Source: Salpingoeca rosetta | Lineage: Eukaryota > Protista > Choanoflagellata | DNA length: 64,000 nucleotides | Assembly (NCBI GenBank): GCA_033442325.1 | Contig: JAWQFM010000018.1 | Span: 918,996 to 982,995 of the forward strand | Direction: 5' to 3' | Shown here: positions 1 through 64,000 of the stretch, piece by piece | Layout: every line of letters begins with the position of its first letter | Position numbering within the stretch: position 1 is the stretch's first letter | Notes under the pieces: generated by a model | Told to the model about the DNA's origin: nothing | Databases searched by the model: none | The model's input: the letters and a program-made list of their open reading frames with translations, nothing else | Made by a program: the position numbers and the translations under genes

Positions 1-53
<53 letters not shown>

Positions 54-336
54 TCACCATCGCCATCATCAGTGAGGTAGAGGAGGGCTGGCCCAGTTTC
101 GTTTAATGGCCAAAACTGAAATAACCAAACAGGGCGGAGTCAGGTCACATGAGAGCAACACAAGCGAAGCAAGAACTCGCTTCGGACGTGCACACACACA
201 CACACATACACACACATACACACACATACATTCACATACATTCACACACATTCACATACATTCACATACACACACATACACACACATACATTCACATACA
301 CACACATACACACACATAGTGTGTGCGTGCGTGGGT

Positions 337-9243
<8,907 letters not shown>

Positions 9244-9643
9244 CCTCGAGGTTCACCCCCGCGGCACGTCCTGACTGATGTGGGTTGAGCCCTTTGGTTT
9301 GTTGGCTGGCTGTCGTTGGCTGGCGGTGGTTGGTTGCCTCCTGTCGTCTCGCACCACCTCACTCACTCTGTTCTTTCTTCTTCTTCTGTTGTTGTCGTCG
9401 AAATGAGTCATCCTTTGCAAATTGCGCGCATCGGATCGCAATTGGCAACAGCCCAGCACTTTTGCTTGATGTGAAGCAACAAAGAGCGAGCACAAGCAAG
9501 CAGCACCAACCGCGATTGCAGTCATCCACGCACCACGCACACGCATCAAACGCGCATTCCGTGGCGCAGCAGAGTGCAGAGCGCAGAGAGCAGAGCATGC
9601 AGAGGAAGTCGATCACAAGAAGAACTGAGCGGAGATAGCACTG

Positions 9644-9752
<109 letters not shown>

Positions 9753-9856
9753 ACGCATTCATATTAACGCACCAACGCATTCACAAGCACGCTAACACAC
9801 TCCCCCCCCAACCAACCAACCAACACACACACACACACCCAACTCCCAACGCAAGG

Positions 9857-10810
9857 ATGAGGGGTGCGGAAGCACCGTCGGATCAGGTGCGTGCAAGCCC
9901 GGTGCGCAACTTTGTGGCGGGCGGTTTGACGGGGTGCGTGGCAAAGACGGTGGTCATGCCGCTGGACAGGCTCAAGATCTTGCTGCAGGGCCACCACCCC
10001 AAATACCACCGCTTCGGCGTGCTGTCGGGGCTGCGGGCCATCTACCGCAACGAGGGCGTCCGCGGCTACTTCCGCGGCAACAAGGCGCAGATGATGCGGG
10101 TGTTCCCTTACGCAGCCGTGCAGTTTTTGGTGTATGAGAAGTCGCGCGAGTTCTACATTGCGGAGCTTGGGCAGAAGCGGATCGTGTCCCTCTTCGCGGG
10201 CTCCACCGCCGGCATCTGCGCCGTGTGCACCACATACCCGCTGGACGTGCTGCGATCGCGCATGGCCTTCAAGGTGGGCGACGACCTCACCGTGCGGCAG
10301 GCCGTGCGCGACATCCTGCACACAGAGGGCAGCGCCGCCTTCTTCCGCGGCCTCAAGCCCACCCTGGCCGGCATGATCCCATATGCGGGCGTGAGCTTCT
10401 TCTGCTACGAGAACTTCAAGGCAGCCATCCTCAGCATCCCCGCGTTACGGCAGCGCCGCGACGACCCGCGGCACCTCAACCCGCTCGCCAACATCGCCGT
10501 CGGTGGTGTTGCGGGCGCCGTCGCACAGACGGTCTCGTATCCGCTCGACGTTGTTCGCCGCCGCATGCAGCTTGACGCCCACCGCCCGGACCAGGCACCG
10601 CGGTATCGCAGCATCGCGCAAGCACTCAAGGCGATATATGCGGAGAACGGCATGCGCAGCTTATTTCGCGGGCTCACCATCAACTACATTCGCGAGATTC
10701 CGCAAGCCGGGGTCGCATACACCGCATATGAGCTGTTGAAACGGCTGCTCAAGGTGTATCAGCCTGTCGTCACAGCGACAGACGCGCCACCAAAGCCCTC
10801 CAAACAATAG
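9857..10810 (+). CDS. SLC25A16: Mitochondrial carrier, Graves disease carrier / CoA transporter type, intronless
   Basis: Three PLD[R/V]x[K/R] carrier signatures. FVAGGLTGCVAKTVVMPLDRLKILLQGHHPKYHRFGV..GNKAQMMRVFPYAAVQF closely follows the SLC25A16/Leu5 subfamily (SLC25A42 is the alternative). ATG at 9857 after a CA run. Confidence 0.85.
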   Translation: MRGAEAPSDQVRASPVRNFVAGGLTGCVAKTVVMPLDRLKILLQGHHPKYHRFGVLSGLRAIYRNEGVRGYFRGNKAQMMRVFPYAAVQFLVYEKSREFYIAELGQKRIVSLFAGSTAGICAVCTTYPLDVLRSRMAFKVGDDLTVRQAVRDILHTEGSAAFFRGLKPTLAGMIPYAGVSFFCYENFKAAILSIPALRQRRDDPRHLNPLANIAVGGVAGAVAQTVSYPLDVVRRRMQLDAHRPDQAPRYRSIAQALKAIYAENGMRSLFRGLTINYIREIPQAGVAYTAYELLKRLLKVYQPVVTATDAPPKPSKQ

Positions 10811-11057
10811 CGTAAGGCGGGGGACGGACTGCTCTTTTCCCCCGTGCGTATTGTGATTTCAGGTTATGGCACATTGGCACTTTGACACTTTGGCACTTTG
10901 TTTGGTAGGCTCTTTCGTTGTTTGCTCCACTCGCTTGTCCTTCTCCTCCTTCCTTCTTGATTTCGTTCTCATTGCTTGCTCGCTGCCCGTATGTTTGCTG
11001 AGCTGGCTGCTTGGCTGATTCGTTGTTATTCAGTGCTTGTTTGTGTGAGTGGGTTTG

Positions 11058-11162
<105 letters not shown>

Positions 11163-11823
11163 TCCTTCTCCTTCAATCTTTCATTTCCCGTCTTCTTCTC
11201 GCCTTGCTTGTTGTGTTATGCGGTGTGGTGTGGGTTGCGTGCCAGGCGCGCAACAACAACAACAACAAAAAAGGGGGACCATGGCCACCACCACCCCCAG
11301 ATATAAACACCCCCTCCACCACCACCACCACTGAATTCACCGTTGCAGATCGCCCACAACTGGTTTCTGCCAACATGTGTGGTGAGTTCTGAGGAGGGGT
11401 TTTCATTCGATTTGAACCAATCATCGGTCACGACAAGCAGAGCACAGACACAACAACACGGAGCACGCGTGACAACAACCACCACGCCACCGCATTCACA
11501 TTCACAATCACAATCACATCATCCTGCACAAGATTACGCGACGAACACAACAATAAAACCAAAACACACAAGACACACAGCACGGGAATGGTGTGCAGCC
11601 ACGCACTAACAGGTGGTTGGCACAAGAACAGAAGCAAGAGATCCAACAAGGGCACAGTGACACAACCAGGGCCGGGAAGAAGGAAGGGGAGGGACAGAGC
11701 AAGCAAAACAAGGTGCAAGCAAGAGGCTGGCGTGGGGGAGGGGGCAAAATGAAGAGATGAGAGGGAAAGGAGAGAAAATGCACAACAAGCACTGAGTGGG
11801 CAAAAGTGTGACGTTGAGGGCGC

Positions 11824-12783
11824 TTACGACATGGTGCCAAAGACTGGGTTGTGTCGGCAGATGGAGGGGCCATACTCCTCGTAGTCGGCCTTGGTGTGGC
11901 ACACCTTGTAGAACTCGGGCTGGAGTGTGTGCGTGTGTAAGGGTGGAGTGAGTGAGATGCAGGCTTGCGCGCAACTGCAAGGACACAAACAACGGATGAC
12001 CGGCACTGGCGACGCTACACGCTCACCATGACCCCCCAATCATCGCCACAACGCCACAACACATACACACAACACATAGCACACGCACACAACACATAGC
12101 ACACGCACACACTACAGTGAAGCCGTATGACTTACGGTGGCAGCGAGCATGGAGCCGCCAAACCAGACGGCGTAGCGCTGCATGGCGTGCGAGACAACCT
12201 TCACCTCGATCGGCTGGGGCTGTTGGTGTCCGTCGAGCACAACAGTCGTTTGTAAATAGGAAAAGGAGGGTCAAAGGATGGTGGAGAGATTGCGTGAGCA
12301 AAGCAGCGCAGTGGCCATTGGAACACACACAAACTGCGAAGCACAAACGCGACACGGCACAAAACGCCAACGAAAGGAACCCGAAACACCACAGCAAAGA
12401 CAGCAAAGACAACAAAGACGGGATTGGGACCTTGAGCTTGCCGCCGGAGAGCTCCTCGCTGCGCTTGAGGCGGAGGTCGACGCGCTTCTGCACATCGCGC
12501 TCCAGACGGCGGCGGAAGTCCTTGAACATCGTCGAGCCGCCAGACAGCACAACATTCTGCACATTGGTTTGGGGCAAGAGAAGAGGGGAGGGGAGATGAG
12601 AGTGTTGTAGGTTGGGTAGGTTGGGCACATTGGGAAGGTGCGGGATCGATTTGAGGATGGTGACACAATGGAAAGAAAGCAAAGCAAACCTGAAACAATA
12701 TCCTCTCATCCAATGAACAACAAACACGCCACGCACGCACTATCCGTCCTCCAACGGGAGTCACCCCCGTTTTATCATCACCA

Positions 12784-12859
<76 letters not shown>

Positions 12860-14892
12860 CAACCACCACCTCCACCACCACCACCACCACCACCACCACC
12901 AGCAGCACCAGCAGCACTATTCCTACAACCAAGCAGCGCACCTTGTAGAGGCCGCGGCGGACGTCGATGGGCGACTGCTGCACGACCGTGTCCACGGTCT
13001 CGGAGATGGAGGTCTTGAAGTCCGGGTTGGCAAACTCGGGGTGGAAGAAAATCTCGGGCCCGAGGAAGCGCTCGTAGCCAACGTCGACGGAGAAGGGCTT
13101 CTTCGTGACCCTGTTGTGGCCCGTGTACTGCTTAAAGTACTTGTCGGGCTGCTTGTCGTACTTCTCAAACTCCTTGACAATGTCTGGGCAGACATATGTG
13201 TAGCGCTCCTTGATGCGCTTGGCAACCTCGAGCGACTGCTCGGGCGGGATGCCAACCTCGCGCTCGCGGAGCAGCTGCTGCACGAAGTATGTGATGTCGC
13301 GGCCAGCAATCGGGATGTGCTTGATGCAGCTGCCAATCACATACCCCTCGGCCTGCGCGCGCGCGCGTGTGTGTGTGTGCGTGTGCGTGTGTGTGTTGGG
13401 GTGACGGAGAAAGGAGTGGGTTTTGACGTGAGAACAGGTCAACGTTGGATGAGGTGTGCGCAAGGTCGTGTCAAACAAGATGCATGCGAGGGTACGCACA
13501 CACGACCAAGATGTCACCTTCAGATACACACAATGCAAGCACACGAGCAGGCACGCTCGCGCGCGCACACACACGCACGCGCACATGCTTACATGCACAC
13601 ATGCACACATGCACAACACGCACGCTCTCTCTTTCGTGTGAACGCACCACTGGGATGACGTGGGTGACACCGTCACCAGAGTCGATGACGCAGCCGGTGA
13701 GGGTGCGCTCGGCCTTCTTCGACGTCCACGACGCCGCAAGGGCAAGCACGGCCTGCACCGCAATGTACATGCCAGGGACGTTGAACGACTCGAACATAAT
13801 CTCGGCAAGGTACTCGCGGTTCTCGGGCGGGTTCAGTGGCGGCTCCGTGAGCAGGAAGTAGTGGTCCTCAGGCTCCGCACGCAGGTACTTGAAGATGGCC
13901 TGCTCGTAGAACTTCTCCTGTACAAAACCACCAAGCACACAGAGCAGAGATGTGTGTGTGTGGAGGGGAAACGAGCGATGTGAGTGCAAGCGTGTCGACC
14001 GTGGACATGATTGTCACAGGCGCTTGCAGGTCGACGCACGCACACGCACATACACGCGAGCAAGCGCATGCATGCAAGAGGAAGAGATAAGAGTGCACGC
14101 AGTCGCGAGCTCCAGCCGGCCGGGGGGGGGGCGACTGACCATGAGATCCCAGTCCTCGACAATGCCGTGGCGGACAGGGTACTTTGTGGCATACCCGGGT
14201 GTGTTCATGGCCTCATCGCCAATGTAGAAGTCTGCCCCATTCAAGCAAGGGGTTGCAATTTGCAATTGAGCACGCGGGTCGGCAAACAAGGGGCAGAAGC
14301 GCATGGATGGGCGGCGGCTGCTAACAAAGGCATGCACATACACAAAAAAATGCGCATGCATCACGGCACACACAAACGCGCATGCATCACGGCACATACC
14401 GAGGTCGTCGACGCCCTGTGCCATGCCACGCCCGACGTTCTCCTTCACTCCAATGGCTGCAAAAAGGCACGAACAAAAAAAAGTACAGTGTGAGACTTTC
14501 GCGAGACGCACGTCATCAAAAGACACTGTGGCGCGCCGACGCCGCTGTTGGAGCTTGACTCTCCCAGCAAGCGAGCACACACACTCACTGACACACGCGC
14601 TGAATCCAAACACACGCGCGGCACATCCAAACACACGCACGGTGAATCCAAGCACCCTCACACACACACACACACGCACGCACGCACGCACGCACGCACG
14701 CGCGCACACACATAAAATCCCTCCCGCCTCGTACACACACACGCACTCTCCCCCCCCCCAAACTCAACCTCTTCACCCATGCACGCGCGCACCAGAGGGG
14801 AAGATGTAGGAGGGCTCCGAGTTGCCGGCAAAGCCCATCTTTGTGTAGCCAGTGCCAACATCGATGACACAGGCTGGCATTTTGCTCGCCAT
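11824..14892 (-). CDS. ACTR3: Actin-related protein 3 (Arp2/3 complex), 8 coding exons
   Basis: [24 protein letters not shown].., [75 protein letters not shown], and C-terminal [25 protein letters not shown] are diagnostic of Arp3. GT-AG junctions are in phase. Confidence 0.97.
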
Positions 14893-15013
14893 CTAAGCAA
14901 CATAAGCAAGGGAGATGCTGGGTGAGTCACGGTAGCAAGAAGGGAGCCACTGCGTGTCTGCCTTCCCATTGGCTTGCTTGTGACATGCAGAAGCATGCAA
15001 AAGCAGGTGTTTA

Positions 15014-15067
<54 letters not shown>

Positions 15068-15262
15068 TGTGTGTGTGTGTCTGTGTGTGTGTGTGTGTGG
15101 TTGCGTCGACTGTTTGGTGTAGAAACACACTTCACCAAACAAAACAAACAAATCAACCAACAAACCAACACACCAACACCACCACCAGCAGTCCTATGCT
15201 CCCGCTCGCGTTCACATGGCTGATCTCCCACCCACACCGAGCACACAACAGATGTGCCTGAC
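14893..15262 (-). other. Probable 5'-UTR intron of ARP3 ending directly at the ATG
   Basis: Donor AAG|gtcagg at 15262, acceptor ttgcttag|ATG at 14893, with the typical intronic CA run between. Confidence 0.55.
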
Positions 15263-15296
15263 CTTGGCTGTTTGCTTGTGTGTGAGAGTGAGAGCG

Positions 15297-15359
<63 letters not shown>

Positions 15360-15635
15360 CGATGGACGCTGCCTGTGTTTGTGTTTGCGGAGTGGTGCGT
15401 CAGTGCTGAGTGGCCGTCTGTTGTCGTCCTTTGCTTTTGCTTTGCTGTGCGGGGGTTTGAGGCAAAGAGGATAAGCTTGGGAAGATGTTGCTAATTTTCA
15501 TTGTACAGCTCAACTCGCTGGGCATGATATACAACTCGCACACAACTGCTCTCTTTTAACGCACTACAACGCACAAAACGCAGTATCCACCACCACATCC
15601 ACTCCATTTTGTCATGTCGCCACTGATACTCAACC

Positions 15636-17762
15636 TCAATCCGCATCCCTGTTGTCGTCGTGTGTGTGTGTGTGTGTGTGTGTACACAGGAGTGCGCTGA
15701 TGAGTTGGGAGATTGGAGGGATTGGAGGAGCTGCAGGCATGTGTTGACATGCATGTGTTGGTGTGTGTGTGTGTGTGTGGAACAACTGAGAGTTCAAGTT
15801 TCGAATGCACGCTCACCTTCCACTGATGCGTGGGCGGTTGACCTTGCGCACGCCCGTTCCCGGCGCTGCGTGTGTCATAACGTTCTCCAGCTCATACGAC
15901 TCCGCCTGTTCATCTTCCTCGTCCGCCTAGGAGGTATGCATTAACATTAAGTGAGCACGCCATGAACAGGATGCACATATCATGCGCACGCTGAGCAGGA
16001 GCGTGGGCAACACTCACAGACAGCGATCGCCCATGTCGCATATCAATCACAAATCAGCGAGCTCTGCACACACAAACACTCACGAACACATGCACACTCA
16101 CGAACACATGCACACTCACGAACACGTACACACTCACGAACACATGCACACTCACGAACACATGCACACTCACGAACACATGCACACTCACTCATCCCTC
16201 GCTCGTCCCTCACTCACTCACAAACACATGAACCAAGACATAAGGCTCACCCGCGCCAATCGAACATAGTCGTTGCCTTCGTGCGGCGAGAACATTGACC
16301 TGTCAGCAGTGGAGCAGAAGAAGGCCACAGGCAGAACAAGCTCAGTGACTGGAGGAAGCTTCAACCCCCAGACAAGAGTGGCAGACGCACGCACGCACAC
16401 AACATGTGCACAGACGCACACAAACACACCCAGACACACAACCTGTGCGCATACATGCACACAAACGTGTGACCCAAGAAGCAAAAGCAGGTGCACGACA
16501 AAGACGACGCACCCTGTGACCATGTACATGCCGAGGGTAAGGAGCTCTGTGAGGAGGGAGGTGACCCAGCGGTAGCGGAAGGGCACCGTGCTCGCCATGA
16601 AGTAGATGATGATGCGCGTCACTGCAGCGGGGGGGGGGTGAGTAAGTGTGTGTGTGTGTGTGTGTGACAGTGAGTGAGTGAGTGCTTGTGTGTGTGTGTG
16701 TGCGTGTGTGTGTGTGTGTGTGTGAGTGAGTGAGTGTGTGTGTGAGTGAGTGAGTGTGTGTGTGTGTGCTTGTGTGTGTGTGTGTGAGTGTGTGTGTGTG
16801 TGTGTGTTATGCAACGCGATGGTGACCATCATGCCACCGCAAGGCAATTCACAAGTGTGCATGTGTGGGTCGGGTACGCACGGTAGATGTAGCCAATCAT
16901 GAGAACATAGAAGCGGCGGAAGAGGCGAAGCTTCTGCAGGCTCACGGCTGCTTTGCCGTCAATCTCAGCAGCACTCTGAACAAATCATGATGAAGGACAA
17001 GATGGAGGTGGGAAGACATGCGGTGTGGGGAGGGTGGGGAAAACAGTGACAGGATCAGTTCACGCAAGTGGGAGCAATGGCATGTTTGGTGCACACGCAC
17101 ATGGCGTCCCGCACACCAGTAAAGCGTGCATGCTGCACACTTGCGCAGTGCGTACTTGAAAACGTAAATACAGATGTGCCACGTGTCGCACTTGCAAATA
17201 CACACGCATTCACGCACTCACACGCAAATACACACGCAAATACACGCCCATGTTGCACGCGTCCAACAGCAGCGTGTCTGACCTGAAGGTGGTCGATTGA
17301 CCAGACGATGGGAAAGAGGATGGCGCCGCAGCAGATGAGGTCGATGGTAAACCCAATTGCACGCCACGCACTGGTGCGGGACGGGGGTAGGGGGATTTGG
17401 GGTTGGTGTGAACAGATGATGGGAGGAGCCAAAGCGTGTTGTCGGGTGAGTAAAGGGGGGAGCCGGGAGAACAATTTGGATCGTGCACACGCACATACAC
17501 GGATGCAAACGCACACACACGGATGATAACGCACACGTGCCCTCAAACACACACATGCCCTCATTCTCTGTGTCACCTTCGTTCGCGCGATCCCTCTGCT
17601 GCTTCCTCAAGAACAATGGCGGCAACGTTGGCAAAGACCTGCACAGCAGCAGCAGCAGCAGTTGTACTTTGCGATGAGGAGGTGGGCTAAACTAGGGTAC
17701 GACTGCTCCTGTTAGTGTAATTGTTGTTGCCGCTTCTGCTGCAGATGGAAACAACTCGCTCA

Positions 17763-17801
<39 letters not shown>

Positions 17802-18476
17802 TCACTTACTCACGTACTCGCTCACTCACACACACACACGCAGACACAGACACGAAGACACACAGGGCACACGGTGCACGTGTCCCAGCAGCACAACCGC
17901 AGCAGCAGGGCGGTCACCTGGAGTGGGAGGACGATCATGAAGAGGCGCTTTTCCTTTGAGGAGAGCACGCGCTTGATGAAGCCGTAACCGACGCCAACAA
18001 GCAGCACCGTCAGGAACAGCAGCATGCCCTGCACACATCGCAAGCGGTTGCAAGGTGGTGAAGTGATCACAGTAGTGGTGGGCATGAATGGGCATGGCCA
18101 ACGCATGAAAAGTGCTGACACACACAAGACACACATACACACAAGACACGCATACACAAATACACACACAAGACGCAAGATACATACATACACACGAACG
18201 AGACACACAAGACACAAAACGACCACACACGTGCAAGTGCCCGCCATTCAAAACACGACAACGCACGCGCGCAAAGTTGATGACGTAGTATGTGATGGCC
18301 CAGCCCTCATCTGGGGTGCCGCGCGTGCTGATAAAGTGGTAGTCGACAGCATGAAATGTACTGGACAGCACCTTGAAGCACACGAGCGCGAGCATCATGT
18401 AGTGGATCTTGTACAGGTACATGCTGCGCATGCGTGTGTTGTGCGTGGTATGTGTCGTGTGTGCGTAGTGTGTGTC

Positions 18477-18554
<78 letters not shown>

Positions 18555-18896
18555 GTGTCGGGTGTGTGCGTGTGTGTCGGGTGTGTGCGTTGCCGTGTAA
18601 TGGTGAGCACGTGAAATGAATGTCACAAGCAGTGGAAATGGAGACTTGCTCATCACAGCACAAACGCAAAGCAGGACAGTCCATCCGCACTCAACACACG
18701 CATAGGCACAGGGAAGCGTGCTCGCTGGCCCGAGTACTGCGACGTACGATGATCGGTTGCGCCAGAGGATATATGCCCATGCAACAGCAGCGACACCGAA
18801 CAGCGCCGCTGTTGTTCCATACACAATGGGAAGTTGCCGCTGTGGGAGGAATTGGGGCGGAGATGGGGGTGGTTACAAGTGAGGGGAGGCCGGTGC

Positions 18897-18981
<85 letters not shown>

Positions 18982-19560
18982 ATCAAATGCGGGAACGCAA
19001 AGCGAAGAGAAAGGACAAGGCGCGCAATGCAAGGGCATAAACTTGTCTTGTTTGCTCACCAGCCCAGCGCCGAGGTAGTCCGGGCCAGGATTGACCTCAA
19101 TCATGCGGATCTGATTGAAACACACACATGCACACGATTGCGGTTGTGCGGGTGTGTGAGGTAACGAAACCAGCTGGCCAGAGCAGTGTGACATCCAGTA
19201 CAGTCGGGGGGATGTCAATAACCAACACACGGCAGGGGCTCGAAGAGGGCAAGTACATTGTGTGTGGTGGACGCGTTACCTCGGCGTCGATGGCTGGTGG
19301 ACCAAAGGCGCAGATGTGAAACGCAACCGTGTAGATGTCTTCGCCAGCCTTGTCATTGAGGGACAGCACAACCTGCTGCACCGTGGTGTTGTCAACCGTC
19401 GAAGCCTCCACGTTGACATATGCCAGATCATCCAGCGGCGTGCCCCAGCTGCTCAAAGAAAGCAAGGGTGTGAACAGAAGAAAGGTTGAGCTCTGACAAT
19501 CGCCGGTGCAACCACAAACGGTGCACGTGCTCGCACACAAACACACACAAACACACACAA

Positions 19561-19593
<33 letters not shown>

Positions 19594-20474
19594 AACACAC
19601 ACACATACACGCACGCACGCACGCACACGGACACGCGCGTGCTGACGGCTGCTTACCCTGTGTATTGGTCTGTGTCGCTGATGGTGAACGGGAAGCGCAT
19701 GGAGCGCTCGTCAACGATCGCATCATCGGAGAAGATGCATGTGTCTTGCATGTCCATTGTGTATTCGATGGCCGCCTCCATGTTGCGGTGTACCGTGAAG
19801 CCAACGGCCTCCACGGGTTTCTTCAGGTGCACCTGTCATCGTACGTGGGTAGAACGTCACAGGGTAGCGACAACACCCCTTCGTCAGTATCAGGTTGGCA
19901 TCGGCGTGCATCACATTGCATGTATGTGCATGCAGAGGCAAGGCAACAACACACACATACACACACATACACACACATACACACACATACACACACTCAC
20001 ACTCACACAAACACACACACACACACAAAACACACATCTCACTCTCACTCACTAACACACTCACTCACTCACTCACTCACTCACATACACACACTCACAC
20101 TCACACAAACACACACACACACGCACGACATACATCAGAGACTTGGATTGTGATTGACCCTCCTTGCAAGAGGCCAAACGAGGAGATGATAAAGTAACGA
20201 CGGCTCTCATCCTTCAGCTCCAGATGGTGGATGCGAGCGTTCACTACTCCATGTTGATGGCACAAGACAAGCAACAGCAGGGCAGACAGAAGATGATGTG
20301 GCGAGGGTATGTGAGCAGATGCGGAGACTGTGCATTGTACGTTGTACGTTAGACGCACACGCACACGCACACGCACACGCACGCACGCACGCACGCACAC
20401 AGGGAGCAGACCCACGCACCTGGCGTGGCGAGCAGAGCGGCGACGAGCATCGCCGCTAACGCCAACACCTTCAT
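15636..20474 (-). CDS. GPR107: Lung seven-transmembrane receptor family (GOST) protein, GPR107/GPR108-like, multi-exon
   Basis: Signal peptide MKVLALAAMLVAALLATP spliced to VNARIHHLELKDESRRYFIISSFGLLQGG. Family motifs: IEVNPGPDYLGAG, YKIHYMMLALVCFK, GMLLFLTVLLVGVGYGFIKRVLSSKEKRLFMIVLPLQV, IDLICCGAILFPIVWSIDHLQ, LQKLRLFRRFYV..GYIY, TRIIIY..TVPFRYRW. The last small exon (RDAD*, stop 15636) is inferred. Confidence 0.88.
16076..16190. repeat. 18-bp minisatellite (cactcacgaacacatgca), ~6 copies, intronic
   Basis: Directly visible in a GPR107-like intron. Confidence 0.9.
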
Positions 20475-20660
20475 CCACACAGTCGTCATCGTCAGCGGTT
20501 TGCGTTGGTGGTGGTGGAGAAACGAAAATAGAGGATGTGAAGCCGACGCCATAAACAGTAGCGTCAGGCAGGACTGTGTGTGTGTGTGTGTCTGTGTGTG
20601 TGTGTGTCTGTGTGTGTGTGTGTGTGTCTGTGTGTGTGTGTGTGTCTGTGTGTGTGTGTG

Positions 20661-20701
<41 letters not shown>

Positions 20702-21053
20702 TCTGTCTGTCTGTGTTTTGATTCATCAAGGCGCATCATCAGCCACACCACACGTTTTACACTACACAGCCGACACGGGTGCACGATAGCACGATTACGG
20801 TGGCACTTTCATTTGCGTTCTCACACCCCCACTTGTGTTTGTGGCTGGCTGCGGCTGCGCGTTCGCATGACGCTGTAATCAGGAATAACGGGTCTAACGG
20901 CCAGGCACGCATGCACCAAACACAAAGCAAGCAAAAGAAACGCAAACACACACGGAACAAAACCACAAGGGTACACAAAAGCAATGCATGAAGATAAGCA
21001 CAAAGGAACAACGTGGAAGAAAACGCGCGCGCACACACAATACCAACATGTCG

Positions 21054-22581
21054 TTAGAGCACACTGCAGCAGCCACCAGAGTCATTTGTCCGAGAAGCGG
21101 GAACAGGAGAACTTTGAGGCGATGAATCTTGACCGCTCTCAGCACGACTGCGAATGCGCTGCAAGGTACGCTCCGCCATGCGTGTGTGGGGGTGGTCTGG
21201 CCCAAGTGCGACTGTGAAAATGTCAAGCGCCTGTTGCATGTAGGCTAAGGCCTGCTCCTTCTCGCCGCAGGTGTCGTGTAGCAGGGCAATGTTGAAGTAA
21301 GACGATGCTGTGCCCCGGTGCTTCTCCCCAAGCGTCTTCAACTTGATGCCGAGGGCCGTCTTGTAATGCTGGATGGCCTTGCCATACTCGCCTTTGCTCT
21401 TAAAGGCAATGCCGAGGTTGCCGTAAGTACTCGCCGTGCTCGAGTGTTGTTCGCCCAGCGCCTCCACCTTGATGGCAAGGGCCTTCTCATACAGCTCAAT
21501 CGCTTTGTCATACTCGCCCTTGTGGCGGTATGCTTCGCCGAGGTTGTTGTAAGTACCCGCTGTTTTCGGGTGCTTCTCCCCAAGTGTCTCCATCGTGATG
21601 GCGAGGTCCTTCTCATAATATGAAATCGCCTTGTCGTATTCGCCCTTGTTGTCGTAGGCAAGGCCGAGGTTGTTGTAGGTGTCTGCCGTGCTCTGATGCT
21701 TCTCGCCTAGTAAGGCGACCTTGATTTCGAGGCTCTTCTCGTGGCACGCAATCGCCTTGTCATCGTCGCCCTTGCTGTGGTAGGCACTGCCGAGGTTGTT
21801 GTATGTTTGAGCTGTGCTGGTGTCCTTCTCGCCCAGCGTCTCCACCCTGATCGCGAGGCCCTTCTCATAATATGAAATCGCCTTATCGTACTCGCCCTTG
21901 CTGTGGTAGGCGCCGCCGAGGTTGTTGTACAGGGCAGCCACGTTCCCTCCTTTTCCCCCTTCAGTGCGCAGCCGAATCGCCAAGGCTGTTTTGTAGTGGG
22001 CAATGGCCTTGTCGTGCTCGCCAAAGTCGTCCAGTACGAGACCGACTTGATGGCACAACGTGGCAAACGTCTCTGTCCCATCGTCACCGCGTGCCCGCAT
22101 GGCGTCCGCTGCAGCCACCGCCTTCTCCAGGCACCACTCGCGCAGCTGGTCCTTCACAGCCTGGTTGAGAGCCGCAAAGCCAGCGCCGTGCTGGATGGCC
22201 TCGAAGATCATGTCCTTGTCGCGCGGGTTGAAGGCCTCTGCCCGCTCTGCCTGCACGCGCACCAAGGTATCGGTCACTGCCTCGTAGTTGTCGCGGATGG
22301 CCTCTTCCAGCGCCTTCTCCTCGCTGTTGGGCAGGCGGATGTTGACCTCTGTGCCCTCGTTGCTGATGCCGCAGAAGATCTCCCACAGGCACCACGCGCG
22401 TGTGAGTGGCACGGGGTCACGCCACGGCATGAGCACCAGCAGCACGCGCCCAATGTTGGCAATCGACTCCTTGAACGTCGTGCTCCACCTGATATGGGGG
22501 GGGGTGTTGTGGTGTGGAGGGAGGTGGGAGAGGAGAAAGGCATGTGAGGAAGTGGGGGTGTGAGCGAGATTATGGAGGTAC

Positions 22582-22618
<37 letters not shown>

Positions 22619-23137
22619 CCGCAAACACGCAAACACGGAGGCACTCACACACACAGGCACACACAGACACACACACACAGACACACACACAGACACACAC
22701 ACAGACACACACACACACACACACACACAAACAACGCACCACTCTTGTGGGAGGTTGGCCGTGACATTGGCGTTTTGGTTGTTCATGAAGAGGTCAAACC
22801 AGAAGAACACTGGCTGGCTGTCTTCCTTCCTTGCTCTTTGCTCCTCTGCAAACTCGAGCAAGACGGTCAACACGTCTGCGATCTTGTATCGCCACGCGTG
22901 CGACACAAACACAGTGGCTTTGCCCACATGTTCATGTGGCGACTGTTTGCGCAAGAGATCGACGTAGGCGCAGTTGTCTTGTTGTGTGCGTGGCACCACA
23001 AGCTGTTTGCAGGCATCCTCCGTCGTCATCTCAGTGTACGTGTCGGGGAACTTCTTCTTCAGGTCTGCGAGGAATGCCTTGATCGCCTCCACAGACACGC
23101 CGTCCGTCAGGCGGAGCTCGGTGTCATCGTTGGCCAT
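21054..23137 (-). CDS. TIR/HET-like N-terminal domain + seven 42-aa TPR repeats + C-terminal CaaX (about 610 aa, 2 exons)
   Basis: Exons 23137-22740 and 22488-21054 join in phase (QEW|WSTTF). Kinesin-light-chain-type TPRs TAxTYNNLGxAYxxKGEYDKAIxxYEKxLAIxxxxLGEKH. Ends GGCCSVL*. Confidence 0.9.
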
Positions 23138-23368
23138 CGTTCTTTGGGGCGAAGCTGCGACGACGGAAGAAACGAAGTTGGAGGGGGGGGGGGCGGGAAA
23201 CGAAATCGAGGAGTCGAGGGGCGTCTACCGAGCAAGCGCGATATTTGTGGTTGTTCTGCAACCTCAACAGCAAAGCGCCCCAAATTATTGTCCCGCCCCA
23301 GGAAAATCCGCCAGGCGTTCTTTCATCCGCCAAGGATTCGAACACAGTGAGTAAGCTGTTGTGTGTGT

Positions 23369-23402
<34 letters not shown>

Positions 23403-24611
23403 CTGTGTGTGTGTGTGTGTGTCTGTGTGTGTCTGTGTGTGTCTGTGTGTGTCTGTGTGTGTCTGTGTGTGCTGTCTGTGTGTGTGTGTGTCTGTGTGTG
23501 TCAGTGTGTGTGCATTGAAGCACTCTTCTACTCTTCGCCATGCTACCATGCATCCTCAACATGGCAACGAGCCATGTGCTCATGTGGATGGAAGGACGGA
23601 AAAAGGGAAAAGATGGGAACACCCATTCACTCATTCACTGTCGTTGAGGAGTCCTCAAATTGTTGATGTCAGTATCCTTCTGCTCATCTTCGTGTTGGAA
23701 GATCTGGGAGTCTCATCGTCACTGTGTCAGCACCACGCACAGACACCGTTCCATCCTGGTCTTGGTGATTGGCGTCAACATGCCAACGCACGCACTCACG
23801 CGTGACCCGTGGCAACCCCTCTTCCGTACACTCGTGCTCGATTGGACTAGTCTGCTCCCGGCTGAAGCTTTCCTCTTCTGTGTCCGCTCTTCTCCTCTAT
23901 GTAGTTATTCTCCAGCAATTATCGGGTAGGTTCACTCGTTCACGAACACTTGTTCGCTTGTTCTTCTGTCTTCCCCACTCACCTTCCCTTCTTCCTCTTC
24001 GATCATTAAGTCATTATTGCCCTGTGTTCAAGTGTTCATTCTATCGTGTACACCAGCAAGGCAACCAAAGCCAACGCACGTGCCAAGATAACACATGTTC
24101 TGGGATGCATACAGACAGCATTACGCATGCTCTCTCACTCAAGCAAGCACAATCGAGTCAACTGCAGTTCTCTTCACTCCACACGGCCACAATCAAGAGA
24201 AGACAATCACTAGACCCTTAGATCCCTCACCATCGTGCAAGCGACAGCGATGACACTCTCCTACTCTTTCTTGTATGCTACACATGCCTGTATGCACATG
24301 CCCACAGGCACATCCTCTTGTCACGAGGTAACGTCCAGGTCCACACCCCCCCCCCCACGAGAGGAGGCAGTTCTCTTCTAGATCTAGAGTTCTTCACGCC
24401 ACGACCCTACGACCGCTTCACCACTGCTGTCCTTCCTCCTTGCAACAAAGCAACAAGTTGTGGGAAAGGTGCAACAGCAGAGCATTCATTGAAATCATTC
24501 GCAAATTGTCCCATCGCCACACACAAAACAACAACAAGCAACAAGCAACAACGCCCACCACCCCCACCAACTTCGACACACCACAACACAACAAGACAAC
24601 ACCACAGCACC

Positions 24612-25691
24612 ATGTCGGGCACGATGACACGGCGAGAGGCCATGATGGCCGACTGGGATCTGCGCGGTGCTCCCCGCAAACGCCAGCGCGAGCGAACAAA
24701 GGACATCATCAAGTATGGCGCCATTGGGGACTTTTTCGTGAGGCAAGTTTTGTCTGTGGTGAGGAAGTGAGAGACGAGGAGGGTGTTTTGGTGGGGGTTG
24801 GTTGTTGTGTGCGTGCATGTGCGTGTGTGTGTGTGTGTGCAGTCCGTTTCAAAATGCCCTCGTGGGTGCGGCGACGGGGATATATGTGTATGTGTATGTG
24901 TATGTGTATGTACGTGCGTGTGTGTAATGTGTGTATGCTGTGGGAGGTGCGTGTGTGCGCGCGTGTGTGTTCAATACGAAGGAGTTGTGTTCACGCTGTT
25001 GTCGCGCTTCCGCACACATGCTCACGTACACACATGCTCACACACATACATACACACACATGCTCACACATACTCACATGTACGTAATCATAATGATAGG
25101 GCGGTGGAGAGCCGGCCAGGGAGCTTGGCGTTGATTGTGAAAGTGGCAAAGAAGAAGAAGAAGAACTTCCTAATTGAACCACTGCCAGACTGGAGTGCAT
25201 TCGTGTTGGCCGGCCACCCGACGCATTTTGCATCCTTGCAGGACCTGCTCAACAACTTTGCCATGCGCGCCACTGCACCGATACCTGTCCGGCTCACCAG
25301 CATTTCGCCGTACGCGGGCGCCAAGCCACGCAAGAGTGCCGCCACGCTCAGCCAGGCGGTTCCCGGTTATGGCCGCAGGCCGCCCGTACGCTCGCCCAAC
25401 GGTGCCTCATATGGGCAGCAGCTGCAGGCTCTCGAACAGCTCGCCGCCCAGGGCACCCCCGAGGCCCAGCAGGCCGCAGAGGTGCGTTTTGTTTTGCATC
25501 ATGCCATACCTCGCCGTCACAATGCTGGTGGTGATGACGATTATGATTGTGGTTGCGGTGGCACACACACTCGCGGCCGGCCTTAATGTTCTTGCACTCA
25601 CACACACACACACACAACACACATACACACACCCACACACACCCACACCCACCCACACACACACACACACACACTCACACCCACCCACACA

Positions 25692-25772
<81 letters not shown>

Positions 25773-26737
25773 ACACACACACACAGAGACGAGAGACACG
25801 ACAACGGCACAGACACATACAACAACACACATGCGCGGGAAATGCAGAGCTACACAGAATGACAACCCAGCGGCACTGAATCACCTACGATACGCCCATG
25901 GCATACGCGGGTCCGGGCCATGAAGGTTTCCAGCAGTTGGTGCGGGCGCAGGGGGGCTGCTGGGGCGTGTGGCGGTGTACAAATGGGGGTTTATTGGCAA
26001 TGGCTTATGACACGAAGGGGACGTAGCCTGGTGACATGTTGGCTGAATATTCTTCAGAAGTCCTTGGGGAGGGCATACGACTACCCTTTCNNNNNNNNNN
26101 NNNNNNNNNNNNNNNNNNNNNNNNNNNNNNNNNNNNNNNNNNNNNNNNNNNNNNNNNNNNNNNNNNNNNNNNNNNNNNNNNNNNNNNNNNGTTACAGAAT
26201 TAGGTTAGCCTGGAGTGAACTGATAAAAAAAAAAAAAAGGATAAATGTATGAAGGTAACTGGTCGCATACGCTATAAATCAGCGTAGACCTCGGATGCAA
26301 CACAAAAAAAAAAAAAAAACAAGAGAGCTACGACGTAGTCGACAGAATGATGCCGGCACATCGCCCTGAACGATACCAAGAGACGCACGGAAAAAGATAT
26401 CACCTATAACGACCTAAAAGAAAAAAAAAAATGAACCTCCGTCAGGTGCGTAGCACACACCCACACACCCACACGCAACACACACACACACATACTGCAG
26501 GCCCAGTTTGAGCTGCTTCGCAAGCGATACGCCGTGCAGCAGGCGCGCGTCGAGGCCCTGGAGGTTGCCATCAGCGTGAGTGGTCCGATACTGTTATGGT
26601 CATGTGTGCGTACGCGTGTAAAGGCACTTTTTTCGGCAGTGTCATTCCACACGATGCAGTCATGCATCTCTTGTGCTGTAAACTGTTTGTTCTTCACAGT
26701 GTCGTGTCGCTAGAACTACACTCCCATCTCCCCCCTC

Positions 26738-26803
<66 letters not shown>

Positions 26804-27373
26804 GACGACAGCACGTGCGGAGCGGCGGTGACCCGGGTTCGCTGCAACACGTCATGTCGCACGTGGGCGGCAATGTTCCCGCCAATTCTCGCGGCGGCGT
26901 GCCCATTGCCCAGCCAGGCGACTCCATCTCGGGGGTCCTCAACATGCGTGGCCAGATTGAGCCGTATCCACGCAACAGACACCACCAGCAGCAACAGCGG
27001 GTAAGTTCACGAGTGTCGCTTGCATCTCTGTGCGTGTGCGTGTGCGTGTGCGTGTGCGTGTGTGCGTGAGATGTGAGCACTTGTTTACATCCCACTCCCC
27101 CACACCCACCCATGCACATTTGTGTACATGCGTGCGTGAGACCTCAACAACACCCTTCCTCGTTTTTCACGTTCCTCCTTGTACAGCTGTCTGCGGTGCC
27201 TGAATCGCCACAAGAGCGCCAGCAGCCCACACGCGGGCCGGCCCGCGGCAGTTTCGTCACCCCGCTCTGTACGTGCAGGGCGTGAGTGAGTGAGCGAGTG
27301 AGTCTGTGTGTGTGTCTGCCAGGGGTGCGATTGTTCTCGCGCTCACATTCGCTTTTTTGCACGCTTTTCTTTT

Positions 27374-27455
<82 letters not shown>

Positions 27456-27456
27456 G

Positions 27457-27497
<41 letters not shown>

Positions 27498-30061
27498 ACA
27501 CATACATACACGCAGCGCGCGGTGGGCGGGCGCGTGGGTCGCGGCCAAACGCGCTGGAGGACATTTTGTCTGATCCGCAGGCGATCAAGGAGTCTGCAAT
27601 CCTTCAGCAGGAGTTGGAGCTGATGCGGGCAAAGAAGGAGCAGATGAAGCTTGAACTGAAGCTCATTGAGCGAAAGCGGCGTGCACGCCTGAAGAAGAAG
27701 CGTGGCGGGGGCCTCACCACCAGCACGAGCGAGGATGATGACACGACCGAGGGCGGGTACAGCAACCACCCGGATGATGACGAGTATGACGAGGACGACG
27801 ACAACAACAACGACGACCTGGCTGAGCTGGATGCCCTGCAGGAAGAAGGGTCCACCATTGTTCTCGGCGGCCTCATCTCAGATGCAGAGGCCGTGGAGGA
27901 GGCGCAGCGGCTGAACAAACACATCCGCGAGCTCAAGCGTCGGCTGCTCGTGCTCTCACGCAAGCAGGCCGCCCTGGACAAGAAGAAGCGCGGACAGCTG
28001 TTCCGGCGGCCGGGGAAGAAGGAGGCGAGAGAGATGCAGCGGCAGTATGACGAAATCAACCGCGAACGCAAGCAGCTCGAAGAGGAGATGAAGAAGCTCT
28101 TGGAGGAGCGACACCAGTTCAACATGCTCGCCCTGCAGAAGGAGATGGACGTCCAGCGAACGGCCATGGAGAAGCAGCGTCGGCTCATGGAGGAGGAGCG
28201 CCTCAAACACATGGAGGAACGCGAGCAGCTGCTGGCCAAGCTGGACGAAGAACGCCTCAAGTGGAAGGAGGAGCAACTCAAGTCCCCACCGGTGTCAGAG
28301 ACAGCAAGCGCCACCGGCACAGGCAGCGGCAACGGAACACGGGGAGGGAACAACACCAGCACCGCCACCAGCAACAGCAACAGCAATGGTAACGCTCGCT
28401 TCCAGCCCGCGCGCGGAGTGGATGTGCCACGCGCGGACACGGGCGGGTTCACAGCCAACAGCAACACCCCCGACTGGCTCTCCGTCTTGCGCAATCGCAA
28501 GGCAGGTGTGTCCACGAACTCTGGCGATGACCAGACCACGTCCAGTGACAGGTTCAGCGGCGCCAACAGCAACAACGACGTGAGGAGCAACCCCAACGCA
28601 AGCGTGGGTGCGCTTGCCTCGAAATTCAGCTCGCAGCCTGTCAACTCGTCCTCCTCTGCCCACACGGCATCATCTTCTTCCGCTTACCGCAGCAGCAACA
28701 ACAGCAACAGCAACAGCAACAGCAACTACAACAGCAGCACCACCAATGCGTATGGCAGCACAGCAACCACCACCACACACCACACACACACCACCACCTC
28801 AGCAACAGCAACAGCAGCCACTGGTGGCAGCAGCAGCAGCGCGAGCAGAGGCGACACAAAGAAGGAGCGAAGGGGCTCCAACGAATCATCAGCCTCTTCC
28901 TTGTCGTCCTCGTCGTCGTCCGCAGCAGCGTCCGACGGCAAGGGGGGTGAAGAGGTGTCTGCGGAGGCACTAGATGTCACCATGATTGACCGTGACAGCG
29001 ACATGGACGATGACGAGTGGGACCGGTACCTCGCTGCGCGCCGTGCTGCCCTGGAGAAGAAGGCCGAGGAACGCCGCAAGGCAATTGCAGCGCGCGAGGA
29101 GCAGCTGAGGGAGGCGGAGATGCAGCGCATGCTGCAGTTGGAGAGGGAGCGATACGAGCGCGAGCTTGAGGACAAGCTGACGCGCCTGCGGGAGGAAGAA
29201 GAGCGACGCAGGCAGCGAGAAACAGAGCTGCGGGAGCGGGAGGAGGCCGAACGCAAGCGTCTCGAGGCGCAACGCAAGGAACTTGAGGAGAAGGAGCGCG
29301 AACGACAGGAGAAGGAGCTTCAATCCCGTGAGGCAGAACGCAAGCAGCGCGAGGCCGAGCTGCTGAGCGCGTTGGAGGATGCACGCCAGCGCGAACAAGA
29401 GTTTAAGGAGTTTCTGGCGACGCAGGAGTCGCGCCGTGAACGCGAAGAGCGCGAGTGGAAGGAGCGGGTTGCCAAGGAGAAGCTCGAGCTGCAGCAGAAG
29501 ATTGAGGAGGAGACGGAGAAGAAGCGACGGGCGCAGCAGGCGAGCCTGGCGCAGTTGAAGCGGCAGCGTGAGGCGCTGTTGCAGCAGCAGCGCGCGTTTG
29601 AGGAGGCCATGGCCAAGATCCAGCAAGAGGCAGCGCAGTCCAAAGCAACGGCGTTCCGCGCCCTGCAGGAGGTGGAGCGGCAGCAACACATGCTGCAGGT
29701 TGAGTCGACCGGTGGCGACTACGAGGAACTGGTGGAAGGGTTTGACTCGTTTGGCATGGGTGATGACGCCGACAACCTGTCGTCCTTCTCCGTGTTCTCG
29801 TCCACCCCTGTTCCCGCCGCCACCACCGGCTCGCGCACGAGTGCCGGCAGCAGCAAGCGCGGCAGCAGCAGCAGCGCCAGCGGCGGTGCATCCCGCTCCA
29901 AGGCGCACCTGCAGGAGACGCCGCAGGAGCCGCTTCGTCTGGTCAAGTTCAAGAAACCGCAGCAGCGCGGCGGCAGTGGCAGTGGCAGTGGCGGCAGTGG
30001 CAATGAGCAGTGCACCTTCCTTGGCAACTGCACCTGCCCCAAATGTCGCCAGGCCTCCTAA
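24612..30061 (+). CDS. N-terminal SH2-domain protein with long charged coiled coils and a C-terminal Cys cluster
   Basis: Spliced GAIGDFFVR|AVESRPGSLALIVK..NFLIE..FVLAG..HFASLQDLLNNF..PIPVRL resembles an SH2 domain. In-phase exons at about 24612-24742, 25100-25481, 26501-26575, 26812-27000, 27187-27268 and 27516-30061. One intron contains the assembly gap, so exons may be missing or two genes may be merged. Confidence 0.65.
26091..26190. other. Assembly gap (100 N); flanks look like low-quality read ends
   Basis: Run of n with atypical, poly-A-rich flanks (~25920-26430). Confidence 0.98.
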
Positions 30062-30857
30062 ACGGCTGCGTGTGTGTATGTGTGTGTATGTGTGTGTATG
30101 TGTGTGTATGTGTGTGTATGTGTGTGTATGTGTGTGTATGTGTATTTGTATGTGTGTGTATGTGTGTGTATGTGTGTGTGCGTGTGCGTATGTGTATGTG
30201 TGGTGTCATCGCGTGTTCACAAGCGCATAGACACATACGCACAGCGTGTGTTTTGTTTTAGGTTCTGATGGACATGCATGCGATGTGACATGTTGTCTCT
30301 TGCCAAGTCAGCCGTCTCTGCGTAGTGCCCAAACAAACGTTGCACGTTTTTCCCACTGCTCTTTTCAGTCCTGTCTTCTTCACATCGTTTTACAGTTTTT
30401 TTTCTCTCTGCGTGCATGGGTTTGTCTGTGTTTGCCAGTCATCACCACCACCACCACCATCATGTATCACATTTCCCCAAAGAGTGTCACTCGTCCATTG
30501 TTTTCACACTGTTCATGCTCAAGGCATGTTGACTGACTTTGTGTGTTGCTTGTGTTTTGCTGACACGGATGTCTCTCTTTTTTGATTCCTTTTGTTTCTT
30601 ACAGCTGTCGATGTAAACGCGTGCATGTGTGTGCGAGTGTGTGTGTATGTGTGTGTGTGTGTGTTCGCACGCGCCTCTTTTTTCTCATAGACTTTTGATG
30701 GGCGAGAGGGTACTGCTGTCTTCTTGTCCCTCTCTTACACAAGCAAGCCGCGCAAAGAAAACGCAAAACCAAAACCGCCCAAGCTTGGCGGGAAAGGGAA
30801 ACCACTTGAATCGCTCCTGTTGATGAAACAAACACATATACACAGGCAGACAGACAG

Positions 30858-30891
<34 letters not shown>

Positions 30892-30940
30892 GTATACACA
30901 CACACACACACACGTACACACACACACACACACACACAAC

Positions 30941-30983
<43 letters not shown>

Positions 30984-31020
30984 ACACAAACACACACACA
31001 CACACACACACACAACATCG

Positions 31021-34000
31021 TCAGTGCTCAACGACGACGTCCAAATCAGAAAGGCCAAGCCTTGAAGTCGGCTCGTGCATCGTATCATTGCCAGCATTAC
31101 CACCGTCCACTGCAGACACATCAGTACGACCGCTGCCGCTGTCGAGACCACCGACGAAACGGCGTGTCTGCGCGTTCACCACAGCACCAAGCTCATCGTT
31201 CACTTGCTCCGCGCGCTGCCGCATGCGTCGTTCCTGGCTGAGTTCACGCCGCAGGGTACGCTCCTCCGTCTTCTTGCGAAGCGTTGTCGATGCCTCATCG
31301 TGCATCTGTGACAGCTGCTCCTCCAACATGTGTTTGTCACGCTGGAGCGCCCGCAATTGTCGCTGCAACTCGTCAATCACCTCAGGCTGCACGCCAGTCG
31401 CGCTGCGCCCGTGCAAAGACGAAGACGCCCCCACAAACTGCTGTTGCTGTTGTTGGTGGTGGGTTGTGTCGGTTGTATCCCACATACGCAACAAGTTGTC
31501 GCCTCTTGCACGTTCGTAGTTCACATCCTCCTCCTTCTGCCGCAGCTGCTGCCGCAGCGCCTCCATCGTCGCCTTCTGCTCCATAACAATCGACCGCAGC
31601 TGCTCGTACGATGTGTACGTCATCTGCAGCTCGTGTGTCAGCGTGTCCTTCAACGCCCCCATCTCCTCCAGCCGCCGCAACAGCGCTTCCGTGTCCACCT
31701 GTGACCCCCGCGGCTGTTGACCGTCAAGCCCTTGCTGCTGCTGTTCCTTCTGTTGCTCGTCCCGTGCGCGCTTTGCCGATGCCTCTGCCTCCTGCACAAG
31801 CTGCTGCATGCGGTCATTCAGCTCTTGCACCCGCCGCTCCTTTGCCAGGTGCTCCTGCTCCAATTCTTCAAGCTTCGTCAGCGCCTGCGCGTGCTGCTCG
31901 CGCGCCTTCACCAGGTGCTCCTCGTGTGAGTGCAGCTGCGCCGTGAGCCGCGCAATCGTCTCGTACTCATCCACGCCAGCAAAGCTGCTGCTCCCCAGCC
32001 CGCCTGTCGCCGTCCTGTTGCCAGCAGTGACGTTTCCACCACCACCGCCCACTCTGGCCCCTGCCGTTGCTGCTGTTCGACGCAGCACGCGGACGCTCTC
32101 CCGCAACTCGTCAATCGTGCGATGGGCCGCCGTCAGCTCAGAGGTGCGCGTCTCCAGACGATGGCGAAGCTGCGTTGTCTCCTGCCGCAGCGTGTGCACG
32201 TCATCCTCAGCGCGGTGCAGCCGCGTAACAGTGTCCTTGTGCGACACGTTGCCCTTGACATGCTGCTGCTCACTCAGTTGCGCACGCTCACGCGCTTCCT
32301 TCTCCGCGCGGGCGATGCGCCTGTTCTCTGCCAGCAAGTCCTCCTCCCGCCGCCGCAGCCGCTCCACCTCTCGGGACAGCTCGTCAGCACGTCGGCGGTC
32401 CCCGGCGTGGGCGTCACCACCACCACCACCACCACCACCACCACCAAGCCCAGTTGCAGTGGCGGTGCCGGTGCGCAGGCGAGCCATGCTGCCACCCAAA
32501 TCACCTCCTGCTGCACTGCCAAGTCGCTTGTTCAGCCTGTCCACTTCTCGCTGCAGGGACTGCGCTCGCTCGCGCCACTCCACGCACTCCGCCTGCAGTG
32601 CATGCATCTCTCGCCTCAGGTCTGCCTGGCTGCGCTTGTCATCGCTCACCGTGCCCAGTGCATCGTCTCGCGCGCGTTCAACCACCTGCAACCTGTCCTC
32701 GGCCTCCGTCAGCTTCTGCCGCAGCTCAGCCACGCGCTCCTGCGCCGCCGCCGCCTCCTCCCTTGCCTGCGCCCGCTCTGCCTCGCGTTGCGCCTGGCTC
32801 TCCTCAAGCTCCTTCTTCAACCGCTTCACCTGCTGCGCGCTGCGGGCGGAATTGCCGCTCTCGGCCGTCAGCTTCCCCTGCGCCGCCGCCAGCTCGTGCT
32901 CCAGTGTCTCCTGGCGCGCAAGCGCGCGCTGGTGGGCCTCCTCCTTCACCTGCGCCTGGCCCTCAGCGCGTGCAAGCGCCTGCTGCGCCTGTGCAATCTC
33001 TTCCCCAAGCCGGCGCACCTTCTTCTCGAGCTCGCGCATGTCCCGCTCCCGGGCAGCTGTCGCCTCGTGCGCCTGCGAGATTTCGCGCTCGCGGTCCGCC
33101 ACCTCCGCTTGCAGGCCCTCCACACGCTCCTCAAGGCCAATCGCCTTCTGCTTGAGCGCCGTGTTGGTGCGCGTGAGGTTGGCAAGCTCAGCCTGCAACT
33201 GTGCCTCCACCTCCTGGTCAGCCGTCAGTCGTGTCTGGTCCGACTGCAGCAGCGCACGCGCCTCCTGCAGCTGCAGCTCCAAGTCCTTGGCTGCTTCCTC
33301 GTACAGGGATGCGTTGCGGCGTGCCTGTTGCAGTTCAATCTCCAGCCGCTCCACCTCCGCGCTGTCCTGTCGGTAGCGCTCAGCGTCAATGCGCGCTTGT
33401 TGCTCTTGCTCGCTCAGTGACAGCTGCAGTCGCTCGTATGCCTCCTCCAGCTGCCTGTACCGCCGCTCCGCCTGCTCTGCCGCCAACTGCGCCTGCTGCA
33501 CCGCGCCCTGCTCCTCTTCAAGCTGCTGCTCCGTGCGGCGGAGGGCGCCGGCCAGGCGGTCGTGGTCCTGCTTCAGGTCCTCCACCACATCCTCAAGCTC
33601 AGCAACGCGCGCGTCCGCCACCTGCTTGGCGCGAACAGCGGCGTCCCTGTCCCTGCGCGCTGCCCGCGTCTCCTCATGCACAGACACGGCAACCCGCCCG
33701 GCCTCCGACTGGGCAAGCGCCCGCTTGGACGAGCTCTCGAGTTGCGCAATCTCGTCCTCGGTGCGCTGGCGAAGACGGGCCAGGTCCTCCCGCATGGCCG
33801 CCTCGTCACGCTCCCGCTGCTCCGCCAGCCGCTTCTGGTGCTTGGCGCGCTCCTGCTGCAACGCTTCCTCCATGTCTGCGAGCGCGGCCTGCCTGTCGTC
33901 TTCGAGCCGCTGTTGAAGCTTCCGCAGGTCCTCCTCCATGGCGTGACGACGCGCTTCCATCTCTTCCCGCATCGCCTTCTCGTCCTCAGCAGCGCGGTCG

Positions 34001-36372
34001 CGCGCCTGCTGCCGTGTCCGCTCTGCGTCCTCCTTCGCTTGCTTGCGCGTCTCGCTCGCGTCGTGCTCCGCAGCCGCGCGTGCCTCCTGCAGCCGCTGCT
34101 CCGTCGCCTCCTCCAGCTCGCAAAGGGCACTGCGCTTACGCTCAAAGTCCGCGTCGGCCGCCTGTCGGCGCTCGTCAAGCTCGGCGTCGAGCCTGCTCAG
34201 CGCGTCCTGTCGCCGCCGTCGCACGTCCTCCTCCACCTCGCCCGCCTCGGCTCTCAGCCGCGCAATCTCCTCTTGCAAACGCGTCTTCTCCCGCTGCAGT
34301 GCATCCACTTCCTCCTGCAGGGCCCGCCTGCGCGCCTCCGCATCCCGCGCACCGTCCTCGGCCGCCTGCGTGCGGATGCTGTCTGCTTCGCTGCGGGCGT
34401 CACGCACCACCTGGCGTGCCTCCTGTGTTGCGCGCGATCGCACCTCTTCAGCCTCGTCCTCCGCCCTCTGTGCGGCTGTCGCTGCAAGCTGCTTGGCCAA
34501 GTCCGCATCGTGCTCTGCTGCCGTGCGCACGCGTTCTGCTTCGCGCTTGGCCTGTGCAAGCGCCTCCTCAGCGCGCTCCTGCGCCTGCCTTGCGTCCTGC
34601 TCCAGCTTTGCGCGGTGTGCACGTCGTGCCTCCTCCATCTCCTCCTCCTGCGCCTGCTGCCGCTGCTCTGCGTCCCGCCGTGCCTTGTCCCTCAGCGCCT
34701 TGGCTGCTCGCTCCGCCTCCTCCGTGATTGCTGCCGCTTCGTCACGCGCCCGGTCCCGCACCTGCTGCGCCTCTGTCTGCGCCTGTCGCTTGACCGCGTG
34801 TGCGTCGGCCTCTGCCTGCGTGCGCATCTTCTCTGCCTCGAGGGCGGCGCGTGCGCGACTTGCATCGCTCTCCACCATGGACCGCTCGGCCCTGTCAGCG
34901 CGGTCTCGCTCCTCGTGCTCCCGCGCGTGTGCCACGATCCGGTCCGCTTCGCTGCGCGCGTCATCAATGATGCGACGGCGCTCATCTTCGGCAATCGTGC
35001 GGATGTGGGCTGCCTCCTGCTCGGCAAGCGTCAGCCGCAGCTGCGCCTGTGTCAACAACATGCTGTCCACACCGCCAGCAACAGCACCGCTCGTGTTGGC
35101 GGTCGCCTGCCCGCTGCCTTGCTGCTGCTGCTGCTGCTGCTGTGATGACGATGTGTTGTGACCAGCAAAGGTGTCACTGCTTGCTCGCCGCTCCTCCAAG
35201 TCGCGCTGCAGCTGATCCAGGATCTGTTCACGCTGCTCGCGTGTCAGCATCACTGTTGACGACCCCGGCGACACGCCAGAGAGGCCCGAGCGAGAGCGGT
35301 GTACGCCCACGCCGCTGCCGCGATCGCCGCCACGACCAGGGATAGTGATGCCGCCAATGGCCTCGCCATCGTCTTCAAAGCGAACGTGCGAGCGCGAAGC
35401 AGCAGCAGCAGCAGCAGTGTCAGTGTCTTCATCAAGCCGGGTGGCATTGACGCTCCCACTCATCTCGTCTGATGTCTGCAGGTCTCGCAGCACCTGCGAC
35501 GCCGTGAACCGGTCATCACCCTCGCGTGAGAGGAACGACGATGCCAGCCGACCGAGCTCATCGTCCCGCTCCGCCAGGCGCGATGCGTTGGCCGTGTCCG
35601 CTGCAGCTGCGTTTGCCGCTTGCTCAAACTCGGCGTGAGCGGCAGCGACAATGGCCTCGTCATCATCGTGGTGCATGCCGCTGCCGCCACCACGGGCAGA
35701 GGTGTTGGCTGAGCGGTACGGTGACCGCTGCTGCTGCTGCTGCTGCTGTTGTTGTTGTTGTCTTTGGTGCTGACGCATGAGGGCGAGGCGAGGGTCGCGC
35801 ACACCGTTGAAGCTTGCGTCAGCATCGTCGGCATACACGTCGCCGTCATTATCGCCATCACCAAACCGCGTGCGGTTTTCAGAGAGGATGGAGTTGTACT
35901 CTGCACCGCGGAACGACAAGTCATCGTTCCGGTCCCACTGCGTCACGTTCGAGGCAGGATGGTGGCTGGCAGTGGTGGTGTTGTTGTAGTTGTTGTCGTT
36001 GTTGTTGTTGTTATTGTTGGTGGCGGTGGTGGTGCGGCCGTGACGGCGCGGGAGGACGATGGAGGGGTGTGCAGCCACGATACGTCGCGCCTTTGCACGG
36101 TACCGCAGGTGATGCGCAAGATCATCAAAGTCTGACGGGTTGGTGTTTGTGAGGGTGTTGAAAGAGGGAGGGGGATAAAGTGTGAGAACCGTACTCGGGG
36201 ATCTAGGCGCAATATGCGAAGAAGGTGGCTCGAAATGCGTGGACAGGCAGTGTGACGGACAGGCAGACGAAGGAAGAGGCTGACACACACACACATGAAC
36301 ACGTTGACATAAATCCGCACATATTCATGCACAGCAGCACACACGCACGCACACACGCACACACACACACAC

Positions 36373-36409
<37 letters not shown>

Positions 36410-38578
36410 TGCACGCATGCACGCACGCACAACGCACCGAGCTGGTTCTTGCCGTCGACGTCAAGAAAGTTCATGAGCACATGCACATCCTCTGGTGTAA
36501 AGTCGCCGCCAAGCTTACACAGCCCCTCATGCATCTCTTGTCGCGTCACAAATCCGCTGCCATTCTGGTCGAGCCGTCTCAGAATGTCCATCACACGCAG
36601 CTTGTCGCGTGACATGATGGCCTCCAGAAACGTCACCCACTTAAAGTAGACGCTAGGCGCCTGGCCCAGGTTGAGTTGCTCGGCAAAATCGCGCAGGGAT
36701 TTGAGTCCTTCCAGGCCGCCCTCGCCCTCCAGTGTACCCAACCCACTGGAAGGTTCCTCCACAAGGTTCACACCGCCGCCGTGCGGGTCCACCTGTGCTG
36801 TTGTTGCCAAAAAGTAGTCAAGCACCGTCGTCGCCTTCAGCCACTTCTCCGGGCTGGACAGGGGGCCTGTCATCTTGCCCATCCGCAAGTCTGTTGTGTG
36901 CGTGCCTGGAGGGTGCGGGCTGGTGGGGCCGGTACCACGCAGGTGCATGGTGCCTGTTGCCTGCGATGGTGGTGTCTGCATGGCGTGCTGTCGCCTCCGC
37001 CTGGCCATCACGTCGTGCGCTGCTGGTGTCGCGATGAAGTGCTGCTGCTCAAGCGGCTCCGCGTCGCCGTACTCATCAGCGCGGGTGGTGTCACCGCCAC
37101 TGGCACCGCCCGTATCCATCGTGCGTGTGCCCGCACCACGGCCAACACTCCGCTGCATCTTGCTTGGGGTGGATGTCACAGTCCCACCACCACGGTCACC
37201 ACCACGGTCACCACCACGGTCACGACCGCCGCGACCACGGGTGGATGTGTTGGTTGGGCGACGCAGCTGCTTGTTGAGGGCGTGCTGTTTGTACTTGGTG
37301 ACACCAAGCGATGCCAGGACGTCTTGGGTGCTGCTGAGGGACTGTGTCTTGCCGAGGAACGAGGGTTGGTCGTTACGGCGTGGGCGCGCGTGGGTTTGGC
37401 CAAAGTCGCGCTGTCGTTGCATGAGACTCACACGACCACGTGTGGTGGGCGTGCGGGTGTTTCCGCCCCTTGATGCTGCTGTTGTTGCCGGCTTCTTCGT
37501 CCTTTTCTTCTTGTTTGCGCTCGTGACTGCGCGGGCCCGAGCTCCAGTCGCTGACGTTGCCGATGCCGCTGTTGACGCGTTCTTTCCTCTGCCAGCGCCA
37601 CTGCGAGCAGCAGCTGCAGCAGGTTTTGTTGCCTTCGTTGCTCGGGCATTCTTGCCTGTGCGAGGAAAGTCGGACGTGGTTGCGCGCTTCTGTGCACTGC
37701 TTGCAGCCACAGCTGTGCCTGGGCTCCTGGCTGGGCTCTTTGCACTGGCCAGGTCTTCGTGTTCCGCCTGCGTCACCTCAATGGACGGCAGGGCCTGGTC
37801 CGCGTGGGGATACTCCAGCCGCGTCTCGTCCGGGTGCATGCGGGTGACATTGACGCCCCGGCCAACATCAGCGCCCCATTCGTCATGCGCGCTGGCGCGG
37901 GCGGTGGTATCGTGCTCCATCATTGCCGTGTCCTCGTAGCCGCGCGTGACATCGCCAGCGTCATAGAAGCGCTCGTCGTTATCGCTTTCGGCGTCAGCAG
38001 CATCCCGTGCGTCAAAATCGAAATCGTTGTCGCCTCCCTCGTCACCGGAGAGCATCAGGTCGGAGCGGTCTGCATCATCATCGCCCACACGGGTGGCGCC
38101 AAAGACAGCGGCAGCGGTATCACCGTTGTTGTCGTCGCTGCCGAAGGAGAGGTCTGAGCGGCTCTGCGCCTCCTCAAACTCGTCGTCGTCGCCATCGTCG
38201 GAAAAATCTTGCGATACTTCCTCCGGGATGTCCTCTTCGAAGTCGTCCTCGTAATCGCCAGCATCTGCTTCATTGTTGTTGTCTTCGCTGCGACGGCTGC
38301 TGTTGGGTTGTGTGGGGGAGAGGTCAAAGTCGCTGCCAGACTCGTTTTCCTCCTCGTGGTCGCTGTCTTCGCCCGCGCGCCCTTCGCGCAGAAACGCCTG
38401 CAACGGATCTGTATGGATGTGGGAATGTGTGAGTGAATGTGCATGTGGTTTGGGTGAAAGTGAGTAGGTGTGCATGTGTGCATGTGAGCAAGTGAGCGCA
38501 GGTGAGTTGAGGGACTGAGAGCGCACGCAAAGGACAGACGAGTGAGCGCAACAACATGGACAGTGAGCCCTCACCCAT
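31021..38578 (-). CDS. Very large protein (~2360 aa): acidic/basic disordered N-terminus, EF-hand pair, >1200-aa coiled coil; centrosome/rootlet-like candidate
   Basis: Exons 38578-38575 (ATGG), 38408-36438 and 36131-31021 join in phase. EF-hand loops DQNGSGFVTRQE and DVDGKNQL|DFDD. E/R/A/Q-rich coiled coil in ORF 31021..36294. Confidence 0.8.
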
Positions 38579-38829
38579 CGCCAGTGCTTGTGGCGCTGGA
38601 AGTCGTGTTTGTTGTGGAGGCGGGAAGTGAACGGTCAAGAAATTTATGCATATCTTCATTTAACATTCGACAAAGCGAGGCAGTGGCAAAGGCTGGCTTG
38701 TGGTCACACACACACACACGCACACACACTCACACACCCCCACACACGACAGACACACGCTGAAACACACACGACACGACACACACACACACACATCATA
38801 CACACACACACATCATACACACGCGCATA

Positions 38830-38995
38830 TCATGCGGAAGCAGTCATTTCGCTGGCAAGGGAGAGAATGTGGTCAAGAACGACAGCGGGGTCTTGTTTCT
38901 TAGGCTTGCTCGCGCTGCTGCTGCTGATGCTGCTACTGCTGATTTGTTCCTGTTTCAGCGGCGTATCTCCTCGTTGCTCACTTGTTTGTGGTTTA

Positions 38996-39029
<34 letters not shown>

Positions 39030-41447
39030 GCTCCTCTTCATCGTCCTCTGTTTTCATAGCTATGGTGGCGGGGCCCGCTGTTGGCTCACCGCGTTCATCA
39101 GTCACCTCCGCTTTTACGTCCTTCACGTCCTCGCCTTTGCCTTCCTCTTCCCCAACACTGTCATCGTGGTAGCGGCCTGTGTCCTCAATCTCCACGCTCG
39201 TCTGTGTGCCTTCAACGCTGATTGTTGCTCCCAGTGCTGCGCATGAGACCTTGTATGTGGTCCCTCTTCGGCGCACATGCAAATCAAACTCGCCAGCCTG
39301 TACACGTGTAAGCGAAGTTGTGTGTGTGTGTTGTGTGTGTGTGTTGTGTGTGAATGTGTGTGTGAATGTGAATGTGTGTGTGAATGTGTGTGTGTGTGTT
39401 GAGAGAGAGAGAGAGAGAGCGTGTGTGTGTTTATGCTTGGTACCCAAGGGTACCGTTCAAACTACGCAGCAGCAATGGCACTCATACATGCACACACATA
39501 CGCACATATGCACACATACGCACACACACCGCACACACACATACATACATACACACACACATACATACATACATACATACATACATACATACATACATAC
39601 ATACATACATACATACATACATACAAATCTGACGCACCATGTGGAAGGCAGCGATGAGGGCAGCCAGCGACGGTCGGCGGGGCCGCTTTGCCGGGTGTTG
39701 GTCATCATCGCGGTGGTGCACATCGTCTGCCCGCAGCAGGTACTCGTAGTCCCGCACCTGACATGTTCGGAAGGAGGAGGAAGATGTGTTTGCACGCGTA
39801 TGTAGTGTGAGTGAGCGGGTGAGTGAGCGGGTGAGTGAGCGGGTATGAGTGAGTATGTGTGCGTGTGTGAGTGAGTGTGAGTGTGTGTGTTTGTGTATGG
39901 TAGCAGTGGCGATGGTACAAACACGAGGGTTGGCAGTGGGCAGTCTCGAATCGACAGTCCTCAGCAACCAGCAAACACAAGCAACGTAGACGGATGTACG
40001 CACAGATAGGACGCCAGCAACGTCGGTGAGGGTCTGGTTTGGTTTCAGCCGCGCTAGCAACTGCAAACGGTGGAAGGAACAGCGCATGGCATTGCCAGGA
40101 AGACGGTGAGCCCCCTCTCTCTCACTCTCACTCTCACATGCGCAGGCATCAACCATGGCAAAGGAAGGGGGTGAACAACCAGCAATGCAGAAAGGCGCAA
40201 TGACAACGACAGTAACAACGCCATCAGCTGTAACAGCAGCAACAATTACCTGTGGGTCCATGAGTGCGCTAGTGACGGTGAGCGGGGTTTCGGGCTCAAT
40301 CGTGTGCGTTTCGCCCGCCCGCAGCAGACGGCACTCCCGAGGCTGCAAGGAGGGGGGTGGGTGGTACATGTGTGTTTGTGTTTGTTTGTGTTTGTGTTTG
40401 TGTTTGTGATTTAGTTAGTTCGTGAGTTTGTTTGTTTGCGCGCGCGTGTGATGGAAGTGCGGTGTGTTGCGTGTGCGTTTGATGGGCATTGTGTGAGTGA
40501 TTGATAGTGACAAAGCCCATGTACAAATACGGTGCACTGGTGTTCGCAACCGAGCACATGCACGCACCCGTCCTTGGAGGGGGATAGCGGTTGGTGCAAT
40601 GACGATTTGGGCGTTTGAGTCGTTGACCAAGCGAGCAACCTCCTGCAAAACAAAGGGAAACAACGCGCAAAGGCGGTGAGTGGGTGGATGGAGATGTTGA
40701 TTGTGATCGTTGTTTTCGCAGGAAGAGGACGGTGCTGTGCACTCAACGGAAACACACGCACACACAGAGGCAGGCAGACAGACAGACAGACACACACGCA
40801 CACACACACACACACACAGAGGCAGACAGACAGACAGACAGACAGACAGGCACACACACACACAGAGGCAGACAGACAGACACACACACACGCACGCACA
40901 CATAGATACACAGACACAGACATGTCATGAGAGGCGCACCTGGGTCCTGAGTCGGGGGTCGATGGTGAACTGCATCACCTGACACCGCAGCGGCTGAAAC
41001 CGTGCAAGTGCCGCCTGTCAATGCACGCATACATGCGTGAGAGGGGAACGTCCAACGGGTCAGTGTGAATTGTTGGGTATTCGTTTGAAAGATGCAGCGA
41101 CACCAGAGTCAGGTGCCACGCCATCACTGCACCCACGGCCACCACGACCACCACCACAACCACAACCACGGCAGCCATCACTGCACCCACGACCACCACG
41201 ACCACCACCACAACCACAACCACGGCAGCCACCACTGCACCCACGGCCACCACGACCACCACCACAACCACAACCACGGCAGCCACCACCGCCGCCACGG
41301 CCACAGCTGTCGGCACCTCGGCGTGGAGGTCTGCCTCGACGAGAACGAGGGCGCTGTTTGGCGAGGACTTGATCAGCTCAATCGCCCGCACAACGGGGCC
41401 AAACCGCAGGCCAGGGTCGTCTGGTGGCGTCGAGCGGTGGTTGCGGT

Positions 41448-41480
<33 letters not shown>

Positions 41481-42861
41481 GAGGCAACGTTGGTGTTGTG
41501 TAAGTCGTCGAGCAGGAGAAAGGTAGGGAGAAGAGCACAAACGAGGAGACACACAGTAACAGACATGGAAACGTCCGCGTCACCGCCACAATCATGACCA
41601 CCACTGCAACCACCAACGTCACCGTCATCGCCACCCCCCTTCCCATCGCAGCTGGTGGTGTCACCTGCGAAGATGATGCATGGTTCTCTGAATGCGCGGT
41701 GGAACTCTGGATCGGTGATGGACTCAAACAGGCGAAGGCGGCCCGTCTCCACTGGCGTGTGTATGTGTGCATGTGTGCATGCGTGTATGTGTGTTTGGTG
41801 TGTGAAGGGAAGAGGGTGAAGGGACGGCAGATGAGCAGGTAAACCGCAAGCATGTAAAGGAAACCGTGACAAAGAGAAAAAGACACATACACACACACCA
41901 CACCCAAGCACACCCACACCACACACGCCTTTCCCGGCTCCCTACCAAGGTTGTGGTGGTTGAATGGCCAGTTTGCACTGTAGAGGGGCTTCTGTTTCTC
42001 TTTGCTCAGCCTGAATGACAGCATTGCGGCGCGCGCATGTCAGGATGTGTATGTGAACATGAGCATGTCAATTTGTGGGCGTGTGTTGAGTGGTCGAGAG
42101 CAAGCAAGCCAAACAAAGAGCACAGCAGGCGAGACTGTGCTTGCAAGCAAACATCGTCCGCTGGCGCCACACGAGTGTATCAAGCAAGGCTGTGCGGACG
42201 GGCATGTCACCATCACCATCACTATCACCATCACAAGCGTCACCACAAGTCCGGGAACACACCACATGCAGTATGCGTTGGCAAAGGCGAGTGCCTGCTT
42301 GCCCTGTGGGGAGACGAGGAAGATGGGCGCGTGCATGTTCGTGCGTCGCAAGACCTTTGACGTGATCTCAATCAAGTCAAAGAGAATACCGTTGAGACGA
42401 ACGGGCACAACAACAGAGCCGCCTCGCGCAATTGTTGACGCTGCAAACACGAACACAATCGCGTGTCATGCGTGAGCAGATGTGGCGGCGTTGGCGTCAA
42501 AGGTGTGTGTGTGTGTGTGTGCGCGTGTGTGTGCGTATGTGTGCGTGTGTGTGTGCGTGTGTGTGAGTTCACGGAATCTCGCAACGCCGTCATACAGACA
42601 GACAGACAGACACACCTACAGCTACACGCACAGACACAGACACACGAAGCGTACCGAGGAAGCTGCCGAATTGGTTGAGGCGGTCGTTTGGCGATTCTGT
42701 CTCTGCGCTCAAATTGCGAAACACGAGCGCACTGCACATCTGCAGCTGCTGTTTGTCTGGTGGTGGTGATGACAGCGGTGGTGAGGGGAACAAGAAGGTC
42801 TTGTATGTGCTGATGTGGACACGCAGTCCTCGACACACACACACACACACACATATGCACG

Positions 42862-42912
<51 letters not shown>

Positions 42913-43622
42913 ACGCATACCGAGGGCGGCCGGGTGGCGCTTTGCGGCGGTGCACGACGGACCAACCAGCCCAACACTCATCGTCGCATCAGATATCACC
43001 CAGTTGCACGCGCCTGCGTCGAGATAACCGTGGGTGATGAATGGTGGTTGGTGGTTGGTGTTGTTGCGGGGATGGAAATGGGGCAGACGAGTGGCCGAGT
43101 TATTCTCCTCACAAAGCGGTTTCGCACACACAGATGCAGAAAGACAGACAGACAGACACACACACACACACAGACAGACAGACACACACACACATAGACA
43201 CACACACACACACAAACTCAGGGGCGCGCACACACAGTGCGTTGTTGAGCGGACGCACCGACGCTGTAACCGCTGCCGACTGGCTGGAGAAATATCCCGC
43301 GCAATATGGGAATACGTTCACGGAGGGCCACAGTCCGAATCTTCACAAAGGTGAGAAAAAATGGGTTGTTGCTTGGCTGTGAGCAGTGTGCCACGCGAGA
43401 ATCACAGACCATCGCAAGCAAACGCACGCATGCACGCACGCACACACGCACGCACACAGAGGATCGTGCCCTCTGCACCTGAATGTCGATGTCGTCGAGG
43501 GTTTCCAGAGGCGGGTGGTGGCTACAAAAGGCAATATGAAGCAGAAAGGGTGAGCTCAGCACGTTGACAGGCAGGTAACTGTGGCTGCATTGTGCAGTTC
43601 ACTTGCACAAGCGCCCACACAC

Positions 43623-43661
<39 letters not shown>

Positions 43662-43680
43662 CATACATACACACACACGT

Positions 43681-43722
<42 letters not shown>

Positions 43723-44796
43723 CCATGCGCTTGCTTACAGGGTGCTCGAGCCAACGTGCTGCGCGCGGGCGGCGCAGCGACGAAGCATCTTGCCAAACTG
43801 CACGGACGGGTCGCTCGCAAACACCTGACCATGAAACCCCTCCGCCTGCACTCGCCCATCCACAGCACATGTACCAGTAAGAGGATGGATGTGTTTGTGG
43901 GTGTATATGTGTGAATGTGTGTGTCGATGCATTTCAGGACAACACAGCGAAGGCGCTGGACTGTATGTGTGTGAATGTGTGTGTGAATGTGTGTGTGTGT
44001 GTGCGTGTGTGTGTGAATGTGTGTGTGCGTATGCATGAGCAAGCAAAAACCATCGGAGACTGCACTGAGAGGCGATGTGGATTACCTGCAGAAACGAGTA
44101 GGCGCCGAGGAGAGATTCGTAGCTGCTGACCAGGACAACGTCCACCTCCTCGGGATCAACGTGGTCAAATGGGTTCTACAGGAAGAACGACTTAGGGTTT
44201 GAGAAAGCGCACAGTGCAAAACAAAACTGGAATTGGCGCAAACTTCAACACATGTGCATGAATTTGCGAGACGCACATATGCAGCAAGGCGAACACAACG
44301 AGATTGCAGCTTGACTTCACACACCACAGTTGCTTGCTGTACAGGAGAGATTGCCTTTGGGTCCTTCTTTCCCAATCTGTACCACACATATTGTTGATAT
44401 TGTTGCAGTGAGTCTAAGATGTTGGCAATCCCTTGCAAAGGTCGTCGCGCTGTTGCATCTCATCGCGAGTACGGCCAAGTGTGCAGCCAAGTGTGCAGCC
44501 AAGTGTGTAGCCAAGAGTGTAGCCAAGTATGCAATCAAAACAAACAAACACACACACACACACCAAGCACGCGCAGTCCCTCAACGCAGCACCCAGTGCC
44601 GTGCATACACACACACACACACACAGGGGCGCGCGTGCGCAAATACTCTTACGCACTTGTATGTGACAGCTTGGACGGCGTCCTCCGGGGTTGCATGCTC
44701 TGGTGCGACGGGCGCATCCACAACGAACGTCACAGACTTCCAGCGAAGCACGAACCATGTTCCCGTCCCATCGCGTCCCCCGCCCGCAAGGCAGCT
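38830..44796 (-). CDS. INTS9: Integrator complex subunit 9 (inactive beta-CASP/MBL), many short exons; first exon upstream of 44796 not firmly located (possible ATG at 45204)
   Basis: Colinear INTS9-like segments: [67 protein letters not shown]|[26 protein letters not shown]|[20 protein letters not shown]. No HxHxDH motif seen. Confidence 0.85.
41121..41290. repeat. 54-bp tandem repeat, 3 copies plus a partial, in an INTS9 intron
   Basis: Units start at 41121, 41175 and 41229 (ccatcactgcacccacggccaccacgaccaccaccacaaccacaaccacggcag). Confidence 0.9.
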
Positions 44797-44937
44797 CTGC
44801 GCGCACACAGGATCGACAGCAGTCACAACAGTCGCAGCAGTCACAACAAAGGAGGGCGATGTCAGCAACCCTCTTGCAGAGAGAAGGAAGAAAGGAGCCA
44901 GACAGACAACAGAAGACACAAACACACAAGAACACAC

Positions 44938-45015
<78 letters not shown>

Positions 45016-46053
45016 GCGCCAACCACTGATTGATTGGGTTGAACCTGACAATCTGGCTGCAACGACGGTTGTAACGGTCTCACCGCCACCACCACCACCA
45101 CCACCGCGCTTTGATCTGCTCTTTGTTTATTTTTCTTATTCTTTTCCTTTTTGGCGCTCCCACGTTGCAGCATTGCTTTGCCAACGTGTCACCCGACCGG
45201 CCATCCCCAACACACGCTTGTGTCCGGGTGTCTTGCTCAGTTTTTCGCTGAGTAAGCACACCCCCCCGTCACCACTGCACTGCATTGCATTGCTGCCCTC
45301 ATCTCCTCCCCCCTGTTGGGTTGAACGCAGCAGCAGCAGCAGCAACAGCAACAGCAGCAGCCACAAGTACATCGCCAGCCAGCGAGTTCATCATTTTCCT
45401 CACGCCGACCAAGACCACAACTTGCAAGAGCCTCTGTCTGCTTTCTCTTACCCCGCTCGCCACCTGCAACCTACAAGAAGCAAGCCACCATGCACCGTCC
45501 CACCTGTGCGTTCATGCATGCACACATGTGCCCACATGCACACGATACACCATCGCACTCGGTTCACCTGTATCTGCATCCTGCCCCATCGCGCTGCCAC
45601 GCATGCCATTGTACCTTTATTGCCATTGCAATCTCGCTGCCGTCGCTCATGTCATCAACTCGTATCCCTCCATATCCGCCCTTCGACATCCCCATGGCCA
45701 CCTTCCATCCCTTGTCTGTGTGTGTGTTTGTCTGTGCGTGCGTGCGTGTGCGCGCCTGTGTGTGTGTGTGTGTGTGTGCGCCTTTGTGTGTGTGTGTGTG
45801 TCTGTGCCTCTCTCGATCTATCTCTCGGCCTCTCTCTCTCTCTCTTTGTGTCTCTGTCTCTGTTTCTCTCCCTCTCGATCTTTCTGTCTGTCTCTCTCTC
45901 TCTCTCTCTTGTCTCTCTCGTCGTGTCTCTCTTCCCCCCCCTCATTTTTCCCTCTCATCTTTCCACCTTCTTCATCACAGCGTCAAGTGCTCAGGGCCCA
46001 AGTGCCAACACCGCCACCGCCACCAGCACCACCGCCACCACCGCCATCGCTGC

Positions 46054-48008
<1,955 letters not shown>

Positions 48009-48283
48009 TGCCTGTGTGTGGCTGCTGGTCTTCATGGATTCCTTTGAAGTGGCAAATGGGTGCTTCTGTGTTGAGTATGATGTGTGTGTGTGTGCTTACT
48101 GATGACATGTGTCAATGTCATGCGTGTGCGTGTGCGTGTGTGTGTGTGTGTGTCGATGACATGAAATGCATGCGTGCTGCTGTTGCCAACTCCATTCCAT
48201 CAAAACCCCACAAGTAGCAAGCAACAACAGCGGACACAAGCACAATCAGTGACATTGCTTCGCCGTTTCTGCTGCCTGTGGAG

Positions 48284-51169
48284 ATGGCGACGATGGACAG
48301 CGATGCACGGCAGGCGCTGGCCATTGTGGCGCAAGAACAGGCAGATGTGGCAATGGCATGCGGGCTGATGCTGACGTGCCGCGGCTTGTTCGATGCTGTG
48401 CCCTTCACGCTGCCCTTGCACGCAGCGGCACACCGCACTGTGCGCCGCACTCTCCTTCAAAGGCACAAGGCGCATGGTGGGGACGATGATGATGATGATG
48501 ATAATGCTGCTTCATACTCCATGGCGGTGGTGTGGTCATGGGACAGAGAGGTGGCACAGGACTCGTTCGTCGAAGCCATGTTCTGGAGGTACACGTGGCT
48601 GGGCATTGCATGGGCCATCACGTCCGTGCCCCAGCACATCATCACGCCAACGGCCCAGCCACTATCACCTCAGCACCAGCAGGAGGCTGCTGCAAGCACC
48701 CCCACAACCACCACCACAACCACCTCTATCACTGGCCCCACACAACCACAACTTGAACTTGAACAACACCAACAACACCAACAGCACCAACAGCACCAAC
48801 AGCATCAGCAGCAAGGGCAGCGGTCGTCCAAGGCAGCTGCCACCTTGACGCTATTCGTGGATTGCCGGAACCCGCAGCACTCAGCGAAGCTGCAAAGACT
48901 GCCTCCACTTTGCTGCCGCAGCATGCACATTCGGCTGGCACAGAGGGGTGCCATCGGCGTTCAAGGGGAGCACAGCAACAGCAATGCCGACGATGACCAC
49001 GATGATGGCGAAGGTGATACCTTCAACCAGCGTCAGCAGCCAGTATCGCAAGCACGGCCTATGCCGGCCAACCAGCGCGTTCAACACTTTCTGGCAGCAG
49101 CCTTGAGGAGCGAAGCTGAGGGCACGGGGCAAGTACAGCACCAGCAGCAGCAACAACAACACCAGCAAGAAGGCGTAGTCCGAGACGGGCAAGACAACGA
49201 ACAGCAGCACCAGCAGCAGTGGGGAGGAGAGGCTGTACATGTACAAGGATTCGAAGACATGGGCCAGTTCGAGCACGTGCACTCACTGCTTGCTCAGCGC
49301 GACGTGACAACAGCGCTTGCCGCTACGCACCAGCTGTATTTGGACGTGCGTGCGCTTCCGCACCATGTGTGCGTAGCCATCGCTTCCCAGCTGAGGGCCA
49401 GCACGCCCACCAAGCTCTGCGGCCTTGCCACCACAAACTCAAGCTTGCTCACAGTCATTCCTCACCAAACACGCGTCCCACGCACGCGCAGCGCGAAGGA
49501 CATACCCGCAACAACCACCGCAACAAGGACACCAACAAGCACGACCACTGCACGCGAGAGGAGCGAAGAGGAAGGCGAGGCCGACGTGTATCGTCGCAAG
49601 CTGGATTACCTGTTGGTGACTGGTGATGTTGCTATGCAGGAGCACATTGACCTCTCGTACATCCGCCACCTCTACATTGAGGGAACGACAGTGGAGCCTG
49701 CGACTCTCAGCTTCAAGCACATCGACACGCTGTACCTGTCCGTCACTGCTAACACCACCCTCAACTGTCGCGAGCTTGCACACGTTGACAAGCTGTTTGT
49801 GGACAGTGCACTCGATACATACCGTGCGCACCGCCCCACCGGGCTTGCTGCCGAGCACGTGCATGACGTTGGCCGCATCACCGCCACATCAGTCGCTCTC
49901 GAGCCAGCGCGCTTGGAGCGTGTGCTTGCCCTGCACGTGCACACGTCCGCTGTCATTCCGTTCAAGCGCTTCACGGGCTTGCGCCACCTGCACGTCAGCA
50001 CCGAGCAAAGCGACACACTGCGCACACTTCCGTCACTGCCAGCCCTTCGGTCACTCCACATTGACCACGTCTACTCCTTGGTTGCCATCAGTGCTCTGCC
50101 TGCATTACGGTCCCTCACCGTGTCGTTTTGTCCATCGCTTCGTCACATTGACGACGACTGCGCGCCAGGCATCGTGCATCTCCAGCAGGTACCTCGCCTC
50201 AGGGCCATCAACCTGGCTCGCGCAACCCACGTGCACATCATGCACGACACTGGGCTGACATCGCTTGTGTCGTTGCGGCACCCGGCACTGCTGCGTATTG
50301 ATGTGCGCGACTCAACGCCACCCGCCCTCACCACCACGGCTGTCCTTATGAGGGCCACCCGTCTCCACATCGCCCTGTGTGCAACACGCCCAGCCACCTC
50401 GCAGCGTGTGCTCACTGCGGCGGCGCAGCACCCATGCCTGGAGCTGACGCTCATGCACAACACACGCGTGTCTGAGCTGCCACATTTGCCCCACCTGCGT
50501 CGGCTGGCAGTCAACACGGCTGTGGTGCCCGATATGCGGAAATGGCCTGGCCGCCTGCCCGAACTCAATTTGATTCGCATTCTGAACGCGGGCTCGAGTG
50601 ATGGCCGCGATGGCAACGGCAGCGGTAGTACCGGCCCTGATGTTGGGAAGAGAGGGCAGAAGGATGAGAAGAGGGAGGAGGGGGAGGAGGCAGATGAGGG
50701 AGAAGCAGAGGACGGGGAAGGGAAGGCGACACAGCAACAACAGCAGCAACAACAACAACAGCAGCAGCAGCAACAACCACAGCAGCAGCACCGCCACTAC
50801 CATCACCATCACCAGCCACCGCCGCTCCACCTTCCTCCAGCAATTGGCCGTTTGCGCATGGACACGTGCCTGTGTATCAAGCGCCTGCGCTTGGAGAATG
50901 TGGAGGAAGCGACTGTGCGTGGATGTGTGGTGCTGCAGCGGTGTCACCTTGCCAACGTGCGGCGTGTCACGTTTGACTACCTGCCAGCACTGACGCGCAT
51001 CACACTGCAACCGTCATCGCCACCACCGCAGTGCGTGTGCATCCGTCACTGCTTTGAACTCTCCAGCACAGCAGCACGTGAACTGAGAGAGCAGGGCGTG
51101 AAGCGCGTCGTTGTTCTGGGGGAGGGAGGGGAACGTGGGACGCAGGGAGGGGTTGGATGGACGGAGTGA
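48284..51169 (+). CDS. Intronless ~960-aa leucine-rich-repeat-like protein, possibly with a degenerate N-terminal F-box
   Basis: Long ORF with LxxLxxLxI/V repeats: FTGLRHLHVS, LPSLPALRSLHID, LPALRSLTVSFCPSLRHI, LPHLPHLRRLAVN, LPALTRITL. Q/T-rich insertions. Confidence 0.7.
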   Translation: MATMDSDARQALAIVAQEQADVAMACGLMLTCRGLFDAVPFTLPLHAAAHRTVRRTLLQRHKAHGGDDDDDDDNAASYSMAVVWSWDREVAQDSFVEAMFWRYTWLGIAWAITSVPQHIITPTAQPLSPQHQQEAAASTPTTTTTTTSITGPTQPQLELEQHQQHQQHQQHQQHQQQGQRSSKAAATLTLFVDCRNPQHSAKLQRLPPLCCRSMHIRLAQRGAIGVQGEHSNSNADDDHDDGEGDTFNQRQQPVSQARPMPANQRVQHFLAAALRSEAEGTGQVQHQQQQQQHQQEGVVRDGQDNEQQHQQQWGGEAVHVQGFEDMGQFEHVHSLLAQRDVTTALAATHQLYLDVRALPHHVCVAIASQLRASTPTKLCGLATTNSSLLTVIPHQTRVPRTRSAKDIPATTTATRTPTSTTTARERSEEEGEADVYRRKLDYLLVTGDVAMQEHIDLSYIRHLYIEGTTVEPATLSFKHIDTLYLSVTANTTLNCRELAHVDKLFVDSALDTYRAHRPTGLAAEHVHDVGRITATSVALEPARLERVLALHVHTSAVIPFKRFTGLRHLHVSTEQSDTLRTLPSLPALRSLHIDHVYSLVAISALPALRSLTVSFCPSLRHIDDDCAPGIVHLQQVPRLRAINLARATHVHIMHDTGLTSLVSLRHPALLRIDVRDSTPPALTTTAVLMRATRLHIALCATRPATSQRVLTAAAQHPCLELTLMHNTRVSELPHLPHLRRLAVNTAVVPDMRKWPGRLPELNLIRILNAGSSDGRDGNGSGSTGPDVGKRGQKDEKREEGEEADEGEAEDGEGKATQQQQQQQQQQQQQQQPQQQHRHYHHHHQPPPLHLPPAIGRLRMDTCLCIKRLRLENVEEATVRGCVVLQRCHLANVRRVTFDYLPALTRITLQPSSPPPQCVCIRHCFELSSTAARELREQGVKRVVVLGEGGERGTQGGVGWTE

Positions 51170-51506
51170 AACTTAATAGTTATTGGTTGTACCGACATGA
51201 ATGAATGTAATAGACGACGAATAACAGCCAGAGGGACAGAGACAGAGGTGCAGTGGGGCAGAAACAGGTGCAGAGGGACACTAGACAGACACACAGACAC
51301 AGACACAGACACGCACACACCCGCACAACACAGACACACACACATACAAGGTGTCACACCCAACACAACCCGCAACAAAACGCTGCGGTTCTTGGCGATT
51401 TGTTGAAAATTTCATAAAATTTTCGGCGGAAGACGACCGCCACAACAACAACAACAACACAACACACCTCTGCCTTCCCTTCCCCTCGTCTTTTGTGCGG
51501 CGTGCA

Positions 51507-54500
51507 ATGGCATCACCGGAGCGTGAGGGGTTCTTTGAGGATACAAGCGATCGCGTAGCCCTCCTTGAGAACGCAGACATCACAGCAGGTTACTTTGTAG
51601 ACAAAGAGCGCGCAAACGGCGGTGACAGTGCAGCAGCCATCGCCCATTCGTCCAGTGCAGAGGATAAGATGGTCCAACGGAGAGATCATGACGATGCGAG
51701 CCCTGCTGCATTCAATGGCAGCAATGAGCTGGGTGACATGACTGAGCCCCTCACTCTGGACGACAGCAAAGGCACAGACAAGGAGCAGGCGATCGAGCCC
51801 TTTGACGAAATCGATCAAAGTATGTGTGTGTGTGTGTGTGGTGGATGAATGTTTCGTGCACACACGCATTTCGCGGTTAATGTGTGTCTCGACTATTGTG
51901 CGATGATGACATCTGCTCCTGAGTCACGTCTGCCGATTGGTAAAGGTTTCGTCTAGTTCAATTCTCTCCTTCACCTCGAAGTGCCTTCATCATGTTTGCC
52001 ACTTGGCCATGTTTGCGCCCTGATCCCAAGTTATTGTCCCAGTCAGCTCACTTGACTTTTCCTCTGTGAACGCTTCGTGCATCCATGTCTGTGGCACTGA
52101 TGTGCTGGTGTCAGGTGCCGCGATTCCAAAGACGCTCACCATGTGGAACGGCGTGTCGTTCATTGTGGGCACGATGATTGGATCGGGCATCTTTGCCAGC
52201 CCCGGTTCCGTGCTGCTGCAGTCGAAATCCGTCGGCGTGTCCCTCCTGGCGTGGGTACTGTCTGGCATCGTTGCGCTCATTGGGTCGGCGTGCTACGCGG
52301 AGCTGGGCACGGTGGTACCTGAATCGGGCGGCGAGTACGTGTACATAAACGCGGGCCTCAACCGGTTCCTGGCCTTCCTGTTCTCTTGGGCAAGCTGCAT
52401 GATCACGCGCCCTGGCAGCCAGGCCATCATGATCCTTGTTTCGGGGGAGTACCTGGTGCGCCCGTTCTACACGGGAGGGCGCGAACCGCCCGTGTGGGTA
52501 CCAAAGGCCGCGGCCATCGTGCTGAACACGCTCATCGTGCTCATCAACAGCGTCAGCGTGAAGGCTGCCACACGCCTGCAGAGCTATTCCACCGCGCTCA
52601 AGGTGCTGGTGCTGGTTGTCATCTCCATTGTTGGGCTGGTATTTCTTGCACGCGACGCATCAAAGGACGGCACGCCAGCCCACGACAACCTCTCCAACGG
52701 ATTCAAGTCAACATCAGGGAGTGAGTTGCGATATGTGCGTGCGTGTTTGCGTTTGCATTTGCGTTTGTGCGTGTGCGTGTGCACGTGTGTGGTGCACGTG
52801 TGTGTGTGTATGTTTGTTCATATGCATGCTCTTGTGTGCACGTGTGTGTTTATATTTGTACATATGCATGCTCTTTTGTGTGTGTGTATGCTCTTGTGGT
52901 TTGGCTTGCGGCTTCCCTCTGTCTCTCACCATCTTCTGTCTTGTACTCGTTGTTGAGTTCCGTGTCTTGTGTCATGTGGGCACGTGTACCTGATCCCGTT
53001 ACCTTCTGCGCACCACGCCAGCCAACCTCACTCCCCTCTCACCCATACCCCACCGCCTCTTCTTCTCGTGCAACCACATCTACTCTCGTCTGCCCGCGCG
53101 TTCCAGCCGTGACCGCGGGCGCGTTTGGGCTGTCCGTCATCAATGGGCTGTGGTCATATGACGGGTGGAACAACCTCAACTACATCACGGCAGAGATGAA
53201 GAAACCTGCACGTGATCTGCCCCGCGCCCTCTTCATTGGCATGCCGCTTGTCATCGTCATCTACCTGTTTGTGAACGTGGCGTACTTTGCCGTGCTGCCC
53301 CTCGCCTCCATCGTCGATTTCGAGAACAACACGCCAAACGAGAGCTTTGCGGCCGACTTTGCGAGCGCCACCATGGGCGCTGCAGGGCTGGTGGTCATCC
53401 CTCTCTGTATCGCCCTCTCCGCGTTTGGCGCTGCCAATGGTGCGTGTGTGATGTGTGTGCGTGTGTGCGCGTGTGTGTGTGTTTGAGTATGTGTGCGTGT
53501 GTGTGATTTGTGCGTGTGTGTGATTTGTGTGTGATTTGTGCGTGTGTGTGCGTGTGTGTGATTTGTGCGTGCGTGTGCGTGTGTGGTGTGCGTGCGTGTG
53601 TGATGTGTGCGTGCGTGTCTGTGATTTGTGCGTGCGTGTGCGTGTGTGCGTGCGTGTGTGTGCGTATGTGATGTGTGCGTGCGTGTGCGTGTGTGTGTGT
53701 ATTGCTCTATGTTGTTCGCATTGCGCGAGTGGTCCTCCCCACATCTCAGCTCTTCTTCTGCAATGCGTTTCCATTGCTCTCGCTTTCATCCCCCTTTTCT
53801 CACGTACACTCGCCATGTTCCACCATCACCATCACCATCACCACTGCTGCTGCTGCAGGCTCTGCGTTCACTGGCGCGCGCCTTGTGCGTGAGAGCGCGG
53901 TTGACGGCCATTTCCCAGCCGTTTTTGGCAATCTCTGGTCTCTCTCTGCAGGGTCCCGTGCTCCCGTCCCCGCGCTCCTCTCCCAATGTTTGTTTATGAA
54001 TATGCGTGTATGTGATGTGAGTGCATTTGTGTGTGTGTGTGCGTGTGTGTAAGTGTATGTGTGTGTGTGTACATGTGTACATGTGTACGTGTGTGTGTGT
54101 AAGTGTGTGTGTGTAAGTGTATGTGTGTGTGTGTAAGTGTATGTGTGTGTACATGTGTGCGGGTACGTCTGATTTTCACGCCTTCTGTGCGGAGAAACAT
54201 CGCTGCTTGCTGACGAGTATTGTCACCCCTCGCTCCTTGCACAGATGTCCTGAGCTCCATCATGATTCTCACGGGAAACTTTGATGCACTGGTCAGTTGT
54301 CCTGTGCGCATGCACTCGCGTTCACTTGATGCACCCTCCACACGCGGTCATGCTGTAGCAGTTGCTCAGTTCATTCGTTGTTCTCTCGATTGGTCTCTTC
54401 TATTTTCTTATCCCCCACAAACAAAACCACAAACACACACACACACACACACAAACAAATACACGCATACACACACAAATACACGCATACACACAAATAC

Positions 54501-55155
54501 ACACACACGCACACACACAAATACACGCATACACACACAAACAAATACACACACACAAACAAATACACACACACAAACAAATACACGCATACACACACAA
54601 ACAAAACACACACACACAAACAAATACACACACACACACGCTCGTTATGTCTCAGGTTGCGTACTTCAGTGCAGCGGCTTGGTTCTTCTACTTCCTCGCT
54701 GTTCTCAGTCTTCTTCGTCTGCGCAGAATACGCAAGAGCGCCCCGCGCCCCTTCTCGTAAGCTGCCGTGGTTTCCATTGCTCATGTTTTGTGCTGGGACA
54801 TGTGATGCGAGCAGGTTGAGCGCGGTGCCTTCGCACACACACATGTGAAATGCACACGTTCTGACTCACAAGTACAGCCACAAGTACCAGCCATGCACAT
54901 TTCACAGTTCACATGTCGCTCACGCTTCGCTTCCCTGTTGTGTGTGTGTGTGTGTGTGTGTATGTGTGTGTGTGTGTGCTGTCGTGGTCGCACCACACTC
55001 GAGCAGCGTGCCGTTGGTCGTGCCCATTGTGTTTCTCGTGATTGCCTTTTTTCTTGTGCTCTCGCTGATCATACAAGCACCCACCGACTCCCTGATCTCC
55101 CTCGCCTTTATCCTCAGCGGCGTCCCGGTGCGTGAGTGAGTGAGTGAGTGCGTGT

Positions 55156-55186
<31 letters not shown>

Positions 55187-55488
55187 CGTGTGCGTGCGTG
55201 CGTGAGCGAGTGAGTGAGTGTGTGTGTGCGTGTGTGTGTATTGCTTTGAGCATTGGACATGATTCACCTGTTAAGATACGCGCTTGTTGCTTTACTTGTC
55301 CAGAGTATCTCACCTCATCCCATGCGCACCCACCACCACGTCATTTCGTCCTTAAATCATCATCGCCACCATCATCACCGCTGCAGTACTACTACTTGCA
55401 ACCACGCGTCATCAAGTGGTTCCGCCATCGTCGCAAGCACAAGTACACAACAGTCAACATTGCACCTGCAGACCTGCACGAACTCTAG
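51507..55488 (+). CDS. L-type amino acid transporter (SLC7 LAT/b0,+AT-like, APC superfamily), multi-exon
   Basis: NGVSFIVGTMIGSGIFASPGSVL, ACYAELGTVVPESGGEYVYI, GLWSYDGWNNLNYITAEMKKPARDLPRA, SAFGAANG|SAFTGARL, FFYFLAVLSLLRLR..RPF. Last exon ends DLHEL* at 55488. Confidence 0.92.
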
Positions 55489-56011
55489 CTCGGCCCTTCC
55501 TTTGTCCTGTTGTTCCTCCATCACATCACACTTCCTCCCTTGTATTTCTTTCCTTCCTTGTTCCCTTGCTGCTCCTCCACGTTTGTGCTCTTGCGTCGTG
55601 TGCACACCAATGAACGTGGTGTGGTGTGGTGTGTAGCTGCTTCTGCTGCTGCTGTATGCCTGCTTCTCCACAACACTCTTTCTTCTCTGTAACCGCTGTT
55701 ATTACTGCTCTTGCCTGCATGTCTTCTTCCAGTTGCAGCCCTCACTTGTGTCTCACTCGCGTGTCCTGTGCACTTCTCATGCACGCTTGTGACGAGAGTT
55801 CTTGGCATTTACTGGTGTCGATGAAACATTGTGACAACAAAACAAAACCAAACAAACGGCAGGATCGCGCACTACACACAAACACACACACACACAGAGA
55901 CACACAAACACACACACACACACACACACAAACACACACCGCTTCTGTCTGGCACCTCACTAAACATGTTCCAAACATGCGTGCGCATGCGAGCAGCCGG
56001 CGTGGAGGCGG

Positions 56012-56198
56012 CTACCTGCGGCGCGAGCGACGACGGCGGCGCCCAGAGTCACCGCCACCAGAGGGCTGCCCCATGTGGAATGTGCCACCTGCCAGGGAGG
56101 AGAGGTGATAGATGGGAGCAATGGTGAGTCCATGTCGCGAGTGTGGGGATGGGGAAGAAAAGTGAAAGCCACATGAATCAACACAGTGGACACACACG

Positions 56199-56230
<32 letters not shown>

Positions 56231-56244
56231 TGCACGCACAGACG

Positions 56245-56293
<49 letters not shown>

Positions 56294-56455
56294 CACACCA
56301 CACAGTAATAGCCCGAGAAACACTAATAACGTGTTAGTACTTTAACAGCCGTCTGCACGAGATATGACCCTAAGAATCGCGAATTGCTATTGTGTTATAC
56401 ATCACGACTGGCGGAGACCAACTATGTACTCGTTGACTCACACATGCACACACAG

Positions 56456-56494
<39 letters not shown>

Positions 56495-59400
56495 TGCACA
56501 CACAGACGCACGCACACACGCACACACACAGACACACAGACACCTATTCAAACATGCACACACCTGGGCTCTGCATGCCCGCAGGGCTACCAAAGGGCGA
56601 CTGTCCATTGTTATTACTTGGAGAGAAAGCACCACCAGCACCACCAGCACCAAACGGCCCAGCTGAGCCAGGCCCGCTCGCACCAAACGTCTTGCCAACG
56701 CCACCGCCAGCACCAAAGGAGGGTTTGCCTGCACCAAACGTGGCCCCTGCACCACCCATGGACATCTGCCCACCGCCAGCGGGCTTGGACGCGCCGAACG
56801 AGGGCTTGCGACCACCGCCACCGCTGGAGAAGGAGAACGGGGGGTTACCGCCTCCAGTACCGCTGCCACCTGCTTGGAACTGTGGCTTGCCCATGCCACC
56901 ACCAGCGCCACCAAACATCCCAGCACCACCAGGCTTTGCCGACGAGGAGGAGGAGGAGGACATCGGCATGCCACCGGTGCTGCCAAACGATGGTGACTTG
57001 CCCATAAACGACCCTTGTTGCTGCTGTGGTTGCTGCTGCATGGATGTGGGTGCCTTGCCACCAAACGTTGGCACGTTCTTGTTGCTGCTGCCAGGACCAC
57101 CACTGCCGCCGCCACCAAACTGGAAGCCGCCACCCTGACCAAAGCCGCCTGGTTTCTGCTGCTGCTGCTGGCCCCCGAATGAGGGTTTGCCTGCCTGAAA
57201 CGCAGACGGCTGGCCAAAGGACGGCTTGCTTCCTCCAGAGAAGCTAAACGGCTTCTGCTGCTGCTGTTGGCCAGCACCGCTTGCAGCAAAGGGCGACCCA
57301 CTCTGCTGCTTCTGCATGGCACCGCCGCCGCCAAAGGGAGAGCCCGTCTGGGATGTGCTGGTCGACGACCCGCCGCCAAACGACAGCGCTTTCTGCGGCT
57401 GCTGGCCTTGTTGTCCCTGTTGTTGTCCTCCACCTGCACCAAAGGACGGGGTTCGCTGCGCACCCCCGCCACCGCCAAACTGAAATGGCTTGGCACCACC
57501 ACTTGGTTGCTGCTGCTGCTGCTGCTGCTGCTGCGGTTGTTGGCCGGCGCCCTTGCCAAACTGGAAAGGAGCTGGGGACGACGACGACGACGACGACGAC
57601 GCAGAGAACGATGGCTTCTGCTGCTGCTGCGCACCGCCACCACCACCGCCCCCAAATTGGAACGGCTTAGCAGCGCCACCGCTCTGCTGCTGCTGCTGCT
57701 GCTGCTGTTGTTGTTGTTGTTGGCCACCAAATGGGCTGCCTGTCGGCTTCTGGCCACCGCCAAACTGAAACGGCTTCTGCTGCTGCTGCTGACCCTGCTG
57801 ACCCTGCTGCTGGCTCTGTGGTGCGCCTCCAAACGGTGAGGAGGATACTGATGTGGTGGGGGCGCCCTTCCCTGCAGAGAAGCTGAAGGGCGACGACTTT
57901 TGGGCCTGTGCAGTGGCGCTGCTGCCAGTGGCCGCTGATGTGGCAGACGTTTGCGCACCACCAGCACCACCAAAGGCCGGGGGCTTGGCACCGCCACCAA
58001 ACGGCGATGCAGATGCTGACGCCGACGATGTTGGTGCTGCTGGTTTGTCTGTTGCACCCGGCTTCTTGGCTGCAAACGCAAACGGCGAGGACGAAGACGA
58101 CGACGACGTTGCGGGCAAGGCTGGCGTGGCTGCACCGCTGCTGGTGCCTGCAGGCCTGGTCGCACCAAATGGCGACGACTTTGCACCGTCTCCAGCGCTG
58201 GTGGGCTTGGTACCACCAAACGAGAACGGCTTGGGCGCGGTAGCCTTGTCACCGCCACCTGCTGCCGTGGTGGATGCTGATGCCGACGTGGACGATGGTG
58301 TGGACGATGATGCACCAAAGGGCGTGGGTTTCGAGGCATCGGCGCTCTTGGTTGCTGCGCCAAATGGGCTGCTGCCACTGCTACCGCTGGTGGCAGGTTT
58401 GCTCTGTGATGCCTTGAAAGCGCCAAATGGCGAGCTGGCAGCTGCTGGCTTGGTGGCACCAGCGTCGTCGCCAGCAGTGGCAGCGGCAGTGGCGGGTTTG
58501 CTGCTGCCAAAGCTGAATGACGGCTTGGCACCAGACGATGATGATGCATCGGCCTTTGGCTTGTCACCGCCTGTCTTTGCCGCGGGCGCTTTGAAGGCAC
58601 CAAAGGGGCTGGCAGCAGCCTTGTCAGGCTTGTCAGCGCCACCACCGCCTGCGGGTTTACCAAAGGGCGATGCCTTGGACGCTCCCGTATTTGCATCGTC
58701 GGCCTTGGCGGGTGGTTTGGCCATGCTGCCAAACGGTGATGCTTTGGCGCCCGATGCTGCACTTGCACTTGCACTTGCTGTTGTTGTTGGTGTGTCCTCT
58801 GCCTTCTTCGGCATGGCAAAGGAGCCGAGGGAGGAGGCTGCAGAGGTGCCACCAGCAGGCTTTGCACTGCCAAACGACAGCGGCTTCTGCTCTGCACCGC
58901 CGGCCTTGGTCGCGTCGCCCGTCGACGGCGCCTTGCTCGTGGCCGTCGTCGAGTCCGTGTGCGTCACCTGCAAGCAGTGGGTGAGGACATGGGATGAGGG
59001 ACGTTGATGTTGTGGATTTGGTCAGTCAGGGTCACACGAGGCGAGGGATGTGAGCATGCAGATGGAGAGGTGGATGAACAGTCACAGGAATGCAACGAAG
59101 CAGAGGGGCAGAATTAGACGCACACACACACACAGACATAGACACACACATACTTGCACACACACACACAGATACAAGACACACACAGACACAGGCACAC
59201 ACACACACACACACAGACACACCACGCAACATGCAACTCACGGCGAAGATAGCACGTGTGCGTTCGGATTTGCGGTCGCTGCTCCATGCCTTCTCTGCTG
59301 TCGACGATGCCTTCTTGACAATGGCCGGCTCCTCAAGCATGGCCTTTGCTCGCTGCGCCTGTGCTGTCGTCAAGTGTCCGCGCATTGGGCGCCGCTGCGG

Positions 59401-59926
59401 CATTGCAATCGAGCGTGGCTTCTTCGCCTCTGCTGCTCCATCACCATCACCATCAGCACCATCATGACCTCCGCCGGTCTTGGTTGCGGCGCTCTCGTCT
59501 CGCGCTGGCGCTGCTGTTGCTGTTGTCGACGCAACGTTGGCATCCCCCTTGCCAGCGCGCTTGCGTGGCTGCTCATCCTCGTCTTCATCCACGTGACCAT
59601 CACCACGACGGCTGCGTGCAGATGCAGCACTCTTCGCACCGCTGCTGGCTGTTGCGTCAGTCGCTACTGCTGTCTTGGCAAGCTTCCGCTCAGGACGCAC
59701 GCCGGCCTGAGACGCACCGGCACCTGTCATATGCACACAGGGATGGGTTGGTAAGGCGGGGAGGAGGGGGAAAGGGGATGAGGTGACAACTCGAGGAAAA
59801 GAAAAACGATGCAGGCCGAGCCACATAGAACAAAGAGACAGGTACACGCAGCAGGTACATGTACGCGGGGACACAGAGACAGGCAAACACACAGACAGAC
59901 AGACAAAAAAACGCACACACGCACAC

Positions 59927-59976
<50 letters not shown>

Positions 59977-61072
59977 ACACACACACCTCGCTTTGCGCGT
60001 GCGGATGAGAGACGCGGCGCAGCGGACCGCTTGCCGCGCTTTGCAGGGCGCCCTCTGCCCGACACATCAACACCATCCTCGTCACCAATATCGCGGCTGC
60101 GGCTGCCGCCGCCACCAACATCACCATAACCATTGCCATCACCAGCAGACCTGCGCTTTGCACCGCGTGCGTCGTCGTCATCATCGCCCGGGCTGCGGTG
60201 CTTGAGCTCCCACTCGTACTTCTCCGTAAGCTGCCGCTGTCGCTGTAAGTCGCGTGTCATCGTCTGCAGACTCTGGTTGTACCGTTCGCGCTCCCGGCGC
60301 AACGCCTCAGCCAACTCCTCAGCCACCAGCTCAGATGTCTTCGGCGACGCCACACCGCTGGCCGCTGTCGATGCTGTTGCTGTATGCTGTGCATCAGGGG
60401 ACCTGCCACGTGTGACCGTTGCCTCTGATGATGGCGCTGTATCTGCTGTGGCCGTGCCTTCTGCTGCTGCTGGTGATGTGTGTGGTGCTGACTCGTCCGC
60501 CTCTGCGGCTTCATGTTGCCGCTGCTGCTGCTGACGCGACACTTGAAACTTGGCCGGCGACGGCACCTGCATTTGTGGTTGAATGCGTTCATGACACGGT
60601 TGGTGTTGACGAGTGTGAGTGAGTGAGTGAGTGAGTGAGTGAGTGAGTGAGTGAGTGAGTGAGTGAGTGAGTGAGTGAGTGAGTGAGTGAGTGAGTGAGT
60701 GAGTGAGTGAGTGAGTGAGTGAGTGAGTGAGTGAGTGAGCGAGTGTGTGCGTGTGTGTGCGTGTGTGTGTACGTGCGTGTGGGCACGCATGAGCATGTGC
60801 ACGACAGACGACAATTATCACAGCCTTGCATAGCAGGGCTGTTGTCTCACGTTTGCGTGGACGACGTCGTTCATGTATGTCTTCCTGGCCACGGGGGCCG
60901 GGGTGGAGATTGCCATGGGCTCGCTCCTGGGCTTGCGAGCTGCACGTGCCACAGCAGCAAATGCAGTTCATGTCAGAACCATGCTGTCACAGCGGCCGCA
61001 CACAGGCGCTACAAGGACGCAGCACGTTCCCAGCAAAACCACATGCACACACACACATGTACACACACACAT

Positions 61073-61110
<38 letters not shown>

Positions 61111-61884
61111 GTGCGTTCATGGTACCTGGGGGCTGGTATGAGCGAGCGTAGGAGCGGGAGAGGCGCACCACACCTGTGTTTGGCGAGGTGTGTTGGCCCT
61201 GCAAGCGCGGTGGCGAGCCTTTTGGCGTGGACGTGACCACCCCTGCCCGTCTGTTGAGACACAAAGCAGCAAGCAGCACGAGAAGTGATGCGCGTGAGAT
61301 GAGATGGCACTTTCTGATCTCGACGAGAGATACATGAGTACAGAGGACTACAGTGCAGGTGCGTGTAGGCAGCTCACGCCCAACAACAACATGCACGACA
61401 TGCATGGACCTTCGTTGACACACCGTGAGCCGTACGCTGTTGCTGGCCTTGTGGCAGTGAATGGAATGGCAGAGACGTTGGCAGTACCAGCTGCTTGTCG
61501 AGCAGCCGTGGATGGAGCCGTACCAAAGCCACCACGTGCAGGCGAGCGCTGGACGGCACCAGCACCGGCGCGTCTGCTCAGCGTAGCTGTGCCATTGGCG
61601 CCATGGCCAAAGAGACGGTTCTCGCGTTGTTGTTGTTGCTGGTGCTGGTGCTGCTGGTGTTGTTGCTCTGCGTACACGCGGCCGCCGTTTTGCGTGGGCT
61701 TCATGTGCTGTGTTGATACGGATGGTCGCTTGGAGAGCAGCGTGGCTGCTATGCCAGACACCAGTGCCGCAAGGACGAGCGTCACTGTGACATGCAGCAA
61801 GGGCAAACCCATGGCAACACCAGCAACGAGCACAACAAGCCCCGCCACGGCCACCAGGCCAACACGTTGCGCCAGCTGTGCCAT
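56012..61884 (-). CDS. Transmembrane FG-repeat nucleoporin, POM121-like architecture (~1390 aa, 7 exons)
   Basis: Exons 61884-61424, 61250-61174 (or -61126), 60939-60851, 60566-59987, 59723-59242, 58967-56564 and 56088-56012 all join in phase through GT-AG. Hydrophobic N-terminus, many SPFG/PFSFG/PFQFG repeats, and tail [14 protein letters not shown]. Confidence 0.8.
60615..60740. repeat. (GAGT)n microsatellite, intronic
   Basis: Directly visible. Confidence 0.95.
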
Positions 61885-61961
61885 CGTGCCTGTGGGGAGG
61901 GACAGAGCGCGAGCGCAAGTATAGACGGGCGGGTACGTGTTTGCGTGCACGTGCGTCTGCT

Positions 61962-62007
<46 letters not shown>

Positions 62008-62455
62008 GCGTGTGCGTGTGCGTGTACGTGTGCGTGTGCGCATGCGCATGCGCGTGTGAGTGCGTGCGTGTGTGGACGATGGATGGTGTGAGTGTTGTTA
62101 CATGTGAGAAGGGAGCGCTCTTGAGCCACCGCAGTCGTTGAAGGTGCTGAGCGAGACAAGTTGGTGGTGGCGGAGGTGCAGTGTGTGTGTGTGCACGCTC
62201 TCTCTCATCATCAACCGTGCATGCGTTTGCTTGCTTTCTCACTTCTTGCTTGTTGCCTTCTCTGCCTTGTCGAAGCCGTTGCGGCTTGAAATGGAGGAAA
62301 CTGCACAATTTCTCACTACGTAAAAATGAAGAAAATCTCTGATTTGGAGATCCACCGGGAAATTTGAATTTCAACGAACAACGACTCACAAACACGAACG
62401 ACGACTGCGAGCACCTCAGCCACCCCCACCACACGCACAGCAGCAGCACGACGCG
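61885..62455. promoter_or_regulatory. Short head-to-head spacer (probable bidirectional promoter) between the FG-nucleoporin and NCAPD2
   Basis: 571 bp between divergent ATGs, with an AT-richer core at ~62285-62380. Confidence 0.55.
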
Positions 62456-64000
62456 ATGAAGGTGGACTTCCAGATCCCGGCCGACGCCGACGATCTGCTG
62501 GCCACAGATGCAAATGTCTTCTCTGTCGCAACCTTCTCCGATGTGCGCAGAATCTCGGAGTACAACCTCAACGACATGATTGCAGGTGCAGTTGTTGGTG
62601 GTTGAAGTGGTGGTCCTTCGTTGATGTTGTTGGTGTTGGTGATGTGCCTGCTGTTGTTCCGAGTGTTGTTGGTGTCGCAAGTACTGCCACTATGGCTGTT
62701 CGTACTGACACGACATGTACGCGTGCGTGCGTGCGTATGCCTCGCTCTGTATGTTGTTTTTGTTGTTACCGTCCTTATTGTCGTCTTTGTCACTGTTGTT
62801 GTTGCGACAGATGCGACAAAGACATTCAAGGATGGCACGGAGATCAGCTACAACTCGACATTTGACGTCTTCTTCAGCCTGGCACGGTGGGACAAGCGAT
62901 TGTACCGTGGCTTAAGGCACTGCTTGTCCCAGCCTTGGTACACACGCCCACTCATATGTCACACAACACCAAAATTGCATGCTCAGGTTTTTCGGGGACT
63001 TGAGCCCCACAGTGCAGAAAGCAACCTGCTCATCACTGTTGTCAGGTAAGCACACACAAGTGCGTGTGTGTGTATGTGTGTGTTGTGTGCGTGTGTTTGT
63101 CGTGTGGGATTGTTGTTACATGCTTTTGTCGATGATAATTCCAGGAAGCGGTTGTGGCGGTGGAGGTGCGGGATGAAAATCAGATGGCGACACGAATTCA
63201 CAGGGGTTTCTTCACCCATGTGTGCTTGCTAATGTACAACCCGCATGTCCTTGTACTCACCCATTTCTCACTCATCTACATCCAAACCTCTCCACCCCAT
63301 CCGTCCACATATCAGGGATGCAGTGGTTTGGGCGCACGCTCCAGTCTCGCCTGCCTGAGATGAACAGCAACAGCAGCGAGGCGCAGCTTGGCCGCAACTG
63401 CCTCAAGATGTACACGTACCTCATCAGCTTGATTGCCTCCCATCAGGAGGGAGAGGCCGTCAAGCCAACGCAGCACCTGGGCGGCGCCACAAAGAAGACC
63501 AAGAAAACCAAGTCTGAGTTTTCGTGGAGCCAGGAGCGAGAACGCCTGCTTGCCATGATGCTGTCGCTCCTTCAGCTCGATGTGCCAAAGCTGTGGCCCA
63601 TGTCCTGCCCCGAGGAGCAGTTTGTCAAGTAAGCGAGAAGGGGAGTGAGAACGAGTGTGGTGTGTGTGTAGGAGGAGAGAGAGAGAGAGGTGACATTGTA
63701 TGTTGTGTTGTGTGTGTGTGTGTAGGAGTTAGAGGTGTGAAACTGTATGCTGTGTTTATTGCATTGTGTATGTGAGTGTGAGGATTGTGGGTGTTAGCAA
63801 GTGTTGCAAGACAGTGGGCGCGTGTGAGTGTGCTTAATGAGCTGTCCATACCAACAGCAAGCACATCACATTTTGCTCACACCACTGGCCTCTTGTTGTC
63901 TGCCTTTTCTTCCTTGCAGCCTCATTACGCGGTTTGCATATGTTGCGCTGGAGAACCCTGAGGTGGTCAAGGACAAAGACGTGATGCACCTGCTCACCAG
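62456..64000 (+). CDS. NCAPD2: Condensin I subunit CAP-D2 (Cnd1), 5' part; runs off the window
   Basis: MKVDFQIPADADDLL.., FDVFFSL, RNCLKMYTYLI..GGATKKTKK..FSWSQERERLLAMMLSLLQLDVPKLW..EEQFVN|LITRFAYVALENP matches the Cnd1 N-terminal region. Confidence 0.9.

Follow-up and report, generated by a model that had tools for sequence, protein, structure and literature searches.

In the choanoflagellate Salpingoeca rosetta, one gene encodes an extended and divergent domain that its predicted fold assigns to the TIR superfamily, fused to tetratricopeptide repeats (TPRs) without any NTPase. We consider it probable, if far from settled, that this domain acts as an N-glycosidase of the NAD(P) type. Cleavage of NAD+ by TIR domains is an executioner and signalling chemistry shared by bacterial, plant and animal immunity, and among the unicellular organisms nearest to animals this chemistry is, to our knowledge, known from canonical TIRs alone. 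The family described here is invisible to Pfam. It comprises about 66 intact copies of transcribed type in the S. rosetta genome, against roughly 48 canonical TIR_2 matches, all of them at other loci and none to a member of this TIR-like/TPR family.

Gene structure, TPR array and C-terminal tail

The gene lies on the minus strand of the window (the whole stretch of 64,000 nucleotides that was analysed, whose coordinates are used throughout) and consists of two exons, 23137-22740 and 22488-21054. Their spliced translation is identical to the database protein P0001 (610 aa), which is publicly annotated only as a "tetratricopeptide TPR_2 repeat protein". A preliminary description of this DNA had placed four ordered motifs, and with them a TIR/HET-like domain at the N-terminus of a TPR protein, in 22370-23137. 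All four motifs are present on the minus strand in the order given (Table 1) and, judged by the invariance of their residues in relatives, the ordered pattern lies far beyond chance. The boundaries had to be revised: the region is not a single open reading frame, as a 251-nt intron parts the first two motifs in exon 1 from the last two in exon 2, and an end at 22370 is too early for a conserved domain that extends to about residue 268 (window position 22083).

Table 1. Features of the P0001 gene in window coordinates
Feature	Position	Strand	Residues	Remarks
Exon 1	22740..23137	-	1-132 plus 2 nt	Start codon 23137-23135; N-terminal helical extension (aa 1-67), then βA and βB motifs
VFVSHAW (βA)	22912-22892	-	76-82	
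FFWFDLFMNNQ (βB)	22807-22775	-	111-121	Invariant D115 at 22795-22793
Intron	22489..22739	-		251 nt, GT..AG, mostly (GT)n microsatellite
Exon 2, first part	22083..22488	-	133-268	Second half of TIR-like domain: βC, αC with putative catalytic E169, βD, αD, αE, long connecting helix
VLLVL (βC)	22448-22434	-	147-151	
PLTRAWCLWEI (αC)	22409-22377	-	160-170	E169 at 22382-22380
TPR array	21147..22073	-	~272-580	Seven 42-residue KLC/NPHP3-type repeats
C-terminal tail	21054..21146	-		Ser/Pro-rich, ends GGCCSVL
Di-cysteine and CaaX box, CSVL	21068-21057	-		Stop codon 21056-21054

The position of the intron (about 130/131 in the family profile) is common to nearly all paralogues, whose exon-by-exon profile matches break there. 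Stranded RNA reads over both exons establish transcription from the minus strand, with a depth of 2-22x per 70-nt bin in exon 1. RNA depth within the intron is 0 in bins 22524-22733, of which only 22524-22574 is informative, the repeats at 22575-22741 having been skipped. No splice joint was reported by the mapping, which passed over the (GT)n intron as repetitive, so that support for splicing is only indirect. The neighbouring open reading frames (one for a tyrosine phosphatase, one actin-like, several without a Pfam match) form no interpretable gene cluster. Separately, the reads include a DNA-like run that yields a contig across 22496-22574 of the intron.

Past residue 270, P0001 matches TPR-type families only, with strong hits to TPR_12 (PF13424; 5e-82, 270.6 bits) and TPR_10 (PF13374; 9e-64, 210.2 bits) and a score of 100.1 bits on the TPR_NPHP3 model, whose cut-off is 100. 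A profile HMM recovered six ungapped repeats of 42 residues and one degenerate repeat, and in the structural model the helix formed by residues 237-265 runs straight into the first of them. P0001 lacks a NACHT, an NB-ARC and a Walker A motif, which agrees with the direct fusion proposed in the preliminary description, as does the public record with its prediction that such a protein would be labelled merely by its TPRs. The same layout is widespread: TPR_12 occurs in 67 of 79 diverse relatives, and neither NACHT nor NB-ARC figures among their 25 commonest families. Across 160 repeats from 31 paralogues, positions 3, 10, 13, 14, 23, 24 and 32 are hypervariable within a conserved scaffold. The TPR region also gives MIT and SNAP-like cross-hits in Pfam. 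At the other end of the protein, the motif CCSVL is a probable membrane anchor, predicted to be prenylated and palmitoylated; an identical CC-aaX ending is found in P0004, P0007, P0009, P0010, P0025 and P0031.

Fold of the N-terminal domain and position of its glutamate

Residues 1-268 form a single conserved domain that has no Pfam match above threshold. AlphaFold (AF2) modelled residues 1-275 with a pLDDT of 89.4 and a pTM of 0.88, and the core (residues 68-268) with a pLDDT of 93.3. When the core model was compared with the PDB using Foldseek, ranks 1 to 23 were all TIR domains, the best being the TIR of RPP1 (E 6.9e-4, probability 0.99). VIA-align returned TIR domains in 46 of 50 rows, with 111-136 residues aligned, the TIRs of SARM1 (Z 7.8), RUN1, RPPT, MyD88, RPP1 and AbTir standing highest at Z 7.8-7.2 and the remainder reaching down to 6.0, within a range (Z 6-8) that the search tool flags as possibly reflecting just a common arrangement. 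A second and independent search, over 48,161 chains, found TIR in 10 of the best 12. Other matches were nucleoside 2-deoxyribosyltransferases and MilB (Z 4.8-6.6) and DprA (Z 5-6.6); a flavodoxin-like core is common to TIR, nucleoside 2-deoxyribosyltransferases and DprA. The TIR-like fold first suspected from the motifs is thus borne out by top Foldseek and VIA-align matches that are almost exclusively TIR domains, and the model supports membership of the TIR superfamily at the level of the fold, with Z below 8.

Sequence comparisons point in the same direction. Among Pfam families, TIR_2 alone gives a recurrent signal, appearing below threshold in 20 of 129 diverse members (best E 0.0025), while the next family appears in 3. 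The gathering score of the TIR and TIR_2 models (PF01582/PF13676) was not reached, P0001:1-270 giving no match and the best relative 17.4 bits against 28, and the ThsB_TIR model likewise stayed below threshold in P0001:1-270, the homologues scanned and the 129 relatives. Pfam searches with P0001:1-270 and with each exon on its own produced only noise (HAM1_C, Xpo1 and HP1451_C, E 0.02-0.1), an hmmsearch of all PDB sequences with the family profile gave no match at E ≤ 10, and the named clusters of the ESM Atlas held no usable language-model look-alikes. Profile-profile alignment (hhalign) with 12 canonical S. rosetta TIRs gave P 3.5e-4 over 81 columns at a probability of only 37%. Its register aligns βA, βB, βC and αC and sets E169 on the near-invariant TIR glutamate, a correspondence between sequence profiles rather than a residue-level superposition in three dimensions. 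SARM1 E642 and RUN1 E100 are the catalytic αC glutamates of TIR NADases, and the alignment places E169 at this position, as the preliminary description had supposed for the glutamate of its WCxxE motif.

A large family and the possible function of its domain

In 129 relatives, each drawn from a cluster at no more than 50% identity, the residues F77, H80, W82, D115, P158, R163, C166 and E169 do not vary. Of these, F77, H80 and W82 follow βA, D115 follows βB, and R163 and C166 precede the glutamate. The S. rosetta genome has 66 paralogous exons, of which 65 retain R-x-W-C-L-W-E and none contains a stop, and the sole paralogue without the glutamate has lost R163 and W165 too. The conservation to be expected of a catalytic glutamate therefore holds for E169 both among paralogues (65/66) and among diverse relatives (129/129). 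The paralogues evolve under purifying selection, with a median ω of 0.31 (about 0.3) at a dS of 0.9 and no pair above 1. In global protein collections the family exceeds 10,000 clusters at 50% identity, and its sequence clusters from other protists number in the thousands; paralogues and relatives bear the name 'kinesin light chain' in database entries. It is apparently confined to eukaryotes. Scans by motif and tblastn of IMG/VR and of a single genome for each GTDB species found no relative, although such pattern-based scans do not prove absence.

In SARM1, in plant and bacterial TIRs and in the TeTIR domains described recently, the αC glutamate catalyses the breaking of the nicotinamide-ribose bond of NAD(P)+. 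By analogy, we propose that P0001 is a cytosolic and probably lipid-anchored protein in which a TIR core (βA to αE, residues ~70-235), augmented by the N-terminal helical extension and the long C-terminal connecting helix, is joined directly to seven KLC/NPHP3-type TPRs with no NOD/STAND ATPase between them. An N-glycosidase based on E169 would cleave NAD+ or a closely related nucleotide, and its activity would be gated by whatever the TPR array binds, either through ligand-driven clustering or through relief of autoinhibition at the membrane. Such an enzyme could deplete NAD+ or generate a nucleotide signal, and the protein may in this way serve immunity or self/non-self recognition. A precedent comes from the TeTIR domain of TEP1, an extended TIR-like domain that is a Glu-dependent NADase (bioRxiv 10.64898/2026.09.21.753143).

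Alternative explanations must be weighed against this proposal. Transfection and editing both work in S. rosetta, which brings a Glu-to-Ala test and the localisation of CaaX variants and of PH-tailed paralogues within direct reach. Many animal TIRs that retain the glutamate are adaptors rather than enzymes, and the domain might be an enzymatically inactive assembly module that clusters TPR scaffolds at membranes in the manner of the MyD88, MAL and TLR TIRs, its conserved residues serving folding or interfaces. The TIRs of MyD88, MAL, TRIF, TRAM and the IL-1R family do match NADase TIRs in their VIA-align scores, and some 66 paralogues make heterotypic TIR-TIR networks conceivable. We nevertheless hold an adaptor to be unlikely, as the strict invariance of D115, R163, E169, H80 and C166 in the 129 relatives resembles an active site and not an interface, and as the Glu-less paralogue, which is also without R163 and W165, is what one would expect if a catalytic centre decays jointly. 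Homodimer prediction for the core domain (score 0.01) lent the adaptor no support, though it speaks neither for nor against self-association.

Plant TIRs also have 2',3'-cNMP synthetase activity on RNA and DNA, and the glutamate could serve an enzyme from this superfamily, a transferase or an N-glycosidase, that is not an NADase, working on (deoxy)nucleotides, as do DNPH1, MilB and nucleoside 2-deoxyribosyltransferases, or on RNA or DNA. This we judge improbable. The transferases and MilB are indeed among the structural matches (Z 4.8-6.6), but TIR domains rank above such enzymes in every structure search and TIR_2 is the sole recurrent signal in sequence. In favor of such an enzyme is the family-invariant aspartate right after βB, since DNPH1 has a second catalytic aspartate, D80, where TeTIR holds a cysteine (bioRxiv 10.64898/2026.09.21.753143); the equivalence of D115 with D80 is only a candidate one. 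Finally, we give almost no credence to a chance resemblance of common flavodoxin-like α/β sandwiches, under which the protein would be a housekeeping adaptor for cargo or trafficking, similar to kinesin light chain, whose N-terminal domain is unrelated to TIR: Z below 8, a Foldseek E of only ~1e-3, the 'kinesin light chain' names and the MIT/SNAP-like cross-hits would allow it, but three-dimensional matches, TIR_2 hits (20/129) and the hhalign register converge on TIR and its catalytic glutamate, and ~66 copies are unexpected for a housekeeping adaptor.

If the N-glycosidase proposed here is active, it would enlarge the repertoire of eukaryotic TIR enzymes, show that no STAND ATPase is needed to couple a TIR effector with a sensor made of repeats, and offer a tractable relative of the enigmatic fungal HET domain. 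More tentatively, and with considerable doubt on our part, this very large, eukaryote-specific family of NOD-less receptor-effectors, in which a HET-like TIR N-glycosidase is linked directly to a membrane anchor and to a TPR sensor of hypervariable sequence, could be a main system of innate immunity or allorecognition in choanoflagellates and many other protists, as well as a bridge in sequence between fungal HET domains and catalytic TIRs. That P0001 arose by loss of the NACHT from an NPHP3-like ancestor is speculation. Taken as a whole, the interpretation given in the preliminary description is partly supported.

Relation to known TIR, HET and NOD-type systems

P0001 shares with catalytic TIRs (SARM1; plant RPP1, RUN1 and RPS4; bacterial ThsB, AbTir and the SPARTA TIR) the order of elements from βA to αE and the fold, a '...WC.xE' motif from βC to αC with its glutamate at the aligned position, and an N-terminal location ahead of a repeat domain. 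It differs from them in the length of the domain (~270 aa against ~140), which has additional helices and a helical extension at its N-terminus, in an invariant set of its own (H80, W82, D115, R163, C166) and in being fused to TPRs without an ATPase, SAM, ARM or LRR module.

The HET domain of fungi has been proposed as a distant relative of TIR. Its consensus reads S-x-x-W, W-x-D-x-x-C-x-x-Q and R-G-W-x-x-Q-E or, in an alternative form, S-[HY]-x-W, W-x-D-x(5)-Q and R-[GA]-W-x-L-x-E. P0001 contains the comparable and invariant blocks SHAW, WFDLFMNNQ and RAWCLWE, which were judged against this consensus and PMC4986451, not aligned. Fungal HET is also marked by the death of cells that overexpress it. 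While the TIR half of the original "TIR/HET-like" designation is upheld by the fold, its HET half is not: Pfam HET (PF06985) has no match at E ≤ 10 in P0001:1-270 or in 6 homologues, and does not figure in the list of 25 families drawn up for the 129 relatives. A Pfam HET scan of the S. rosetta genome had no match either, but was uninformative, as control genomes gave none. Since Pfam HET goes unmatched, the label 'HET-like' rests on the resemblance of motifs and on one sentence of Dyrka et al. 2014 (PMC4986451). We also considered the canonical S. rosetta TIRs L008 and L010 ('SYSWG...CWIDI') as a bridge to HET and rejected them, as they match TIR_2 and TIR only. The HET domain of HET-E/D/R, TOL and PIN-C, at ~220-240 aa (PMC12881547), is similar in size to that of P0001, and both families have many copies per genome. 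According to PMC4986451, choanoflagellates, stramenopiles, haptophytes and green algae possess HET homologues, a range that agrees with the distribution of the TIR-like/TPR family. Unlike fungal HET, P0001 has a TPR array as partner and no NACHT/NB-ARC. As the structure and activity of HET are undetermined (PMC10197012, PMC12881547), HET cannot supply a mechanism for P0001.

The TeTIR domains of TEP1, NWD1/2, TTC41 and NPHP3 are TIR-like domains of 200-350 aa that are missed by standard models, have a conserved catalytic glutamate, lie directly upstream of a NACHT ATPase and have an RWG loop within their BB region (bioRxiv 10.64898/2026.09.21.753143). The P0001 domain is likewise extended, missed by standard models and endowed with a conserved glutamate, and NPHP3 and TTC41 carry KLC-type TPRs as it does. 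It is set apart from TeTIR as described by having neither an RWG between βB and βC (residues 115-147) nor a NACHT, and by an invariant aspartate after βB in place of the conserved cysteine reported for TeTIR.

P0001 and its family at large are distinguished from NLRs by having no central STAND NTPase, the module that defines the latter. With plant TNP/XTNX proteins (TIR-NBARC-TPR; PMC9153377) and with fungal HET/TIR-NACHT-TPR NLRs they nevertheless have in common an N-terminal effector of the TIR type and C-terminal TPRs, and the repeats of fungal NLRs (PMC4986451), like the TPRs of the P0001 family, are internally conserved with hypervariable positions.

Gene structure, transcription and surroundings

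The ORF listing and the minus-strand sequence show that a (GT)n-rich stretch divides the gene into two coding blocks. On this strand a 251-nt intron begins with a GT donor that follows 22740 and ends with an AG acceptor ahead of 22488, and in-frame splicing joins ...NLPQEW to WSTTFKES.... The spliced product is identical to P0001, a database protein of 610 aa named 'tetratricopeptide TPR_2 repeat protein [Salpingoeca rosetta]', so the TIR-like domain is indeed hidden behind a TPR annotation, as the preliminary description anticipated. The four motifs on which that description relied are all present, in the proposed order and across both exons (see table).

Both exons are covered by raw reads of two stranded RNA-seq runs (∼2-28x per bin), with first mates almost exclusively on the plus strand, indicating RNA from the minus strand. 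RNA depth is zero in the non-repetitive part of the intron, where a DNA-like run has a contig; the microsatellite part was excluded from mapping, and the reads listed include none across the junction. A large share of RNA reads differs from the window sequence at 22431 (G>C), 22433 (G>A) and 22766 (A>G), the last also present in DNA-like contigs. These likely reflect cross-mapping from near-identical paralogues or strain differences rather than editing.

Microsatellites of the (CA)n/(GT)n type crowd the intergenic and intronic DNA (19486-20800, 22489-22739, 23340-23560, 24900-25900 and 26700-27100). On both strands they give rise to long spurious ORFs with a high content of C, V, T and H; the antisense strands of real exons are often open too. 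A run of X in the ORF translation at 25920-26252 points to a run of N, i.e., an assembly gap. Among the neighboring minus-strand ORFs (827-4795, 12204-13808 and 31024-36294), one encodes a protein-tyrosine phosphatase (Y_phosphatase, 1e-57) and another is actin-like (1.8e-9). Several long ones, of which one with 1757 aa lies in DNA of 63-68% G+C, have no Pfam match at E ≤ 1e-5, and nothing among these neighbors suggests that the TIR-like gene belongs to a functional gene cluster.

Features of P0001 and of the predicted model of its TIR-like domain
Feature	Residues	Window, minus strand	Location or source	hhalign: family / canonical TIRs
VFVSHAW	76-82		exon 1	
FFWFDLFMNNQ	111-121		exon 1	
VLLVL	147-151		exon 2	
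PLTRAWCLWEI	160-170		exon 2	
betaA	76-79		model	ATVFVSHAW / GTVFLSYTW
alphaA	86-103		model	
betaB, then BB-region helices	111-114		model	WFDL / WMDI
alphaB	131-145		model	
betaC	147-151		model	VLLVLMP / VVVSFVS
alphaC	164-175		model	AWCLWE / DYCRKE
betaD, then alphaD helices	180-184		model	
Short bridge	216		model	
alphaE	221-233		model	
Long helix into TPRs	237-265		model	
Di-cysteine CaaX box		21057-21068	C-terminus	

A predicted TIR-type fold and a conserved glutamate

Pfam gives no credible match to residues 1-270 of P0001. When 129 diverse family members are scanned one by one, TIR_2 is the only recurrent Pfam family: it matches 20 of them with a best E of 0.0025, against 3 for the next family. 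Elsewhere in the S. rosetta genome there are 48 canonical TIR_2 matches, of which 29 exceed the cut-off; 12 of these 48 loci were aligned, and comparison of their profile with that of the family (hhalign) gave P 3.5e-4 and a probability of 37% over 81 columns. The alphaC segment of this alignment places E169 on the only near-invariant column of canonical TIRs, that of the alphaC Glu. This residue is invariant in both family alignments, as are F77, H80, W82, D115, P158, R163 and C166.

AlphaFold2 predicted residues 1-275 with a pLDDT of 89.4 and a pTM of 0.88 (35-sequence alignment), and the core, residues 68-268, with a pLDDT of 93.3 (129 sequences). From residue 76 on, the order of strands and helices in the predicted model matches the TIR scheme. 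Foldseek against the PDB ranked TIR domains at the top for the whole model, with E values of only 0.009-0.1; for the core model ranks 1-23 were all TIR, led by the RPP1 TIR (E 6.9e-4, probability 0.99). VIA-align, which is independent of Foldseek, returned TIRs in 10 of the 12 top rows among 48,161 chains (Z 6.9-5.9), and with the core model matched SARM1, RUN1, RPPT, MyD88, RPP1 and AbTir at Z 7.8-7.2, with 111-136 residues aligned in domains of 131-170. The tool itself cautions that Z values of this size are moderate. Nucleoside 2-deoxyribosyltransferases, MilB and DprA, which share the superfold, rank below the TIRs (Z 4.8-6.6). What carries the assignment is that the enriched matches are almost exclusively TIRs and agree with the sequence evidence; the domain very probably belongs to the TIR superfamily. 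That it acts as a Glu-dependent N-glycosidase, with NAD+ or a related nucleotide as substrate, is slightly more likely than not.

Two of the canonical TIR_2 genes (G000:C34:55554-55769 and G000:C5:1602329-1602544) carry the HET-reminiscent segments VSYSWG..., CWIDIRNILPG and NCCIEL; their Pfam matches are to TIR_2 and TIR only.

A large family with TPR arrays and varied tails

In a word-based search, the part of the domain encoded by exon 2 retrieved 53 relatives, mostly S. rosetta paralogues, the others from Monosiga brevicollis, EukProt transcriptomes and metagenomes; every one is annotated with TPR or PH only, and a region of ∼260 residues is conserved as a single unit. A profile built from 35 domains was run against 1.84 billion cluster representatives and matched 10,931 proteins at E ≤ 1e-3, 6,429 at E ≤ 1e-10 and 2,527 at E ≤ 1e-30. 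A chytrid fungus and a centrohelid are among the named members, and structural neighbors in the ESM Atlas come from oomycetes, haptophytes and chlorophytes, with fusions to DUF285, methyltransferase and HNOB domains. Scanning GTDB species genomes and IMG/VR for the motifs turned up no relative.

Applied to the S. rosetta genome, the profile matched 129 exon pieces, 66 of them second exons. Almost all of these share one break point in the profile, as expected if the intron is conserved. One open piece (G000:C5:523694-524362) spans profile positions 34-262 without the intron at ∼130/131 and may be a retrocopy or an intron loss. None of the 66 second exons contains a stop codon. TRAWCLWE is found in 60 of them and 5 near variants retain R, W, C and E, so the predicted conservation of the Glu among paralogues holds in 65/66. 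The sole exception (G000:C5:2281620-2282045) reads FQNAQCLWD for LTRAWCLWE, with R, W and E all changed in an open frame, and may be a degenerate, regulatory or decoy copy. Nei-Gojobori estimates on 49 gap-free copies (120 codons; median dN 0.29, dS 0.90, omega 0.31, no pair above 1) indicate that the copies are old and constrained.

The direct fusion to TPRs with no NOD module was borne out: exon 2 matches only TPR families in Pfam (TPR_12 5e-82, TPR_10 9e-64, NPHP3 TPR model 100.1 bits) and no Walker A motif was found in P0001. Among 79 diverse full-length representatives, 67 have TPR_12, and NACHT and NB-ARC are absent from the 25 commonest Pfam families. Some metagenomic proteins (P0054, 1239 aa with 3 matched stretches, and P0055-P0063) show two or three tandem TIR-like domains interleaved with TPR arrays, which could be real or gene-model fusions.

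The TPR part of P0001 comprises seven 42-residue units. A comparison of 160 units from 31 S. rosetta paralogues shows a strongly conserved scaffold, in which positions 3, 10, 13, 14, 23, 24 and 32 are hypervariable (2.6-3.5 bits, 11-17 residue types). A conflict or recognition role for these proteins, in immunity or in telling self from non-self, is a tentative proposal, with the odds somewhat against it. P0001 ends in GGCCSVL, a di-cysteine CaaX box, and its paralogues (P0002-P0031) in a CC-aaX box, a PH domain or a Cys-rich hydrophobic tail (LCCPCLVAALPFLCIY...). These C-terminal motifs suggest that membrane targeting is general in the family, with modules that appear interchangeable.

Relation to HET, TeTIR and NLR proteins

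TIR-NBARC-TPR and HET-NACHT-TPR architectures are known (PMC9153377); the literature searched does not describe any large eukaryotic family whose dominant architecture is a TIR-like domain fused directly to TPRs. The preliminary description had called the domain TIR/HET-like. Fold and profile comparison uphold the TIR part; membership in HET has no support from Pfam, whose HET model gave no match in the sequences tested: none was reported for residues 1-270 of P0001 and 6 homologues (E ≤ 10), and HET is outside the 25 families listed for the 129 relatives. It had no match in the S. rosetta genome either, but control genomes were silent too. The fungal HET domain, still without structure or demonstrated activity (PMC10197012, PMC12881547), was proposed as a remote TIR relative (Dyrka et al., 2014; PMC4986451), with homologues reported in choanoflagellates, stramenopiles, haptophytes and green algae and one S. 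rosetta sequence shown. This distribution agrees with that of the TIR-like-TPR family, whose three motif blocks resemble those of HET.

TeTIR is an extended TIR-like family missed by standard models, with Glu-dependent NADase activity (September 2026 preprint, 10.64898/2026.09.21.753143). In TeTIR proteins the domain always precedes NACHT and contains an RWG loop; P0001 has neither. The repeats of fungal NLRs, in turn, show the same pattern as the TPR units described here, a conserved scaffold with hypervariable positions (PMC4986451).

Follow-up and report, generated by a model that had tools for sequence, protein, structure and literature searches.

Does a choanoflagellate possess a nucleoporin that carries its own N-terminal membrane anchor in front of a C-terminal FG-repeat domain, as POM121 does? 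This question is raised by a gene found in a 64,000-nucleotide stretch of a Salpingoeca rosetta contig, the window analyzed here. POM121 is treated in surveys as vertebrate- or chordate-restricted (PMC2951903, PMC6371224), and in the literature that we searched it was tied to choanoflagellates only by one report of absence. How the pore membrane is attached in other lineages is only partly known. Choanoflagellates are the sister group of animals, and a membrane-anchored FG nucleoporin in this group, if true, would push the origin of the anchor back before animals; alternatively, it would be a second independent case after Tetrahymena, with the fusion of an anchor to FG repeats as a recurrent solution. 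On the basis of the sequence, we favor, with a probability of about 0.6, the reading that a single gene of this choanoflagellate codes for an FG nucleoporin, some 1400 amino acids long, that is integral to the membrane and whose resemblance to POM121 probably lies in architecture only, without detectable sequence kinship. S. rosetta is genetically tractable, so that tagging offers a direct test of the prediction.

Gene model and coding support

The gene was reconstructed from the sequence as seven exons on the minus strand, from 61884 to 56012 (Table 1). All six introns have GT...AG boundaries with CAG at the acceptor (6/6), and microsatellites are confined to the inferred introns. The first-pass annotation had proposed seven exons joined in phase and a product of about 1390 residues; the exons were recovered as such, and the length is corrected to 1405 amino acids, the spliced open reading frame of 4218 nt being in phase up to a TAG stop. 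The start codon in exon 1 (ATG, 61884) is preceded by A at -3 and followed by G at +4. The acceptor-like site just upstream of it suggests a putative intron in the 5' UTR, for which AA/GTGAGA at 62242-62241 is a possible donor.

Table 1. Predicted exons of the S. rosetta gene and the putative splice acceptor upstream of its start codon. Positions are those of the window.
Feature	Position	Strand	Content
Acceptor-like site	61889..61891	-	Polypyrimidine tract followed by cacAG/G, 5 nt upstream of ATG; preceded by a (CA)n tract
Exon 1	61424..61884	-	aa 1-153; anchor codons 61735-61863, then a Q-rich and basic disordered segment
Exon 2	61126..61250	-	125 nt, aa 154-195; basic, S/T/P-rich
Exon 3	60851..60939	-	89 nt, aa 196-225; contains Met204
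Exon 4	59987..60566	-	aa 226-418; acidic/S/T-rich segment, long helix and basic clusters ([13 protein letters not shown] and ARAKR)
Exon 5	59242..59723	-	aa 419-579; Ala-rich, charged, with PRKRAGK and AKKPRS
Exon 6	56564..58967	-	aa 580-1380; FG-repeat domain
Exon 7	56012..56088	-	aa 1381-1405 and TAG stop; Arg-rich tail [13 protein letters not shown]

The gene lies between two plus-strand genes, a condensin subunit 1 gene that diverges from it upstream (ATG at 62456) and an amino-acid permease gene that converges on it (52066 to about 55100). Exon 1 cannot be part of a neighboring gene, because both flanking genes are on the plus strand. The best database relative of one neighboring gene is from Monosiga brevicollis, with 50% identity, the proteins of the source organism itself being missing from the databases.

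Codon usage in the frame of the model was scored in bits per codon and compared with that of non-coding frames. None of the non-coding frames equalled the score of exon 6, and those of exons 4 (0.35) and 5 were equalled by 0.6% and 0.5% of them, respectively. Exon 1 scored 0.098 bits per codon, a value as high as that of 1.5% of the non-coding frames. Exons 2 and 3, with scores equalled by 9% and 5.5% of non-coding frames, are both short and weakly supported, and both are required to keep the frame. Exon 7, which is short and has weak codon-usage support, is the weakest-supported part of the gene model. If intron 6 were left unspliced, the open reading frame would stop seven codons beyond the exon 6 donor (...SPGVCMFE*). 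Retention of this intron is disfavored, though still allowed, by the word-share model described below.

The predicted N-terminal anchor and its probable connection to the FG exons

The hydrophobic N-terminal peptide reported by the first-pass annotation was found as an exact match at aa 8-50. These 43 residues are the sole stretch of the whole protein with a 19-residue Kyte-Doolittle mean above 1.6; the mean reaches 2.54, and the Hessa scale is favorable for both halves of the stretch. AlphaFold2 predicted a helix at aa 2-50 with pLDDT values of 77-92, which is not amphipathic, there being no charged residue between R7 and K52. It should be mentioned that hydrophobicity alone is weak evidence here, because such open frames are common in the window: six-frame translations of this GT-rich DNA contain 152 hydrophobic open stretches of at least 38 residues, nearly all of them microsatellite or triplet-repeat sequence. 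The 52 codons that include the anchor are also ambiguous when scored by themselves, as 22% of the non-coding frames match them.

These observations, together with the weak scores of exons 2 and 3, are what one would expect if the protein were a soluble, basket-type FG nucleoporin, a counterpart of Nup153, Nup1 or Nup60, that starts at Met61 or Met204, or whose anchored form is a minor isoform with an alternative first exon. FxFG/SPFG repeats, NLS-like clusters and a basic tail are likewise typical of Nup153 and Nup1. Moreover, Nup153 is absent from M. brevicollis in the table of Neumann et al. as we read it (PMC2951903), so that a basket FG nucleoporin of choanoflagellates is still to be accounted for, and human POM121 has a soluble isoform that arises from an alternative 5' end (PMC4888837). 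We nevertheless consider this explanation rather unlikely, although it is the foremost of the alternatives. Met1 has the best start context and follows the acceptor-like site by only 5 nt, and aa 53-153, which share the open frame of the anchor, look coding by themselves, with a codon score reached by only 1.1% of non-coding frames. No polyadenylation signal was found after the read-through stop in intron 1. In addition, eight sequencing runs with transcriptome-sized contig sets held 0.72-0.73 of the sampled words, a share too high for exons 4-7 alone, for which the word-share model predicts 0.58-0.61, as against 0.675-0.722 for all seven exons. The lack of a Nup153 match in Pfam and of zinc fingers, both presented below, also speaks against a soluble counterpart of Nup153. 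Were transcription to begin further downstream, however, initiation at Met61 or Met204, both in frame, would yield products that lack the anchor.

Splice sites, phase, codon usage, gene neighborhood and the word share in RNA-sized runs are the basis on which the anchor exon is predicted to be joined to the FG exons. If a single membrane-anchored polypeptide is accepted, the 43-residue helix, divided by the sequence GLPLLH into two halves of about 20 residues, would enter the membrane of the ER and nuclear envelope, where it might form a hairpin or cross once or twice. Past the anchor, the positive charges of the flank (SKRPS...K) would hold all that follows to the cytoplasmic, pore or nucleoplasmic side.

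The linker, the basic clusters and the FG domain

The anchor is followed by a linker of about 310 residues that is basic and disorder-like, with 12% order-promoting residues. Inside it lies a confident helix at aa 300-348 (60198-60344; pLDDT 92-98), the remainder of exon 4 being predicted as disordered. K/R clusters were identified at aa 361, 399-405, 415-418, 471-477 and 518-521, giving an NLS-like region at aa 361-523, and one cluster, KRGKR, conforms at the motif level to the classical K-K/R-x-K/R pattern. All four basic NLS-like clusters noted in the first reading of the sequence are present (AKRRS at 361, PAKRGKR at 399, PRKRAGK at 471 and AKKPR at 518), and so is the basic tail, which is Arg-rich ([13 protein letters not shown]) and encoded by the predicted exon 7.

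FG repeats over about 800 residues had also been claimed, and aa 580-1380 (801 residues) indeed contain 34 FG dipeptides where 12 are expected; the maximum among 10,000 shuffled sequences was 24. FG enrichment is therefore not an effect of composition. The motifs are SPFG (11 copies), PSFG (six), FQFG (five) and FSFG (two), with seven FxFG and no GLFG, and the median gap between phenylalanines is 12 residues. Phenylalanine (58) is by far the commonest hydrophobic residue of the domain, which has four V, four L, 12 M and no I, W or Y. The first half contains lysine, and the second half is G/Q-rich and has no acidic residue (aa 950-1380). In these features it resembles a textbook FG domain. There is no cysteine in the whole 1405-residue model, so RanBP2-type zinc fingers are absent.

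It could be argued that this is not a pore protein at all, since no library gave a family assignment and the FG-repeat models of Pfam were not matched. The likeness to an FG domain would then be superficial, in a low-complexity protein with a membrane anchor, for instance a matrix protein rich in G, S, Q and F or a scaffold of condensates. The nearly threefold excess of FG over composition, the regular spacing of Phe and the near absence of other hydrophobic residues, however, make this explanation highly improbable. Together with the lack of cysteine and, in the second half, of acidic residues, these are hallmarks of nucleoporin FG domains. Furthermore, the anchor and the repeats have K/R clusters between them, and the positive charges that follow the anchor favor an orientation with most of the protein on the cytoplasmic or nucleoplasmic side.

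For a membrane-anchored FG nucleoporin, the following mechanism can be proposed by analogy. As in POM121 and Heh2, the long linker and the K/R clusters at aa 361-523 may let importin alpha/beta pull it toward the pore and the inner membrane. The helix at aa 300-348 would be a candidate element for docking to scaffold nucleoporins or for oligomerization. The 800-residue FG domain and the Arg-rich tail would lie inside the channel or close to it and would bind transport receptors. The protein might act like POM121 and the Tetrahymena protein TtPom121.

Homology searches and comparison with known systems

With hmmscan, at E-values up to 1 or 10, we found no Pfam-A match to the POM121 family (presumably PF15229) for any exon, and none to the Nup153 family (presumably PF08604), which models the N-terminal region that targets Nup153 to the pore, for exons 1-5; the profile search for kinship with these two families, suggested at first reading, thus identified neither. 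Nor did hmmscan match the FG domain to the FG-repeat models of Pfam, possibly owing to the composition filter of HMMER and the absence of GLFG-type repeats. When exon 5 was run with HMMER against 1.84 billion representative proteins, no relative emerged; searches of the PDB and the ESM Atlas gave no match, and no other species in the databases searched yielded a homologue of this layout.

In rat POM121, aa 29-72 form a hydrophobic region, described as "one (or two adjacent)" TM segments, and XFXFG repeats are present (PMC2119659); the order is TM, linker and NLS, the last at 290-484 (PMC4569319). The S. rosetta protein shares with vertebrate POM121 an N-terminal hydrophobic region of about 43 residues that might cross the membrane once or twice, a predicted placement of most of the chain on the pore side, a long disordered linker followed by basic NLS-like motifs and then by C-terminal FxFG/xxFG repeats, and a similar size. 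It differs in its much longer FG domain (about 800 residues, or 57% of the total length, the second half being G/Q-rich), in its confident 49-residue linker helix and Arg-rich tail, in the lack of detectable sequence similarity, and in its host, a choanoflagellate, whereas POM121 is reported from vertebrates or chordates only.

The agreement in the order and rough positions of the elements could mean that the gene is a true orthologue of vertebrate POM121, descended from a TM-anchored FG nucleoporin of the choanoflagellate-animal ancestor that was lost or became unrecognizable in most invertebrates. The hydrophobic stretches are 43 and 44 residues long in S. rosetta and rat, respectively, the NLS-like region of the former and the NLS region of the latter span 361-523 and 290-484 (PMC4569319), both proteins have C-terminal FG repeats and their lengths are 1405 and 1199 residues (PMC2119659, PMC4569319); disordered nucleoporins are, besides, known to diverge past sequence detection. 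We regard orthology as improbable, although less so than a protein unrelated to the pore, since Pfam gave no POM121-family match for any exon and the PDB no match at all, surveys place POM121 in vertebrates or chordates only, with none in M. brevicollis (PMC2951903, PMC6371224), and the same layout in a ciliate (PMC5450191) is either attainable independently or too generic to prove descent. The POM121 layout claimed in the first-pass annotation is upheld on the predicted open reading frame (TM, linker, NLS-like clusters, FG repeats and basic tail), and its evolutionary inference, that POM121-type anchors predate animals or arose convergently, is left without homology in its favor. It is an improbable idea that the choanoflagellate-animal ancestor had a TM-anchored POM121-type FG nucleoporin, that POM121 is a retained, fast-evolving ancient gene and not a vertebrate invention, and that a single ancestral FG protein tethered to the membrane gave rise, as variants, to the N-terminal membrane-binding helices of Nup153 and Nup1 and to the anchor of POM121.

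A POM121-like layout outside animals has a precedent in Tetrahymena thermophila TtPom121 (TTHERM_00312730), which has an N-terminal TM segment, C-terminal FG repeats and an N-terminally located NLS function, and was named from its architecture, expression and localization, not from sequence similarity (PMC5450191). In the predicted open reading frame of the S. rosetta gene, one N-terminal TM region would likewise be joined to C-terminal FG repeats. TtPom121 was shown at pores, on the nuclear side of those of the macronucleus, whereas the protein presented here is predicted and was compared with TtPom121 by description. Given the distance of ciliates from Holozoa, this resemblance points to convergence, or else to a layout that is very generic.

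Similarities to other pore and membrane proteins can also be observed. As in Nup153 and the yeast Nup1 and Nup60, the N-terminal half is disordered and FxFG-type repeats are C-terminal. The extreme N-terminus of these proteins binds membrane, and they interact with importins. They use an amphipathic helix, whereas the S. rosetta protein has a fully hydrophobic stretch of 43 residues and, unlike metazoan Nup153, no RanBP2-type zinc fingers. Finally, the predicted arrangement recalls the inner-nuclear-membrane import signal of yeast Heh1 and Heh2, in which a strong basic NLS and the TM segment are held apart by a long unfolded linker; this lets importins draw a membrane protein through the pore, and the TM-L-NLS order of POM121 is its mirror image (PMC4569319). 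In S. rosetta about 310 residues separate the anchor from the first strong K/R cluster, far more than the 53 residues at which import failed (PMC4569319). The Heh proteins, in contrast, have LEM/MAN1 domains and no FG repeats, and are residents of the inner membrane, not components of the pore.

Structure of the predicted FG nucleoporin gene and its neighbourhood

An independent rebuild of the gene from positions 62200-55700 yielded seven exons on the minus strand, which, joined in phase, form a reading frame of 4218 nt (1405 codons followed by TAG). The first-pass annotation had proposed that seven in-phase exons make up a single open reading frame of about 1390 residues; the single frame is borne out in the sequence, with the length now set at 1405 residues, and every peptide string quoted at that stage was found in the predicted protein. 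As read from the sequence, all the predicted introns start with GT and end with CAG. We consider that this is a real, single gene encoding a membrane-anchored FG nucleoporin that is POM121-like in its working, with a probability of about 0.6. The coordinates are presented in the table below.

Predicted exons of the FG nucleoporin gene and other features of the window (window positions). The codon score column gives the percentage of non-coding frames that attain the score of the exon.
Feature	Position	Strand	Codon score	Details
Exon 1 (whole)	61884-61424	minus	1.5%	
Exon 2	61250-61126	minus	9%	
Exon 3	60939-60851	minus	5.5%	
Exon 4	60566-59987	minus	0.6%	
Exon 5	59723-59242	minus	0.5%	
Exon 6 (FG exon)	58967-56564	minus	0%	
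Exon 7	56088-56012	minus		
(GT)n tract, intron 2	61029-61119			
(CTCA)n tract, intron 3	60615-60757	minus		about 36 copies, 96% matches
Other-frame open frame across the FG exon	56438-58897	minus		819 aa, P/R/Q-rich
Opposite-strand open frame across the FG exon	57853-59007	plus		384 aa
Condensin complex subunit 1	62456-64000	plus		ATG 62456; Pfam Cnd1_N E = 2.6e-20 on 63222-63629
Amino-acid permease, multi-exon	52066 to about 55100	plus		AA_permease_2 E = 1.9e-27 and 2.6e-21, two exons
Tyrosine phosphatase, large exon	827-4795	minus		Pfam Y_phosphatase E = 1.1e-57
Assembly gap	26091-26190			

The long microsatellites across the gene are confined to the inferred introns. Intron 3 stands out by its near-perfect (CTCA)n tract, read on the gene strand, where the other introns carry (GT)n. 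The start codon has an A at -3 and a G at +4. A (CA)n tract leads into a strong acceptor-like site that can be read 5 nt upstream of this codon, at 61890, which suggests a 5' UTR intron ahead of Met1. Exon 7 is the least certain piece of the model; were it not spliced on, the frame would read through from exon 6 and end in ...SPGVCMFE*. Two further long open frames lie across the FG exon; they stem from the low-complexity make-up of that exon, and annotation that relies on open reading frames could be misled by them.

The gene stands head to head with that of condensin subunit 1, the start codons being approximately 570 bp apart, and this arrangement suggests a bidirectional promoter common to both genes. 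If the pairing is kept in other choanoflagellates, it may aid the search for orthologues. At the 3' end, an amino-acid permease gene, whose introns are likewise packed with (GT)n/(CA)n tracts, converges on the nucleoporin gene. Because both flanking genes lie on the opposite strand, the possibility that exon 1 is a piece of an adjacent gene was ruled out.

Elsewhere in the window, the best database relative of the tyrosine-phosphatase exon is Monosiga brevicollis MONBRDRAFT_38246 (50% identity), followed by animal PTPRS proteins (33-35% identity), and a near-identical match is absent. Since MONBRDRAFT_38246 also carries the BRO1 and ALIX V-domain Pfam families, the phosphatase gene looks HD-PTP/PTPN23-like. 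Exactly 100 consecutive N make up the assembly gap, and the assembly is therefore scaffold-level.

Features of the predicted protein

In the N-terminal segment (aa 1-52), MAQLAQR leads into an uncharged hydrophobic stretch of 43 residues (aa 8-50) that has GLPLLH in its middle, and SKRPS comes next. The hydrophobic stretch, which we refer to as the anchor, is the sole part of the protein with a 19-residue Kyte-Doolittle mean above 1.6, and both of its halves are insertable by the Hessa scale. AlphaFold2, run with no alignment, models aa 2-50 as one helix (pLDDT 77-92), a result that cannot separate a hairpin from a single span. It is important to mention that hydrophobicity by itself is weak evidence for an anchor in this GT-rich window: a six-frame translation of the window contains 152 hydrophobic stretches of at least 38 residues, nearly all of them products of microsatellites or triplet repeats (VCVC..., poly-V, poly-L, poly-I). 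The anchor is among the few that are non-repetitive and free of cysteine. Transmembrane calls made from raw open reading frames of the S. rosetta genome need a complexity check.

The anchor is followed by a region (aa 51-299) rich in A, S, T, Q, R and P, in which order-promoting residues amount to just 12%, and then by one long helix with a moderate heptad pattern (aa 300-348; AlphaFold2, pLDDT 92-98). The remainder of exon 4 is disordered by prediction. Clusters of K and R, namely [25 protein letters not shown] and AKKPRS, are found within aa 361-523. The FG domain (aa 580-1380) contains 34 FG dipeptides, 12 being expected from its composition; the maximum among 10,000 shuffles was 24, and an artefact of composition was thereby ruled out. 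Its motifs are chiefly SPFG, PSFG, FQFG and FSFG, with GLFG absent; Phe stands almost alone among the hydrophobic residues, and the last 430 residues are devoid of acidic residues. The tail (aa 1381-1405) ends in [13 protein letters not shown], and the whole predicted protein contains no cysteine.

Codon usage and sequencing-run evidence for a single gene

For the codon-usage score, seven long exons in the window served as the leave-one-out calibration set, and each score was compared with those of non-coding frames. The part of exon 1 that follows the anchor (aa 53-153) attains a score reached by 1.1% of non-coding frames. The 52 codons of the anchor segment are ambiguous on their own, since 22% of non-coding frames attain their score, which is biased against membrane segments because the training genes contain few of them.

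We also analyzed the presence of sampled 31-mers of 56000-61990 in sequencing runs. A share of 0.72-0.73 was present in eight runs from two studies, for which an RNA label is a guess; the contig sets of six of the eight are transcriptome-sized (21-33 Mb). Three runs with genome-sized contig sets of approximately 60 Mb contained 0.94 of the sampled words. The word-share model predicted 0.675-0.722 with all seven exons, 0.58-0.61 with exons 4-7 only and 0.76-0.78 with intron 6 retained. These shares support the expression of exons 1-3 and the removal of intron 6, linkage on the same molecule being beyond their reach.

The main alternative, a soluble FG nucleoporin of the Nup153/Nup1 type, from whose main product the hydrophobic first exon would be missing or in which it would be limited to an isoform, could accommodate the ambiguous codon score of the anchor; given the codon score of the remainder of exon 1 and the word shares, we regard this as unlikely. 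That the anchor belongs to the main product is, in our judgement, distinctly probable.

Homology searches and comparison with known pore proteins

The Pfam searches, in which every exon piece was included along with the split halves of the FG domain, returned no family above noise, and the POM121, Nup153 and FG-repeat families were absent for every piece; the proposed check against POM121 and Nup153 profiles thus came out negative. Among 1.84 billion representatives, phmmer matched exon 5 to nothing but an unrelated tandem-repeat protein, a spurious hit. No relative of exon 6 was found by a word-indexed protein search with the whole exon and with its residues 1-140, and there was no match for exons 1 and 5 in the ESM Atlas, for exons 1, 4, 5 and 6 in a phmmer search of the PDB, or for exon 4 in a scan of JGI metagenomes. 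Additionally, the coding sequence of a neighbouring 545-aa open reading frame had no record among the database contigs searched. As the window's own products were never returned, the searched protein databases evidently lack the S. rosetta proteins, and these blanks are silent both on annotation and on orthologues in the closest relatives.

On the Pfam evidence, the predicted protein fails the test of membership in the POM121 family and is not to be filed there. Disordered nucleoporins are expected to give no matches, so the blanks are compatible with common descent with POM121, which is unsupported and which we consider improbable.

The POM121 layout noted in the first-pass annotation holds for the order of the elements as predicted from the sequence, but not for family membership. 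Rat POM121 has a hydrophobic region at aa 29-72, which makes up one transmembrane segment or two adjacent ones, and XFXFG repeats (PMC2119659). In POM121, a transmembrane segment is followed by a disordered linker and an NLS region at 290-484, and import of a membrane reporter fails once the linker is shortened to 53 residues (Kralt et al., PMC4569319). Compared with this published description, the present predicted protein has the same element order and similar spacings, with NLS-like K/R clusters at the place of the NLS region. If it works in a POM121-like way, the anchor would sit in the pore membrane, the long linker and the basic clusters would allow importin-assisted targeting, and the FG domain would lie in the channel or near it.

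Neumann et al. described POM121 as restricted to vertebrates, with none in M. brevicollis (PMC2951903), and a later survey found it in chordates only (PMC6371224); in the papers searched, POM121 is tied to choanoflagellates and other unicellular holozoans solely by reports of absence. As we read the table of Neumann et al., Nup153 is apparently absent from M. brevicollis too (PMC2951903), and the present protein may for this reason be the basket-type FG nucleoporin of the lineage. Identity with a metazoan-type Nup153 was ruled out by the lack of cysteine. Moreover, a Tetrahymena macronuclear-pore protein with an N-terminal transmembrane segment and C-terminal FG repeats was named TtPom121 on account of these features (Iwamoto et al., PMC5450191), and the POM121-like layout is thus not confined to vertebrates.
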